Shown in pieces: positions 1 through 64,000 of a DNA stretch of 64,000 nucleotides (position 1 is the first letter of the stretch; every line of letters begins with the position of its first letter). Origin of the DNA: an uncultured candidatus Porisulfidus sp. (GTDB lineage Bacteria; Pseudomonadota; Gammaproteobacteria; Poriferisulfidales; Poriferisulfidaceae); NCBI GenBank assembly GCA_965204575.1, contig OZ241993.1, positions 1,536,001-1,600,000 on the forward strand. Reading direction: 5' to 3'. Under the pieces are notes generated by a model that was not told the origin of the DNA, did no database searches, and was given only the letters and a program-made list of their open reading frames with translations. The translations under genes and the position numbers were made by a program.

Positions 1-280
1 CCGCTGGATGCTTAGCCCTCCGAGCGTGCTGACCACCCTGGGAGCCGGCGTTTCCGGCTCCGCGCTGTTCTTCCTGCTGACCAACTTCGCGGTTTGGCTG
101 CAGGGCGATTTTTATCCGATGACCCCGGCCGGACTGCTCGCCTGCTATGTGGCTGCCATTCCGTTTTTCCACCACACGCTGCTCTCGACCCTGCTGTTTG
201 GGATTGCCTTGTTCGGCCTTTCACGGCTGCTCCAAAACAGCCAGCCTTCCGGCGGCCTGCTTCCCACGCAACATTATTGA
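1..280 (+). CDS. DUF6580-like putative membrane transport protein (3' part, truncated by window)
   Basis: Hydrophobic ORF with S-x-LFFLLTNFAVW...YP-x-T-x-x-GL-x-x-CY-x-x-AIPFF motif. Confidence 0.7.
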   Translation, partial: RWMLSPPSVLTTLGAGVSGSALFFLLTNFAVWLQGDFYPMTPAGLLACYVAAIPFFHHTLLSTLLFGIALFGLSRLLQNSQPSGGLLPTQHY

Positions 281-1008
281 TGACTAGAAAACCGATGGCC
301 TGGCTCGGCGCCCTGATGCTGGCCGCAAGCTTTTCCTCCTTTGCCACGGGTGATTCCGCGCCACAGGTCCTGGACGGGCTGTGGAGTGGCGTTTTCGACA
401 TCAATGGAGAAGGGCAATTTGATTTCACCGCCTTGTATATCGGCGGGGTCGTCTCGGCTTACAGCGTAGATTCCAACGTGGTCTACCGGGGAACCGTGGC
501 CGGAGACGAGCAGCAGTACCAATCCGACATGTCCATATTCCTCCGGGACGGCTCCCTTTTAGCAACCGTGCAGTTGAACGGGACGGTGAGCGAACAAGCC
601 ACCGTGATCACGGCACGCTACCTGACCACGGGCAAGGACACCGGCACGCTGACCCTGAACTACGATCCGCTGTTCGAGCGCAAGGTCGATGTCGCTGAAC
701 TCGCGGGACTGTGGGAGTACATCTCGGATCAACTCAGCATCAGCATCAACGTGATGCCGACGGGCGAGATCAAGGGGACGGACGGTACCGGATGCAACTA
801 CTATGGAACCCTCGAAAAGATTCGCCCCGGCATCAACGCCCTGAGCGTAAACCTGGAACTTGCCTCCTGCAGTACCGCGGACGGTCACTACACCGGGATG
901 GCTCATGTCGGGGACGCCCAGGTCCAGAACGACACCCTGCATCTGCACGTCACGGGCGATCACTTCGGGCTTTACTACCCCCTGCAGAAGATCGCCTCAG
1001 CGCAGTAG
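280..1008 (+). CDS. Hypothetical secreted beta-rich protein
   Basis: ATG at 280 overlaps upstream TGA; signal-peptide-like N-terminus; two similar segments (LDGLWSG / LAGLWEY). Confidence 0.7.
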   Translation: MTRKPMAWLGALMLAASFSSFATGDSAPQVLDGLWSGVFDINGEGQFDFTALYIGGVVSAYSVDSNVVYRGTVAGDEQQYQSDMSIFLRDGSLLATVQLNGTVSEQATVITARYLTTGKDTGTLTLNYDPLFERKVDVAELAGLWEYISDQLSISINVMPTGEIKGTDGTGCNYYGTLEKIRPGINALSVNLELASCSTADGHYTGMAHVGDAQVQNDTLHLHVTGDHFGLYYPLQKIASAQ

Positions 1009-1809
1009 TTCTCCCCGGCGCAGATGCGCCCCCACCCGCTCCCTGAAAAACTCTCGCGCTTGATTCATCGCGTCTTGGGCGACCTGGGCATCGTAGGCCA
1101 CCCGCTGCCCCAGGTAAATGCTGTCGACGCCCGGTGCGTCGAAGCTGTGATAAGCATGTTCGTAGATCACCAGTTCCACCCGCTCGGGGCGGACCGAGAT
1201 CATTACCCGGCAGCGCTGCGCCGGCGTCCACTGATCCTGCCCGCCGATCAGGATCAGCAGGTCCGTGTGCGAGTTCCCGAACTGATCCAGGCACCAGGGT
1301 GCGACCGCGACCGCTCCCGCAAACGGCTGTTTTGAGTTCAGGTCATCGTGCAAAGCAAGCAGGACCGTCGTCGCGCCGTGCGAGAACCCGGTCAGGTAGA
1401 CTTCCTGATCGGCCACCCAAGGCTGCCCCATCAGCCACCGCTTCGCTGCGTGCGCGTCCTGGGCTCGCTGCCAGGTGGGAATGGCGAACAGGCTCGCACA
1501 GATGTTGTCTTGCCCGCGAGGCCCGAAACTGTCGACCTGCAGGACTGCGAAGCCCCAGTCGAGATAGTGTTTGAACCAAGGTCGCGAACGTACCGGCCAG
1601 ATTCCGTTGCAGCCATGCAGATCCACGATGGCCGGATGCGGGCCCTGCCCCTCCGGCCGATACAGGTAGGCGGCCAGCTCGATCGTGTCCTCGGATTGGT
1701 AAACCGGCGCGGTAAACGTGATTTCCTGCGGCGGCGGCAAGGTTTCGGCCGAAGCGGCGGAAAGCCACAAGACCGCAACAAGAGCGTACTTGGATTTATG
1801 CATTGACAT
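997..1809 (-). CDS. Dienelactone hydrolase family alpha/beta hydrolase, probably exported
   Basis: LHGCNG, GFSHG nucleophile elbow, HSFD; signal peptide; start 1809 or 1803 uncertain. Confidence 0.8.
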   Translation of the reverse strand: MSMHKSKYALVAVLWLSAASAETLPPPQEITFTAPVYQSEDTIELAAYLYRPEGQGPHPAIVDLHGCNGIWPVRSRPWFKHYLDWGFAVLQVDSFGPRGQDNICASLFAIPTWQRAQDAHAAKRWLMGQPWVADQEVYLTGFSHGATTVLLALHDDLNSKQPFAGAVAVAPWCLDQFGNSHTDLLILIGGQDQWTPAQRCRVMISVRPERVELVIYEHAYHSFDAPGVDSIYLGQRVAYDAQVAQDAMNQAREFFRERVGAHLRRGELLR

Positions 1810-2341
1810 GGCGTGCCAAGCGGCGGTAGCGATGTCGGAGGTCGGCCAGCGAATAAGCGGCATTGGCTGGGCTCGGGTTGGGTGTGACATACACACGCGC
1901 CTCCTCGATCATTCGCGACTGTAATCCCCAGCGGATTTCTCTGGGAGACAGGTCGAGGGCGTATTTCAGAAAGTGACGATACGCCTGCTTGCCGTGAAAC
2001 CAAGCCCAGGTTGGCTGGATTTCTTCGATCAACTGTAGCAGGCGCGGCGCATCGCGCCGGAAATCTCCGGCCCGCAATTCATGCCCCTGCCGGCTCGGCC
2101 GCTTGACCACGTCGGTAAACCCGATCCGGTCCCGCTTCAGCAGCACCTGGTGGCGCGATCGCGAGGGCTCGCCTTGAGATTCGGCTAATCCCGACTCATC
2201 GAAAGCTCGCCAGAAACGATTCCGAGGATTGGCGAAATAGAAGCCTTCGCGGGCCGAGACGAGAGAAGGATTAAGCCCTATCGACAGGACTCGCAAACCA
2301 GAATCGATGTAATCCGGGAGGGTTGCGCGGGACGAAACCAC
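1796..2341 (-). CDS. mug: Mismatch-specific uracil-DNA glycosylase (Mug/TDG-like)
   Basis: LPDYI..GLRVLSIGLNPS..S...G.YFANPRNRFW and PNPSPAN motifs. Confidence 0.85.
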   Translation of the reverse strand: MVSSRATLPDYIDSGLRVLSIGLNPSLVSAREGFYFANPRNRFWRAFDESGLAESQGEPSRSRHQVLLKRDRIGFTDVVKRPSRQGHELRAGDFRRDAPRLLQLIEEIQPTWAWFHGKQAYRHFLKYALDLSPREIRWGLQSRMIEEARVYVTPNPSPANAAYSLADLRHRYRRLARHVNA

Positions 2342-2352
2342 AGCCGGGCTCC

Positions 2353-3426
2353 CTATTCGAACAGGTCCGCCTGGTCGGACGGCACGCGAAACCGATCTGT
2401 CCGCAGCGAGCGGCGCTGTCCATCCAATCCATGCTGCTTGCAGGCCAGCGCGAAACGTTGGCGAAGCAGTCGCGCGAATTCTCCCTGCCCGCTCAAGCGG
2501 CGCCCGAATTCGGGATCGTAGTCGACCCCGCCATGGAGGCTTCGAACCGTATTCATGATTCTTTCGGCCCGCTCCGGAACGTGTTGCTCAAGCCATTCCC
2601 GGAATAATTGCTTCAGCTCATGCGGTAGACGCAGGACTACGTACCCGGCACAGTACGCGCCCTCTTCCGCCACGGTCCTGACGATGTCCTCCAGTTCGCC
2701 GTCGTTCAGAAATGGAATCATTGGTGCCGCCAAGACGCCAACCGGGATCCCCGCCTGCGACAACGCCCGTACCAGCGCAATCCGCGAATGAGGCGCCCCG
2801 GCGCGAGGTTCGAGGGCTCGGCTGAGCTTCGCATCCAGCGTCGTGACGGAGACGATCACTTCTGCGAGGCCATCCCGGGCCATGTCCTGCAGGATGTCCA
2901 TGTCCCGCTCAAGCAGGGAGGATTTCGTGATGACCGAGACCGGATGGTGGAATTCCTGCAGAACTTCGAGGATGGATCGGGTGATTTTGAGTTGGCGCTC
3001 GATCGGCTGATAGGCATCCGTGTTGTAGCCGAGACCAATCGTCCCGCATCGATAGCGGGGCGCCCGGAGTTCATGCTCCAGGATTTCCGCGGCATTCGTC
3101 TTGCAGAAGATCTGGGTTTCGAAGTCCAGACCGGGCGACAGCCCCAGGTAAGCGTGATTGGGCCGCGCGAAACAGTACGCGCAGCCATGCTCGCAACCGC
3201 GGTAGGGATTGATCGAGCGATCCAGCGCAATATCGGGCGACTGGTTGTAATTGATTAGGCTTTTTGCGGGTGCGGCGAAATAGTGCGTTTCAAGGGCCTC
3301 TTCTTCGTATTCACGGCCATCGTGCTGGAATTCAATCTCTTCCGGTTCGTAGCGGCCCGGCGGGTTGCTGATAGCCCCCCGGCCTTTCCGGTAGGTCCAC
3401 TGGACAGGGTTTTCGGTTGGGTCCAC
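2353..3426 (-). CDS. PA0069/Rv2578c-family radical SAM protein
   Basis: KGRGA..NP..RY, SINPYRGCEHGCAYCFARP (CxxxCxxC), NTDAYQPIE, LEPRA; start (GTG 3426) uncertain. Confidence 0.9.
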   Translation of the reverse strand: MDPTENPVQWTYRKGRGAISNPPGRYEPEEIEFQHDGREYEEEALETHYFAAPAKSLINYNQSPDIALDRSINPYRGCEHGCAYCFARPNHAYLGLSPGLDFETQIFCKTNAAEILEHELRAPRYRCGTIGLGYNTDAYQPIERQLKITRSILEVLQEFHHPVSVITKSSLLERDMDILQDMARDGLAEVIVSVTTLDAKLSRALEPRAGAPHSRIALVRALSQAGIPVGVLAAPMIPFLNDGELEDIVRTVAEEGAYCAGYVVLRLPHELKQLFREWLEQHVPERAERIMNTVRSLHGGVDYDPEFGRRLSGQGEFARLLRQRFALACKQHGLDGQRRSLRTDRFRVPSDQADLFE

Positions 3427-3551
3427 GATGGTCTTGTGGCAAATTCGGAACCGGCTTGTGATGGTATCACCGCTTGGCCGCAATCCCAACCCGCCATCCA
3501 GAATCCCGCAGGTCTGGAGCCTGGACTTCGAGAGTCTTGCCCACATATCTG

Positions 3552-3596
3552 CATAAAAGTGTGCTCTAGTTACACTTTTATGTACATAAAAGTGTA
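3552..3596. repeat. Three copies of CATAAAAGTGT (forward, reverse, forward), including a perfect 26-bp palindrome at 3571-3596
   Basis: TACACTTTTATGT|ACATAAAAGTGTA read directly; extra copy at 3552-3562. Confidence 0.9.
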
Positions 3597-3676
3597 GTAA
3601 TTTGGAAGTTATATGTCCATATTTTTGCCATTAATTTGAATTTAATATAAAATATCTCATATTTTCAATAAGTTTC

Positions 3677-4993
3677 ATGTTAATCATGGAGAGACTTGCA
3701 TACGTTGATCTCGTAAAGTGGAAAAATCGGGCTCGGCGTAACCCCATATTAGTTGACGGCGCCCGCCAAACCGGCAAGACTTATCTTGTTGAGCAGTTGT
3801 TTGGACCGCGGGAATTCCGTCGTGTGCATAAGTTGGATTTTCGGGATCGGCCGGATCTCAATGAGCTTTTTTCGGAAGGACGGGGTCCGACCGAAATCAT
3901 TGCCAACATTGAAGCCGTTACAGGCCAATCCGTTGATCTTGACCAAGACCTTATTTTCTTCGACGAAGTGGGCGATTGCCAAGCCGCTGTCGATTCGCTG
4001 AAGTATTTTTCTGAACAAGCACCACAGAGTTACATTTGCGCCACAGGATCAAACGTTGGCCTGCTCGGCTCGTTTCCCGTCGGACGGGTGGACTTTCTTG
4101 AATTATTCCCCTTGTGTTTTGAAGAGTTTTTGATGGCGCTTGGGTCAGACATTCTGTTGAATGCATTCCGTGAGCGACGTCGGGGCGCTACCGTGCACAG
4201 GCTCCTCTGGCAATTCCTATGCGAATACTATTTCGTCGGAGGAATGCCGGAAGCCGTTATCGCCTGGTCGGAAAATCAGCGTGGAATCCATGAGCAGATT
4301 CAAGCGGTGACAGGTGTCCACGCAAGGCTTGTGGAAGGGTTCTGTCACGATTTTGCAAAATATTCGGGCAGCGTAGAAGCTTTGCAGATCGAGGCCGTTT
4401 TCCGCAATGTGCCTCAGCAACTTAAACACAATATCAATGGATCCGTGAAACGTTACCGTTTCAGCGAAGCGATTTCCCGGAAAAAACGCTACCGGGACCT
4501 GTTTGGGCCAATCAGTTGGCTGGAGAAAACACGTCTTGTCTGGAAATCATATCCCATCAACTCCCAGCCCACGGTCCCACTTGCGGCTCTGAGCAAGGAA
4601 AACAACTTCAAGCTCTATTTGTTTGACGTCGGCCTGTTAAGCCATCTTCTCAACTTGGGATATTCCGACCACAAAAGCCAAAAGTCCACGTACAAAGGGT
4701 TCATAGCAGAAAACTTCTTCCTGACCGAATACCGTGCGCGAATCGGCTACCCAATCTATAGTTGGGCACAGGAACGAGCCGAAATTGAATTCCTGCACCG
4801 GGATAGCAGCGGCGACATCATCCCTCTGGAGGTGAAGAGCGGCACACGCACCCGGGCGCGAAGCCTCGAATCCTATATCACGCGGTATCAGCCATCGCAC
4901 GCCGTCAAGTTTGCCAACGTCCATAGCGCGACCCGTGACGGAGTCCTCTCTACTTGGCCTTTGTATGACGTACAGTTTCTGCGCGATCTGTGA
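3677..4993 (+). CDS. AAA_14 ATPase with DUF4143 / PD-(D/E)XK-like C-terminus
   Basis: Walker A GARQTGKT, Walker B FFDEV, ATGS, GGMPEAV, FKLYLFDVGLL, EIEF...PLEVKSG; lower GC than flanks. Confidence 0.9.
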   Translation: MLIMERLAYVDLVKWKNRARRNPILVDGARQTGKTYLVEQLFGPREFRRVHKLDFRDRPDLNELFSEGRGPTEIIANIEAVTGQSVDLDQDLIFFDEVGDCQAAVDSLKYFSEQAPQSYICATGSNVGLLGSFPVGRVDFLELFPLCFEEFLMALGSDILLNAFRERRRGATVHRLLWQFLCEYYFVGGMPEAVIAWSENQRGIHEQIQAVTGVHARLVEGFCHDFAKYSGSVEALQIEAVFRNVPQQLKHNINGSVKRYRFSEAISRKKRYRDLFGPISWLEKTRLVWKSYPINSQPTVPLAALSKENNFKLYLFDVGLLSHLLNLGYSDHKSQKSTYKGFIAENFFLTEYRARIGYPIYSWAQERAEIEFLHRDSSGDIIPLEVKSGTRTRARSLESYITRYQPSHAVKFANVHSATRDGVLSTWPLYDVQFLRDL

Positions 4994-5046
4994 GAAAACG
5001 TGGAATCCTGCCCTATGAAGTCACTTTCCGGGACTTCCGGGTACAG

Positions 5047-5352
5047 TCAGAATCCACTGACATCGGCCGTGATTCCGCTTAGGGGCTCAATACTGCTGAC
5101 ATCGATACTCACATTCGCGATATCGTGATTCGTCTGCATATTCAGCCAGAACTGTGGCGTTGACCCGAAGAATCGAGCAAGGCGGAAAGCCGTGTCCGGA
5201 GTGACCGAGGTCGTCCCCTTCACCAGACGCTCAATCCGAGTGCGAGGTACGCCAAGACATCTGGCAAGCGCACCTCCGGAAAGCCCTAATGGTCCAAGAA
5301 ATTCGGACTTCAGGATTTCCCCTGGATGGCTTGGTCTTTTGAGAATCGTCAT
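5047..5352 (-). CDS. higA: HigA family antitoxin (HTH)
   Basis: HPGEILK.EFL.PL, TPDTA.RLARFFG.TPQFWLNMQ. Confidence 0.9.
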   Translation of the reverse strand: MTILKRPSHPGEILKSEFLGPLGLSGGALARCLGVPRTRIERLVKGTTSVTPDTAFRLARFFGSTPQFWLNMQTNHDIANVSIDVSSIEPLSGITADVSGF

Positions 5353-5372
5353 GTCGGTTCCTTTGGAATCCA

Positions 5373-5654
5373 TCAGTGATAATCAGTAATTTCGACCTCG
5401 GCCGGGCCTTGGTTTGTCCAGACAAAGCAAATCCGCCACTGGTCGTTGATTCGAATCGAATGCTGCCCCCTTCGGCTTCCTTTCAATGCTTTCAGTCGGT
5501 TCGCCGGTGGCACACGAAGGTCATTCAAGGTTTGGGCGGCAGCCAACATGGTTACTTTCCTCAAGGCAATATCGAAAACCTCGGTGGGAAAACCTTTCCC
5601 TGGGCACCCATCAAGTACGGCGAGAATTAACTTGCCTCTTGTGGATTGAATCAT
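5373..5654 (-). CDS. higB: HigB (RelE/ParE-family) toxin
   Basis: [32 protein letters not shown]...EVEITDYH. Confidence 0.9.
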
Positions 5655-5663
5655 GGGCACATT

Positions 5664-5680
5664 GTATCACGCTATGATAC
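5664..5680. promoter_or_regulatory. Probable HigA operator palindrome GTATCA-N5-TGATAC
   Basis: Inverted repeat immediately upstream of higB. Confidence 0.6.
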
Positions 5681-5692
5681 CTATATCCACAG

Positions 5693-6163
5693 CTATGCGA
5701 TCTTCAACACCCACTCGGCTCCACCCAGCACAAACAGAGTCAAAACCCCAGCCAACAAGTCGTCCAGCATGATGCCGACCCCTCCGCTGAATCGGCGTTC
5801 CGCCCAACCCACGGGTCCCGGCTTGACGATGTCGAAAAACCGGAAAAGCACAAACCCCGCGACCGCCCAAGCCAGGCTGCGAGGCGCCGCCGCCATGGCA
5901 ACCAGATAGCCGGTCATTTCATCCCATACGACTTCTTTAGGATCGGGATCTCCGAAGGTCTCCACTGCCTGCTCGCACAGCCAGACCCCGACCACCAGCA
6001 TGATCCCCAGCACCAGCACGTAGATAGACCAAGGATGCGCAGACAATCCAAAGTAAAGCACCGTCCCCAAAAGAGTCCCGACGGTGCCCGGAATCTTCGG
6101 GCAATAGCCCACCCCGAAGCCAGTCGCCAAGAAAACGGTCAAGCGTTGCCACGTAATCTGCAT
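5693..6163 (-). CDS. pgpA: Phosphatidylglycerophosphatase A
   Basis: GFGVG..PKIPGTVGT, DP.EVVWDE, LFRFFDI.KP.P, GIMLDD; follows thiL. Confidence 0.95.
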   Translation of the reverse strand: MQITWQRLTVFLATGFGVGYCPKIPGTVGTLLGTVLYFGLSAHPWSIYVLVLGIMLVVGVWLCEQAVETFGDPDPKEVVWDEMTGYLVAMAAAPRSLAWAVAGFVLFRFFDIVKPGPVGWAERRFSGGVGIMLDDLLAGVLTLFVLGGAEWVLKIA

Positions 6164-6169
6164 TTTTTT

Positions 6170-7117
6170 TCAGGTGCTGCTGAAATGATCGTAGCCGAGC
6201 TGCGAGGGAAGCGGGACCGATATGCCTTCCTGGGTCAGATTCAACTCGTCGCCTGCATCCACCACCCCGATGCTGCTGACCGGCACGCCAAGCTGGGCAC
6301 CTATCTCTTGGACTTTCTCCCATTCGGACTCCGGCACGGTGAATACCAGTTCGTAATCTTCTCCCCCACCCAAGACCGTGAACCAATCCCCGGCCTTCGC
6401 CTGCTCTGCGGCGACTGGTTCGGACAGCGGGATGTCCGTCAGTTCCACCGATGCGCCCTTTCCACTCACCTTGAGCAACCGCCCCAGATCTTTCAGGATT
6501 CCGTCCGAGACGTCTATCGCCGCATGTGCATGACCACGAATACGGCGGCCGAACTCAACTCTAGGCTGAGGTCGGTGAAGCCGCTCACGGCAGTCTTCCA
6601 ATCCGGCCTCTTCCGGGTAAAGCCGAGCCAAGGCGGCATCTCCGACGGTTCCGGTCACTCCGATTCTGTCTCCGACCTCCGCGGCATCGCGCCGCAGAGC
6701 CGGCGCCTCCCCTTCCAAGGTTCCGATGACCGTGATGCAGGCACCAAGCTCTCCTCGCGACAGATCTCCTCCAGCCAACACAATCTTATTCTTTCGGGCC
6801 AAACCTTTGATGCCTTCGCTGAAGCCGGCAATCCAGTTCTCATCGATGCGTGGCATGGCCAAGCCCAACGTGAAGCACACCGGAGTAGCACCCATTGCGG
6901 CCAAGTCGCTGAGGTTGACCGCCAATGCCTTGTGGCCAAGCCCAACCGGGTCGTCTCCCGGGTCGAAGTGAGCCCCCTGCAGGAACAGGTCGGTGCTGAT
7001 TACGCTGTCTTCGAGCGGCAACGCAAGCAGTGCCGCATCATCTCCGGGGCCTCGGGTCAGAGCCGGCGAATCCGCATCAAAACTGAAATACCGCTGGATC
7101 AGCGTGTCTTCGTCCAT
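6170..7117 (-). CDS. thiL: Thiamine-monophosphate kinase
   Basis: GPGDDAA, NLSDLAAMGA, GGD, DVSDG, GGEDYEL. Confidence 0.95.
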   Translation of the reverse strand: MDEDTLIQRYFSFDADSPALTRGPGDDAALLALPLEDSVISTDLFLQGAHFDPGDDPVGLGHKALAVNLSDLAAMGATPVCFTLGLAMPRIDENWIAGFSEGIKGLARKNKIVLAGGDLSRGELGACITVIGTLEGEAPALRRDAAEVGDRIGVTGTVGDAALARLYPEEAGLEDCRERLHRPQPRVEFGRRIRGHAHAAIDVSDGILKDLGRLLKVSGKGASVELTDIPLSEPVAAEQAKAGDWFTVLGGGEDYELVFTVPESEWEKVQEIGAQLGVPVSSIGVVDAGDELNLTQEGISVPLPSQLGYDHFSST

Positions 7118-7172
7118 CCCTAAATCCTGTCTGGCGCAGCGGAGAGCCGATCAAGCCAAGCCAGACCTGAAT

Positions 7173-7631
7173 TCAGGCGGCACAGGCTTTGCGCAGGTCG
7201 ACCGCCACCCGGTCCAGTACCGCATTGACGTACTTGCTCCCCTTGTCCGTTCCGAACTTCCCGGCCAGCCGGGTCGCTTCGGACAGGATTACGGCGGTCG
7301 GGATTTCCCGGCAGTGTGCCAATTCGTAGCAGGCGAAACGAAGGACTGTCCGTTCCACCGGATCCAGGCGCTTGATCGGCCGGTCAAGAATCGGAGTCAA
7401 CTGCTTGCATAAGTCCGCTTCATGCGCCACGACTCCTCGCACCAACTGCTCGAAATATTGGCTGTTGGCCCGCAGGATGTCCTCCTTTCGGGAGAACTGG
7501 TCGAGCAACCCAGAAACCTCTTCTCCCGACATGTCCCACTGGTAGAGGGCCTGCAGCGCCAAACGGCGGGCCCAATGTCGGCCGCGATATTCGACCCGGT
7601 CAGTTTCCGACGATGAGGGAAGCTCAGTCAT
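7173..7631 (-). CDS. nusB: Transcription antitermination factor NusB
   Basis: ARRLALQALYQW, LDPVER, YVNAVLD; synteny. Confidence 0.95.
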   Translation of the reverse strand: MTELPSSSETDRVEYRGRHWARRLALQALYQWDMSGEEVSGLLDQFSRKEDILRANSQYFEQLVRGVVAHEADLCKQLTPILDRPIKRLDPVERTVLRFACYELAHCREIPTAVILSEATRLAGKFGTDKGSKYVNAVLDRVAVDLRKACAA

Positions 7632-8202
7632 CGTCGTCATCATCGTCGTCGATGTCCTCCATGATCTCGGCAAACACTTCAATCATTTCCAGTGCCGCCA
7701 CCGCCGCTTCGGCTCCCTTGTTGCTGACTTTCCGCCCGCCTTCAATCCTGGGCGACGGATCCTGCCAATCGTCGAGCAGAACCGAGCGCTGATCAGCCTG
7801 CTCCCGGGTGTCGGTCGTCAGCACGCCAAACAAAATCGGCACGTCTTCCTGTCGAGCAAGGCGTGCAAGGTTCCGCGCGCATTCAGAAGCCACGTAGTCG
7901 AAGTGAGGCGTCTCCCCCCGGATGACGCAACCCAATGCAATGATGGCGTCATACAACCCCGTATCCGCGCACAGCCGTGCCGTGCCCGGCAACTCGAACG
8001 CGCCAGGGACTCGAATCAGGTCGATGTTCTTGATTTCAGCCCCGCGTGCCACCAGCGTGCCAGTCGCACCTTCGATCAGACGGTTGACGATCGGCTCATT
8101 GAAGCGGGAGGCGACCAGCGCGAAATCCAGCCCCCGGTCGGCCAGCGCCCGTTTCTCGTCCGGATCGCGAATCTGATCGTAATGCGGCAAAGAGTCCGTC
8201 AT
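7624..8202 (-). CDS. ribH: 6,7-dimethyl-8-ribityllumazine synthase
   Basis: SRFN, VPGAFELP, LGCVIRGETPHFDYV, NKG.EAA. Confidence 0.95.
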   Translation of the reverse strand: MTDSLPHYDQIRDPDEKRALADRGLDFALVASRFNEPIVNRLIEGATGTLVARGAEIKNIDLIRVPGAFELPGTARLCADTGLYDAIIALGCVIRGETPHFDYVASECARNLARLARQEDVPILFGVLTTDTREQADQRSVLLDDWQDPSPRIEGGRKVSNKGAEAAVAALEMIEVFAEIMEDIDDDDDDDD

Positions 8203-9302
8203 CGCTCGACATGCTCCACGACTTCAAGCCCGAACCCGCCCAGGCCGTGGAACACCTGAGGCGCGCTCATCAAACGCATCCGGCGAACCCCAAGGTCAGC
8301 CAGGATCTGCGAACCAGCCCCCAGCACTCGTCGATCCGTTGGGACGGCCCGGGCGCGAGCCGGCTCGGGACTATTGTGCAACATCCGGACGCGTTCCAGC
8401 AAACGCGGAGGCGATTCGGGCCAGCGCAGGATCACTGCCACTCCTTGGCCCTCGGTGGCAATCCGCTGCAGTGCGTCACGGAGCGGCCAGCCCAGATCCG
8501 GCACTGAAGCCAAGGTCACGTCGCTGAGCGTGTTCTGCACATGCACGCGCACCAGCGTCGCTTTCTGCGGATCCAGCGGCCCGGCAACCAATGCCAAGTG
8601 GACCGTGTCAACCGTCATGTCCTCGTAGGCGATCAATTCGAATTCTCCGTAATCGGTCGGCAAGTGGCAACTGGCGCCGCGCCGCACGGTCGGTTCACGT
8701 TCGGCCCGGTAGCGGATCAGGTTCTCGATCGTGCCGATCTTGAGGCCGTGTTGCTCGGCCAGTCCTTCCAGCTGCGGGCGTCGCGCCATCGTGCCGTCCT
8801 CATTCAGGATCTCCACGATGACGGCGGCCGGCTCCAGACCGGCCAACCGCGCCAGATCGCATCCGCCTTCCGTATGTCCGGCACGGGTCAGGACGCCCCC
8901 GGGCTGTTGCATCAGGCATTGCAAATGCCCAGGCTGCAGGATGTCGCCCGGTCGGGCGTCTGCCGCGACAGCTGCCCGGATCGTGGTGGCCCGGTCGTGC
9001 GCCGACACCCCCGTGGTAATGCCCTCGTGCGCGTCGATGGTGAACGTGAAATTGGTGCGATGCGCCTCGTCCGTGGTCGGATCCATCAGCGGCAGGTTCA
9101 GTTGCTGGCAGCGTTCCCGGGTCATCGCCAGACAGAGCAGGCCGCGGCCATGCCGGGTCATGAAATTGATGTGCTCCGGCGTCACCAGCGAAGCCGCCAC
9201 GACCAAGTCTCCTTCATTCTCCCGAGCCTCGTCGTCGGCCAGAACGATCATCCGCCCGGCTCTCAGATCCTGGATCAGTTCCTCGATCGTATTGAAATTC
9301 AT
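8199..9302 (-). CDS. ribB: DHBP synthase fused to a degenerate GTP cyclohydrolase II-like domain (RibBA/RibBX type)
   Basis: DDE.RENEGDL, TTGVSA.DR, RAGHTE; C-domain has VRVHVQN and lacks the Zn-binding cysteines. Confidence 0.9.
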   Translation of the reverse strand: MNFNTIEELIQDLRAGRMIVLADDEARENEGDLVVAASLVTPEHINFMTRHGRGLLCLAMTRERCQQLNLPLMDPTTDEAHRTNFTFTIDAHEGITTGVSAHDRATTIRAAVAADARPGDILQPGHLQCLMQQPGGVLTRAGHTEGGCDLARLAGLEPAAVIVEILNEDGTMARRPQLEGLAEQHGLKIGTIENLIRYRAEREPTVRRGASCHLPTDYGEFELIAYEDMTVDTVHLALVAGPLDPQKATLVRVHVQNTLSDVTLASVPDLGWPLRDALQRIATEGQGVAVILRWPESPPRLLERVRMLHNSPEPARARAVPTDRRVLGAGSQILADLGVRRMRLMSAPQVFHGLGGFGLEVVEHVER

Positions 9303-9904
9303 GACCTCGCGCGCTCCTCGAGAAGGCGTTCCAAATATCTTGCCAGCATATCAACTTCCAGGTTGACCTGCATGCCAGCACGGTAGTCACCCGCCAAGCT
9401 GACGGCACAGGTGTGCGGGACCAGCGTGACGCTAAACGTACTCGCCTCAACCCCGGTCACGGTCAGGCTGACGCCATCCACACAGACCGAACCGCGCGGA
9501 ACCAGATAACGGCGAACCTCCGCAGGAGCCTTGACCTCTATCCGGCTGCAATCGCCTTCTGCCTCGACCGCCGCGATCTCGCCCACCGCATCGACATGCC
9601 CGCTCACGAGATGCCCGCCCATCGGTTCGCCGACGCGCAAGGCCGGCTCCAGATTGACTTCGTGCCCGGCTTCCAGGCTGCCCAGCGTTGTACGCGCAAG
9701 CGTCGTCTCGCTCAAATCCGCTTCAAAGGTCTCCGCTTCCGCCACGCAAGCGGTCAGGCAGACTCCGCTGACGGCAATGCTGTCGCCTGCCCGAATTCCC
9801 TGCAGACGGCCCTGCCCCGGATGCTGGATGCGTACGTGCCGGTCGGCATCCCGAGCCTCCATGGCCACAATCCGGCCTCGCGCCTCGACGATCCCCGTGA
9901 ACAC
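9299..9904 (-). CDS. ribE: Riboflavin synthase (alpha chain)
   Basis: (M)FTGIVE, GDSIAVSGVCLT, GGHLVSGHVD, VDGVSLTV, VNLEVD. Confidence 0.95.
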   Translation of the reverse strand: MFTGIVEARGRIVAMEARDADRHVRIQHPGQGRLQGIRAGDSIAVSGVCLTACVAEAETFEADLSETTLARTTLGSLEAGHEVNLEPALRVGEPMGGHLVSGHVDAVGEIAAVEAEGDCSRIEVKAPAEVRRYLVPRGSVCVDGVSLTVTGVEASTFSVTLVPHTCAVSLAGDYRAGMQVNLEVDMLARYLERLLEERARS

Positions 9905-9905
9905 T

Positions 9906-11021
9906 TCAGCGGCTCCGGTGATAGGTGATGCGGACATCCGAACCCAGCGCGCGGGCATCCTGCAGCGTCCAGCCCAAGCGTTCCGGAAGGTCCTCGGCCG
10001 GCGGCAGTTCCGCCAAAGGCGCGGCATCCGCACCCAGCAAGCGGGGCGCAATGTAGACCATCATCTCATCGACCAGATCTTCCTGGATCAGCGCCCCGAC
10101 GAATTTCGCGCCCGCTTCGACCAGAATGTCGTTGATTTCGTAATCCATGGCCAATCCCGACAGCGCCGCTGCCAGGTCCAGCCCCTTCCCGCCAGCCTGC
10201 ACTGTTCGGATTTCCGCTTCGGGCGGGACGACCGCCCGGAGTTTTTCGGCATGCTCGTCCAGGGTGTAGACCACGCAGGGCCCCGGCACCGACCAAAGGG
10301 AAAGATCGCCCGACAGTTCTCCTTTCCGATCCATGATCGCCCGCAATGGCTGACGAACCCGGTCGACACCCAGCACCTGTGCTTTCAGGCGAACGTTGAG
10401 CCGGGCATCATCCCGGCATACGGTCGCAGCCGTCGACAGCACTGCTCCGCTTCGGGCCCGTCGCCACTGCACATCGGCGCGCGCCTCCAGGCCTGTAATC
10501 CACTGGCTGTGCCCGTCGGCCAGCGCCGTCCCGCCATCCAGACTCATCGCCTGCTTGACGCAGACCCAAGGCCGCCCGGTCGTCATGCGTTTCCAGAACC
10601 CCTGGTTCAGTGCCTGCGCCCGTTCGGCCCCGATGCCTACTTCGCACTCGATGCCCGCTTCCTTCAACATCCCATGGCCACGTCCGGCCACTTGAGGGTT
10701 GGGGTCCTCGCAGGCAGACACGACCCGACCGATGCCGGAGGCGATGATCCCCGACACGCACGGAGCCGTGCGCCCTTGGTGCGCACAGGGTTCGAGCGTC
10801 ACATACATCGTGGCTCCACGCGCCCGGTCCCCGGCCTCCTTCAAGGCTTGTGGTTCGGCGTGAAGTTCCCCGGCGCGGCGATGAAACCCCCGCCCGACCA
10901 CGGCGCCATCGGCCACCACCAGGCATCCGACGCAGGGATTGGGGGACGCGGTATAGCGGCCTCGTTCCGCCAGTTCCAGGGCTTCTTCCATGAAGCGCGC
11001 GTCCGTCTCCTGCACCGTCAT
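9906..11021 (-). CDS. ribD: Bifunctional pyrimidine deaminase/reductase
   Basis: PNP.VGC, HAE, TLEPC.H.GRT.PC, SLDG, S.WITG. Confidence 0.95.
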   Translation of the reverse strand: MTVQETDARFMEEALELAERGRYTASPNPCVGCLVVADGAVVGRGFHRRAGELHAEPQALKEAGDRARGATMYVTLEPCAHQGRTAPCVSGIIASGIGRVVSACEDPNPQVAGRGHGMLKEAGIECEVGIGAERAQALNQGFWKRMTTGRPWVCVKQAMSLDGGTALADGHSQWITGLEARADVQWRRARSGAVLSTAATVCRDDARLNVRLKAQVLGVDRVRQPLRAIMDRKGELSGDLSLWSVPGPCVVYTLDEHAEKLRAVVPPEAEIRTVQAGGKGLDLAAALSGLAMDYEINDILVEAGAKFVGALIQEDLVDEMMVYIAPRLLGADAAPLAELPPAEDLPERLGWTLQDARALGSDVRITYHRSR

Positions 11022-11554
11022 GGCGGTGGAAGGTCGCCCGGAGTCTCTTCCCTGGTCAACAAGTCCATCTGTTTGCGTCTGGCCGATTCCGGCAGTGCGT
11101 TGGCCTCGCGCTCCAGCAACTGCCGCCACTGTTCGATCGTGGTGATTTCCTCGAACACCGAGGCATAGAGGATGCAGGCGATCTGATCCCGCTCCCGCAG
11201 CTCGTCAATCACCCAGAACCCAATCGTCCGGCTCGGGACGTTCCGGCTCGGGTGGAGGCGCGCGCGATCGCAGACGTTCTGGACAATCTCCTCGATGGCA
11301 TCCGGACTGACGGGTCGGTTGCGCGACGCCATTTCGATGCTCCATGTCAGTTTTTCGGTGTCGAAAGCCTGTGGAATCGATTGCCCTTTCTTCGCGACAT
11401 CCGGGAGCTTCAGCTTCGCCCGCTCGTAAGTCGTGAAACGCATCTTGCAGTTCGGATTCAGGCATTGTCGGCGGCGGCGCACTTGATCGCCCCCACCCAC
11501 CGGCCGGGAATCCAGGACCTGGGTATCACCGTGTTTGCAGAACGGGCAGCGCAC
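11018..11554 (-). CDS. nrdR: Transcriptional repressor NrdR
   Basis: MRCPFC...T.V.DSR...RRRRQC...C..RFTTYE; glyA-nrdR-ribD synteny. Confidence 0.9.
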   Translation of the reverse strand: MRCPFCKHGDTQVLDSRPVGGGDQVRRRRQCLNPNCKMRFTTYERAKLKLPDVAKKGQSIPQAFDTEKLTWSIEMASRNRPVSPDAIEEIVQNVCDRARLHPSRNVPSRTIGFWVIDELRERDQIACILYASVFEEITTIEQWRQLLEREANALPESARRKQMDLLTREETPGDLPPP

Positions 11555-11595
11555 GATCTCCTCGCCAGTGCTCCCGCTCCCTGGCCCGGGGCCGG

Positions 11596-12855
11596 TTAGT
11601 CGGCCTCGTACACCGGATAGCGCGCGCAGATTTCCTGCACCTGCCCGCGCACGCGGTCAATCACGGATTCGTCGCCCAAGTCGTCGATGATGTCGCACAT
11701 CCAGCCGGCCAGCGTACGGCATTCATCCTCTTGAAAGCCCCGGGTCGTGACCGCGGGCGTGCCGACCCGGATGCCACTGGTCACGAACGGCGACTTCGGG
11801 TCGTTGGGAACGGTGTTCTTGTTCACCGTGATGTGGGCCCGTCCCAGCGCAGCGTCAACCTCCTTTCCGGTCAGTTCCTGGGCAATGAAGTCGACCAGGA
11901 ACAGGTGGTCATCCGTCCCGCCGGAGACGACCTTGTAGTTGCGCTCGATGAAGACTTCGGCCATGGCCTTGGCATTGGCCAGCACCTGGCGCTGGTATTC
12001 CTTGAACTCAGGCTGGGCGGCCTCGCGGAACGCCACCGCCTTCGCCGCGATGACATGCATCAGCGGACCCCCTTGCATCCCGGGGAACACCATGGAGTTG
12101 ATCTTCTTGGTGATCTCCTCGTTCTCGCGGGCAATGATGAAGCCACTGCGGGGTCCGCGCAGCGTCTTGTGGGTGGTGGAGGTCACCACGTCGGCGACCG
12201 GCACCGGGCTCGGGTAGAGATCTGCGGCAATCAGCCCCGAGACGTGCGCCATGTCGACCATCAGCAAGGCCCCGACGGAATCGGAGATGTCGCGGAAGCG
12301 CTGCCAGTCCATGACCCGCGAATAAGCGGAAAACCCGGCCACGACCATCTTGGGGCGGTGCTCGGCAGCCAGCTGTTCGACCTGCTCGTAGTCCACCTCC
12401 CCGGTTTCCGGGTTCAACCCGTACTGGACCGCGTTGTAGTTCTGTCCGGAAAAGTTGACATGGGAGCCATGCGTCAGGTGCCCGCCATGGGCCAAGGCCA
12501 TGCCAAGCAGGGTATCGCCCGGCTGCAGCAGCGCGGTGTACACCGCCGCGTTCGCCTGGGACCCGGCGTGCGGCTGCACATTGGCGTAATCCGCCTTGTA
12601 CAACTCGCAAGCGCGGTCGATGGCCAATTGCTCAACCACGTCCACATGCTCGCAGCCCCCGTAGTAACGCTTGGCGGGGTAGCCTTCCGCATACTTGTTG
12701 GTCAGCACCGACCCCTGCGCCTCCAGGATCCGCGGGCTGGTGTAGTTCTCAGAGGCGATCAGCTCGATATGTTCTTCCTGGCGGCGACGTTCCGCCTCCA
12801 TCGCGGCGGCAACCTCCGGGTCGAATCCGGCAATGGTCAGATCTTTTTTAAACAT
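11596..12855 (-). CDS. glyA: Serine hydroxymethyltransferase
   Basis: [31 protein letters not shown]. Confidence 0.98.
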
Positions 12856-12908
12856 GGCAGTTCTTGCAAAGGGTCGGACGCGGCATTATAAGGGGTTGCA
12901 TGCCATTT

Positions 12909-13292
12909 TCAGGCGGAACCACCCTCGGCCAACTGCAACAGCAACTCGGGCAAACCGGCCTCCGCACCCAGATGCGTGCACAGGTTAATAAGTATGTCGG
13001 GATGCCGCTCACGCGCCTGATCCAGCAAGGCCGGGACGTCGTCGCGGACATGACGGCCCGCAGCCAGGAAGTACGGCAGAACCCACAACTGCGCCGCGCC
13101 CTGTGCAACACAGGCGTCAATTCCCGTCGGAATGTCCGGTTCGGCAATCTCCAGGAAAGCATGCGTCACGATCTCATACCGGTCGCCGGATGCCTCGCGC
13201 AACCGCTCGGTGAGTTCGGCCACTTCGGCATTGGCCTCCGGCAGGCGCGAACCGTGCGCAACCAGCAGCAATGCACGTTTGCCGGCATTCAT
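12909..13292 (-). CDS. CbiX/SirB-family small chelatase
   Basis: LLVAHGSR, AFLE.AEP, PYFL.AGRHV..D.P. Confidence 0.85.
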   Translation of the reverse strand: MNAGKRALLLVAHGSRLPEANAEVAELTERLREASGDRYEIVTHAFLEIAEPDIPTGIDACVAQGAAQLWVLPYFLAAGRHVRDDVPALLDQARERHPDILINLCTHLGAEAGLPELLLQLAEGGSA

Positions 13293-14017
13293 GCCAAAGC
13301 CTCCATCGCGGCGCGCACCCGTGCCAAATCCTCGGGCGTATCCACGCCCGGCGATGTCGCTTCGACGCCCGGCTCGACATGGACGCGAAGGCCATGGTGG
13401 AGCATCCGGCACTGTTCCAGCGATTCCTCCAACTCCTGCGGCGCCGGCGGCAGCTTGACATACCGGGCGAGCCCGCCCGCACGGTAGGCATAAACCCCCA
13501 GATGGCGCTGGCAGCGCGTCTCTTCGATTTGCCGGGGCGCCCGGCTGAATCCTTCGGCGTACCCTTCCTCGTCCCGCCAGACCTTGACGACCTGGGCGCG
13601 ACCCCAATCCCCTTCATCGAGGGGCTCGCACAAAGTCGCCGCGAAAGCTTCGTCCCGAGCGGCCAGGTTCCCGGCCACCTGGGAAATCAGGGCGGGCGGG
13701 AGCATCGGCTCGTCTGCCTGCACATTGACCACGATCGCATCCGCGTCCCAATCCAGGTATTCCAGCAATTCGCCCAAGCGGGCTGTCCCGTTCGGATGAT
13801 CCAGGCGCGTCATCCAGACCGGCGCGCCGAACGAACGGGCGCACTCGGCCACCGCCTCGTCGCCCGCCGCAATCACGACCGAAGCGGCTCCGCTCTGCCG
13901 GGCGTGCTCAAAAACCCATTGCAGCATCGGTTGCCCGGCGATTTCAAGCAGCGGCTTGTTCGGCAGCCGCGTCGACGCACTTCGCGCCGGAATCGCCACA
14001 TGGAAAGTCGGGCTCAT
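13289..14017 (-). CDS. kdsB: 3-deoxy-manno-octulosonate cytidylyltransferase
   Basis: [44 protein letters not shown]. Confidence 0.95.
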
Positions 14018-14211
14018 GAATCATGCCGGTAGCGCTGGTATTCCTCTTCCAACAACCCGCGCGCCTCTTCTTCCAGCAAGACCGGAATGTCGTCGCGCAC
14101 CGGGTAAGCCAGGCGCGCCGACACCGAAATCAGTTCCTGCTGCTCACGGTCGTACAGCAGCGGGCCCTTGGTGACCGGGCAGACAAGGATATCCAGCAGT
14201 CTTTTGTCCAT
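14014..14211 (-). CDS. Trm112/YcaR family protein
   Basis: [27 protein letters not shown]. Confidence 0.9.
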
Positions 14212-14228
14212 CTGTTCCCGACTCCCGC

Positions 14229-17081
14229 TCATGTCTTCGCTTCGGCATCCAGGGAATCCAGTGCCTTGGCCCTTCGGTTCTCCTCAATGGCGCGTTGCGC
14301 GCTGCCGATGATTTCCTCGGCAACCGCCGGTTCCAGCGCCACGTCGACCTCCAAAGAATACCACCGTTCACGGGCAAAACGCTCGCACTTGACCGCATCC
14401 TTGGGCGTCATGACTACCGCGTGACCGTCCGCAAAGTCGAGTTGCCCGGCTCGGAAAGCATGGTGGTCCTCGTAGATGTGCGGAATCGCGTCGATCCCGG
14501 CGCTGGCCAGGGATTCCAGAAACCGGTGCGGATTCCCGATCCCGCAGACCGCGTGCACGGTCTGCCCCGCAAGGCCGGACAGCGGGACCGTGCTGCCGTC
14601 AAGCAAGGAGCGCAGGTGTTTCACCTGCAAGTCGAACCGGTGTTCTCCTTGCTCCGGAGCTCCTCCGTGCACCAGGATCCAATCGGCCAAACGCACGCGC
14701 CCGAGCGGCTCCCTCAGCGGTCCGGCAGGCAGGCACAAGCCGTTGCCGTGCCGGCGTTTGCCGTCCACCACCAGGATCTCGATCTCCCGTGACAAACCCA
14801 AATGCTGCAGCCCGTCATCCGAGAGGATGATGCTGACGGTATGCCGCTCGCAGAGCGCCTGCGCGGCCGCCACCCGGTCCGGGCCTGCAAACACGGGACA
14901 GCCCGTCTGTGCCGCAACCAGAACCGCCTCCTCCCCGACCTCATCGGGGCCAGTCGCGGCATCAACCTCGCGGGGCCAGGTTGTGCTGTCGCCCCGGTAG
15001 CCCCGGCACACGATCCCGACCGAAACTCCCAGGCTTCGAAGCCGGAGTGCCAGCCAGACCACCAGAGGGGTCTTCCCGGTGCCTCCGACGCTCAGGTTGC
15101 CGATCACCGCCACAGGCACCGGCAAGGCAGGCGGCCGGTTCAGCCAACGGCGCCAGATCCGCCGCAGGAACACGCCGGTGCGATACAGCCAACTCAGTGG
15201 CCGCAAGACCCACACCCAGCGGCTATCCCCGTACCAGACGGTCTCGGCAAAACGCGTCACCCAGGACTGATGCCGGGTGCTCTCCGCCTCCAGCAGTTCC
15301 CCGCGGCGGGGTGGGCGTTCCTCGACGTCCCCCGTATCCTGGAACTGATGCTGGTAGAGCTTCCTGTAGACCTGGTTCCTCTGGATCAGCTCCCCATGCG
15401 TGCCCTGCTCGACAACCTCGCCCTGATCCAGGACGACGATCCGGTCTGCCCGTTCAACCGTCGACAGTCGATGCGCGATGATCAGGGTGGTGGAGACTTC
15501 CATGATCTTGTCCAAGGCTTCCTGCACGTACCGCTCGGATTCGCTGTCTAGCGACGAGGTCGCTTCGTCCAGGATCAGGATCGGTGCCCGCTTGTACAGG
15601 GCCCGGGCCAAGGCCAGGCGCTGTCGCTGGCCCCCGGAAAGCTGTACCCCCCCTTCCCCGATGATAGTCTCCAGGCCCTGTGGCAGGCGATCCACAAACT
15701 CGTCGACATGCGCACTGCGCAGCGCCAACTCCAGGTCGTGCTGCTGATCCGGGTCCACCCCATAGGTAATGTTGTTGCGCACCGTGTCGTTGAACAGCAC
15801 CACGTTCTGTCCCACGTAACTGATCAGCCCCCGCAGGTCAGACAGTTGCAGGTCGTTGATCGGAATGTCGTCGATCCGGATTTCCCCGCTCTGCGGGGCA
15901 TAGAAGCGCGGCAACAGGTTGGCCAGCGAAGACTTGCCGGAGCCGGAGCGCCCGACCAGGGCCACGGTCTCGCCGCGCCGGATCGTCAGCGAGACATTGT
16001 GAAGCGCTTCGCGGTCCGCGTTGCGGTAACGCAAACTGATCCGATCATAGGCGATCGAATGCTGCAGATCCTGCTTGGAATGCCCGCCCTGATCCTGTTC
16101 CACCGGGGTGTCCAGCATCTGGAAGACCTGCTGGCCGGCGGCGATGCTCTGCTGCAGCCGGGTGTTGACCTGCACCAGGTTCCGCGCAGGGGCCAACAGC
16201 ATCAGCATGGCGAACATGAACGACACGAACCCGCCGACCGTGATGGTGCTGAGCACCCCTTCCAGCGTCACCAAGTAGACGATGCCGGCCCAGGCCAGCC
16301 CGACCAGCAGCATGATGACCGAAGACACCAAGGCCGCCATCTGTTGCGTGCGGACCTGTCGCTTCCGGAAATACTCGGTCGTCTCATCGAAGCGTGTTTT
16401 CTCCATAGCCTCGGCCTGAAACACCTTCACGACCCGGTAACCCTGGATCACTTCCTGGGCGTTCTGCACGGTCGCGGTGAGCGCCTCCATCATGCGGTGG
16501 CTAAGCTTTCGGACTCTCCGGTTGCTGCTGGGAATCAGCCAGGCGAACACCGGCACGGCGGCCAGGAACGCAACGGTCAGGATCCAGCTCACGTACAGCA
16601 TCCAGCCGACCAGGCCGATCACCATCAGGCTGTCCCGGATCAGGATGGTGAGGCTTTTCGATGCCGCCGTGGTCACGCCCTCGACGTGGCTGGTGATGCG
16701 CGCCAGGAAATCGCTGGAAGCCGTGTGGTCATGGGTTTCCGCCGGAAACTCAAGCAGGCGCGCAAACATTTTCCGCCGCAGGTCCCGGACCAGGCGCGCA
16801 CCGATCTGCGCCATGCAGGACGCACTGAGGTACGAGCCGACCGCCCGCAGTACGAAAATCCCGATCAACGCCAGCGGCACCCAGCGGATCACGTCCGGTT
16901 GCTGCTCGACGATCGCGCCATCCAGAATCGGTTTCATCAGCGCCGACAACGCGGGACCCGTCGCGGCCTCCATCGCCATGCCAAGCAGCGCCAAGGTCAG
17001 GATGCCGGCCTGACCCTGCAGAGCCAGCCGCAGCAACTGCCGGTAAATGTCCATGCCGGAACGGCGCGCAGTCTCGTTCAT
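14229..17081 (-). CDS. msbA-lpxK: Lipid A flippase MsbA fused in frame to tetraacyldisaccharide 4'-kinase LpxK
   Basis: ABC TMD + NBD ([23 protein letters not shown]) continues without a stop into the LpxK domain ([48 protein letters not shown]). Confidence 0.9.
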
Positions 17082-17491
17082 GGCAGGCGCTCACCCATCG
17101 TCGCAACCCGGATCTGCTGGACGCCCTGCCCCCGGGCCTGCGCCATCAGGTACACGACCGACTGGTGCGGCGTCAGTGCATGGGCGTAGAGATAGACCAC
17201 CGCGTCTGGTTGCTCCGCGAGCGCGAGGTGCAACTGTGCCGCCAAGGCTTCGGGTTCGTCTGGAAGAAGCTGCCCGTTCAGGTAATAGTCACCCATCGCA
17301 TCAATGGCCAGGTTGATGCGCACCTCGACGCCGGCCGCTTCGGCCTCGCCGCGCGGCAGTTGGATTTTCAGGAAATCGAGTTGGCTGAATGTCGTGGTCA
17401 GCATGAAAAACAGCAGCAGCAGGAACACGACGTCGACCAGCGGCGTCAGCGGGATCGAAAGAGTGTCTTCCTGGCGGGCCTGGAATTTCAC
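17078..17491 (-). CDS. exbD: ExbD/TolR family protein
   Basis: LTPLVDVVFLLLLFFMLTTTF; GTG start overlaps exbB stop. Confidence 0.9.
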   Translation of the reverse strand: MKFQARQEDTLSIPLTPLVDVVFLLLLFFMLTTTFSQLDFLKIQLPRGEAEAAGVEVRINLAIDAMGDYYLNGQLLPDEPEALAAQLHLALAEQPDAVVYLYAHALTPHQSVVYLMAQARGQGVQQIRVATMGERLP

Positions 17492-18105
17492 GGTGTCTCC
17501 TGCCCGCGTTGCTGCAATACATCCATCAGCTGGTGCGCCACCGACTCCATCCGGGAGACCAGCACGGAGACCTTGCGTTGAAAAAAGCGGTGGAAGATCA
17601 CGGCCGGAATCGCCACAGCCAGGCCCGCCGCGGTAGTAATTAGCGCTTGCGCAATACCCCCGGCCAGGTCCGACGGCTGTCCCAGCCCGGTCGTCATGAT
17701 CTGATCGAACACGACGATGAGCCCCCAGACCGTCCCCAGAAGGCCTAGCAAGGGAGAAATCATCGCGATGGTGCCCAGTGCCGCCAAGAAACGTTCCAAC
17801 TCGACCGCCCCCCGGCGGCCCGCATCCTCGATCGCCGTCTTGCGTTCCTCCAGCGTCTGCCGGTGGGGGCCCAGGCCAGCCGCCAATACGCGCCCCAGTT
17901 GCGAACTGTTGCGCAACGCGTCGAGGCGATCCCCATCCAGTGCATCCTGCTGCAGCCAGGCTCGCACCTGCGCCAGCAAGCCGTCCGGCATGACCTGACC
18001 CTGCCGCAGAGCCCAACTGCGCTCCAAAATGATGGCCAACGCCAGGATGGAGCACAGCAGAATCGGCACCATCACCCAGCCTCCGGCCTGTAGCAAATCC
18101 AGCAT
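17488..18105 (-). CDS. exbB: MotA/TolQ/ExbB proton channel protein
   Basis: GGWVM.PI, PLLGLLGTV.G, GIAQALITTAAGL.VAIP. Confidence 0.9.
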   Translation of the reverse strand: MLDLLQAGGWVMVPILLCSILALAIILERSWALRQGQVMPDGLLAQVRAWLQQDALDGDRLDALRNSSQLGRVLAAGLGPHRQTLEERKTAIEDAGRRGAVELERFLAALGTIAMISPLLGLLGTVWGLIVVFDQIMTTGLGQPSDLAGGIAQALITTAAGLAVAIPAVIFHRFFQRKVSVLVSRMESVAHQLMDVLQQRGQETP

Positions 18106-18181
18106 CAGCGGGCGTAAAACAGCGAAAGTAAAGAATTTATTGTAGAGTATTAGGTGTTCCTCAATTGCCCTGTAACCGCCG

Positions 18182-18727
18182 ATGGCACGCAAGGTTCTAC
18201 AGAAATATCTTCCGCATTTCCATCGGGTCAGGGAGCACCAGACGCTTCGCCTGTTCGGTTCGGCGGCATTGAAGGACAACCTGTGGCACCTCAACCGCCG
18301 TTCGGTGGCCCGCGCGTTTGCGATCGGGGTGTTCTGCGCATTCCTTCCCGTTCCGGGACAAATGGCCGTGGCAGCCGCACTGGCTATCGTGTTCGCCTCG
18401 AACCTGCCTCTCGCCGTGCTGCTGGTCTGGATCACCAACCCCGTCACCATCCCCCCGATCGTTCTCACCTGCTATTTGGTCGGCAGTTGGGTGCTCAACA
18501 TCCCTCCCCAGCATTTCGCATTTGAGTGGTCCTGGGCCTGGTTCACGGAGGAGTTATATGTCATCGGCCTGCCACTGCTCGTCGGCTCCCTGATCTGCGG
18601 CGCCATCGGCGCGGCTACCAGTTACTGGGGAGTTCTCCTGTACTGGCGGTGGTATGTGGTCCGCATCTGGCAAACCCGTCACAAGCGCAGGGTTGAAAAA
18701 GTCCTTCACGACATCTTGGAGAAGTAG
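18182..18727 (+). CDS. DUF2062 membrane protein
   Basis: LWHLNRRSVA.A.AIG.F.AF.P.P.QM, NLP, WITNP.T.PP. Confidence 0.9.
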   Translation: MARKVLQKYLPHFHRVREHQTLRLFGSAALKDNLWHLNRRSVARAFAIGVFCAFLPVPGQMAVAAALAIVFASNLPLAVLLVWITNPVTIPPIVLTCYLVGSWVLNIPPQHFAFEWSWAWFTEELYVIGLPLLVGSLICGAIGAATSYWGVLLYWRWYVVRIWQTRHKRRVEKVLHDILEK

Positions 18728-18732
18728 GCAGA

Positions 18733-19383
18733 ATGACTTCCACGTGCCCCACCGGGGTGCATGTGGCCTCCGGAGCAAGATCGGCGCCACGCAACCGCCT
18801 GCTGCGCCTTGCCCGGTCGCTGCGCCAGTGTTCATCGTGTGCAGAGGACTTCGAACTGCACGGGCATGCACCAAGGCCGGTGGCAAGGCTGTCCACTACA
18901 GCACGGATCTGCGTGTGCGGCCAGGCACCCGGCACGCACGTGCACCGCAGCGGGCTGCCATTCGACGACCCCTCTGGAAAGCGCTTGCGCGAGTGGATGG
19001 GCGTGGATCGGGACCAGTTCTACGATGCCGGGCGCATCGTCACCATGCCGATGGCATTCTGCTTTCCCGGGCAGGACCGCCGCGGGGCTGATTTGCCGCC
19101 TCCGCGGATCTGCAGCGAGCAATGGCACGCGCGCCTGTTCTCCGCCATGCCGCAACTGAAGCTTTTCCTGCTGATCGGCTACCACGCACAGCGCTGGCAC
19201 CTGGGCGCGCAATGCCGCGATTCCCTGACCGCCAACGTGGCCGCCTGGGAAGAATTCCTGCCCTCGGGGAGGATTCCCTTGCCGCATCCGTCCTGGCGGA
19301 ATAACGGTTGGCTGAAGAAGAATCCTTGGTTTGAGAAAGACTTGTTGCCTATTCTGAAGAAAAAAGTTCATGCCTATTTGTAG
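18733..19383 (+). CDS. Uracil-DNA glycosylase-like family protein
   Basis: GQAPG..VH.SGLPFDDPSG.RLR.W, PM.FCFPG, DLPP, PLPHPSWRN..WLKKNPWFE. Confidence 0.9.
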   Translation: MTSTCPTGVHVASGARSAPRNRLLRLARSLRQCSSCAEDFELHGHAPRPVARLSTTARICVCGQAPGTHVHRSGLPFDDPSGKRLREWMGVDRDQFYDAGRIVTMPMAFCFPGQDRRGADLPPPRICSEQWHARLFSAMPQLKLFLLIGYHAQRWHLGAQCRDSLTANVAAWEEFLPSGRIPLPHPSWRNNGWLKKNPWFEKDLLPILKKKVHAYL

Positions 19384-19432
19384 ACATCAAGCTATTCAGA
19401 GTTCCTTGTTAATCTAGTTGGCATGGGGGATC

Positions 19433-19478
19433 TTGATATATCTTTTTTTCTGTATAAAATATTTCCTTGTTTCCTTAC
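19433..19478 (+). promoter_or_regulatory. Sigma70-like promoter (TTGATA-N16-TAAAAT) followed by tandem TTCCTTGT/TTCCTTAC repeats (putative operator)
   Basis: Read directly upstream of the AbrB-family gene. Confidence 0.5.
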
Positions 19479-19491
19479 TTCGATGCTTCCC

Positions 19492-19725
19492 ATGCTTGCA
19501 AAATTGACATCAAAGAACCAGTTGACCATCCCCAAGGCCATATTGTTGTCCTATCCTGACACAGAATATTTCAATGTCACCGACGACGATGGGCGTATTG
19601 TTCTGTCTCCGGTGCACCTCAACCGTGCTGATGCAGTACGCGCCAAATTGGCTGACTTGGGCATCACTGAAAAGGATGTGGCCGACGCTGTGTCTTGGGC
19701 ACGCTCTGAGTCTGAGCAGACTTGA
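19492..19725 (+). CDS. AbrB/MazE/SpoVT-family antitoxin
   Basis: MLAKLTSKNQLTIPK; coupled to the PIN gene. Confidence 0.85.
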   Translation: MLAKLTSKNQLTIPKAILLSYPDTEYFNVTDDDGRIVLSPVHLNRADAVRAKLADLGITEKDVADAVSWARSESEQT

Positions 19726-20156
19726 TGAACTCATTACGTCTCGTCCTCGACACCAATGTCCTGCTCTCATCCCTCTTGTTCCGCAAAGGATCCCTAACAT
19801 GGCTCTGTCGGGCATGGCACTCCGGTATCATCCGCCCCTTGGCAAGTCGCGACACCACGGCAGAACTCATTAAGGTCCTGTCTTACCCAAAATTTGGCCT
19901 AACTGACGCCGAAGTCGAAGAGCTACTGGGAGATTATCTTCCTTGGTGCGAGACCGTCTCGGTACCACATTTGACTAATCTTCCGCCATGCCGTGATCCT
20001 CTGGATCGCCCATTCCTAGCCCTAGCACAGAGCGCCAAAGCAGACGCACTGGTTACTGGTGACCAAGACTTACTCGTCCTCGCGGATACATTCCCTGTTC
20101 CAATCCTGACTCCTACCTCGCTTGAAAAAAGGATCAGTCAAATATCAAACAGTTAA
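19725..20156 (+). CDS. PIN-domain toxin
   Basis: VLDTNVLLS, CRDP.D..FL.LA, LVTGD.DLL. Confidence 0.9.
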   Translation: MNSLRLVLDTNVLLSSLLFRKGSLTWLCRAWHSGIIRPLASRDTTAELIKVLSYPKFGLTDAEVEELLGDYLPWCETVSVPHLTNLPPCRDPLDRPFLALAQSAKADALVTGDQDLLVLADTFPVPILTPTSLEKRISQISNS

Positions 20157-20189
20157 AATGGATCAAAGTCGGAAAATACAAAATTTGCC

Positions 20190-20405
20190 ATGACCAAGAT
20201 TACCGTCTCCCTACCTGAAGCATATGTCGATGCGCTAGATTCAGTAGCGAACCAGGCTAGGTGCAGCCGAGCGGAAATCATCCGCCAAGCAATTCAGCTG
20301 CACATCGAAGATATCGAAGACCTGTCGTTATGCGCTGAACGACTTTGTGATTCAAGCGATCTTGTGTTGCCTTGGAAAGAAATTAAAGATGGCTTGTCTG
20401 ATTAG
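20190..20405 (+). CDS. Ribbon-helix-helix (CopG/RelB-like) protein
   Basis: ITVSLPE....LD..A.....SRAEIIR.AI...IED.ED. Confidence 0.7.
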   Translation: MTKITVSLPEAYVDALDSVANQARCSRAEIIRQAIQLHIEDIEDLSLCAERLCDSSDLVLPWKEIKDGLSD

Positions 20406-20439
20406 GACTGAAGGTTGATGAGGCCCGTGCTCTTGGCAA

Positions 20440-21123
20440 TCACCATTCCCTGACAACCTGTCCTTCCGACAAGCGATAGCCTGTCTGCATTGTTTTCGCC
20501 AAAGCCTCGTCATGCGTCACCAGCACCAGCGCAATTCCGCGCTCGGCGTTTAGTTGCTTCATCAGGTCGAATACCTCGTGCGCCGTATGGGGATCCAAAT
20601 TGCCAGTCGGCTCGTCGGCCAGGACGACATCCGGATCCATGACCAGTGCGCGGCACACTGCCACCCGCTGTCTTTCCCCTCCGGACAGCTCTCCCGGCCG
20701 GTGCTGAAGGCGATCTTCCATATCCACCCGTTTCAGCAGTTCTGCGGCTTTCTCACTTGCCTCCTCGACCGACATTCCCCCAATCAACGGCGGCATGGTG
20801 ACATTCTCCAATGCCGAGAACTCGGGCAAAAGGTGATGCATCTGGTATACGAAACCCAAGCTCCGGTTGCGCAATTGCGCCTGTTCCGAGTCGGCCAATC
20901 CATCAATTCGACGCCCTCCGATCTCGACGGTGCCCGCATCAGGGCGATCCAGTCCTGCAAGCAGGTGCAGTAAAGTGCTTTTGCCGCACCCGGAAGCGCC
21001 AACAACCGCCACGCTTTCGCCTCGGGCAACCTCTAATTCCAAGTCATGCAGGACTTCTACCTGCATCTCACCCGAGCCGAACGACTTGGCCAACCCGGAG
21101 CAACGCAGCACGGAATCACTCAT
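20440..21123 (-). CDS. lolD: Lipoprotein-releasing ABC ATPase
   Basis: GASGCGKST, GFVYQ.HHLL.EFSALEN, LSGGERQR, ADEPTGNLD. Confidence 0.95.
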   Translation of the reverse strand: MSDSVLRCSGLAKSFGSGEMQVEVLHDLELEVARGESVAVVGASGCGKSTLLHLLAGLDRPDAGTVEIGGRRIDGLADSEQAQLRNRSLGFVYQMHHLLPEFSALENVTMPPLIGGMSVEEASEKAAELLKRVDMEDRLQHRPGELSGGERQRVAVCRALVMDPDVVLADEPTGNLDPHTAHEVFDLMKQLNAERGIALVLVTHDEALAKTMQTGYRLSEGQVVREW

Positions 21124-22366
21124 AGCGCAACACCTCGGCCGGCATGACCTGCAACGCCTTGCGCGCCGGATAGACGGCCGCGATCACGGACAGGAGAATC
21201 GAGGCCACCGCCGCAATCACCACGTCTCCCCAGAGCAACTGCGACGGAATCTCACTAATGTAATAAACTTCCGGCGAAAAGACTTTGAAACTAAAGGCTT
21301 TTTCTATCAACCCCACGACCACCTGAAGGTTGTAGGACAAGGCCACGCCCCCGCCGACTCCTAGCGCCGTCCCCCCAAGGCCGATCGTCAGACCTTGCAG
21401 CAGGAATACCTGGAGAGTCCCGCGCCGGGTCATGCCCAGGGTGCGCAGCACGGCGATATCGGAACGCTTTTCCAGCACCGTCATCAACAGCGCGGAAATG
21501 ATGTTGAACGCCGCCACCAGCACGATCAGCATCAGAAGGAGGAACAGCATGGTTTTTTCCATCTGGATCGCCTTGAAGAAGCCGTTGTCGAGATCCGACC
21601 AATCCAGCACCCAGTAACGCCCGTCCAGCTCTTCGCGGAACCGGTCGGCCAGCCACGGCGCCTTGAACAAGTCCTGGAGGCGGACCTTCAGGCCACCGAC
21701 CTCCCCTTCGCCCAGCGCCAGCGCCTGCCGAGCATCTTCCAGGTGCACCAAGGCCAAGTGCCGGTCATAGCTGCGCATGTCGAGGTCAAAGATCCCGACC
21801 ACCTCGAAGCGGCGGAATTTGGGCAGAAGCCCGGCGACCGTACTGGCTGCCCGCGGCACGATCAGGGTGACCCGATCACCCACCCGGACATTCAAATGCC
21901 GGGCCAGCTCATCACCCAGTACGATTCGGTATGCGCCCGGCTCCAGCCGGTCCAGGGTGCCTCGGGTCATGTGCTGCGCAATTCGGGAAGCTTCCGCTTC
22001 CAGCGCCGGCAGCATGCCTCGCAGCCCGACCCCGCTCACACGGTCCCGGTAAAGCAGCATCCCCTGCCCTTCGATGAACGGCGCGCTCGCGACCACTTCC
22101 GGGTACTGCGTCAATTGTTCCGCCAATCCGCGCCAGTCCTGCAACTTCCGGTCCGGCTCGCTGATGCTGATATGGGACACCATGCCCAGCAGTCGATCCC
22201 GGATCTCGGTGTGGAATCCGTTCATGACCGACATCACGGCGATCACCGCGGTCAATCCCAGCGCGATGCCCAGCGTCGAGACCAGCGAGATGAAAGAGAT
22301 GAAACGATGCCGGTGGCGTGCCCGAAGGTAACGCAGGCCGATGTACAGAGGGACTGGAAGATTCAC
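21116..22366 (-). CDS. lolE: Lipoprotein-releasing ABC permease LolC/E
   Basis: IGLRYLRA....FISFIS, MSVMNGF, VAAFNII, YPA.KA...PAEVLRYE. Confidence 0.9.
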   Translation of the reverse strand: MNLPVPLYIGLRYLRARHRHRFISFISLVSTLGIALGLTAVIAVMSVMNGFHTEIRDRLLGMVSHISISEPDRKLQDWRGLAEQLTQYPEVVASAPFIEGQGMLLYRDRVSGVGLRGMLPALEAEASRIAQHMTRGTLDRLEPGAYRIVLGDELARHLNVRVGDRVTLIVPRAASTVAGLLPKFRRFEVVGIFDLDMRSYDRHLALVHLEDARQALALGEGEVGGLKVRLQDLFKAPWLADRFREELDGRYWVLDWSDLDNGFFKAIQMEKTMLFLLLMLIVLVAAFNIISALLMTVLEKRSDIAVLRTLGMTRRGTLQVFLLQGLTIGLGGTALGVGGGVALSYNLQVVVGLIEKAFSFKVFSPEVYYISEIPSQLLWGDVVIAAVASILLSVIAAVYPARKALQVMPAEVLRYE

Positions 22367-23550
22367 GGGATGCGCTGATCGATCGTCACTTGAGTCATCG
22401 CGTTGGGGACGACAGCCACCGGCCCGACTTCTCCAATCAAGTCGCCGCTTTGCCTCTCTGCCTGTCCGCTCTCACTGATACGTGCCACCACCATGACTTC
22501 GCGGGCCTTGGACAGGTTCATCTCCGGCATCATGGCCAAAGTGTCGTCCAGCACCACCTGTACCGGGAACTCGCCCGCCACGCCACGCCAGATCGCGAGC
22601 GGCATGGGCGGCCCGTCAATGCGGCGCGCGTATACGAACAGGGTCGCATCCGGGCTATAGCCCCCCGTGAACGCCGGGTCCAGCGTCACTTCCACCTGCA
22701 GGGAGGGGCCGATCTCGGGTTCGCCGGCTTCACGCCGGGCTTCGTCCAGCCAGTTCTCGACCATGGCGCGGACGCCCTCCTCTTCCACCGGCAGGACCAT
22801 GAGCAACCGTTCCCAGGACTGAACCGCCGCGTCTGCGTTTCCTCTCTGCCAGGACGCCCAACCGAACAGCCACAAGGCCTTTTGATGGGCCGGGTCCAGA
22901 TCCAGCGCCCGCGACAGGTAGTCCATTGCCTCGTCCGAGAACCAGTCTCCGCCTGCCATCGCCATCGCGTCCGCCAACGCCACCAGTGCCGAGGGGTCCG
23001 AATATTCCAGCAAGGCATTGGCATGCATCCATGCACTCACCGCCTCCGGCCCCTGCCCCTGTTCTCGGTAAAAGTCCCCGAGTTCCGCCCAGGCATTCGC
23101 TTCCTGAGGGTTCTCGTCAACCTGCCGGAGCAAGCGTTCATGCAATGCTTCTGTCTGTTCGGTCTCGTCCGGCGCGCCGCCGAATATCGCGAAACGCATC
23201 AGTTCGCTGGACGCCAGCATGAGGCCCACGCTGACGACCACCACGCCGAGTGCAAGCCATACCGCGGTCCGTCCTTCCTGTTTCGTGGATTCGGGGGCAC
23301 CCTCACCGACTTCCTCTACATCTTCGAGGAGGCTGCGGTCCAGTTCCGCCTCGGCCTCGCCGAACAATTCCGGCGAAAGCCAGCCGATCTCGACGTCCTG
23401 CTGCAGTTCGTCCCGGCGGAGGTTGTAGGCGTGGGCCAGGATGTCGCGCATGGAGTCGGAGCGCGGCCGCCGCTTCGCCCACCAGGGATAGAGTACGAAG
23501 ATCAGCGCCAGCACCAGCAGCGCAAGGCACCCTGCGAAAAACCCCCACAT
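22363..23550 (-). CDS. ccmI: Cytochrome c biogenesis protein CcmI/CycH (TPR)
   Basis: Two N-terminal TM segments, TPR region, C-terminal GPPMPLA...ARIS.SG.A...GDL. Confidence 0.85.
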   Translation of the reverse strand: MWGFFAGCLALLVLALIFVLYPWWAKRRPRSDSMRDILAHAYNLRRDELQQDVEIGWLSPELFGEAEAELDRSLLEDVEEVGEGAPESTKQEGRTAVWLALGVVVVSVGLMLASSELMRFAIFGGAPDETEQTEALHERLLRQVDENPQEANAWAELGDFYREQGQGPEAVSAWMHANALLEYSDPSALVALADAMAMAGGDWFSDEAMDYLSRALDLDPAHQKALWLFGWASWQRGNADAAVQSWERLLMVLPVEEEGVRAMVENWLDEARREAGEPEIGPSLQVEVTLDPAFTGGYSPDATLFVYARRIDGPPMPLAIWRGVAGEFPVQVVLDDTLAMMPEMNLSKAREVMVVARISESGQAERQSGDLIGEVGPVAVVPNAMTQVTIDQRIP

Positions 23551-23990
23551 CAGTCATCACCCCGCTTCAGGACTTTCGCGAGCCGTTCACGTTCTACATC
23601 CGACAAACCGCCGGATGCCCGCGCGTGCCTGCGCCGGATGCGCCGCAGCAGCAGCCAGGCCGTGAGGGCCAGCAGCACGAACGGGCCAGTCCACAGGGCC
23701 ACCGTGCGCCAGGCGAACGGAGGGCGGTACAGGATAAAGTCTCCATAGCGCGCCTGCAGATGTTCGATGATCTGCTCATCGCTCATGCCCTGATCGATCA
23801 GGTCCCGGACGCGCTTGCGCAGGTCACCCGCCAGCTCCGCATCGGAATCGGCCAGCGACTGGTTCTGGCAGACCAAGCAACGCAACTCGTACAAGAGCGC
23901 CTGGTATCGCTCATCGCCCGTCTCGTCGGCAGCCAGGCAGGCACCGCCGGCGCAAAGCAGGCAGAATCCCCAAGCCGTGATCCGCTTCAT
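23550..23990 (-). CDS. ccmH: Cytochrome c biogenesis protein CcmH
   Basis: ELRCLVCQNQSLADSDA, RYGDFILYRP. Confidence 0.95.
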   Translation of the reverse strand: MKRITAWGFCLLCAGGACLAADETGDERYQALLYELRCLVCQNQSLADSDAELAGDLRKRVRDLIDQGMSDEQIIEHLQARYGDFILYRPPFAWRTVALWTGPFVLLALTAWLLLRRIRRRHARASGGLSDVERERLAKVLKRGDD

Positions 23991-24505
23991 GACCTCTCTC
24001 CGCGAATGCGCGCCAGGATCTCTTCCCGGTAGGCTTTCTCGTCCAGTGCACCGATGTGCTTGTAGCGGATGACGCCATCCGGGTCCAGCAGGAAGGTTTC
24101 CGGAACCTTGTACACGCCCAGTTCGATCCCCACCTCGCCGTGCTCGTCGAAGGCGCTGGAACGATACGGATTGCCGTAGACCTGCAGCCAGTTCCGGGCT
24201 TCATCGCGCGTGTCCCGGTGATTGATCCCGTACAGCGCCAATTGCTGCGACAGGCGCATCAGCAGTTCGTGCTCTTCCAGGCAAGTCGTGCACCAGCTGG
24301 CCCAGACGTTGAGCAGGCTCCACTCGCCGCGGAGCGCAGCGGAATCGAATTTCTCTTCGGTCGAACTCAAACGCTCTGCCTGAAAAGCTGGAACCGGCAA
24401 GCCGACCAGCGGCGAACTGACCCGCGACGGGTCGCGCGTCAGGCCGATCGCCAGCATGGCGACCAATCCCGCAAACAAGACCACCGCCAGCCAACCGCGC
24501 ATCAT
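23987..24505 (-). CDS. ccmG: Thiol:disulfide interchange protein CcmG/DsbE
   Basis: NVWASWCTTC..EH, GVY.VPETF. Confidence 0.95.
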   Translation of the reverse strand: MMRGWLAVVLFAGLVAMLAIGLTRDPSRVSSPLVGLPVPAFQAERLSSTEEKFDSAALRGEWSLLNVWASWCTTCLEEHELLMRLSQQLALYGINHRDTRDEARNWLQVYGNPYRSSAFDEHGEVGIELGVYKVPETFLLDPDGVIRYKHIGALDEKAYREEILARIRGERS

Positions 24506-26457
24506 GCCCGCACTCTCCCGCGCCGATAACGGTAACGGCGATCCGACAGCGCCAGCAGTCCCCCGAACGCCATCAGCAACGCCCCGCCCCACAACCATTG
24601 GATAAACGGTTTGACATACAGCCGTACGCCCCAGCCTCCGCCGGGTTGGGCCACCCCGAGCGCCGCGTACACGTCGCGCCAGACCGTCGAGTGGATAGCA
24701 GCCTCGGTCATCGGCGAGGACTGCACGAGGTAGGTGCGTTTCTCCGGTCGCAATTCCGCCACCGGCACGCCTTCCCGGTAGACGGAAAGGTGTCCCTGCT
24801 TGGCCTGGTAGTTCGGCCCGTCCACTTCGCGCACGCCATGGAACACGAATTCATGTTCTGCAAATGCCACCCTGTCGCCCTCGTTCATGACCAGTTCCCG
24901 CTCCATCGAGAAGGCCGTCGTGAATGCGATGCCGAGCGCGATCACGCCGAGTCCGGCATGCGCACAGGTCATGCCGATCATGTGTCGGGGCAAGCGGCGA
25001 AGGCTGTAGCCGGTGCTGGTGCCGCGCCGCATGCGGGAGAACTGCCGCCACAACGCCGTCAGCGTCCCGGCAATGCACCAGACCCCGAGCATGGTCCCCG
25101 CCAGGACCAAGGGCGACGTGGAGCCGAAAGCCGCCCACGGGACGGCGGTGCCCAATGCCAGCGCCAGTGCCAGCGGCACCTGAAGCCGGCGCAACAGTTC
25201 ACGGGCGCGGGTCTTTTTCCATCGCGAGATCGGCCCGATTGCGGCGAGGAACAGCAGCGGCAGCATCAACGGCAGGAATACGAGGTTGAAGTACGGCGGG
25301 CCGACCGACATGGAGGGCAGCCCGAGAACGTCCACGATCAACGGGTACAGAGTTCCAAGCAGGATGGCAAAGGTGGCGATCAACAGGAACACGTTGTTGA
25401 ACAAGAGCAGGGTTTCCCGGGAAAGCAATTCGAAGTGGCCCGGGCTCTCGATATGGTGGGCGCGTGTCGCGTACAGGGCCAGCCCGCCTCCGACGACCAC
25501 CGCCAGGAATCCCAGGATGTAGACGCCGCGGGCCGGGTCGTTCGCGAACGCATGCACCGACACCAGCACCCCGGAACGCACCAGGAAGGTCCCGAGGAGG
25601 CTCAGGGAAAACGCCAGCAGTGCCAGCAGCACGGTCCAGCGTTTGAAGGTGTTGCGCTTTTCGGTAACGGCCAGGGAATGGATCAGTGCAGTCCCGACCA
25701 GCCAGGGCATGAACGAGGCGTTCTCCACCGGATCCCAGAACCACCAGCCGCCCCAGCCGAGTTCATGGTAGGCCCACCAGCTGCCGAGACCGATGCCGAG
25801 GGTCAGGAACATCCAGGCGGCCGTCACCCAGGGCCGCGTCCAACGCGCCCAGGCCGCGTGCAGATGGCCGCCCCACAACGCCGCGATGGCGAATGCGAAA
25901 GCCACCGCGAATCCGACATAGCCCATGTACAGCATCGGCGGATGGATCACCAGGCCCGGGTCCTGCAGCAGCGGGTTGAGGTCGCGCCCCTGCATGGCCG
26001 GGGGAATCAGGCGGTCGAACGGATTGGAGGTCGCCAGCATGAAGGCGAGGAACCCGAGACTGACAAACCCCAGTACGGCCAGCACGCGCGCCCGGAACAG
26101 CATGGGAAGCCGACGGCTCAGCGCGACCACCGCGACGGTCCAACCCGACAGGACCAGGGACCACAGCAGCAGAGAGCCTTCATGCCCGCCCCATACGCCG
26201 GAAATCCGGTAGGCCAGCGGCAGCTCCGTGTTGGAGTTGTTGGCGACGTAGCGAACGGAGAAATCGTGTTCGATGAACGCCCAGGTCAATGCAAGGTAGG
26301 CGAGCAACACCAGGAAACCCTGGCCCAGCGCCAGCGAAGAGGCGCTGCGCATCCAGGTCGGGTTGCCCCGCTGGGTTCCCAGGCTCGGCAGAAACGCCTG
26401 CAGTGCCGCCAGCACACAGGCCAGAACCAGGGCGAAATGGCCGAGTTCGGGAATCAC
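24502..26457 (-). CDS. ccmF: Heme lyase CcmF
   Basis: WGGHEGS, HPP, WGGWWFWDPVEN, SVHAF. Confidence 0.97.
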   Translation of the reverse strand: MIPELGHFALVLACVLAALQAFLPSLGTQRGNPTWMRSASSLALGQGFLVLLAYLALTWAFIEHDFSVRYVANNSNTELPLAYRISGVWGGHEGSLLLWSLVLSGWTVAVVALSRRLPMLFRARVLAVLGFVSLGFLAFMLATSNPFDRLIPPAMQGRDLNPLLQDPGLVIHPPMLYMGYVGFAVAFAFAIAALWGGHLHAAWARWTRPWVTAAWMFLTLGIGLGSWWAYHELGWGGWWFWDPVENASFMPWLVGTALIHSLAVTEKRNTFKRWTVLLALLAFSLSLLGTFLVRSGVLVSVHAFANDPARGVYILGFLAVVVGGGLALYATRAHHIESPGHFELLSRETLLLFNNVFLLIATFAILLGTLYPLIVDVLGLPSMSVGPPYFNLVFLPLMLPLLFLAAIGPISRWKKTRARELLRRLQVPLALALALGTAVPWAAFGSTSPLVLAGTMLGVWCIAGTLTALWRQFSRMRRGTSTGYSLRRLPRHMIGMTCAHAGLGVIALGIAFTTAFSMERELVMNEGDRVAFAEHEFVFHGVREVDGPNYQAKQGHLSVYREGVPVAELRPEKRTYLVQSSPMTEAAIHSTVWRDVYAALGVAQPGGGWGVRLYVKPFIQWLWGGALLMAFGGLLALSDRRYRYRRGRVRA

Positions 26458-26903
26458 CAGGAGATCCCGACCGGGTCCTGCCCCGCTTCGGTCAAAGCCT
26501 CCGCTACTTCCGGCGGCATGTAGTTTTCATCGTGCTTGGCCAGCACCTCTTGCGCCACGAACACGCCGGCCTCGTCCAGCCGGCCCAAGGTGACGATGCC
26601 CTGCCCTTCGCGGAACAGGTCCGGCAGCAGGCCGCTGTAGAGCACCGGCAGGCTGTGCGCGCCGTCGGTCAGCGCAAAGCGGACTTCCATCGAGCCGGTC
26701 TCCTGCTGCACGCTACCCTGGGCCACCAGGCCTCCGAGGCGGAAGGTCGTGTGCGGTTCGACCAGGCCGGCGGCGACCTGCGAAGGACTGTAGAAGTACA
26801 GCAGGTTCTGCTGGAAGGCGTACAGCATCAGCGCCACTCCGGCGGCGACCCCGACGGAAACGGCCACGGCCAAGCCAAGACGGCGCTTCTGTCGGGCGTT
26901 CAT
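26454..26903 (-). CDS. ccmE: Heme chaperone CcmE
   Basis: LPDLFREGQG, LAKHDENYMPPE. Confidence 0.97.
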   Translation of the reverse strand: MNARQKRRLGLAVAVSVGVAAGVALMLYAFQQNLLYFYSPSQVAAGLVEPHTTFRLGGLVAQGSVQQETGSMEVRFALTDGAHSLPVLYSGLLPDLFREGQGIVTLGRLDEAGVFVAQEVLAKHDENYMPPEVAEALTEAGQDPVGISW

Positions 26904-27145
26904 GGTGAGTCATTTTAATGGATGCCGTCCCATCCCTCGAAATCCCGCCCCCACTCATGCTTCGCGGCCTTGCGGTCCTCTGGACCAAGCTGCTTCCCGA
27001 TGGGAATCGACCGACGCGGCGGTGCAGCCGCATCCGATGAATCCCACTGCAATGCCAAGGGCGAACCGCCGTTCGCCTTCATTCCTCCGGAGGGCCTAAC
27101 TCGGCAAGCAAATCCTGAATGCTCCGGCGCAATTTTGGGAGGCTG

Positions 27146-27559
27146 TTAATTCAGGTTGCAGATTAAGGACAAACCCTCTCTGGCAGCAGCTTGAGAGAGA
27201 GCCTTATCAAGAGTCGCAATCGAGACAGCATGCCGTTTCGCCAACTCCAGGTAAACGGCATCGTAGGCCGACAGTTCATGTTTTTCCGCCAGCCTAAAAG
27301 CAGATTCGTAATCAAGACTGGAATCCGTGCGAAGCGGAATATCCCGCAGGATGTCCAAACGTTCTGCCAACCTGTCGCGGGCAATCCTGCCCCGTCGCAC
27401 GGCAACAAGCAGGCAATTGCGGGTCTCCAAGTGCCAGAGTTGCGGGACCAGCGCTTTTCCACTATGCATGTGCGTCAATGCTGGCTGTGCTTGCGTCCGC
27501 GCCTCTTCATTTAGCAACCAGGCCGAAACAACCGAAGCGTCAAGGACAAAAAAGGTCAC
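27146..27559 (-). CDS. vapC: VapC-family PIN toxin
   Basis: FVLDASV..AW, P.LW.LE..N, LSAYDAVYLELA, ATLD..L. Confidence 0.9.
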   Translation of the reverse strand: MTFFVLDASVVSAWLLNEEARTQAQPALTHMHSGKALVPQLWHLETRNCLLVAVRRGRIARDRLAERLDILRDIPLRTDSSLDYESAFRLAEKHELSAYDAVYLELAKRHAVSIATLDKALSQAAAREGLSLICNLN

Positions 27560-27807
27560 CAGCGATGACCCTCATGCCGTGCCTGGAGTATTTCCTCGAT
27601 CGACATGTCGACCGGTTCCAATTCCTGAAGACGACGGCAAAAACGGGCAACCGCCTCGCTGTAATCCTCGCGTTCAGCCTCGTGCGCCGGAGTCACGCGT
27701 GCCACCGCTCGCCCATGACGGGTAATCATCACAGTCTCCCCGTGCTCAACAATTCGAAGCAATTCGGCAAACCGGGCCTTGGCTTCTGTCGCCTGCATCT
27801 GATTCAT
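27556..27807 (-). CDS. Phd/YefM-family antitoxin
   Basis: EAKARFAELLR.VE.GETV.ITRHGRAVAR. Confidence 0.9.
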   Translation of the reverse strand: MNQMQATEAKARFAELLRIVEHGETVMITRHGRAVARVTPAHEAEREDYSEAVARFCRRLQELEPVDMSIEEILQARHEGHRW

Positions 27808-27814
27808 TTTTTTA

Positions 27815-27837
27815 TGACCAGTTACTTTGACCGGTTA
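27815..27837. promoter_or_regulatory. Probable Phd-type operator: two near-palindromic boxes TGACCAGTTA / TGACCGGTTA with a 13-bp period
   Basis: Directly upstream of the antitoxin start. Confidence 0.65.
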
Positions 27838-28570
27838 TATTTTAGCAAATATTGCCCATGTGTAAACTGGACACGCGCCGAGGATGCAGTGGAATTACCG
27901 GGGCTCGCCCCCTGATTTCCATATATTGTGGCGGCGAGTAGATTGGACGGTGCTGGATCCGGCACAAGTCGAATCTTCGGCAAATGGGTCATGCCGAAAC
28001 CGCAACGCAGAAGGCCGGCCGGGACGCCACGGGGCAACGCCCATCCGGGTCGCGACAGTCCGGTGTTGTTTTTGAGCACCTGAAGCGGGCAGGCTTGCCC
28101 TTCCGCTTCTCCTCATTTTCCCCGCGCACCTTGGCCTGAATGCCAGTTTTGGGCTGCCGCCTATACCCGCCAGTCTCCGCTGCCTGACATGATCTCGCGG
28201 CAAAAAACGCAAGTTCCTGCCCTTGTGCAAGGCCCTACAAGCAATTCAGGCCAACCCGCCGAAAACGCCGCCCCTCCCCGTCCGATGCCGCTTGCCCCGG
28301 GAGCCCTGGTCGGCTTGCCTTTCTTCTTCGGGAGTCATCAATCGGGAAAATATCTGAAATAATAATATTTTTGTTATTCAATAATTTATGATAGATATTT
28401 ATGTAAATTTATTAGATTTTGGATTGCTTTATTCGGCGACTCGCCCACGTTGGTTTGCTCGCCCAAGCATCTGCTTCCGCGGCATCTCTCGAACGTCTGC
28501 GTTGAGCGACTTCCCCCTCACATGCGCACCTCGGTGACACCGCTACCCGGCATGGGGACCCCCTTACCGC

Positions 28571-28714
28571 CTATAGGCGGCCATTTGGCTTCCTTTTTAG
28601 CCGCCGGTGCCGCCACCACGGTATAACCGCGTTGCCGATCAGTACGGCCGCCACCAGTCCGTAGGCGCTCCACACGAAGAACGCATAGCCGCCCATCGCC
28701 AGGAATTCAGCCAT
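28571..28714 (-). CDS. ccmD: Heme exporter protein CcmD (47 aa, not in ORF track)
   Basis: Manual translation MAEFLAMGGYAFFVWSAYGLVAAVLIGNAVIPWWRHRRLKRKPNGRL; overlaps ccmC stop. Confidence 0.9.
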   Translation of the reverse strand: MAEFLAMGGYAFFVWSAYGLVAAVLIGNAVIPWWRHRRLKRKPNGRL

Positions 28715-29447
28715 TCCTCACCTCTTTGACCCACTGCCGGTCCGCTTCCTGCTCCAGGATGCGCACCCGGATGCGCGCGAGCAGAACCGTCGAGAAATAA
28801 AGGATGAACACCGTTCCCATGAACAACAGCGGCCAAAGCATGCTGGAATGCGCCGCCGGCTTGTCGAAGCGGGTCACCGTGGCCCCCTGGTGCAAGGTGT
28901 TCCACCATTCCACGGAGTAATGGATAATCGGGATGTTGACGATCCCGGCCAGGGCAAGCACGGCGGCCACCCGCGCGCCCTTGCGAGAGTCCGCGAAAGC
29001 GTTGTGCAGCCCCAGCACGCCAATGTAGAGGAACAGCAGGATCAACTCCGACAGCATGCGGGCATCCCCCCACTGCCACCAGGTTCCCCACATCGGCTTG
29101 CCCCACAGCATGCCGGTGCCCAGCGCCAGCGCCGTGAACCAGGCGCCAAGCACCGCGCATTCGTAGATTGCGACCTCGGCCAGCTTCACGTGCCAGACCA
29201 AAGCGACCAATCCGGCCCCTGCCATCACCGTGTAAACCATCAGCGACAGCCAGGCCGACGGGACATGGACGTAAATGATGCGGTACGCCTCGCCTTGCTG
29301 GTAGTCGGGCGGCGCGACGACCAGTCCCCAATACAGCCCCACGGCAAAACCAAGCGCAGTCAACACGGAAAGCCACGGCAGCCAAGCCCCGGCGACCGAA
29401 TAGAAGTATCGGGATGAGGAAAGTGCTGCAAATCGTTGAAACATCAT
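28707..29447 (-). CDS. ccmC: Heme exporter CcmC
   Basis: RIIYVHVP, WGKPMWGTWWQW.D.R, IHYSVEWWNTLHQ. Confidence 0.97.
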   Translation of the reverse strand: MMFQRFAALSSSRYFYSVAGAWLPWLSVLTALGFAVGLYWGLVVAPPDYQQGEAYRIIYVHVPSAWLSLMVYTVMAGAGLVALVWHVKLAEVAIYECAVLGAWFTALALGTGMLWGKPMWGTWWQWGDARMLSELILLFLYIGVLGLHNAFADSRKGARVAAVLALAGIVNIPIIHYSVEWWNTLHQGATVTRFDKPAAHSSMLWPLLFMGTVFILYFSTVLLARIRVRILEQEADRQWVKEVRNG

Positions 29448-29448
29448 C

Positions 29449-30120
29449 TTATTCCTGGCTGACACGCAATGCGGCCGCGGTTGCGAGCGGAGCCAGGCTC
29501 ACGCCCAAAAACAGCAAGCCCGCCAGCAGCAGCAAGGCACCGTCGGCAGGCCGCCCTTCCACTGCCGCGTGCACGGCCCCGGCACCGAACATCAGCACCG
29601 GGATGTAAAGCGGCAGCACGATCAGCGCCAGCAGGACCCCGCCGCGCGGCAGGCCCAGGGTCAGCGCCGCGCCCAGCGCGCCGACCCAGCACAGCACGGG
29701 CATGCCCAGGGCCATCGAGGCGGCCAGCATCCAAAGCGCCTCACCGCGGAGGCCCAGCCATCCGGCCAACACCGGACCGATCAGGATGAGCGGCAGCGAG
29801 ACGATCATCGCATGCGCGATCAGTTTCGCCAGCGCCAGCCAGCCCAATGATACCCCACTGGTCACCCACAACTCGATGCCGCCTTCCTCGAGATCGGCCG
29901 AAAAAAGTGTTCCCTGGGCCAACAGGACCGCCAGCAAGGCGGCGACCCAAAGCAAGGACGGTGCAGCCTGCCCCAACAGGGACAGATCCGCCCCCGCCCC
30001 AAGCGGGAAAAGCAGCATCACCAGGGCATAAAACACGAGCGGTTGCAGTAACTGGCCACGCCGCCGCCAGGCCAGTCGGATCTCGCGCCGGAAAACGGCG
30101 GCAAACGCCCGGCCCATCAT
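29449..30120 (-). CDS. ccmB: Heme exporter CcmB
   Basis: LFPLG, WVAALLA, LPLYIPVL.FG. Confidence 0.95.
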   Translation of the reverse strand: MMGRAFAAVFRREIRLAWRRRGQLLQPLVFYALVMLLFPLGAGADLSLLGQAAPSLLWVAALLAVLLAQGTLFSADLEEGGIELWVTSGVSLGWLALAKLIAHAMIVSLPLILIGPVLAGWLGLRGEALWMLAASMALGMPVLCWVGALGAALTLGLPRGGVLLALIVLPLYIPVLMFGAGAVHAAVEGRPADGALLLLAGLLFLGVSLAPLATAAALRVSQE

Positions 30121-30698
30121 GCGCCGAGCTGCAAGGTCCAGCCCTGCAGGGAGTCCGAAATTTCCCGGTGCGTCGCCATCACGACCGCCCCGCCCCGGTC
30201 CAGTTGCCGGTGCACCTGGGCTTCGAACCAGCCGACCGAGGCCTCGTCCAGCGAGGTCAGAGGTTCATCCAGCAGCCAAAGCCGGCGAGTGCTGAACGCC
30301 AGCCGGGCCAACGCGACGCGACGGGCCTGACCCTCCGACAGGCGCCCGGCACGCGTTTCGGAGAAGGCGCCAAGCCCCACCGCCCCGAGTGCCGCGGCCG
30401 ATGCCCCGGCCTCGTCCCCCTCCAACGCCGCCATGAACTCCAGGTTCTCGCGAGCCGTCAGGCCCGCACTGACCGCCACCCGGTGGCCGGCCCACAGCAC
30501 CGGCTCACGCTCCCCTTGCCAGGCCAATTCTCCCTGTTCAGCCGGCGACAAACCCGCCAGGATCCTCAGCAGCGAAGTCTTGCCGCTGCCGTTGGCGCCG
30601 CGCACCAGCCACAATTGCCCGGCTTCGACCTTGAACGAAAGGTTCTCGAACAAGGACCGCCCGTCGCGGCGACAGCCGAGTCCGCGCACCTCAAGCAT
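30117..30698 (-). CDS. ccmA: Heme ABC exporter ATPase CcmA
   Basis: GANGSGKTSLLR, LS.GQ.RRVALARL, WLLDEP. Confidence 0.95.
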   Translation of the reverse strand: MLEVRGLGCRRDGRSLFENLSFKVEAGQLWLVRGANGSGKTSLLRILAGLSPAEQGELAWQGEREPVLWAGHRVAVSAGLTARENLEFMAALEGDEAGASAAALGAVGLGAFSETRAGRLSEGQARRVALARLAFSTRRLWLLDEPLTSLDEASVGWFEAQVHRQLDRGGAVVMATHREISDSLQGWTLQLGA

Positions 30699-30748
30699 GT
30701 CTCGCCTCGGTTTTGACAGGCAAAGCGGTTGCCAGTAAAGTGAGTCGT

Positions 30749-31285
30749 ATGTGGAAAACGGTCTCAGCGGCAGCGGCAATCATACTGGTCGCGGTCGGGT
30801 TCGCAGGCTCCATGGGTGCCTCTATGGTACTGGATGCGACCAACACCACGGAATTCTGCACCTCCTGCCACTCCATGCAGTGGAACGAAGCCGAGTGGAT
30901 GGACTCCGTGCATTTCAAGAATGTATCGGGAGTCCGCGCCAGTTGCGCCGATTGCCATGTTCCGCAATCGCTCATCCCCAAGCTCGGCGCCAAACTGATC
31001 GCCGCGCGTGATGTCTGGGGCGAATTGATGGGGAGCATCGACACGGCCGAGAAATTCGAGGCACACCGCTGGCACATGGCCAGCCGGGTCTGGGACCGGA
31101 TGAAGGCCAACGATTCCCGGGAATGCCAAAGCTGCCACACGTACGATGCGATGGACCTAGACGAGCAGGACCGCAGCGCGCGCAAGAAGCATCACAGGGC
31201 TCCGATGCGCGGCAAGACCTGCATCGAGTGCCACAAGGGCGTCGCACACAAAATGCCAAGACGCCCGGTCGCGGCGAAAGACTGA
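30749..31285 (+). CDS. NapC/NirT-family tetraheme cytochrome c
   Basis: N-terminal TM plus four CxxCH (CTSCH, CADCH, CQSCH, CIECH); KGVAH. Confidence 0.92.
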   Translation: MWKTVSAAAAIILVAVGFAGSMGASMVLDATNTTEFCTSCHSMQWNEAEWMDSVHFKNVSGVRASCADCHVPQSLIPKLGAKLIAARDVWGELMGSIDTAEKFEAHRWHMASRVWDRMKANDSRECQSCHTYDAMDLDEQDRSARKKHHRAPMRGKTCIECHKGVAHKMPRRPVAAKD

Positions 31286-31481
31286 TTTTTGAAGGCGGTC
31301 GCCTGCGGAAAACCGACAAAAATTTCACAGATACGAGCCCTTTTCCGGGCAGAAGACCCCCAAACTCCAGCCTTATCCGGTCGGGATTCATCCTGCGTCT
31401 TCGACTGCTTTTCTCTTGTGTTACGATACCCCCCGATATTGCATCTCGGGCGTTCCCGGACCTTTTGCAGGAGGAGACTCA

Positions 31482-32159
31482 ATGCATTCGCAATTCATTT
31501 CTCGAGCCATTCTGACCAGCGCCCTGCTGCTGTCACCTGCCTTGCATGCGGATCAGCATGGAGACGGGGCCTCGATGGCATCGGTCGAGATGCTGACCGG
31601 CGCGTGCGTGGCCTGCCATGGCCCGGCCGGAGCCAGTGTCGGCCCGGCAATACCTTCCCTGGCGGGACTTCCAGCGGTTTACTTCATCGGCGCCATGCTT
31701 TCCTACAAGCACGGCCAGGACCTGGACGCTGCCGAGGCAGAAGCCGCATCCGACCCCGAACTTGAAGACGTGGAGATCTTTGCCCGTCACGGCACGATCA
31801 TGGACCGGCTCGCCTCTGGCTACACCCTGGCCGAGATCAAGACCATGGCCGACTACTTCGCCGGCAAGCCCGTCGCCTTGGCGACCCAGGAATTCGATGC
31901 CGAACTTGCGAGCATGGGCGAGGCCCTGCATGCAGACAATTGCGAGAAATGCCACGAGGAAGGCGGACGATCCACGGTCGACGACATGGTCCCGCTCGCA
32001 GGGCAATGGAAACATTACCTGCACTACAGCATAGCCGACTTCCACGGCGGTGCGCGGGGCATGCCGAAGAAGATGAAATCCCGGCTTGAAGAAGTCATGG
32101 AAACCGAGGGCGAAGACGGCCTCGCGGCCCTCATCAACTACTACGCCAGCCAGCAGTAA
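31482..32159 (+). CDS. fccA: Diheme cytochrome c subunit of flavocytochrome c sulfide dehydrogenase
   Basis: AGGAGG RBS, signal peptide, CVACH and CEKCH, GPAIP.LAG; upstream of fccB. Confidence 0.88.
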
Positions 32160-32178
32160 TCGCGGAGGAGTAAAGATC

Positions 32179-33465
32179 ATGACAACCCTGACAAGACGCG
32201 GCTTCCTGAAAGCGACCGGCGGCATTGCAGCCGTAGGCGCGGTCGGGATGGGCTTCCCTCAGCTTGCCCTCGGCGGCAACAAGAATGTGGTGGTGATTGG
32301 CGGTGGCGCTGCTGGCGCGGTCGCAGCCAAGCACATCAAACTGGCGGACTCCGGAATTAACGTCACCTTGATCGAAGCCAACGATCACTATTACACCTGT
32401 TTCATGAGCAACGAGGTCATCGGAGGCGACCGGGACATCTCGACCATCCGCCACGGATACGAGGGCCTGGCAAACCACGGCATCGAAGTGGTGCACTCCA
32501 AGGCTACGGGAGTCGACACCGATGCTCGCACCGTCACGACCGAGGGCGGGGACAGTTTCCCGTACGACCGGCTCGTCGTCAGCCCCGGCATCGACCTGAA
32601 GTGGGATGCGATCGAAGGCTATGACATGGCGGCAGCCGAAGCCATGCCCCATGCCTGGAAGGCCGGCCCGCAAACGGCACTGCTGCGCAGCCAGCTTGAG
32701 GCCATGGAAGACGGCGGCACGTTTATCATCTGCCCGCCCGGCAATCCGTTCCGTTGCCCGCCTGGGCCCTACGAGCGGGTCTGCCAAGTTGGCCATTACT
32801 TCAAGGAACACAAGCCCAATTCGAAAATCCTGGTGCTGGACGCCAAGGACAAGTTCTCGAAGATGGGCCTGTTCACGCAAGGCTGGGAGCGTCGCTACGA
32901 CGGCATGATCGAATGGGTGTCCGGTACGGATACCGCTGGCGGCATCGCGGAGGTCAACACCGCCGACATGACGGTGACCACTGAGTTCGGCGACACCCAC
33001 CAAGGCGCGGTGATCAACGTCATCCCACCGCAAAGCGCAGGGCAGATCGCGCAGGCAGCCGGGCTGACCGACGACTCCGGCTGGTGCCCGGTCCATCTTG
33101 ACACCTTCGAGTCGAAACTGGTGCCGGGCGTACACATCATCGGCGATGCCAGCATCGCTACCGGGCTGCCGAAATCCGGATACGCGGCCAATTCCGAAGG
33201 AAAGGTCTGCGCGGCGGCGGTCGTCGCCATGCTGGCCGACGAGGAACCGGGCACGCCGTCCTATGTCAACACCTGCTACAGCCTGATTGCACCGGATTAC
33301 GGCATTTCGGTTGCAGCGGTCTATCGCCTGGCGGAAGACAAGAGCAAGGTCGCCAAGGTAGCCGGAGGCCTGACGCCCTCGGACGCTTCGGACGAGATGC
33401 TGGCCCGCGAGGTTCAGTATGCGTACAGTTGGTACAACAATATCGTGGCGGACATGTTCGCCTGA
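32179..33465 (+). CDS. fccB: Flavocytochrome c sulfide dehydrogenase flavoprotein subunit
   Basis: Tat signal [47 protein letters not shown]. Confidence 0.93.
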
Positions 33466-33500
33466 CCCCATCAGGGCGGAACCCGCCAAACTCCAAAACG

Positions 33501-33526
33501 CGGGGGCCTTAGTGGCCCCCGTTTTT
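33501..33526 (+). terminator. Rho-independent terminator after fccB
   Basis: CGGGGGCC-TTAGT-GGCCCCCG stem followed by TTTTT. Confidence 0.8.
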
Positions 33527-36500
33527 GTCTCCCCCCCTTCTCGTGCTTGATCTTCCTCCGCTTCCCGCCGCCGGCTCTCGCCTGGGTTGCGGACAACTGT
33601 ATGGCGCGGCCCGCGCCTTGGCCGTCTCCGATCTCGCCCGCCGGAGTTCCGGCCTCACCCTGGTCGTCGCCCCCGACATCGCCGCCCAGGTCGCGCTGGA
33701 AGTCGAATGCCGATTTTTCCTCGGCCCGCAGACAGACCTCCTGTTGTCGTTTCCCGACTGGGAGACTCTGCCCTACGACCTGACCTCGCCGCATAGCGAG
33801 ATCATCTCTCAGCGCCTGCGGGCACTCCATCGCCTCCAAACCCGAAAGGCAAACAACCTGCTGATCACATCCGCCCCCACTTTGCTGCAACGCCTGTGTC
33901 CGCCCGATCATGTCCACCGCCAAACGACCACCCTTTCCACTGGCGGCAAAATCGAAATCGAACAGTTGCGCCAGCGGCTGGACCTGGCGGGTTACCAGAA
34001 CTGCTCCCAGGTCGTGGCTCCGGGAGAATTCGCCGTGCGTGGGTCGTTGCTTGACCTCTTTCCAATGGGAGCCGAGTCTCCATGCCGACTCGACTTCCTC
34101 GACGACTGCATCGACTCCATCCGCATGTTCGATCCCGAACGCCAGACTTCGACCGAACGGATTGAGCGCCTGGACGTCCTTCCGGCACGCGAGTTTCCGC
34201 TCGACCCGGAGACCATCGAGCGGTTTCGGAAGAATTTCCGCAGGGCGTTTGATATTGACCCGTCGCAAAGTCCCATCTACCGGGATATCAGCGACGCGAT
34301 CGTCCCTGTCGGCATTGAATACTATCTGCCCCTGTTCTTCGAGGAGACCGCCAGCCTTTTCGATTACCTGCCCGCTGAAACCACCATCGTGTGCTGGAAA
34401 GACGTGGACGAGGCCGCAGCTCAAACCCTGAGCGAGATCGAGACCCGTTGCGAAAGTCGGCTCCACGATGTTGAGCATCCGCCTTTGCCGGTTCCGATGC
34501 TGTACCTGAGCGAATCCGAATTCCAAGAGGCCCTGGCAGGCTACCCGCGATTGGATCTCAACCGTTTCGAACACGAGAAGCAGTCAGAGGAAGCCGCCTT
34601 CAACTACGCCTCACGCGCGCTCCCGGAACTTAAGGTACGGCCACAGGACAAGATTCCCGCCCGTGCCCTGCGCCAATTCCTCTCCTCTTCTCCACGGAAA
34701 ATCCTGTTCACGACCCACTCCCCGGGACGGCGCGAGCAGTTGAAGGAACGCCTGGGAGCCCTGAACATCCAAGTCAAGCCCATGGAAGGCTGGGAAGACT
34801 TCCTTCGGCAGGGACCGGACCTGGCGCTGGCGGTCGCGGACATCGAAGAGGGTTTCGAGCTTCCCGAGGCCGGAATCACGGTCATTCCCGAGTCGCATCT
34901 GTTCCCGGACCGCACCCCCCAGCAGCACCGCCAGCGGAGCCGGAGAGACCCCAAGGCCATCCTGTCCGAGCTGGCCAACCTCAAGCACGACAGCCCGGTG
35001 GTTCATGAAGACTATGGCGTCGGCCGCTACCAAGGGTTGCGCAAGCTGGAAATCGACGGAATCGAACAGGAATTCCTGCTCATCCAGTACGCCGACACGG
35101 ACCGGCTGTATGTGCCGATAATGGAATTGCACCGGATTACCCGCTACAGCGGCGCGGACCCGGAAGACGCGCCTCTGCATTCCCTGGGCGGGGATCAATG
35201 GCAGAAAATCAAGAACAGGGCTGCGAAACGTGCCTACGATGCGGCGGCCGAACTGCTGGAGGTCCAAGCCCGTCGCAATGCGCAGGGCGGGTGCACAATC
35301 AAAATCCCGTCGGATTACCCGAAATTCGAAGCGGCCTTCCCTTTCGACGAAACCCCGGACCAGGCGCAAGTCATCCGCGAAGTCCTGGAGGGTCTGGAAA
35401 GCGACTCGCCCATGGACCGGATCGTCTGCGGCGATGTCGGCTTCGGGAAGACCGAGGTCGGAATGCGGGCTGCTTTCGCCGCCGCCTTCAACGGCTTCCA
35501 GGTGGCCGTCTTGACCCCGACCACCCTGCTTGCCCAACAGCACGGCAAGACGTTTCGCGACCGGTTCGCTGATTGGCCGGTCCGGATCGAAGCGATCTCC
35601 CGCTTCCGGACTGCCCGGGAACAGGCCGGCATTCTGGCCGATCTCGCCGAGGGGAAACTAGACATCGTCATCGGCACGCACCGGCTGCTGCAGGACGACG
35701 TGAAATTCCGCAACCTCGGGCTGGTCATCATTGATGAAGAGCAGCGCTTCGGCGTGCGCCACAAGGAGAAGCTGAAGGCGCTGCGGGCCCGGACCAACCT
35801 GCTGACCCTGACCGCCACCCCGATCCCCCGCACCCTGAACATGTCGCTGTCCGGGCTCCGTGACCTCTCGATCATCGCGACCGCGCCCGCCCATCGGCAT
35901 GCGATCAAGACTTACGTCACCCAGTGGAACCAGCAGCAGATCCGGGAGGCCTGCCTGCGTGAACTGAAACGGGGCGGGCAGATCTATGTTCTGCACAACC
36001 GGGTCGCTTCGATCGATCAGGCCGCCGAAACCATGCGGCAGGTCGTGCCAGAAGCCGAAGTGCGGGTCGTGCACGGGCAGATGCGGGAACGCGAACTGGA
36101 AGCCGTCATGCGTGACTTCTACCGTCAGCGGTTCAACATCCTGGTCTGCACCACGATCATCGAGAACGGCATTGACATCCCGACCGCCAATACCATCATC
36201 ATCAACCGTGCGGACCACTTCGGCTTGGCCCAGCTGCATCAACTGCGCGGCCGGGTCGGGCGCTCGCACCACCTCGCCTATGCCTACCTGACTTGCCCGC
36301 CCCTGCAGACCATGACACCCGATGCGAAGAAGCGAATCGAAGCCATCGAAGCCATGGAGGAACTCGGTTCCGGCTTCATGCTGGCGACCCAGGATCTTGA
36401 AATCCGCGGCGCGGGCGAACTGCTGGGCGAAGAACAGAGCGGCCAGATCCAGCAGATCGGATTCGCGCTATACCATCGCCTGCTGCAGCGCGCGGTCGAG

Positions 36501-36995
36501 ACCCTGAAGAAAGGGGCGCTGCCGGAACTCGACAAGCCGCTCGAGCACGGACCCGAGATCGACCTCGGCCTGCAGGCGCTGATTCCGGATGACTACCTCC
36601 CCGACGTCTACCTTCGGCTCACGCTGTACAAGCGGATTGCCGGCGCGACTTCCGACGCGGAACTCGACGACCTGCAGGTCGAGATGATAGACCGTTTCGG
36701 GGCGCTGCCGCAGGCGGTCGCCAACCTGTTCGCCATCACCCGCCTGAAGCTGGAGATCGCGTCATTTGAATTTCTCCGTAAAATACAGCTAGCCCGGCAC
36801 GAAGGTCGGGTCACGTTCGGTGAGCCCGGCCTGGAACCGGAATCCATCGTCCGAATCATCGAGGACTCGTCCCGCCGCTACCGCCTGGACAACAAGATGC
36901 GCCTTCACTTCGAACTGGACATGCCGACCCTGGAGGACCGGATCCACGCTATCCGCGACCTGGCGCACCGGATCGGGACCCGGGAGGCCGCATGA
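33525..36995 (+). CDS. mfd: Transcription-repair coupling factor
   Basis: FPDWETLPYD, CGDVGFGKTEV, DEEQRFGV, TATPIPRTL, QLRGRVGR, TRCF C-domain; true start may be GTG 33543. Confidence 0.97.
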   Translation: MSPPLLVLDLPPLPAAGSRLGCGQLYGAARALAVSDLARRSSGLTLVVAPDIAAQVALEVECRFFLGPQTDLLLSFPDWETLPYDLTSPHSEIISQRLRALHRLQTRKANNLLITSAPTLLQRLCPPDHVHRQTTTLSTGGKIEIEQLRQRLDLAGYQNCSQVVAPGEFAVRGSLLDLFPMGAESPCRLDFLDDCIDSIRMFDPERQTSTERIERLDVLPAREFPLDPETIERFRKNFRRAFDIDPSQSPIYRDISDAIVPVGIEYYLPLFFEETASLFDYLPAETTIVCWKDVDEAAAQTLSEIETRCESRLHDVEHPPLPVPMLYLSESEFQEALAGYPRLDLNRFEHEKQSEEAAFNYASRALPELKVRPQDKIPARALRQFLSSSPRKILFTTHSPGRREQLKERLGALNIQVKPMEGWEDFLRQGPDLALAVADIEEGFELPEAGITVIPESHLFPDRTPQQHRQRSRRDPKAILSELANLKHDSPVVHEDYGVGRYQGLRKLEIDGIEQEFLLIQYADTDRLYVPIMELHRITRYSGADPEDAPLHSLGGDQWQKIKNRAAKRAYDAAAELLEVQARRNAQGGCTIKIPSDYPKFEAAFPFDETPDQAQVIREVLEGLESDSPMDRIVCGDVGFGKTEVGMRAAFAAAFNGFQVAVLTPTTLLAQQHGKTFRDRFADWPVRIEAISRFRTAREQAGILADLAEGKLDIVIGTHRLLQDDVKFRNLGLVIIDEEQRFGVRHKEKLKALRARTNLLTLTATPIPRTLNMSLSGLRDLSIIATAPAHRHAIKTYVTQWNQQQIREACLRELKRGGQIYVLHNRVASIDQAAETMRQVVPEAEVRVVHGQMRERELEAVMRDFYRQRFNILVCTTIIENGIDIPTANTIIINRADHFGLAQLHQLRGRVGRSHHLAYAYLTCPPLQTMTPDAKKRIEAIEAMEELGSGFMLATQDLEIRGAGELLGEEQSGQIQQIGFALYHRLLQRAVETLKKGALPELDKPLEHGPEIDLGLQALIPDDYLPDVYLRLTLYKRIAGATSDAELDDLQVEMIDRFGALPQAVANLFAITRLKLEIASFEFLRKIQLARHEGRVTFGEPGLEPESIVRIIEDSSRRYRLDNKMRLHFELDMPTLEDRIHAIRDLAHRIGTREAA

Positions 36996-37714
36996 GGAAG
37001 ATTTCCGCCTGGCTCCTGGCCTTCGCGCTCCTGCCTGCCGCAAGCTGGGCCGAGGACCTTTATCGCGTGGAAATCCTCATCTTCGCGCAATCCGCGGAAG
37101 TCGCGGACCCGGCCCGGCATTTCGAATCGGTTCCCGACCTGGAACTGGGTCAGGCGGTGGACTTCCGCCAGTATTTCTGCCTCCCCGCACGGTCGGGCGC
37201 TGAATTCATACGGCGTTTCCTGTCCGAAGAGGAGGTCGCGGAATGCCTGAGCGGATACCTGCGCCTCAACGAACTTCGGCAGCCCATGGTGGGGGAACGG
37301 ATCCGGCTGGAGAAATCCGAGCAATACCGAATCCTTCACCATGCCGCCTGGCAGCAACCGGCCTCGCATCCGGACGAAACCTACCCGGTCCGCCTGACCA
37401 ATGGAAAAGAGTTTTCAGAGGCATCCCCGGACGCCCCGGCACTGGACGGAAGCCTGCGTTTGTCCAAGGAACAGTTTTTGCAGATCGATCTGAATCTGCT
37501 GTATCACTACCCCACCGCAGCTTCGGACGCCGATGGAGAATCCGCTGGATCAGACGGCCTGCTACTTCAGGTCAGCCGCAAGCTCCGCCTCGGCGACCTC
37601 AATTACATGGATCACCCCTTGCTCGGGGTTCTTGCACAGGTCACGCCGGTCGAAGAGGATCCGCTTGATCTCGAGGCGAGTCGAACCACCCGCGCCGTCA
37701 GTTCGGCACGCTGA
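36992..37714 (+). CDS. CsiV-family periplasmic protein
   Basis: Signal peptide, YRVEILIF, L.H.AW.Q, LDG.L, Y.DHP.LGVL; follows mfd. Confidence 0.8.
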   Translation: MRKISAWLLAFALLPAASWAEDLYRVEILIFAQSAEVADPARHFESVPDLELGQAVDFRQYFCLPARSGAEFIRRFLSEEEVAECLSGYLRLNELRQPMVGERIRLEKSEQYRILHHAAWQQPASHPDETYPVRLTNGKEFSEASPDAPALDGSLRLSKEQFLQIDLNLLYHYPTAASDADGESAGSDGLLLQVSRKLRLGDLNYMDHPLLGVLAQVTPVEEDPLDLEASRTTRAVSSAR

Positions 37715-37725
37715 TTTTTCCGGCC

Positions 37726-38799
37726 TCAGCCGGACTGTGACTGCACGTGCAGCGTTCGCGTCGGAAACGCGATCTCGGCATCGTTCCGTTCCACGATTTC
37801 CGCTATCGCGAGCAGGAGGTCCTGCTTGATTCGGGTGTATTCCGCACGGTAGACCGTGGGGGTGTAACACTGGATGAAGAAATCCACCGAAGATTCGTTG
37901 AACATGTCGAAACGGGCCAACACCGGCATTTCCTGGTCGACGTCCGGCGATCCTTCTAACAACGCCTGCACTTCGTCGACAATCGCCTTCATCTTCCCCA
38001 GGTCGTCGTAGCGGAGCCCGATGACCTGCTTGATCATCCGGTGAGACATCCGGCTCGGATTTTCGATCACGATGGTCAGGAACATTCCGTTCGGGATGTA
38101 CAGGGCATTTTTCGAATGTGTCCGGATCAAGGTCTGGCGCCATCCGATTCTTTCGACACTCCCCTCGATGTCGCGGTCCGGGGAGCGAATCCAGTCACCG
38201 GTCTTGAACGGACGGTCCATGTGCAGCATCAAACCGCCAAAGAAATTCCCCAGCATGTCCTTGGCCGCGAACCCCACGACCAAGCCGCCGACCCCGCTGA
38301 ACGTGAGAAGGCCCACGATGCTCACGCCGAAGGTCTGCATCAGGCCCATGCCGACGAGCACGACGATGGCTGCCTGCAGGGTCCGGGCGACCGCCAGATA
38401 CAGGTCTTCGTCCAGTTCCTTGCCTTCGGCCCGGGCTCGCTGGCGCGCTCCGGCGCTGTAGTCGCGGATGAGCGAGAACAGGAACCATCCGAGAATCAGG
38501 AAGACCCCTGCTCTCTGAATCTTCGGCAGCCAGGACGCGAAAGAGGACTCTCCCAGCAATAATTGAATGATCAGCGTCAGCGCGATGAACCAGATCAGGG
38601 CCTGTACGGGCCTGGATGCCGAACTCAGCACGGCGTCATCCATGAGGTAGGTCGTGCGTTGCGCGCCGCGTTGCAGAATGCTCAAAAGCCAATGCCCGAC
38701 AACGCTCGCCACCAGCGCTCCGCCCAATAGAAGGAGCACTTGAGACAGTCCTCCTTGCCCCAGATGCGTCTGGCCGATCTCAAGCCACTGTTCGATCAT
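37726..38799 (-). CDS. MscS-family mechanosensitive channel
   Basis: GFAAKD.L.NFFGG, RPF..GDWI, G.VE.IGWR.T, IPN, EIAFPT. Confidence 0.92.
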   Translation of the reverse strand: MIEQWLEIGQTHLGQGGLSQVLLLLGGALVASVVGHWLLSILQRGAQRTTYLMDDAVLSSASRPVQALIWFIALTLIIQLLLGESSFASWLPKIQRAGVFLILGWFLFSLIRDYSAGARQRARAEGKELDEDLYLAVARTLQAAIVVLVGMGLMQTFGVSIVGLLTFSGVGGLVVGFAAKDMLGNFFGGLMLHMDRPFKTGDWIRSPDRDIEGSVERIGWRQTLIRTHSKNALYIPNGMFLTIVIENPSRMSHRMIKQVIGLRYDDLGKMKAIVDEVQALLEGSPDVDQEMPVLARFDMFNESSVDFFIQCYTPTVYRAEYTRIKQDLLLAIAEIVERNDAEIAFPTRTLHVQSQSG

Positions 38800-39884
38800 A
38801 GATTCAGCTCCAATTCGTCCTCTTCAGCATAACGGGCCGCCAATTCCACCGCTTCCTTCCACATCGGCAATTGGTGCAAATTCTCGAGCGACTCGGCTCC
38901 CAGAGCACCACGCATTCGGAACAGGCGGAGACTGGCCACCGGATTATGGTCTTCCTTCAAGTGCTCCAGCACTTCGTTGACCGCCGGGCGATTATTGCAC
39001 AGCAGCGCCACATCGCAGCCCGCCTGGAACGCCGCCCGCACCCGGGACTCGATATCTTCGTGCAGATGGGCCGCATGCATGTTCAGGTCGTCGCTGAACA
39101 CCACTCCGGAGAAATTCATCTGGCTGCGCAAAGTGTGCTGCAACCATTTGTGCGAAAAGGTGACCGGGACCTCGTCCACCTCCGGGAAGATGACGTGGGC
39201 CGTCATGACTCCTTCGTCATAGGCCGATCCCAAATGTTCGAACGGAACCAGGTCCTCTCCCCGGATTTCCTGAAAACTGCGCTTGTCGACCGGCATGTCC
39301 TTGTGGGAATCTTCGTGCACGTGCCCATGCCCCGGGAAATGCTTGATCACCGATTTCATCCCGGCCTGGTGCATGCCTGCAATGTAGCGGGAAGCCAGTT
39401 CGGAGACGGTGTACGGATTCCGGTGGAAGGCTCGCCCGCCGATGACCTCGCTGGTCCCCCAGTTCAGATCCACCACGGGAGCGAACGAAATGTCCACGCC
39501 GACTGCCCTCAATTCGGCCGCCATCAGCCAGCCCATCAGCGTACAGGCCCGGTAGGCATGCTCCCGGTCCCGGCGGTACAGCTTGCCGAGCGCCTGGGCG
39601 GCCGGCAGACGCGTAAACCCTTTCCGAAAACGCTGGACTGTCCCGCCTTCCTGATCCACGCAGACCGCCAAGCTTGGCGTCCGAATCTGATGAACCTGTC
39701 GAATCAATTCCTTGAGTTGCTCGGGGGATTCGTAATTCCGTGTAAACAGGATTAGCCCCCCCACCAAGGGATGGGCAAGAACCTCACAATCCTCGGGATC
39801 CAACTCCTTCCCCGACACGTCCACGATCAGCGAACCCAGAGGAAGTTCCAAAGGGCTGGTACCCATCAAACTCTCCTGCTGCAT
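38796..39884 (-). CDS. nagZ: Beta-N-acetylhexosaminidase
   Basis: GLILF.RN, DQEGG.VQR, FAPV.D, KHFPGHG...DSH, SDDL.M. Confidence 0.95.
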   Translation of the reverse strand: MQQESLMGTSPLELPLGSLIVDVSGKELDPEDCEVLAHPLVGGLILFTRNYESPEQLKELIRQVHQIRTPSLAVCVDQEGGTVQRFRKGFTRLPAAQALGKLYRRDREHAYRACTLMGWLMAAELRAVGVDISFAPVVDLNWGTSEVIGGRAFHRNPYTVSELASRYIAGMHQAGMKSVIKHFPGHGHVHEDSHKDMPVDKRSFQEIRGEDLVPFEHLGSAYDEGVMTAHVIFPEVDEVPVTFSHKWLQHTLRSQMNFSGVVFSDDLNMHAAHLHEDIESRVRAAFQAGCDVALLCNNRPAVNEVLEHLKEDHNPVASLRLFRMRGALGAESLENLHQLPMWKEAVELAARYAEEDELELNL

Positions 39885-39931
39885 GATGCGTTACGATAGT
39901 TTGCACGACATTTGGCTTGGGAGGACATACC

Positions 39932-40345
39932 ATGCCTATACAAATCAAACGAGGATTCAAGGAAATGCTGTCCGAGGCCGCCGACCAAGTCGACGAAGTC
40001 TCCGTCGCGGCCGTTGCTCAGGCCCTGAACGAGCCCGGCGTCGTCATCGTCGACGTGCGCGACCAGAATGAACTGGTCCAAACCGGCACGGTGCCCGGTG
40101 CGCACCACGCCTCGCGCGGCATGCTGGAATTCCACGCCGACCCGTCTTCGCCGAAACATCTGCCGATCTTCGCTCAAGCCGAAAACCTGATCCTGTATTG
40201 CGGGACCAGCGGCCGCTCGGCACTGGCTGCCAACACGCTCAAGCAGATGGGCTTCGAAAACGTCAAACATATGGCCGGGGGATTCAAAGCCTGGGTCATG
40301 GCCGGCAATCCCGTGGATCCCTTCACGCCAGAAACCGGCGATTAA
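39932..40345 (+). CDS. Single-domain rhodanese-like protein
   Basis: VDVRD..E, RGMLEF.ADP, YCGTSGRS, GG..AW. Confidence 0.9.
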   Translation: MPIQIKRGFKEMLSEAADQVDEVSVAAVAQALNEPGVVIVDVRDQNELVQTGTVPGAHHASRGMLEFHADPSSPKHLPIFAQAENLILYCGTSGRSALAANTLKQMGFENVKHMAGGFKAWVMAGNPVDPFTPETGD

Positions 40346-40390
40346 TCTCGATTCTACCAAGGCCCGGGCGCTTCCGCTTCCGGGCCGCCC

Positions 40391-41719
40391 TCAATTGGCT
40401 GAACGCCTGCGCGCACTTTCCCGGATCTTCTGCAACCATTCCCCGATTGCCTTCTCGTAGCCCCGGTCGACGGGAAAATAAAACGACATGCCTTGCAGGG
40501 ACTCGGGCAGGTAGACTTCGTCAGCCACGTACCCGCTCTCGTGGTCGTGTGCGTACTGATAGTCTTTTCCATAGCCCAGATCCTTCATCAACTGGGTCGG
40601 GGCATTGCGCAAATGCATCGGAACTTCCAAAGTGCCCGATTTCTTGGCCTGCTCCATCGCGGCCTTGTAAGCCATATACACCGCATTGCTTTTGGGCGAG
40701 CAAGCCAGGTAGGCAACTGCCGATGCGATGGCCAGTTCTCCTTCGGGAGAACCCAATCGCTCATAGGCCTGCCAGGCGGACAGGCACAGGTTGAGTGCCT
40801 GTGGGGCGGCGTTTCCAATGTCCTCGCTCGCCATCCGCACCACGCGCCGGGCGATGTACCGGGGGTCGCAGCCTCCGTCCAGCATGCGGCACAGCCAGTA
40901 CAGGGCGGCGTCCGGATCGGAGCCCCGCACCGACTTGTGAAGCGCGGATATCTGGTCGTAGAAATACTCTCCGCCCTTGTCGAACCGCCGGGTGCCCTGC
41001 CCTGCGACCTGCTGCATGATCGCCGCGTCGATGACTTTCTTTCCTTCCTGCTCCGGCGCAAGGTCCAAGCCGATCTCCAACAGATTCAGCAAAACGCGCG
41101 CGTCGCCATCCGCCACCTGGATCATCAGGTCGCGCGCATCGTCCTCCAGCGTGGCCGGGCGTGCGCCCGCTCCCCGCTCTTCGTCCGTCAGCGCCCACTC
41201 AAGCAATTGCGCCAGATCCTCTTTCTCCAGCATCTTCAGGACATAGACGCGGACACGGGACAGCAAGGCGTTGTTGAGTTCGAACGAGGGATTCTCCGTC
41301 GTCGCGCCAAGCAGGTAGATCGTCCCGTCCTCGACATGCGGCAGGAAGACGTCCTGCTGCGCCTTGTTGAGACGATGGACCTCATCGATGAACAGCGCGG
41401 TGGCCTGCTGGTCGCGATCCTGGGCCAGCCGGGCCTCCGCAATCGCCTCGCGGATTTCCTTCACTCCGGCCAGCACGGCCGAAAGGCTGACGAAGCGGGC
41501 CTCGGCATATCGGCTGATCAGTTTCGCCAGCGTGGTCTTGCCCGTGCCCGGAGGCCCCCAGAACACCATGGAGTGGAGCTTCCCGGCCTCGACCGCCTGC
41601 CGCAGAGGCAATCCTTCCGCGAGCAGATGCTGTTGTCCGACGAATTCTTCCAGGTTCTGCGGGCGCATCCGGTCCGCCAGCGGGCGGAATTCTTTTCTCG
41701 AATCGAACAGCTCGCTCAT
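40391..41719 (-). CDS. rarA: Replication-associated recombination protein A
   Basis: PLADRMRP, WGPPGTGKTT, GATTENPSF, SALHKS.RGSD, SEDIGNA. Confidence 0.97.
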   Translation of the reverse strand: MSELFDSRKEFRPLADRMRPQNLEEFVGQQHLLAEGLPLRQAVEAGKLHSMVFWGPPGTGKTTLAKLISRYAEARFVSLSAVLAGVKEIREAIAEARLAQDRDQQATALFIDEVHRLNKAQQDVFLPHVEDGTIYLLGATTENPSFELNNALLSRVRVYVLKMLEKEDLAQLLEWALTDEERGAGARPATLEDDARDLMIQVADGDARVLLNLLEIGLDLAPEQEGKKVIDAAIMQQVAGQGTRRFDKGGEYFYDQISALHKSVRGSDPDAALYWLCRMLDGGCDPRYIARRVVRMASEDIGNAAPQALNLCLSAWQAYERLGSPEGELAIASAVAYLACSPKSNAVYMAYKAAMEQAKKSGTLEVPMHLRNAPTQLMKDLGYGKDYQYAHDHESGYVADEVYLPESLQGMSFYFPVDRGYEKAIGEWLQKIRESARRRSAN

Positions 41720-42357
41720 TGGGTCGGCGTGCCGAGAATATCCGTGCCCCGTGGCGGCTGATAGGAAAAGAACTCTGGCTGCAGAGAGGGATTCACCTGG
41801 ACTTGTTCAAACCGGACCTGCACTTCCTGCCCGAACTGATCGATGAAATGCAAGCGTTCCAGTGTGCCCGAACGCAAGCCAATCAAAAGCTCGACCGGCC
41901 GCGAGACATCTGCCCGGGATTGCAACACGACCCAATCGATCCCGTCCTGATGCTGGGTGCGTTCGACCGCGAATAGATCTTCCAAAACCCGCGAGCCCAG
42001 CAAAGCCGAAAGCGGCGTATCGTTTAGCGCGTCTTCCACCCGCGCGACGGTGGCCTGCTCAAGAATCGGATCGTAAGACCAGAAATTGACACCATCGGAA
42101 ACCAGGATCAGGGGTTCGGGCTCCCGATAATTCCAGCGCATGAAATTCGGACGCAACAGGCTCATGTCGCCATGCCCGGAGGACAGGAGCTCCCCGTCCG
42201 CCGACCGGACTTCCTGCTGGAAAAACGCCGTCAGGGATTGAGTCTGTTCGAAAAACCGCTCAAGTTCGCTCTCCGGGGTCGCCGGCACATCCTGAATTGC
42301 GACCAGCCCGAACAGGCCGACAAAAACGAGGGACCGGACCGCCGGAGACGTCATCAC
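41716..42357 (-). CDS. lolA: Outer-membrane lipoprotein chaperone
   Basis: A.F.Q, RP...RW.Y..P, SDG...W.YDP.LEQ.T; ftsK-lolA-rarA synteny. Confidence 0.93.
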   Translation of the reverse strand: MMTSPAVRSLVFVGLFGLVAIQDVPATPESELERFFEQTQSLTAFFQQEVRSADGELLSSGHGDMSLLRPNFMRWNYREPEPLILVSDGVNFWSYDPILEQATVARVEDALNDTPLSALLGSRVLEDLFAVERTQHQDGIDWVVLQSRADVSRPVELLIGLRSGTLERLHFIDQFGQEVQVRFEQVQVNPSLQPEFFSYQPPRGTDILGTPTQ

Positions 42358-44693
42358 GATTCGTCTGGCGGAGGCAGAAGCACCTCGCGGGCGCCCCCCG
42401 GCTGCACCGCACCGACAATCCCCGCTTTCTCCATTTCCTCGATCATCCGGGCGGCACGGTTGTAACCGACCTTGAGACGCCGCTGCAGGTACGAGACGGA
42501 GGCCTTCCGGTCCCGGCGCACGATCTCCACCGCCGCCTGATACAGCGGATCCTCGGCGCCCTCTTCATCACTTTCCTCGGTCAGCCCGGGAATTGAGACG
42601 GTCGTGTCTTCTTGTGTGACTTCTTCCAGATAGTCGGGCTCGCCACCGTGCTCGCGCAGGTACTTGGCTACCTGGCGGACCTCGTCGTCCGAAATGAACG
42701 CGCCATGGACCCGCTTGGGCAACGTCTCTCCCGAATCCAGGAACAGCATGTCCCCATGCCCCAGCAGTTGTTCCGCTCCGCCCTGGTCCAGAATCGTGCG
42801 CGAGTCGATCTGCGAGGCAACCCGGAAAGAAATACGCGCGGGGATATTCGACTTGATCAGGCCGGTGATCACTTCCCGCGTCGGGCGCTGCGTGGCAAGA
42901 ATCAGGTGGATGCCGGCGGCACGGGCCTTCTGTGCCAGGCGAATGATGTAATCCTCGACCTTTTTCCCGGCCACCATCATCATGTCTGCGAATTCATCAA
43001 TCACGACCACGATATGGGGCAGATGTTCCAACGGCGGCACCTCGTCGTCCTCGCCAAGGCTCTCGTGTGTCGGATTCGGGATGGGTTCCTTGTTCTTGGC
43101 CGCTTCTTCGATCTTCCGGTTGTAGCCGTTCAAGTTGCGCACGCCCAGCCTCGACATGACCGTATAGCGTCGCTCCATCTCGCCCACGCACCACAACAGG
43201 GCCCGGGCCGCCTGCCCCATGTTGGTGACCACCGGGGTCAGCAAATTGGGAATGCCTTCGTAAATGGCGAGTTCCAGCATCTTCGGGTCGATCAGGATCA
43301 ACCGCAGGTCCCGCGGCAGGGCCTTGTACAACAAGCTCAAAATCATGGCGTTGATCGCCACCGACTTCCCGGAGCCGGTCGTCCCGGCCACCAGAAGGTG
43401 CGGCATTTTCGCCAGGTCGCAAACCACCGGTTCGCCGCTGATGCTCTTGCCGAGCGCCAGCGTCAGCAAGGACGGGGACTGGTTGAACGCGGCCGACCGC
43501 AGGATCTCGCTGGCCATCACCATCTCGCGGTCCTCGTTCGGCACCTCCAGGCCGATGACCGCTTTCCCCTCGACCACTTCCTCCACGCGGACGCTGACCA
43601 CCGACAGCGAGCGTGCCAGGTCCTTCGCATAGCTGCTGATCTTGCTGCCCCGCACTCCCGGGGCCGGCTCCAGGTCGAAGCGAGTCACGATCGGGCCGGG
43701 CGTCACGGCCACTACCGTGACGTCAACCTTGAATTCTTCCATTTTGATTTCAATCTGTTTCGACATATTGCTGAGAGCTTCCTCAGAATAGCCCATGCTC
43801 CCTTCCACGGGTTCGTCCAACAGGTCGAGCGGCGGCAATTCCTTGGTGCCGCTGGCGGGCAGCAAGGAAATCTGCTTCTCTTTTGCCTGCCTTTTGATAT
43901 CGGCTTCGATCTGGATCTTGGGTTCGATCCGGGTGGGACTCTTGGCCGCCCTTTTCGCCTTTGTCCGCTTCCGTTTTTCTTCCCGCTGCTGGCGATCCTG
44001 GCGTCCGGAAAAATATTCGCGAATGCGCTGGGTTCCTGCGGCCGCCGCAGTCCCTCCCTCCCAGGCCCATTTTCCGGCCAGATCCACGACCTTCAGCCAC
44101 GAAAAGCTGGTCCACAGGGTGGTGCCGACTAACAGCAGTGCCAGCAGCAGCACCGTTGCACCCACTTCGCTGAACGCTGCGACGAACCCGCTCGCGACGC
44201 CTTTCCCGATCAGCCCGCCGCTTCCGGTCGGCAAGACCGGGGCCAACAGGTAGATTCCGATCAGGGCACAGGCCGCCATCAGCGTCATGAAGAATCCACC
44301 CCAGCGCATCGCGGCCAAACCCCAACCAGGCTTCTTCGCATCCCCTGGGATTGCCCTCTGGCTGTATAGAAGCCAGCCGTGATACCCCAGCATGAACGGA
44401 ACCAGGTATGCGATATAGCCCAACAGGTACAGCAACAAATCGGCCACGATCGCGCCGACCTTTCCGGCTGCGTTCCGGACGCTCCCGTCCCCGGTGTCGA
44501 ACCAACTCGGATCGTCCGGATGGTAAGTAATCAATGCGACCAGCAGGTAGACGGCCAAGGCCGAAAAGACGAGCAGCGCGCCCTCGCGGAACACCGGAGA
44601 CATGCGGGGAGGCTGCGAATCTTGCTTTTTCGCGCGTTTAGGGGGCTTCTTTTTCAAAACGGGAGCGAGATGTTTGCTCAAATTATAGGGCAA
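42354..44693 (-). CDS. ftsK: DNA translocase FtsK
   Basis: N-terminal TMs, PHLLVAGTTGSGKS, IDPKMLEL, ATQRP, gamma domain GYNRAAR; exact start uncertain. Confidence 0.97.
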   Translation of the reverse strand: MPYNLSKHLAPVLKKKPPKRAKKQDSQPPRMSPVFREGALLVFSALAVYLLVALITYHPDDPSWFDTGDGSVRNAAGKVGAIVADLLLYLLGYIAYLVPFMLGYHGWLLYSQRAIPGDAKKPGWGLAAMRWGGFFMTLMAACALIGIYLLAPVLPTGSGGLIGKGVASGFVAAFSEVGATVLLLALLLVGTTLWTSFSWLKVVDLAGKWAWEGGTAAAAGTQRIREYFSGRQDRQQREEKRKRTKAKRAAKSPTRIEPKIQIEADIKRQAKEKQISLLPASGTKELPPLDLLDEPVEGSMGYSEEALSNMSKQIEIKMEEFKVDVTVVAVTPGPIVTRFDLEPAPGVRGSKISSYAKDLARSLSVVSVRVEEVVEGKAVIGLEVPNEDREMVMASEILRSAAFNQSPSLLTLALGKSISGEPVVCDLAKMPHLLVAGTTGSGKSVAINAMILSLLYKALPRDLRLILIDPKMLELAIYEGIPNLLTPVVTNMGQAARALLWCVGEMERRYTVMSRLGVRNLNGYNRKIEEAAKNKEPIPNPTHESLGEDDEVPPLEHLPHIVVVIDEFADMMMVAGKKVEDYIIRLAQKARAAGIHLILATQRPTREVITGLIKSNIPARISFRVASQIDSRTILDQGGAEQLLGHGDMLFLDSGETLPKRVHGAFISDDEVRQVAKYLREHGGEPDYLEEVTQEDTTVSIPGLTEESDEEGAEDPLYQAAVEIVRRDRKASVSYLQRRLKVGYNRAARMIEEMEKAGIVGAVQPGGAREVLLPPPDES

Positions 44694-44719
44694 GGCGCTC
44701 CCGGCTTCCGCTAAAATAG

Positions 44720-45685
<966 letters not shown>

Positions 45686-45781
45686 ATGACGCCAGAACGC
45701 ACACGCCGCGTGTGCCTGGGCTGGTCTCAGCCGCTCACGGCAGCGCAAGACGAAGCCATTCCATCACGTCTCCGTTCAGCG

Positions 45782-48679
45782 TCAAAAACTCATGTGGGCG
45801 GTAATCCTGGCCTTGACTTCCGTATCTTCAGCGGAACTTGAGATGTCGCTCGCAGCGCCCAGTTCTCCCCGCAGGGTCAGTTTGTCCTGCAGTACGCTCC
45901 TTTCTCCGCCCATCGCGATGCGGACACGTGTGCGCGACATGCGCTGGCTAAGTGATGTCCCCGACACGTCTACACTGGTGCCGGTCCCAAACTCCCGCTG
46001 AAACTCAGCGAGCACCCAGCCTTGGCTTCCTTCAAATGTCACGCCAAGCCCGCCCATCGTTCGGTCGTCCGAATCGGACGATACACGCCCTCCGAACTTG
46101 TCCACGAAACTGTCGGGGTCAACTTCCGAATACACAACCCGGACATGCGGCGTGGCGGTCAGTTGGGCCATTTCCAGGCGTCGGCCAGACTCAAGAGCAA
46201 GCGCCCAACCCATGCCATCGACACCGGATTTCAGTGTTCCCCGAGCAGTTCCCGAAAGGTCGATGTCGTACCAGTTCGCAGCACCCTGGGCGTCAAAATA
46301 AACTCCATTTTGAAGGCGCCAGGTCAACGATGCTCCCAACCCGTAACTTTCCGTGTCGATTTCGCCTCCGCCCAAGTCGGGCCTCCCAGAGATGTCCGTA
46401 GATGAGTCGCCGTAGTGGACACTCACCCCCGCTTCGAAACCCTCGCCGACCAGAAACCCGTATCCCGCCTGCAGGACCCAGCGTTCCATTTGCCAGTCGG
46501 TGCCGGTCGTCGAGTCTGTCGGCCCCCGAGTAGCACGGCTGCCTTCCGCCCGCATCCAGAATGGTTCGGCTTGCGATGTCGCACGACCTCGCTCTTGCCA
46601 TGTCGACAGGCGATTCAATGTGTGAAGCGTCTCGGGGAGTGATTCATATATGAAAGCGCGCGGTCCAAATTCCCGGCCAAACTCGACAATGTCGAAGTCC
46701 GGGTCGCCATCGGCCTTCCTGACCGTCAGGTCGAAAACAGATTCAGGCGTGGGGGCTGTCCGCTGGATCACCTCGCCGTTGTCGACGAGTTTCGCTCCGT
46801 GCGCTTCCACGTCCAAATTATGACCATCCCTGTTCTGGTTCCAGACCTGCTGGCCATCGATACGCGGGTTGCCGCGAAGGATGACGTCAAGATCCCCACC
46901 CGTATTGTGAGCCGCCACTTTCGTCTCCGCGACGATTTGCCCTTCGATCGTGATGATGCTCCTTCCTTGAGTCTTTATCCCATATCCATCGCCTTTGATC
47001 TCGATCCATGAATTGATGCCGGTCCGGACCATATTCGTGCCGGTCCCGCCCGTGCCGTCCACATGGATTCCATGTCCGTCGCCGCTCGCGGTGATTCGCC
47101 CCTCGACCGTGACGTCGCTCGCTCCCTGGGCGTAGATCCCCGCGCCTGCCCCTTCAATCTCGATTCGTGAATTGGCACCGGTCCGGATCGTACTCCTGTC
47201 GGTTCCGCCCGTGCCGTCCACGTGGATTCCATGCCCGTCGCCACCCACGGTGATTCGCCCCCCGGCCGTGATGTCGCTCTTTCCCTGGACGAAGATTCCC
47301 GCGCCTCCCCCTTCGACCTCGATTCGTGAATTGGTGCCGGTCCCGATCGTATTCGTGCCGGTACTGCTTACATAGACTCCATGCCCACCGCTGCCCGCGG
47401 TGATTCGCCCCCCGACCGTGATGTCGCTTTCTCCTTGGGCGAAGATTCCATACCCGCCGTCTCCGGTCTCTATTTGTGAAGTGGAATCCATTGTGATGCG
47501 ATTGGCGCCCGTGTTGTCCGGATTTTCCTGGCGGTAGATCAGAATCCCGTGGACATTGGCGGCGGTCGTCACGACCTTGCTGTTGACGAGGTTGATGTCA
47601 ATATCCAGATTGTCCGCCGCTTCCGGGTTGGTCGAGTGCACGGGATTCCGCGTGAAAATGCCGTAACTCGCCACACCCTCCGTGACGATGCTGCTGTTGC
47701 TCAGGAGAATGTCGATCTTTCCGGAGCCCTGATGCCGCGCGTAAAGTCCATACGCGGCAAACCTCGGAGTACTGGTTCGAATCTCCGAGTCTCTCACCTT
47801 CAGCGAAAGCGTCTTATCTCCCGGGTCCGGGGCCCGGCCGAACTTTTTCGCATTCCATACGACGCCGTTTACGCCATAGCCATCCGCAGTGATGATTTTC
47901 ACGCGTTCCGCATTGACGCTCACGTTGCCGTTCGCATCATGCCAACCCCCAATGGCATGGCCACTTGGGCCGGTGGTGGTGATCTGCGTATCCGCCACGT
48001 CGACCCGGACATCGCCTGTGCCGACATGCACGCCGTTGATGGCACGGGCATACGTGCTGAAGGTGCTCTTTTCAACGGTCAGGGCAAGATCTCGGCGCGT
48101 TGCGGAGGTATCCGCATCGTGCGCAGAGAGAGTCAGGTTGAAACCCCTCGCATTGGCGCTGCCTGCATCCGCCTCGGTCGTCGTCAACTCGACCCCTGAG
48201 ACCAAGGCCGACAAGTTGCCCGGACCATTGTGCTCAATCCAGACGCCATTGGGTCGTGTCGGGAAATAGTCGTGGGGGTCATCCACACTATCGTTGATCA
48301 CGATTCCGTTCCCGCCTTTCAGGTCCCGGAACTCGATCGTGTAATCGTTCGTCTCCGGGGGTGGATAGCCTAGCCGGTAGACGATATTTCCATCCGTTGC
48401 CGGGTCGTAGGTCTCCGCATCACAAACGATGGTCCCTCCGGAAGCCGGGGCTGCACCGCATTCATCGTCCGCCAGAGCCGTCTGGCCTGCCAGTCCCAGC
48501 ACAGCGATAGATAGGAAAAGCCCTCTCAGGGGAAGGCCAATGACTGAAAACTTCTTTGGGAGGCGAACTAAAGCGGCAATTCGCCGCGAAAAACAAGGTG
48601 ATTCTAATTTAAGGGGGGGGGGGGGGTCAACGCCGCAACATCGCAGCAGGAACCCTCTGGAGATAAAGAACCCATTCAC
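45782..48679 (-). CDS. Autotransporter (type Va) with beta-helix-like repeat passenger
   Basis: AGGAGG RBS before GTG 48679; signal peptide ending QTALA|DD; Gly/Thr-rich repeats; C-terminal beta-barrel ending in F. Confidence 0.85.
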   Translation of the reverse strand: MNGFFISRGFLLRCCGVDPPPPLKLESPCFSRRIAALVRLPKKFSVIGLPLRGLFLSIAVLGLAGQTALADDECGAAPASGGTIVCDAETYDPATDGNIVYRLGYPPPETNDYTIEFRDLKGGNGIVINDSVDDPHDYFPTRPNGVWIEHNGPGNLSALVSGVELTTTEADAGSANARGFNLTLSAHDADTSATRRDLALTVEKSTFSTYARAINGVHVGTGDVRVDVADTQITTTGPSGHAIGGWHDANGNVSVNAERVKIITADGYGVNGVVWNAKKFGRAPDPGDKTLSLKVRDSEIRTSTPRFAAYGLYARHQGSGKIDILLSNSSIVTEGVASYGIFTRNPVHSTNPEAADNLDIDINLVNSKVVTTAANVHGILIYRQENPDNTGANRITMDSTSQIETGDGGYGIFAQGESDITVGGRITAGSGGHGVYVSSTGTNTIGTGTNSRIEVEGGGAGIFVQGKSDITAGGRITVGGDGHGIHVDGTGGTDRSTIRTGANSRIEIEGAGAGIYAQGASDVTVEGRITASGDGHGIHVDGTGGTGTNMVRTGINSWIEIKGDGYGIKTQGRSIITIEGQIVAETKVAAHNTGGDLDVILRGNPRIDGQQVWNQNRDGHNLDVEAHGAKLVDNGEVIQRTAPTPESVFDLTVRKADGDPDFDIVEFGREFGPRAFIYESLPETLHTLNRLSTWQERGRATSQAEPFWMRAEGSRATRGPTDSTTGTDWQMERWVLQAGYGFLVGEGFEAGVSVHYGDSSTDISGRPDLGGGEIDTESYGLGASLTWRLQNGVYFDAQGAANWYDIDLSGTARGTLKSGVDGMGWALALESGRRLEMAQLTATPHVRVVYSEVDPDSFVDKFGGRVSSDSDDRTMGGLGVTFEGSQGWVLAEFQREFGTGTSVDVSGTSLSQRMSRTRVRIAMGGERSVLQDKLTLRGELGAASDISSSAEDTEVKARITAHMSF
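46960..47460 (-). repeat. About three imperfect tandem repeats of 50-53 aa (150-159 nt) in the autotransporter passenger
   Basis: SD(I/V)T..GRIT...GHG(I/V).V..TG...T..TG.NS.IE..G.G.GI..QG repeated; DNA repeats such as GGTGATTCGCCCC. Confidence 0.85.
48613..48626. repeat. G14/C14 homopolymer in the 5' coding region of the autotransporter
   Basis: 14 consecutive G on the + strand. Confidence 0.95.
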
Positions 48680-48879
48680 AGCTCCTCCTGTTAGGAATTT
48701 TCTTCGTGGACTGGCCGAAATTCTAGCACATCCTTCGGCCCGCACGGTGCAAGTTCAGGTCGAGAAAGCCTGACCTGCAGCTGTCAACTAATCGCTATAA
48801 GACTCCTTGAGAGTCTGATGCACTTGCACACACAATCCCGACCGCAATAATCACGCAGGCTGCGTTCGGCGGGCGAAAA

Positions 48880-49908
48880 TCACTCGGGCTCCTCGCCTCC
48901 CTCCAGAATGTCGGCCCAGCGCAGTGCCATGCTGTCGTGGGCGAAGGACGGGATTCGGAACGCCCAGTCCTCAAGGTGTCGGGCAAGCATACTCGCCCGG
49001 GCACGATCCTCGTCGCTCATGTCCTCTCCCAAGTGCACCGCAAAGCGGGCATACCGTTCCACATCCACCGGGAACAAGCGCGCCTCCAGGCTATAGCCCT
49101 GATAGAACTCGTACCGGGCCCGGGCCGCGTCTTCCAGGTAAACCTCGGCCTGGGATACCGGCATGACATCCTCCAGCGACAGGCTGGTGATGGCGCTGGC
49201 CATGCGGTTGAGCGCGTACTCGTTTTTCAGCATCGCGCCTTCGGGGAGGTCGAGTACGGTGAATTTCACGTCCGCGGCGTCTTCCGCACGTTGTCCCTCG
49301 ATTCTTTCGCCATCCGGGTGCACGACTTCCATCCGGCGTATATGCTCCATCCCGATATCCAGTAGCTCCGGGTCGAGCCAGCGCCGCGGTTCGTTTGGGA
49401 TCGTGAACGTCCGGTCCACAAGCCAGCCCTGATCGTCATCGGCATTTCGTACATAAGTGGCGCTGCGTCCATCCGGGTTCGCGCCAATGCGAACCGACCG
49501 GGCACCTTCCGCGGAATGAAGCGCGACCTGCTGTCCTTTTGCCTCAAGCCGTTCGATTCCACCCAGGCCCAACTGGGCATGCTGCGCCGGATCATGGGTC
49601 TTGCGCTCAAGCAGTTTCGCTTTCGACAAATCCAGCAACAGGCTGCGGATGGTGCCTACATTCGCAGGATAGTGCTGGCGCTGCACCACTCCCCACCCTT
49701 CCGGGCGACGCTCCAGGGTGACCTGCGGCATGCTCCCCGGCCCGGTGACGTCGATGCGGGTTACGGAGTTGATATCGAGATTCTCAAGCCACAAGCTCCC
49801 GATGTATTCCTGGTCGCCGGACTGGTAGCGAATGTTGTACGTCGCGGCAGTCAGGAGCAGCACGACCCCAGTCAGGATCGCCAGGGTGCTCAGTTCGCGA
49901 CGGTTCAT
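48880..49908 (-). CDS. DUF4340-domain protein
   Basis: N-terminal TM, YPA, LE.KT.DP....LGL, YVR; follows GldG-like gene. Confidence 0.8.
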   Translation of the reverse strand: MNRRELSTLAILTGVVLLLTAATYNIRYQSGDQEYIGSLWLENLDINSVTRIDVTGPGSMPQVTLERRPEGWGVVQRQHYPANVGTIRSLLLDLSKAKLLERKTHDPAQHAQLGLGGIERLEAKGQQVALHSAEGARSVRIGANPDGRSATYVRNADDDQGWLVDRTFTIPNEPRRWLDPELLDIGMEHIRRMEVVHPDGERIEGQRAEDAADVKFTVLDLPEGAMLKNEYALNRMASAITSLSLEDVMPVSQAEVYLEDAARARYEFYQGYSLEARLFPVDVERYARFAVHLGEDMSDEDRARASMLARHLEDWAFRIPSFAHDSMALRWADILEGGEEPE

Positions 49909-51788
49909 GAGGTCACCCTCCGGGAACGGCGCCGGCGCTGAAACAGCCACAGGCCGACTGCAGCCATCGTGACCAAGACCGGAACCAGCCAGATATTGAC
50001 CAGGCGCAGGACGAAGCCGAGATGTTCGATATCCCGGTCCAGTTCGTGTCGAACCGAGCGCAACTCACGGCGCACCCGCAACCGCTCCTGCTGGAACGCC
50101 TCGATTTCAGCCCGCTGCTGTTCCGTCAACAGGCTCTGCTCCCCTTCCTGTCTCAGCTGCTGGATCCGGCTGATGCTCTCCTCCGCCTCCTGCAGCCGCT
50201 GCTGGAGCTCCTCCTCCTTGGCATGGAACCGCTGCTCCGCCTGTCGCCGCAGTTGTTCGACCACATGGAACGGTCGCGAGAATTCGGAACGGCCCCGCAA
50301 GCCGATCAGGTCACCACTGCCAGCCAGGCTCTCCAGCGCATTGACTACGAAATCACCGTTGCTGGCCCAGGCCTGTACGATCCGCTGCCCGAAAAAGTTC
50401 TGTACCCGCGCCCACAAGGTATCCGACAGCATGTCGGCATCCGCGACCACGATCGCATCGACCACCTCCCGCGCCTCGGCCAGATGTCCATCCGCAGGCT
50501 GAGCCGCATCCGCGGGCGGACCCTCCGGGAACATGCTGCCCGGCTGCAGCCGCACCCAAGCAGCCAGCGTCAAGGGGATGCCGCCGGGTTCGAACCACTC
50601 CAGCAAGGCAGTCGGGTCGGGAAGGTGCCGGTAGCGCGGTTTTGGAATCTCGCCGGAGTCCTCCGACGTGTACAAGAGCGGCTCGAACTCGCCCTGAAAC
50701 GCATCCGTCTTCTTGATCTGGCCCGCGAACCCGAACGTGACCCGGGACAGCTGGGCGGAGATCAGGTTGTCCTTGTTGATTCGTTCCTCGTCGAGCCCGA
50801 TGAACGAGATATGGCGAATCGGCCGCTGGATGTTCGGGCTTTGCACCGGCAGGGCCAGGGCCCGGTCGGCCACGATCGCGTCCATGTCGATCTCGAGTCC
50901 CCACGCGTCCAGCAACCGGTCGATGTCGGAGGCCTGAATCCCGCCCGAATCCGGAGGATTGCTGGCATCCTGGAACATGGGGTCCTTGTCCGCGTACGGG
51001 TCGGCAAACAGCATCAACCGGCCCCCGCGCATCAGGAATTGGTCCACCGCATACAGCATTTTCTCGGACAGGTCCTTCGGGTGAATCAGTATCAGGATCC
51101 GAATGTCCGGGTCGATCACTCCGGCTTCGACGTCGATCTGGCGGGCCTCGAACAGCCGTTCGATATGGTCGAGAATCGCCCACTGGGGCGTGGACCGCTG
51201 GCTCGCCAGGTCAAACCCGCCGAACACCTGCAGGCCGGTGAGAATTCCCACCACAGGTTTTGCCGGATTCGTCAGGGCATAAATCAACTGGCTGATGTCG
51301 TACTCAAGGAAAGCTTCGCGGTCCGGCTGAAAGAATTCGATGACCTCGACGTCATCCACCACGTTCGTGCCAACCAGGCCGAAATACAACTTGTCGCCGC
51401 CCTGCACCGGGAGCGATTGCAGGTTGAACTCCGTCGCCCGGTCCTCCTCTTCCGAATACGGCGCCGGATCGATCACGTGCAGGATCAGCCGACCGTCCGA
51501 GTAATGCGCATACTCTTCCAGCAATTCCCGAACCCGCCGCGCGTAGTTGCGCAGGGGCGCGTTCTCCGCGCTGGCCCGGTCCGAGAAGAACAGGTACAGG
51601 TTGATCGGCTGCTGGATGCTGTCGATCACCCTCAGGGTGCCCTCGCTCATGGTATAGAGCTTCTGCTCGGTCAGATCCAGCCGCATGTTGTCCAGGGCCA
51701 GGTTGCTCAACATGATGGAGGAGACAAACAGCACGGCCAGCAGGCCGAGCCCTGCCGCCGTATAGGTCTTTCTGTTCGAGCCGTTCAT
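49905..51788 (-). CDS. GldG-family ABC auxiliary protein
   Basis: RLDLTEQKLYT.SEGT, LEYDIS.LI, DQFLMRGG, C-terminal coiled coil and TM. Confidence 0.9.
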   Translation of the reverse strand: MNGSNRKTYTAAGLGLLAVLFVSSIMLSNLALDNMRLDLTEQKLYTMSEGTLRVIDSIQQPINLYLFFSDRASAENAPLRNYARRVRELLEEYAHYSDGRLILHVIDPAPYSEEEDRATEFNLQSLPVQGGDKLYFGLVGTNVVDDVEVIEFFQPDREAFLEYDISQLIYALTNPAKPVVGILTGLQVFGGFDLASQRSTPQWAILDHIERLFEARQIDVEAGVIDPDIRILILIHPKDLSEKMLYAVDQFLMRGGRLMLFADPYADKDPMFQDASNPPDSGGIQASDIDRLLDAWGLEIDMDAIVADRALALPVQSPNIQRPIRHISFIGLDEERINKDNLISAQLSRVTFGFAGQIKKTDAFQGEFEPLLYTSEDSGEIPKPRYRHLPDPTALLEWFEPGGIPLTLAAWVRLQPGSMFPEGPPADAAQPADGHLAEAREVVDAIVVADADMLSDTLWARVQNFFGQRIVQAWASNGDFVVNALESLAGSGDLIGLRGRSEFSRPFHVVEQLRRQAEQRFHAKEEELQQRLQEAEESISRIQQLRQEGEQSLLTEQQRAEIEAFQQERLRVRRELRSVRHELDRDIEHLGFVLRLVNIWLVPVLVTMAAVGLWLFQRRRRSRRVTS

Positions 51789-52519
51789 GCGGCCTTGCGA
51801 GCCCGGACCACGATCATGTTCGCGTACAGCCAGGCCGAGATCAGGATCACGAAGTAGGACAGGTCCCGCAAGTCGATCACGCCCTTGTTGATCGAGGAAA
51901 AGTGGGTCAGGAAGCTCAGCGACGCGATGGCATCGACGACCGGCTGCGGGAGCCATAGCTGGAAGAAGTCCAGCACCAGCGGGAAGCCGCTCAGCAGGAA
52001 CAGGAAGCAAGTCACCAGGCTGAGGATGAATGCCACGACCTGGTTGCGCGTGGTCGCGGAAATGCAGGCGCCGATGGCCATGAACCCGCCCGCCATCAGG
52101 AAACTGCCTAGGTAGGCGCCCAGGATGATGCCGTTGTCCGGATCGCCCAGATAGTTGACCGTGAGCCAGATCGGGAACGTCAGGAACAACGCGATGCCGG
52201 TGAAAATCCAGGCTGCCAGGAACTTCCCGAGTACCGCCTGCGGCACGGTCACCGGGAGCGTCATCAGCAGTTCGATGCTGCCGGTCTTCCGCTCCTCCGC
52301 CCACAGGCGCATGGAGATGGCCGGGACCAGGAACAGGTACAGCCAGGGGTGGAACGTGAAGAATGCGCCCAGGTCCGCCTGCTCGCGCTCGTAGAAATTT
52401 CCCAGGTAGAAGCTCAGCGTCCCGGACAGCAGGAGGAAGATCATGATAAAGACATAGGCCACCGGTGTCTGGAAATAGCCAACCAGCTCCCGGCGCAGAA
52501 TCGCGATCAGGTTATTCAT
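51785..52519 (-). CDS. GldF-like ABC-2 permease
   Basis: REL..YF.TP.AY, PAISMRLWAEERK.G.IELL.TLP, GKFLA. Confidence 0.92.
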   Translation of the reverse strand: MNNLIAILRRELVGYFQTPVAYVFIMIFLLLSGTLSFYLGNFYEREQADLGAFFTFHPWLYLFLVPAISMRLWAEERKTGSIELLMTLPVTVPQAVLGKFLAAWIFTGIALFLTFPIWLTVNYLGDPDNGIILGAYLGSFLMAGGFMAIGACISATTRNQVVAFILSLVTCFLFLLSGFPLVLDFFQLWLPQPVVDAIASLSFLTHFSSINKGVIDLRDLSYFVILISAWLYANMIVVRARKAA

Positions 52520-53438
52520 GGACGTTATGGGTCAGGGTGTGGAACACGTCGTCCAGCCGCCCGGCCTGGATGTGCAGCGGAACTTCCTTCAGGTTGTGCC
52601 GCAACAGGACATCGCGGACCGCGCCTTCCAGCGTGCAGCCGGGCCGGGGGATCAGGGTCAGACCCTGATTGCGCTCCGGCTCCACCACCGCGACGTCTTC
52701 GAGTTCGCCAAGCGCGACGCGCACCGGCTCCTTCAATTCCGCCTGGACCGTGACGGCATTGCAGTACCGGGAGCGGCGGCGCAACTCCCCGGGGGTTTCG
52801 TCGACCAGGATCTTGCCGGCGGAGACAATGATGGCCCGCGTGCAGATGGCCTCGACCTCCTCGAGAATGTGCGTCGAGATGATGATGGTCTTGTCCTTCG
52901 CCATCTCATTGATGAAGTCGCGCACCTGGCGCTTCTGGTTCGGATCCAGTCCGTCGGTCGGTTCGTCCATGATCAACACGCGCGGGTCGTGCAGCATGGC
53001 CTGCGCCAGGCCGACCCGGCGGCGGTATCCTTTCGACAGGGTGTCGACCGGGCGGTGCAGCACGGGTTCCAATCCCAACTGCCCGATGACCCAGTCCAGT
53101 CGCCCCCGACGATCTTCGGGCCGGCGGATGTCCGCCACGAAATTCAGGAACTGCCACGGCGTCATCTCGCTGTACGCCGGGGCCCCCTCCGGCAGGTAGC
53201 CCAGGCATCTCTTGGCCGCCTCCGGCTGGGTCTCGGCCGGGTGGCCGCAAACCGTCACGCGGCCCGAGGTTGGCGGCAGGAAGCCGGTGATGATCTTCAT
53301 GGTCGTGGACTTTCCGGCGCCGTTCGGTCCGAGAAAACCCAAGACCTCGCCGGACCCGACCTCAAAGCTCAGGTCGTCCACGGCATGCAGGTCACCGTAG
53401 ATCTTGACTAGGTTTTCAACCACAACAGACCCGGACAT
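52512..53438 (-). CDS. GldA-like ABC ATP-binding protein
   Basis: GPNGAGKSTT, LSKGY.RRVGLAQA, DEPT.GLDPNQ. Confidence 0.92.
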   Translation of the reverse strand: MSGSVVVENLVKIYGDLHAVDDLSFEVGSGEVLGFLGPNGAGKSTTMKIITGFLPPTSGRVTVCGHPAETQPEAAKRCLGYLPEGAPAYSEMTPWQFLNFVADIRRPEDRRGRLDWVIGQLGLEPVLHRPVDTLSKGYRRRVGLAQAMLHDPRVLIMDEPTDGLDPNQKRQVRDFINEMAKDKTIIISTHILEEVEAICTRAIIVSAGKILVDETPGELRRRSRYCNAVTVQAELKEPVRVALGELEDVAVVEPERNQGLTLIPRPGCTLEGAVRDVLLRHNLKEVPLHIQAGRLDDVFHTLTHNVHE

Positions 53439-53557
53439 GTGAGCGCTCCTCTCTTTCTTGTGTATACGGGAGTTCAGGCGTCGCCGATTAATATGGGGCT
53501 TGCCCCTGCCGTTTCAAGCGGATTCCGGTTGCTGCGCATGGTCGAGCGACGGCCCCT

Positions 53558-54457
53558 TCAATCCGCATAGTAGTAGTCGTAGCGCCTCAGCAGGTCCAGC
53601 GAAAACTCCCAGCCCTCCTGATAGGTCAGGTTGCTGTCCATCGGGATCACGATCCGGACGAACAACTTGTTCCCGTGTTCCTCTTTGAGTCGCGACAGGG
53701 CCTGGTGCATTTCTTCCTGACCGACGGGTTCGAATTGCTCGGCGTCCGGGAACTTGAGCATGAACAACGGCTGCCCCTCCACCTTCATGTAGCGAACGGC
53801 CGTGACCACCTTGCCCATGGGGCTGCGGGCCGGCTTGGACAATGCGGCGTATTTCTCGCCCATCTCCTCGTACTCTTTCTGCAGGAGTTCCAGCTCCTCC
53901 CGAGTCTGCCGCTGCTGTTTCTCAACCTCGACGTACATCTGCTCGCGCAATACGTTTTCGTCCCGCATCTTCTCCAATTGCTGCTGTACTTCGAGCAATT
54001 CCTGCTCGCGCTCCGCGCTCACGTCCTGGCTCATCCTCATCTCCGTCTGTACGCGCGCATATTCCTCCTGCATGTCCATCAACTGTATCTGCTGCTCGGC
54101 CAACGCGCCCTGCGCACCGGCCAGGTCTTCCTCCCGCTGTTCCAACTGCCCGGTCTTGGCTTCCAGTGCCTCGCGGGTTTTTCCCATGCGGCCCTGCATC
54201 TCTTCCAACTCGAGTTGAAGCAGCATGCGGCGCAGGTTCAGGTCTTCCGCCCTTTCCCTGGCCTGCCGCTCGAGTGCGACCGTTTCCTGAACCTGTCTGG
54301 ACAGGTCCCAGTTGTGCAGCACGGCGACCGTGCTGGACATCAGGAACACGATGACCACGACCATCATGATGTCGGTGAAGGACGGCCAGAAGTTCTCCTC
54401 GTTGATCGAGGAGAGATGGGAGGCGTAGTCGGGAAACGAGGATTGGCCGCCGATCAT
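53558..54457 (-). CDS. Single-TM coiled-coil protein with MotB-plug-like N-terminus
   Basis: FWPSFTDIMMVVVIVFL (Asp in TM), long heptad-rich region, small globular C-domain ending YDYYYAD. Confidence 0.75.
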   Translation of the reverse strand: MIGGQSSFPDYASHLSSINEENFWPSFTDIMMVVVIVFLMSSTVAVLHNWDLSRQVQETVALERQARERAEDLNLRRMLLQLELEEMQGRMGKTREALEAKTGQLEQREEDLAGAQGALAEQQIQLMDMQEEYARVQTEMRMSQDVSAEREQELLEVQQQLEKMRDENVLREQMYVEVEKQQRQTREELELLQKEYEEMGEKYAALSKPARSPMGKVVTAVRYMKVEGQPLFMLKFPDAEQFEPVGQEEMHQALSRLKEEHGNKLFVRIVIPMDSNLTYQEGWEFSLDLLRRYDYYYAD

Positions 54458-54462
54458 GGTCC

Positions 54463-55383
54463 TTACTGGTCCAACCGGAACCCCTTCATCAGGGTCTTGT
54501 CGATGCTTTGCAGCGCTTCCATCAACTTCTTGCTGTGTTCGTTCTGCACGTGCCGCTCGTGGCGCATGGCTTCAAGGTGCGGAGCCAGGCGGTCCTGGAC
54601 TTCCGCCAAGGCAATGGCCACTTCGTTGAGGTCCTTCAGCCTGAGCGCCAAGGTGTGGGCCAGGTTTCCTCCTTCCCGTGACACCAGTGGCAGTAGCCGG
54701 CGCAAGGTCAACATCTCGATCTGCTGGCACACGCTGGACTGGCTCGCCACCAGCCGGGAAAAGATGAGCGTCAGCACCAAGTAGGCTGCAATAGCGGTCA
54801 TCGTGGTGGAAAGCGCGGTCGCCATCCCGTGGACCACCAGGCCGATGCCGCCTCCATTCTGCGGGAAGGACAGCAGGTCGGAAGCCCCAACCAGGGCCAA
54901 GGACAGCGATGCGACCGTCCCGAACACGCCGAGCAGGATCAGCAAGCTCTGTATCAAGCGGATCAGGCCGAGACGCGTCATCTCCTGGTTCAGCAGGATG
55001 GCCGACAGGGCCGCCTGCTGGGGGCGGTCCAGTTCCGATCGACCCTGCTGCAGGACGCGGTAACGCTGTACGATCAGGGATTCGGACAGGCCTTCGATGC
55101 CGGCCTCGGTCAGGCCGAAATCCACCTGCTCCTCGAACAGGGCAATGGTGCGGCTCTCGTGAGTGTAGGCGAACAACAGGTAGAAAACCCGAGCCAACGC
55201 CACCAGAAACAACACCCCGATGATGCCGTTGACGACCATGCCGAGTTGCGTCGCCAAGGGTCCCAAGTAGACTTCTTCCAGGGTCGCCCTTTGCCAGTAC
55301 AACAAGGCGGCGAACAGGAGCAGCGCGATGCCCGCCTGCAGTATCATGAAGTTCGGGCGGCTTGTAAAAATCTTTTGAATCAT
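54463..55383 (-). CDS. MotA/TolQ/ExbB-family membrane protein
   Basis: Four hydrophobic segments; LLGVFGTV...GMATALSTT channel motif. Confidence 0.8.
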   Translation of the reverse strand: MIQKIFTSRPNFMILQAGIALLLFAALLYWQRATLEEVYLGPLATQLGMVVNGIIGVLFLVALARVFYLLFAYTHESRTIALFEEQVDFGLTEAGIEGLSESLIVQRYRVLQQGRSELDRPQQAALSAILLNQEMTRLGLIRLIQSLLILLGVFGTVASLSLALVGASDLLSFPQNGGGIGLVVHGMATALSTTMTAIAAYLVLTLIFSRLVASQSSVCQQIEMLTLRRLLPLVSREGGNLAHTLALRLKDLNEVAIALAEVQDRLAPHLEAMRHERHVQNEHSKKLMEALQSIDKTLMKGFRLDQ

Positions 55384-55480
55384 GGCGTTAGCGATGAAAT
55401 TGTCGTTCGCTTCCAGCCCTCCTTAGGCCGGGGAAGTATATCAGAACGGCTTGTTTTCATGCTGGTTTTTCGGGGGAATG

Positions 55481-55782
55481 TGGTGCGGGCGGAGGGATTC
55501 GAACCCCCACGGGCAAAGCCCAGCGGATTTTCGCACCAGCTACGGCTTTCGCCGCCGCCGCTGTGCGGCGTTTGTGGTCCGGACTATCCCTTCACCTTAG
55601 CCATCCGGCCTTAGGCGCTGCCCGTCTAGTCTCTACACCTTCCCGGAAATTCCTTCCCAGGCTTGGCTCGGGATCGCCATTTGACAGGGTTCCCCGAATT
55701 TGAGCAGTTCTACATCCCCGGTTTCCCGGGGAGCACTCAAAAGCCTCAAGTCCGCAGCGTCTACCGGTTCCGCCACGCCCGC
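55481..55782 (-). tRNA. leuZ: tRNA-Leu(UAA), interrupted: exon 1 55782-55748, exon 2 55531-55481
   Basis: Spliced 86-nt cloverleaf: acceptor GCGGGCG/CGCCCGC-ACCA, anticodon arm GCGGA-CTTAAAA-TCCGC, long variable arm, TTCGAAT; third gene of the Gly-Cys-Leu cluster. Confidence 0.93.
55532..55747 (-). ncRNA. Group I self-splicing intron (216 nt, IC3-like) in the tRNA-Leu anticodon
   Basis: Exon U before intron, terminal G; P1 ACTT/GAGT; P AAATTCGGGGAA, Q GATCCCGAGC, R GTAGAGACTAGACGG, S AAGGGATAGTCC; P3 CTGCTC/GGGCAG; P7 GACTA/TAGTC; GAAA tetraloops. Confidence 0.92.
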
Positions 55783-55819
55783 AACGCGCCCATCATAGTA
55801 CATAGGGAGTGGAGATTGA

Positions 55820-55893
55820 TGGAGGCTGAGGTCGGAATCGAACCGGCGTCCACGGCTTTGCAGGCCGCTGCATAACCACTCTGCCACTCAGCC
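55820..55893 (-). tRNA. cysT: tRNA-Cys(GCA)
   Basis: GGCTGAG...GCGGC-CTGCAAA-GCCGT...TTCGATT...CTCAGCC-TCCA. Confidence 0.95.
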
Positions 55894-55907
55894 CCAAAGC
55901 AAGGAAC

Positions 55908-55983
55908 TGGAGCGGGAAACCGGGTTCGAACCGGCGACCTTAACCTTGGCAAGGTTACGCTCTACCAACTGAGCTATTCCCGC
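55908..55983 (-). tRNA. glyW: tRNA-Gly(GCC)
   Basis: GCGGGAATAGCTCAGTTGGTAGAGC...TTGCCAA...TTCGAAC...TTCCCGC-TCCA. Confidence 0.97.
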
Positions 55984-56170
55984 TCCGCGCGGCAGAATTG
56001 TCGCACCCCCACCCGGGGCTGTCAAATGAAAAGGCAAAAAAACCCGGGAGCAGTCGCATCGATCTTCGACTTCGGAGCCAATTAATTCCGTTTCTGTTAA
56101 AATTGCCCGGTTAGCCTTTCCGGGTTCGCGATTTCGCGTCGCGCCGGGCAAGGTTGCCCTAATCAATGAG

Positions 56171-57490
56171 ATGAGGAACTCTCAAGTGGATCGAGAAAAA
56201 CAGATTGAAGCCCTACAGAAAGACTGGGATAGCAACCCTCGCTGGAGCGACGTACGTCGCGGCTACACAGCGGAAGATGTCGTGCGCCTGCGCGGCTCGC
56301 GCGTGCCTGCCAACACCACCGCGACGGAAGGTGCCGAGAAGCTCTGGCGCCTGGTCAACGGCGAGGCGCGCAAGGGTTACGTTAACTGCCTCGGCGCCCT
56401 GACCGGCGGCCAGGCGGTGCAGCAGGTCAAGGCTGGCATCGAGGCCATCTACCTGTCCGGCTGGCAGGTTGCTGCTGACGCCAACACATCCGAAACCATG
56501 TACCCGGACCAGTCCCTGTACGCCTACGATTCGGTGCCGACCGTGGTACGCCGCATCAATAACGCGTTCAAGCGCGCGGACGAGATCCAGTGGTCGCGCG
56601 GCACCAATCCCGGCGATGAGGAATTCGTCGACTATTTCGCCCCGATCGTGGCCGATGCCGAGGCCGGGTTCGGCGGCGTGCTCAACGCCTTCGAGCTGAT
56701 GAAAAACATGATCAACAACGGTGCCGCCGGGGTCCACTACGAGGACCAGCTGGCCGCCGTCAAGAAGTGCGGCCACATGGGCGGAAAAGTGCTGGTGCCG
56801 ACCCAGGAGGCGGTCCAGAAACTGGTCGCGGCCCGGCTGGCCGCCGACGTCATGGGCGTCCCCACCGTGGTACTGGCGCGCACCGATGCGGAAGCCGCCA
56901 ACCTCGTGACCTCCGACTTCGACGAGAACGACAAGCCTTTCCTGACCGGCGAGCGGACCTCCGAAGGGTTCTACCGTGTGCGCAACGGCCTCGACCAAGC
57001 AATCTCGCGCGGCCTGGCGTACGCGCCTTACGCGGACCTAGTCTGGTGCGAGACCGGCACGCCGGATCTGGAATTCGCCGGGGCGTTCGCGGAAGCCCTG
57101 CGCAAGGAGTACCCAAATCAGCTGCTGGCTTACAACTGCTCCCCCTCCTTCAACTGGCGGAAGAACCTGGACGACGCGACGATCGCGAAGTTCCAGCGCG
57201 AGCTGTCGGCGATGGGCTATAAATACCAGTTCATCACCCTGGCCGGCATCCACAGCATGTGGTACAACATGTTCGACCTTGCCTACGACTACGCGGGCGA
57301 GGAAGGCATGAAGCATTACGTGGAGAAAGTCCAGGAGCCGGAGTTCGCTTCGGCAGACCGGGGCTACACGTTCGTCAGCCACCAGCAGGAGGTCGGGGCC
57401 GGCTACTTCGATGACGTGACCACCGTCATCCAGGGCGGGCAGTCTTCCGTCACGGCACTGACCGGGTCCACTGAAGAAGAGCAGTTCTGA
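56171..57490 (+). CDS. aceA: Isocitrate lyase
   Basis: [42 protein letters not shown]. Confidence 0.98.
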
Positions 57491-57513
57491 CGGCCCTCGG
57501 CCAAGGGTGCGGC

Positions 57514-58857
<1,344 letters not shown>

Positions 58858-58901
58858 CGCGGGTCTTGCTATAATTGTTATTCCCCGATCACGGCAGTGT
58901 C

Positions 58902-59234
58902 ATGCAAGAACCAGAGCCGATCTACAAAGTGATTTTCTTCTCCAACGGGGAAATCTACGAGATCTACGCGGAGCACGTCTACTCCTCCGACCTGTATGGC
59001 TTCATCGTCATCGAGGGAATCATTTTCGGCGAGAAAGCGAAAGTGGTGGTCGACCCGAGTGAAGAACGGCTGAAGGCCGAGTTTGAGTCCGTCCCTCGGA
59101 CCTATATCCCGATGCACTCGGTCATGCGCATCGACGAGGTGGAGAAAGCGGGAACCGGCGAAATCCGCAAGGCCGAAGGAAACGTCACGTACCTGCCCCC
59201 GATGGCGGGAACGGGCGACATCCAGAAAGCCTGA
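58902..59234 (+). CDS. DUF1820-family protein
   Basis: IYKV.F...G.IYE.YA, VVDPSEERLK.EF, IPMH.V.RIDEV. Confidence 0.88.
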   Translation: MQEPEPIYKVIFFSNGEIYEIYAEHVYSSDLYGFIVIEGIIFGEKAKVVVDPSEERLKAEFESVPRTYIPMHSVMRIDEVEKAGTGEIRKAEGNVTYLPPMAGTGDIQKA

Positions 59235-59255
59235 GGCTTCCACCGGAGGGATCCC

Positions 59256-59346
<91 letters not shown>

Positions 59347-59485
59347 GATCTTGCGGTCGGCTAATGACCTCATCTGAAACCTTGAAACAGCCTGATGTCG
59401 CCATGATTCCTATCCAGATCGACCCCCTCAAACCGACTAAATAACAAGACGAAAATTATCCGAACGGGGTATACTTTCCGGGATT

Positions 59486-60835
59486 ATGCCTTCTCTGTCT
59501 CGCGTCGCGCCCGTACTCCCGCTTGCAGCCATCCTCACCCTGCCCGCCTGGGCGGCGTTCCCTTGGGAAGGCAGCGAGGATTCGCTGCCTTCGCTGGCCC
59601 CGATGCTCGAAAAAACCGTGCCGGCGGTCGTCAATATCTCCACCGCCCACGAAGAGGTGGTGCGCACGGGCCCGTTGTTCCGAGACCCTTTCTTCCAGCA
59701 TTTTTTCGGCCTGCCCGGCCAACAGACCCGGAAACGGGTGCGACGAGGCCTCGGCACCGGCGTGATCCTGGATGCGGAAAAAGGCCATGTCGTCACCAAC
59801 CATCACCTGATCGCGCGAGCCGATGACATCACGGTGGCCCTGAGCGACGGGCGTGAAGTCAAGGCCGAATTGATCGGCTCGGACAGCGAAACGGACGTGG
59901 CCATGCTGCGTATCGAGACCGGGGACCTGACCAGCCTGCCATTCGCCGATCCCGAGCAACTTCGAGTCGGCGATTTCGTCGTGGCGATCGGCAATCCTTT
60001 CGGCTTAGGCCAGACCGTAACTTCCGGGATCGTCAGCGCGCTGGGCCGCAGCGGCGTATTCGACAACTACGGCTACGAGGACTTCATCCAGACCGACGCC
60101 TCTATCAACCCCGGAAATTCCGGCGGCGCCCTGGTGAACTTGCGCGGTGAACTGGTCGGCATCAATACCGCGATCCTGAGCCGGTCCGGCGGCAATATCG
60201 GGATCGGTTTCGCGATCCCCATCCACATGGTGCTACAGGTGGCCGACCAGTTGACCGAATTCGGCCAGGTACAGCGCGGCCAACTCGGGGTACAGGCTCA
60301 AGCCATGACCCCGGAACTGACGGAAGCATTCGGCCTCAAACAAACTGAGGGCGTCGTCATCACCGAAGTGGTGGAAGGATCCCCGGCCGACCAAGCCGGA
60401 ATTGTCCCGGGAGACATTCTGGTGCGCATTGATGGAGAAGAGATCCGTGATGTCAAGGACATGCGCAATGTGCTGGGCCTGCTGCGTGCTGGCCGAGAAG
60501 TGGAGATTGAACTGCTCCGCGGCCGCGAGACCGTAACCGTCCGCGCGGCGACCGCGACCCTGCGCATCGACGGGGCCAATCTCCACTCGGCCCTGGCCGG
60601 GCTGACGCTGTCGACCCAGCGGGATGCCGAGACGACGTTCGTCGAAATCGTCAAGGCCGAGCCCGGTTATCCTGCCACGCAAGCCGGAATTCGCGCCGGC
60701 GACCGGTTGCGTTCCGTCAACCGCCGCCCCGTGAAGAGCGTGGAGGATGTCCGCGCCACCATCAACCGGGGTTCCGCTCAAGTGCTGCTTCAGGTCCAGC
60801 GCGGAACACGCAGCCAGTTCATTTTGCTGCCCTGA
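59486..60835 (+). CDS. degQ: DegQ/DegP (Do-family) serine protease with two PDZ domains
   Basis: Signal peptide, TNHH, AIGNPFGL, IQTDA.INPGNSGG. Confidence 0.93.
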   Translation: MPSLSRVAPVLPLAAILTLPAWAAFPWEGSEDSLPSLAPMLEKTVPAVVNISTAHEEVVRTGPLFRDPFFQHFFGLPGQQTRKRVRRGLGTGVILDAEKGHVVTNHHLIARADDITVALSDGREVKAELIGSDSETDVAMLRIETGDLTSLPFADPEQLRVGDFVVAIGNPFGLGQTVTSGIVSALGRSGVFDNYGYEDFIQTDASINPGNSGGALVNLRGELVGINTAILSRSGGNIGIGFAIPIHMVLQVADQLTEFGQVQRGQLGVQAQAMTPELTEAFGLKQTEGVVITEVVEGSPADQAGIVPGDILVRIDGEEIRDVKDMRNVLGLLRAGREVEIELLRGRETVTVRAATATLRIDGANLHSALAGLTLSTQRDAETTFVEIVKAEPGYPATQAGIRAGDRLRSVNRRPVKSVEDVRATINRGSAQVLLQVQRGTRSQFILLP

Positions 60836-60837
60836 CC

Positions 60838-62673
60838 ATGACTCCCGCCACCCAGAAAGGCGATCTTCACCGCAGTGCCGCCCAGACCCACCAGCGGTTG
60901 CGCTTGCTGGTCGGTTTCGGAAGCCTGTTGTTGTTGCTGTTACTGCTGCGGATCGGCTGGATGCAGACGATTCACACCGCGCACTTCACTGCGTTGTCAA
61001 CGAAAAACCACCTGCGCCAGATTCCCCTTCCTCCTCCGCGCGGCCTGATCTTCGACCGCCACGGCACCCTGCTCGCGGATAACAGCGTCGAATACAGCCT
61101 GAGCCTGGTTCCTTCCCAAGTTGACGACCTGGATGCCACGATTTCAAAATTGCGGGAACTGGCCGACATCCATGACCGGGAAGTCCAGCGATTCCAGCAA
61201 CACGATCAAAGCAGTAAATTTGAAACGACTCCACTCAAGATCGATCTGTCGGAAGAGACGATCGCACGCATCGCCGTGCAATTGCACCAGTTGCCGAGTG
61301 TTTACCTGGAGGCCTATGCCGTACGCCGCTACACGTACGGCGAATCAACGGCTCATGTACTCGGCCACCTGGCCAGCATCAGCAAGAAAGACCGGGAACG
61401 CATTGATTTACACCGTTACCGGGGAACCCGGAGGATCGGTCGGGTCGGGATCGAGCATCAATATGAATCTCTTCTGCTCGGGATCCCCGGCCTGCAACAA
61501 GCTGAAATCAATGCACAGGGCCGTTCCCTGATGGTGCACGACCGCAAGGCGCCCACCCCCGGCAGCAACCTGGTGCTTACGCTGGATGCCGGCCTGCAGC
61601 GGGTGGCAAGCGACGCCATGGCTGGACGGGAAGGTGCAATCGTCGCCCTTGAACCCTCAACTGGCGATATTCTGGCATTGGTCAGCACGCCCAGTTTCGA
61701 CCCGGACGTGTTCGGGCACAGCATTGATCCCGGCGACTACCAGAACTTGATCCGGGACGCGAAAAATCCGCTTCTCAATCGCGCCATCCAGGGGCAGTAT
61801 GCGCCGGGCTCCACCATCAAGCCCTTTGTCGCCCTCGCCGGGCTCGAGTCTGGCCACGCCATCCCGGACAAACAATTTTTCGCCGCCCCCCAATTCAAGA
61901 TCCCGAACTATCGCCGCCCTTTCCGGGATTGGAAGGACGAGGGTCACGGCTGGGTCACGGTCAGTTCCTCGATCACCCAGTCCTGCGACGTTTACTTTTA
62001 CTCGCTGGCCTACCGCATGGGGATCGAGGCACTAGAACCTTTCCTGGCGCAATTCGGGCTCGGCCAGACCCAGCAACTCGACCTGCCCGGAGAACGCGCC
62101 GGGCTGCTTCCCAACGAAACATGGAAGCAACAGATGTACGGGCAACCCTGGTACCCGGGCGAAACCGTCATCATGGGCATCGGTCAGGGATACCTGCTGC
62201 TGACGCCTTTGCAACTTGCCACTGCAACCGCGGCGCTGGCGACCCGCGGCATCCGCATGAAGCCGCGCCTGCTGCGCGCCTACGAACAGGATGGAGAGAT
62301 CATCGAGAACCCGCCGGAAGAACTCGGGCGCGTGACGCTCTCCAACCCGGCCTGGTGGGACCTGGTCACGAACGCCATGGTGGATGTGGTTCACGCCGAG
62401 AACGGAACCGCCCGGCGCTCTGGACTGGATGCGCCATATCGCATCGCAGGCAAGACCGGAACCGCACAGGTCATCAACTACGGCGAAAAACGCCCTGATT
62501 CCGAAGACCTCCCCGAACATATCCGCGACCATTCCCTGTTCATCGCTTTCGCCCCCGCCGAAGCACCGGAAATCGCCCTTGCGGTCATTGTCGAACATGG
62601 GGGCCACGGCTCCACCATGGCCGCGCCCATCGCCCGCCGGCTCCTGGACGCCTACCTCTTGAGATCCTTGTAA
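60838..62673 (+). CDS. mrdA: Penicillin-binding protein 2
   Basis: P.RG.I.DR, PGSTIK (SxxK), SCD, KTGTAQ. Confidence 0.95.
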   Translation: MTPATQKGDLHRSAAQTHQRLRLLVGFGSLLLLLLLLRIGWMQTIHTAHFTALSTKNHLRQIPLPPPRGLIFDRHGTLLADNSVEYSLSLVPSQVDDLDATISKLRELADIHDREVQRFQQHDQSSKFETTPLKIDLSEETIARIAVQLHQLPSVYLEAYAVRRYTYGESTAHVLGHLASISKKDRERIDLHRYRGTRRIGRVGIEHQYESLLLGIPGLQQAEINAQGRSLMVHDRKAPTPGSNLVLTLDAGLQRVASDAMAGREGAIVALEPSTGDILALVSTPSFDPDVFGHSIDPGDYQNLIRDAKNPLLNRAIQGQYAPGSTIKPFVALAGLESGHAIPDKQFFAAPQFKIPNYRRPFRDWKDEGHGWVTVSSSITQSCDVYFYSLAYRMGIEALEPFLAQFGLGQTQQLDLPGERAGLLPNETWKQQMYGQPWYPGETVIMGIGQGYLLLTPLQLATATAALATRGIRMKPRLLRAYEQDGEIIENPPEELGRVTLSNPAWWDLVTNAMVDVVHAENGTARRSGLDAPYRIAGKTGTAQVINYGEKRPDSEDLPEHIRDHSLFIAFAPAEAPEIALAVIVEHGGHGSTMAAPIARRLLDAYLLRSL

Positions 62674-63779
62674 TGGCGCCGCGCTTTTACACTTCTGCCG
62701 TGTCCAGGCTGGTGGAACCACTGGATCGTACCCTGCTGGCATTGCTCTTGGCGGTCCTGGCGCTCAGCCTGACGATTCAGTACAGCGCCAACGACATGAG
62801 TCTTCAAGCGACCCAGCAGCATGCCATTCGAATCGGAATCGGCCTGCTCGCGCTTCTGGTCATGGCGCACATCACCCCGCAACGCCTGAGGCGATGGGCC
62901 CCTGCCTTGTTCCTGCTCAACCTGCTGCTGCTGGTGGCCGTCATATTCTATGGCAGCGGCAGCACCGCCCAGCGCTGGCTGTCGTACGGTCCGATTGCCC
63001 TCCAACCGTCCGAACTCCTCAAACTCACCATTCCCATGATCGTGGCCTACATCCTGGGGCCCTCCCTGCCGCCCCTGTCCTCTCTCCGCGTCAGTTTGGC
63101 CTTGGGGCTGGTGGCCCTCGCGACCTGGCTGGTTGCGATCCAGCCGGACCTGGGCACGGCGCTTCTGGTCTCCGCGATCGGGGTCTCGGTCACCCTGCTG
63201 GCCGGGATTTCAAGGCGGTGGATTCTCGGCCTGGGAGCACTGTCCGGCATCAGCCTGCCGTTCGTGTGGCAGTACGCCTTGCGCGAATACCAGAAAGACC
63301 GGATCCGGATCTTCTTCAACCCGGAGGCCGACCCGCTCGGCAGCGGCTACAACGTCATCCAGTCCAAGATCGCCGTCGGCTCCGGCGGCCTCTCCGGCAA
63401 GGGCTGGACCCAAAGTACCCAGGCGCAGTTCAATTTCCTGCCGGAGCACTCCACCGATTTCATCTTTTCCGTCTACGCCGAGGAATTCGGCCTGATCGGG
63501 GTGGCCCTGCTGATCATCCTGTACCTGGCGATCCTGTGGCGGGTGGTGGCTCTGAGTCGAGCCGGACCGGACCGATTCAGCCAGCTGCTGATCGGCGGGC
63601 TCGGCCTGTCCCTGCTCATGCATGTCCTGATCAACATCGCGATGACTGTCGGCTATGCCCCCGTGACCGGGTCGCCGCTGCCTCTGCTAAGCTATGGGGG
63701 AAGCGCCATGATCAGCACTCTGGCCGCATTCGGTATGATGATGGCGACCCGGCATTACGCCCACGCGCGTCACAAATAA
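62673..63779 (+). CDS. rodA: Rod shape-determining SEDS protein
   Basis: QRWL, QPSE..K, QPDLGT, GSGG..GKG, LPE..TDFIF, LP..SYGGS. Confidence 0.95.
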   Translation: MAPRFYTSAVSRLVEPLDRTLLALLLAVLALSLTIQYSANDMSLQATQQHAIRIGIGLLALLVMAHITPQRLRRWAPALFLLNLLLLVAVIFYGSGSTAQRWLSYGPIALQPSELLKLTIPMIVAYILGPSLPPLSSLRVSLALGLVALATWLVAIQPDLGTALLVSAIGVSVTLLAGISRRWILGLGALSGISLPFVWQYALREYQKDRIRIFFNPEADPLGSGYNVIQSKIAVGSGGLSGKGWTQSTQAQFNFLPEHSTDFIFSVYAEEFGLIGVALLIILYLAILWRVVALSRAGPDRFSQLLIGGLGLSLLMHVLINIAMTVGYAPVTGSPLPLLSYGGSAMISTLAAFGMMMATRHYAHARHK

Positions 63780-63793
63780 AGCGAGGAGCCTGC

Positions 63794-64000
63794 ATGATAT
63801 TCAGAAATCGCTGGCTTTTGCTGTGTCTTCTGCCGGGCTGTGCCCTGGCAAGCGAAAACCCCGTCCCGTACATTGAACGCCCCGAGGTCCGCGCCTGGGC
63901 CGAACAGGTCGTGAACGAGCACGGCCTGTCCTTCGAACGCATCCACAAGCTGATCGCGGAGTGCCAGCGCCAAGCCCAAGTCATTGCCAGCGCTCAACGC
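63794..64000 (+). CDS. mltB: Lytic murein transglycosylase B (5' part, truncated by window)
   Basis: GAGGAG RBS, signal peptide, Y..RPEV..W...V..HG; mrdA-rodA-mltB synteny. Confidence 0.65.
   Translation, partial: MIFRNRWLLLCLLPGCALASENPVPYIERPEVRAWAEQVVNEHGLSFERIHKLIAECQRQAQVIASAQR

Follow-up and report, generated by a model that had tools for sequence, protein, structure and literature searches.

Very probably, the tRNA-Leu(UAA) gene described here, the last in a Gly-Cys-Leu cluster of an uncultured gammaproteobacterium, is interrupted between U34 and A35 by a genuine IC3 group I intron that seems to have been inherited within its lineage. The gene lies in the window, the 64-kb stretch of DNA that was analyzed as a whole, and all coordinates below are counted along it. 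Biologically, it is one more member of a large catalogued class and marks no rare event; its practical value is a corrected tRNA annotation of the genome.

When 55440..55830 is read on the minus strand, a tRNA-like 5' half ending ...GCGGACUU is followed by about 216 nt, after which AAAAUCCGC... takes up the tRNA again, leading into a variable arm, then a T arm and an acceptor strand, and finally CCA. With introns allowed, ARAGORN called tRNA-Leu(taa) at 55481..55782 on the minus strand and set the insertion after linear position 35 (cut U34^A35A36), that is, between U34 and A35, the site that defines the bacterial class Leu.3Ug. Removal of the intron in the same call leaves an 86-nt cloverleaf tRNA with an encoded CCA. 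The first-pass annotation had described a compact, ORF-less group I intron of 216 nt at the classical U^AA site of this gene and a perfect 86-nt tRNA after its removal, and each of these points, including the coordinates, was confirmed. The parts of the gene are listed below; pre-tRNA positions (p) equal 55783 minus the window coordinate.

55481..55782, minus strand: split tRNA-Leu(UAA) gene (ARAGORN with introns; end-to-end alignment with 72 homologues)
55748..55782, minus strand: 5' exon, 35 nt, 3' end ...GACUU (U34) (ARAGORN with introns; GACTT in 73/73 aligned)
55532..55747, minus strand: group I intron, 216 nt, without ORF (ARAGORN with introns, Rfam alignment, covariation)
55532, minus strand: terminal (omega) G of the intron, G251 (G in 73/73 sequences)
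55481..55531, minus strand: 3' exon, 51 nt, AAAAUC start, encoded CCA end (ARAGORN with introns; cloverleaf pairing)

The splice boundaries are unambiguous: in P1 the final U of the exon is paired with a G, and the intron closes with a G. They are also identical in all 73 aligned sequences, in which the 5' exon ends GACTT and a G precedes the 3' exon; the latter starts AAAATC in 72 sequences and AAAATT in one. Across this alignment the exon cloverleaf is 99.1% paired, with compensatory change at 13 of 23 pairs, indicating that the spliced product is under selection as a tRNA.

The 216 nt of the intron hold at most 71 codons. Seven ORFs of at least 20 aa overlap it; just one of them, an antisense ORF of 46 aa, is fully contained in it, and Pfam gave no match for the two long ones that extend beyond it (54829..55614, plus strand; 55633..55887, minus strand). 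The ORF list and the Pfam searches on these two longer ORFs thus revealed no homing endonuclease ORF inside the intron, as had been noted at first reading. Since the intron encodes no protein, any spread must be passive.

Default annotation passes over this gene. In the window, default ARAGORN reported only tRNA-Cys(GCA), tRNA-Gly(GCC) and a tRNA-Ser at 59256..59346 and was silent at the tRNA-Leu locus, and Rfam at gathering thresholds returned the same three tRNAs, with no match at the tRNA-Leu or intron locus. In E-value mode, positions 1-253 of the Rfam model Intron_gpI (RF00028) aligned to 55569..55757 on the minus strand with 45.3 bits (E = 3.3e-10 on 801 nt, E = 2.6e-8 on the whole window). 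The gathering score of this model is 50, which explains the silence of the default search at the intron. Both computational checks suggested at the outset, a covariance-model search and ARAGORN with introns, were therefore positive, the former as a full-length alignment though below the gathering score. Rfam seed sequences of the group I model include none from bacteria, and Williams (2020; 10.1101/2020.01.27.920355), who used matches down to 18-20 bits, stated that such split tRNA genes are routinely overlooked by annotation. RefSeq records of E. coli plasmids likewise carry a homologous split tRNA without an annotated feature, so the initial remark that standard annotation often misses such genes was apt. 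Under default tRNA and Rfam annotation, the tRNA-Leu(UAA) gene is missed and the organism would wrongly seem to lack a reader of UUA. This codon accounts for 21 of 1,692 Leu codons in the window and occurs in 12 of 37 confident genes; being in use, it requires a tRNA with the UAA anticodon.

The tRNA-Leu gene is the last in an operon-like cluster, with tRNA-Gly(GCC) and tRNA-Cys(GCA) directly upstream on the same strand, and ARAGORN thereby bore out the Gly-Cys-Leu context proposed earlier. The other elements of the cluster are as follows.

55820..55893, minus strand: tRNA-Cys(GCA), in the operon-like cluster (default ARAGORN, Rfam)
55908..55983, minus strand: tRNA-Gly(GCC), first in the cluster (default ARAGORN, Rfam)
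55997..56025, minus strand: sigma-70-like match TTGACA-17-GACAAT, a consensus match only, ending 13 nt before tRNA-Gly

The surroundings are those of an ordinary chromosomal stretch, with ribBA-ribH-nusB, glyA, an msbA-lpxK fusion and ccm genes, together with genes for a flavocytochrome c sulfide dehydrogenase, an autotransporter, isocitrate lyase and isocitrate dehydrogenase, and mfd, csiV, nagZ, rarA, lolA, ftsK, trxB, degP, mrdA and rodA. That the host is a gammaproteobacterium, as first proposed, is backed by three observations. One E. coli chromosome carries an uninterrupted tRNA-Gly(GCC)-Cys(GCA)-Leu(UAA) series in the same order downstream of pgsA, which we take to be glyW-cysT-leuZ (identity to the window genes: Gly 65/76, Cys 56/74, Leu 62/87). 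The ftsK-lolA-rarA segment is collinear with E. coli, three pieces joining into one place at 67% identity. Finally, the named relatives of AceA, at 84-86% identity, belong to MAGs labelled Pseudomonadota or Gammaproteobacteria bacterium.

To describe the intron fold, the window sequence and its alignment to Rfam served to build a P1-P9 model, which was then placed on an alignment of 73 sequences by 397 columns, consisting of the window copy and 72 end-to-end homologues among the matches listed; these homologues were picked by end-to-end BLAST similarity to the window, which biases the set towards similar exons. All helices of the model pair in the window sequence.

55735..55751, minus strand: P1, exon A32-U35 with intron G36 and A37 pairing with U43-U48; compensatory change at 2/6 pairs
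55715..55732, minus strand: P2 hairpin, GAAA tetraloop, p51-68; compensatory change at 7/7 pairs
55702..55707, minus strand: P3 5' strand, p76-81, partner 55618..55623; 99.8% paired, compensatory change at 1/6 pairs
55637..55697, minus strand: P4-P5-P6-P6a domain, p86-146, P6a loop GGAA (Rfam alignment, covariation)
55627..55633, minus strand: P7 5' strand with bulged A151, p150-156 (Rfam alignment; invariant in 73/73)
55618..55623, minus strand: P3 3' strand, p160-165 (covariation on 73 sequences)
55593..55617, minus strand: P8, p166-190, internal loop CCUAAG / UAAGG (covariation, strand variants)
55581..55586, minus strand: P7 3' strand, p197-202 (invariant in 73/73)
55535..55578, minus strand: P9 domain, with P9 at p205-208/245-248, P9a at p213-218/222-227 and P9b at p229-240 (covariation)

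Over the whole model, 96.2% of cells fall in standard pairs, compared with 27.4-43.5% when the partners are slid by 1-3 columns, a measure on which the model has an advantage over its slid versions, because it stems from a sequence that is itself in the alignment. Compensatory change on both sides occurs at 28 of 59 pairs (shuffled mean 20.2, sd 1.4), and the covariation score is 0.287, against 0.112 in shuffles. None of 500 shuffles reached the observed value on any of five measures, counts that are not probabilities, given that the aligned sequences are related.

Compensatory change backs P1, P2, P3, P5, P6a, P8 and the three P9 helices. At the P3 pair 77/164, for example, 57 sequences have U-A and 16 have C-G, and at one of the two P5 pairs 52 have C-G and 21 have G-C. 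Compensation was further found at 3/4 pairs of P6a, 2/4 of proximal P8, 3/3 of distal P8 (only 74.9% paired), 1/4 of P9, 4/4 of P9a and 4/4 of P9b. Covariation is silent on P4 (0/6, invariant), P6 (0/3) and P7 (0/6, invariant), because these helices do not vary. Because the search pattern prescribed the P7 5' strand together with its neighbours (17 specified bases), their invariance arises by construction; the P7 3' strand lies outside this pattern, yet is invariant in all 73 sequences.

Several details of the fold are shared across the family. The U35.G45 wobble of P1, which marks the 5' splice site, is U.G in 73 of 73 sequences, and GAAA closes P2 in the window and in 71/73 sequences and P9b in the window and in 69/73. 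The short P5 of the window (at most 8 nt between two conserved pairs) is found in 49 of the 73. Beside the bulged A151, G152 (55631) pairs with C201 (55582) at the P7 columns of the Rfam model, a pair expected, from the Tetrahymena and Azoarcus introns, to be the guanosine-binding pair of P7. The internal loop of P8, CCUAAG / UAAGG, presumably resembles the 11-nt GAAA-tetraloop receptor, although its UAAGG strand departs from what we take to be the canonical UAUGG; the CCUAAG form is present in 24/73 sequences and the UAAGG form in 7/73. For P10, three U-A pairs are possible in the window; across the alignment the 3' exon never varies, and slid versions score equally. The minimum-free-energy fold (-91 kcal/mol, z = -2.99, matched by 1 of 200 shuffles) contains P2, P6a and P9b, and it was not relied on because the pseudoknotted core is beyond its reach.

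Taken together, the intron has the group I core, with helices P3-P8 arranged in P4-P6 and P3-P7-P8 domains and a P3/P7 pseudoknot, along with the terminal G251 at the 3' splice site and the U.G wobble of P1 at the 5' splice site. The initial description of P1, P3, P7, P/Q/R/S and the terminal G as intact agrees with this, P1, P3, P4, P7 and the terminal G all being present. Its layout is that of subgroup IC3, with GAAA loops on P2 and P9b, a short P5 and no P5abc or P2.1 extension, an assignment based on the general definition of the subgroup and on the statement by Williams about these classes.

To place the intron among its relatives, species-representative genomes were scanned with an 18-nt motif (J6/7, P7 5' strand and J7/3, with one N), yielding at least 120 loci, a number that gives no measure of frequency. 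Of the 120 loci listed, 115 were matched in a BLAST search with the window split gene, 72 of them end to end. According to record titles, these 72 among the matches listed comprise 47 Alphaproteobacteria, 12 Terriglobia, 3 other Acidobacteriota, 4 unclassified Pseudomonadota, 1 Binatia, 1 Micavibrio, 1 'Candidatus Porisulfidus' and 3 labelled Gammaproteobacteria (Halioglobus, Carnimonas and Microbulbifer). No cyanobacterial locus is among the 120 matches listed. ARAGORN assigned Leu(taa) to 62 of the 121 pattern matches listed and made no call at 10, the rest being Met, Ser, Arg, Phe, Thr or Ile; these counts are not taken as frequencies, because in several of the Ser and Phe cases the splice site was misplaced and the gene is in fact Leu(UAA). 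Some motif matches represent other tRNA-intron classes with the same core, such as those with CAT and CCT anticodons, and the core motif is common to alpha-, beta-, gammaproteobacterial and acidobacterial copies. On a larger scale, a survey of 80,413 bacterial genomes by Williams (2020; 10.1101/2020.01.27.920355) counted 5,292 tRNA genes interrupted by a group I intron; the four classical classes, all of subgroup IC3 and Leu.3Ug (CUU/a...g/AAAA) among them, together hold 3,453 introns. The intron family is thus common across many bacteria, and the window copy is an ordinary addition to a large catalogued class. The earlier view that this site is only sporadically reported in proteobacteria is outdated, given the classical status of Leu.3Ug (Williams 2020) and at least 47 alphaproteobacterial homologues found here.

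Related split tRNA-Leu(UAA) genes also occur, unannotated, on plasmids (1,275 records, the majority enterobacterial), and one related copy is present in a 735-kb phage genome. In the one plasmid example examined, the split gene adjoins aac(3)-IId in an IS26-bounded resistance region. The plasmid copy beside aac(3)-IId resembles the window copy in gene, site and fold elements, with 74-75% identity over the whole 302 nt, but differs from it in lying within a resistance region on plasmids. The nearest relative of the plasmid copy among the matches listed is an alphaproteobacterial MAG (L095, 85.8%) rather than the window. These plasmid and giant-phage copies may interest others more than the window intron itself.

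The origin of the window copy was approached through an intron tree (225 columns kept, GTR+F+G4). Its sister among the matches listed is L071, from a 'Candidatus Porisulfidus' MAG, with support of 99/97; the class of L071 was inferred from its Gly-Cys-Leu cluster. The two share the Gly-Cys-Leu order, with a Cys-Leu gap of 1,264 nt in L071 versus 37 nt in the window, and are identical at 74/76 positions of tRNA-Gly, 72/74 of tRNA-Cys, 78/87 of the Leu exons and 188/219 of the intron. A tblastx comparison of window positions 52000-59500 with the loci listed revealed no wider synteny beyond tRNA-Gly and tRNA-Cys matches in L071 and in the Carnimonas locus L065. As the nearest copy, L071, has 97% identical tRNA-Gly and tRNA-Cys genes in the same cluster order, the intron predates the split of the window and L071 lineages, and the window copy seems to have come down within its lineage rather than to have been acquired recently. 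The first-pass annotation had called it horizontally acquired, which this genome does not support as stated, its sister lying in a related MAG with the same tRNA cluster.

The alternative that keeps the most weight, which we consider possible but on the whole unlikely, is a recent acquisition, in which an intron-less leuZ-type gene gave way to the intron, or the whole intron-bearing gene, from a different class such as Alphaproteobacteria. In its favour, the window copy and L071 stand among alphaproteobacterial rows of the intron tree (weak support, 86/79), and the three rows labelled Gammaproteobacteria require 3 changes, no better clustered than shuffled labels (500/500). A single clade of all five gammaproteobacterial rows was rejected by the AU test (p-AU 0.0077), a result weakened by the fact that the gammaproteobacterial groups were named after the tree was seen. 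Moreover, the Carnimonas copy (L065) and the Microbulbifer copy (L094) lie within a group of marine alphaproteobacterial copies, the Leu tRNA after splicing resembles that of E. coli less (62/87) than tRNA-Gly does (65/76), and the copies on plasmids and in a giant phage mean that vehicles exist. Against these points stands the close relationship with L071 described above, which makes the intron older than the lineage split. In addition, a clade of the window copy, L071 and the Halioglobus copy (L061) is compatible with the data (p-AU 0.54, the tree being 2.9 log-likelihood units better), and the tree is built on only 225 columns, with support below 80 on 27 of 70 inner branches.

The phylogenetic check proposed at the outset therefore gave a divided answer: the gammaproteobacterial copies fall outside a single clade, while the sister relationship of the window copy and L071 speaks against a recent event. 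Because the gammaproteobacterial copies are not one clade, transfer between classes somewhere in the history of the family is likely, as judged from these sequences, and inheritance within the lineage is retained for the window copy itself.

More tentatively still, what moves may be the tRNA-Leu(UAA) gene as a whole, exons and intron together, rather than the intron by itself, crossing between classes as recombination in its conserved exon arms replaces intron-less alleles; here, the native third gene of the Gly-Cys-Leu cluster would have been displaced. Three hints, none decisive, point in this direction. In the alignment, the Carnimonas and Microbulbifer exons look like alphaproteobacterial ones; the Leu exons are less conserved between the window and L071 than tRNA-Gly and tRNA-Cys; and the same split gene is found on plasmid records and in a phage genome. 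Recombination of the whole locus has already been proposed for cyanobacteria (Rudi 2002, as cited in the available text of PMC3984707).

Turning from origin to condition, of 175 columns with a 90% consensus the window copy deviates at 2 (pre-tRNA positions 203 and 249), and departures across the family have a median of 1 and a maximum of 9; both of its deviations are also present in the sister L071. With 216 nt, the intron is the 14th shortest of 73 (range 202-267). The sequence thus gives no sign of decay, and its conservation suggests that the intron is probably active. A decayed intron in a tRNA pseudogene, with a dead ribozyme and tRNA-Leu(UAA) supplied by another gene, is accordingly very improbable. 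Such a reading could draw on the Rfam score below the gathering threshold, the non-canonical receptor strand of P8, the short P5 and a tRNA gene inventory that covers the 64-kb window only. However, 173 of 175 conserved columns are kept, all helices pair, the exons form a full cloverleaf with an encoded CCA, and the gene occupies the conserved third place of a Gly-Cys-Leu cluster behind a promoter-like site, while a short P5 (49/73) and the variant receptor strand (7/73) are common in the family. An artefact, whether a chance resemblance or a chimeric assembly with a foreign tRNA-intron fragment, is barely credible: assembly error is conceivable for an uncultured organism, but the match reaches E = 2.6e-8 on the whole window, exons and intron meet at exact boundaries, and in the independent MAG of L071 the same split gene also lies downstream of these two tRNAs.

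For an intact group I intron inherited with its tRNA gene, a mechanism can be proposed along known lines. Bacterial group I introns splice in two guanosine-initiated steps and show a bias to tRNA and rRNA genes (Hausner 2014, in the available text of PMC3984707). Here, the cluster would be transcribed from the promoter-like site upstream of tRNA-Gly, and the intron RNA is predicted to fold into two stacked domains, P4-P6 and P3-P7-P8-P9, with the GAAA loops of P2 and P9b docking into helical receptors. A free guanosine bound at G152-C201 of P7 would attack after the U35.G45 wobble of P1, and G251 would then occupy the same guanosine site. The 3' exon AAAA may pair with the guide U run as P10, leading to ligation of the exons and release of an 86-nt tRNA reading UUA. 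Spread of the intron would be passive, by recombination with an intron-bearing allele or by reverse splicing.

Among known systems, one of the closest is the tRNA-Leu(UAA) intron of cyanobacteria and plastids, for which Kuhsel 1990 and Xu 1990 are cited in the available text of PMC3984707. The intron of Nostoc azollae interrupts the same gene at the same site (CUU / intron ending g / AAAA), and the cyanobacterial and plastid class shares with the window copy the U-1.G wobble, the terminal G, the lack of an ORF and subgroup IC3, the last as reported for the class by Williams (2020). The window copy differs in its gammaproteobacterial host, and the likeness is one of gene, site and features. Within the same class of bacteria, Vepritskiy, Vitol and Nierzwicki-Bauer reportedly described, in J Bacteriol in 2002, a tRNA-Leu(UAA) intron from a deep-subsurface gamma-proteobacterial isolate, inserted at the same site and said to self-splice in vitro.

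Two further groups of proteobacterial introns share the compact design in other tRNA genes. The Azoarcus intron, which we take to be an ORF-less IC3 intron of about 200 nt with GAAA tetraloops on P2 and P9, resembles the window copy in these respects; it differs in tRNA and anticodon-loop position, and hence in its P1/P10 guide. The 18-nt J6/7-P7-J7/3 motif is also present in 8 split tRNA(CAT) loci called by ARAGORN among the matches listed, at least six of which have betaproteobacterial titles. The alphaproteobacterial tRNA-Arg(CCU) introns (Agrobacterium; BbgpI of Bartonella bacilliformis) are likewise ORF-less and located in an unannotated proteobacterial tRNA gene, and BbgpI splices itself in vitro and undergoes splicing in vivo, as described in the available text of PMC7717549. 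The same text cites Paquin 1999 in attributing the sporadic spread of this intron to horizontal transmission. Six loci that ARAGORN called split tRNA-Arg(cct) among the matches listed carry the core motif of the window copy, and these introns differ from it in their tRNA and insertion site.

An unannotated homologue of the window's tRNA-Leu(UAA) gene, likewise split by a group I intron, is carried on resistance plasmids, both on the Escherichia coli plasmid pEcIMT16316 and in many other plasmid records. The example examined here is as follows:

L121:6001-6300, split tRNA-Leu(UAA) on E. coli plasmid pEcIMT16316 (NZ_CP023816.1)

The plasmid gene is approximately 299 nt long, shares 74-75% identity with the window's gene and is misread by ARAGORN as tRNA-Stop(tta). 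A search of 5,426 complete E. coli genomes identified 587 plasmid sites bearing the homologue, and in PLSDB it was found in 1,275 of the 72,556 plasmid records, near full length in 1,266, with carriers in Escherichia (486), Klebsiella (357), Salmonella (114), Acinetobacter (78) and other genera. On pEcIMT16316, a distance of 92 nt separates the split gene from an "AAA family ATPase" gene; aac(3)-IId comes next, and IS26 copies lie on both sides. Among the matches listed, the closest relative of the plasmid copy is an alphaproteobacterial metagenome-assembled genome (MAG; L095, 85.8% identity). Another MAG (L009, "Proteobacteria bacterium") contains a full split tRNA-Leu together with a further partial copy, which is 90.6% identical to the plasmid-borne version across 171 nt:

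L009:2467-2632, strand opposite to the full split tRNA-Leu, partial second copy

In the intron tree of 73 sequences, the introns of two gammaproteobacteria, Carnimonas nigrificans (L065) and Microbulbifer sp. (L094), were placed within a marine alphaproteobacterial group, the comparison rows being L006, L008, L064, L068 and L120. Alignment revealed that their exons also resemble alphaproteobacterial exons; this resemblance, together with the nesting of the introns, suggests that the whole split gene moved between classes. The Carnimonas split gene is still located 3' of tRNA-Gly and tRNA-Cys.

At three loci carrying the core motif of the genome scan (L014, L069 and L113), ARAGORN called a split tRNA-Leu(caa), with introns of approximately 620 nt in two of the three, leaving room enough for an ORF. 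These loci may be members of "Leu.3Cg", a class in which position -1 is C and whose splicing ability was flagged as untested in Williams 2020 (bioRxiv 10.1101/2020.01.27.920355).

Several protein-coding genes of the window were also recorded:

14229-17081, minus strand, 950-aa ORF fusing an MsbA-like ABC exporter (ABC_membrane and ABC_tran) to a complete LpxK tetraacyldisaccharide-1-P 4'-kinase domain
30713-31285, plus strand, NapC/NirT-type tetrahaem cytochrome, adjoining the sulfide dehydrogenase genes
31416-33465, plus strand, dihaem cytochrome c and flavocytochrome c sulfide dehydrogenase flavoprotein

In E. coli, the two lipid A genes msbA and lpxK are neighbouring yet separate. The dihaem cytochrome c, flavocytochrome c sulfide dehydrogenase and NapC/NirT-type cytochrome are encoded side by side, a gene content that points to a sulfide-oxidising lifestyle. 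Weak, sub-threshold Rfam matches at 59242-59365 (Plastid-psbl-rps4, 45.9 bits; sX4, 32.2 bits) overlap tRNA-Ser(GGA) at 59256..59346 and look like cross-matches derived from the tRNA rather than separate RNAs.

A split tRNA-Leu(taa) is also present in a giant-phage genome; its group I intron measures 205 nt and occupies the insertion site used in the window's gene:

L123:395-685, split tRNA-Leu(taa) of an uncultured phage (LR756501.1, 735,411 bp)

The same match was found in LR756503.1; in Gordonia phage Daredevil and Pelagibacter phage HTVC120P, the core was matched in part. According to a 2014 review (PMC3984707), all phage group I introns then known resided in protein-coding genes, although phage tRNA genes are numerous.
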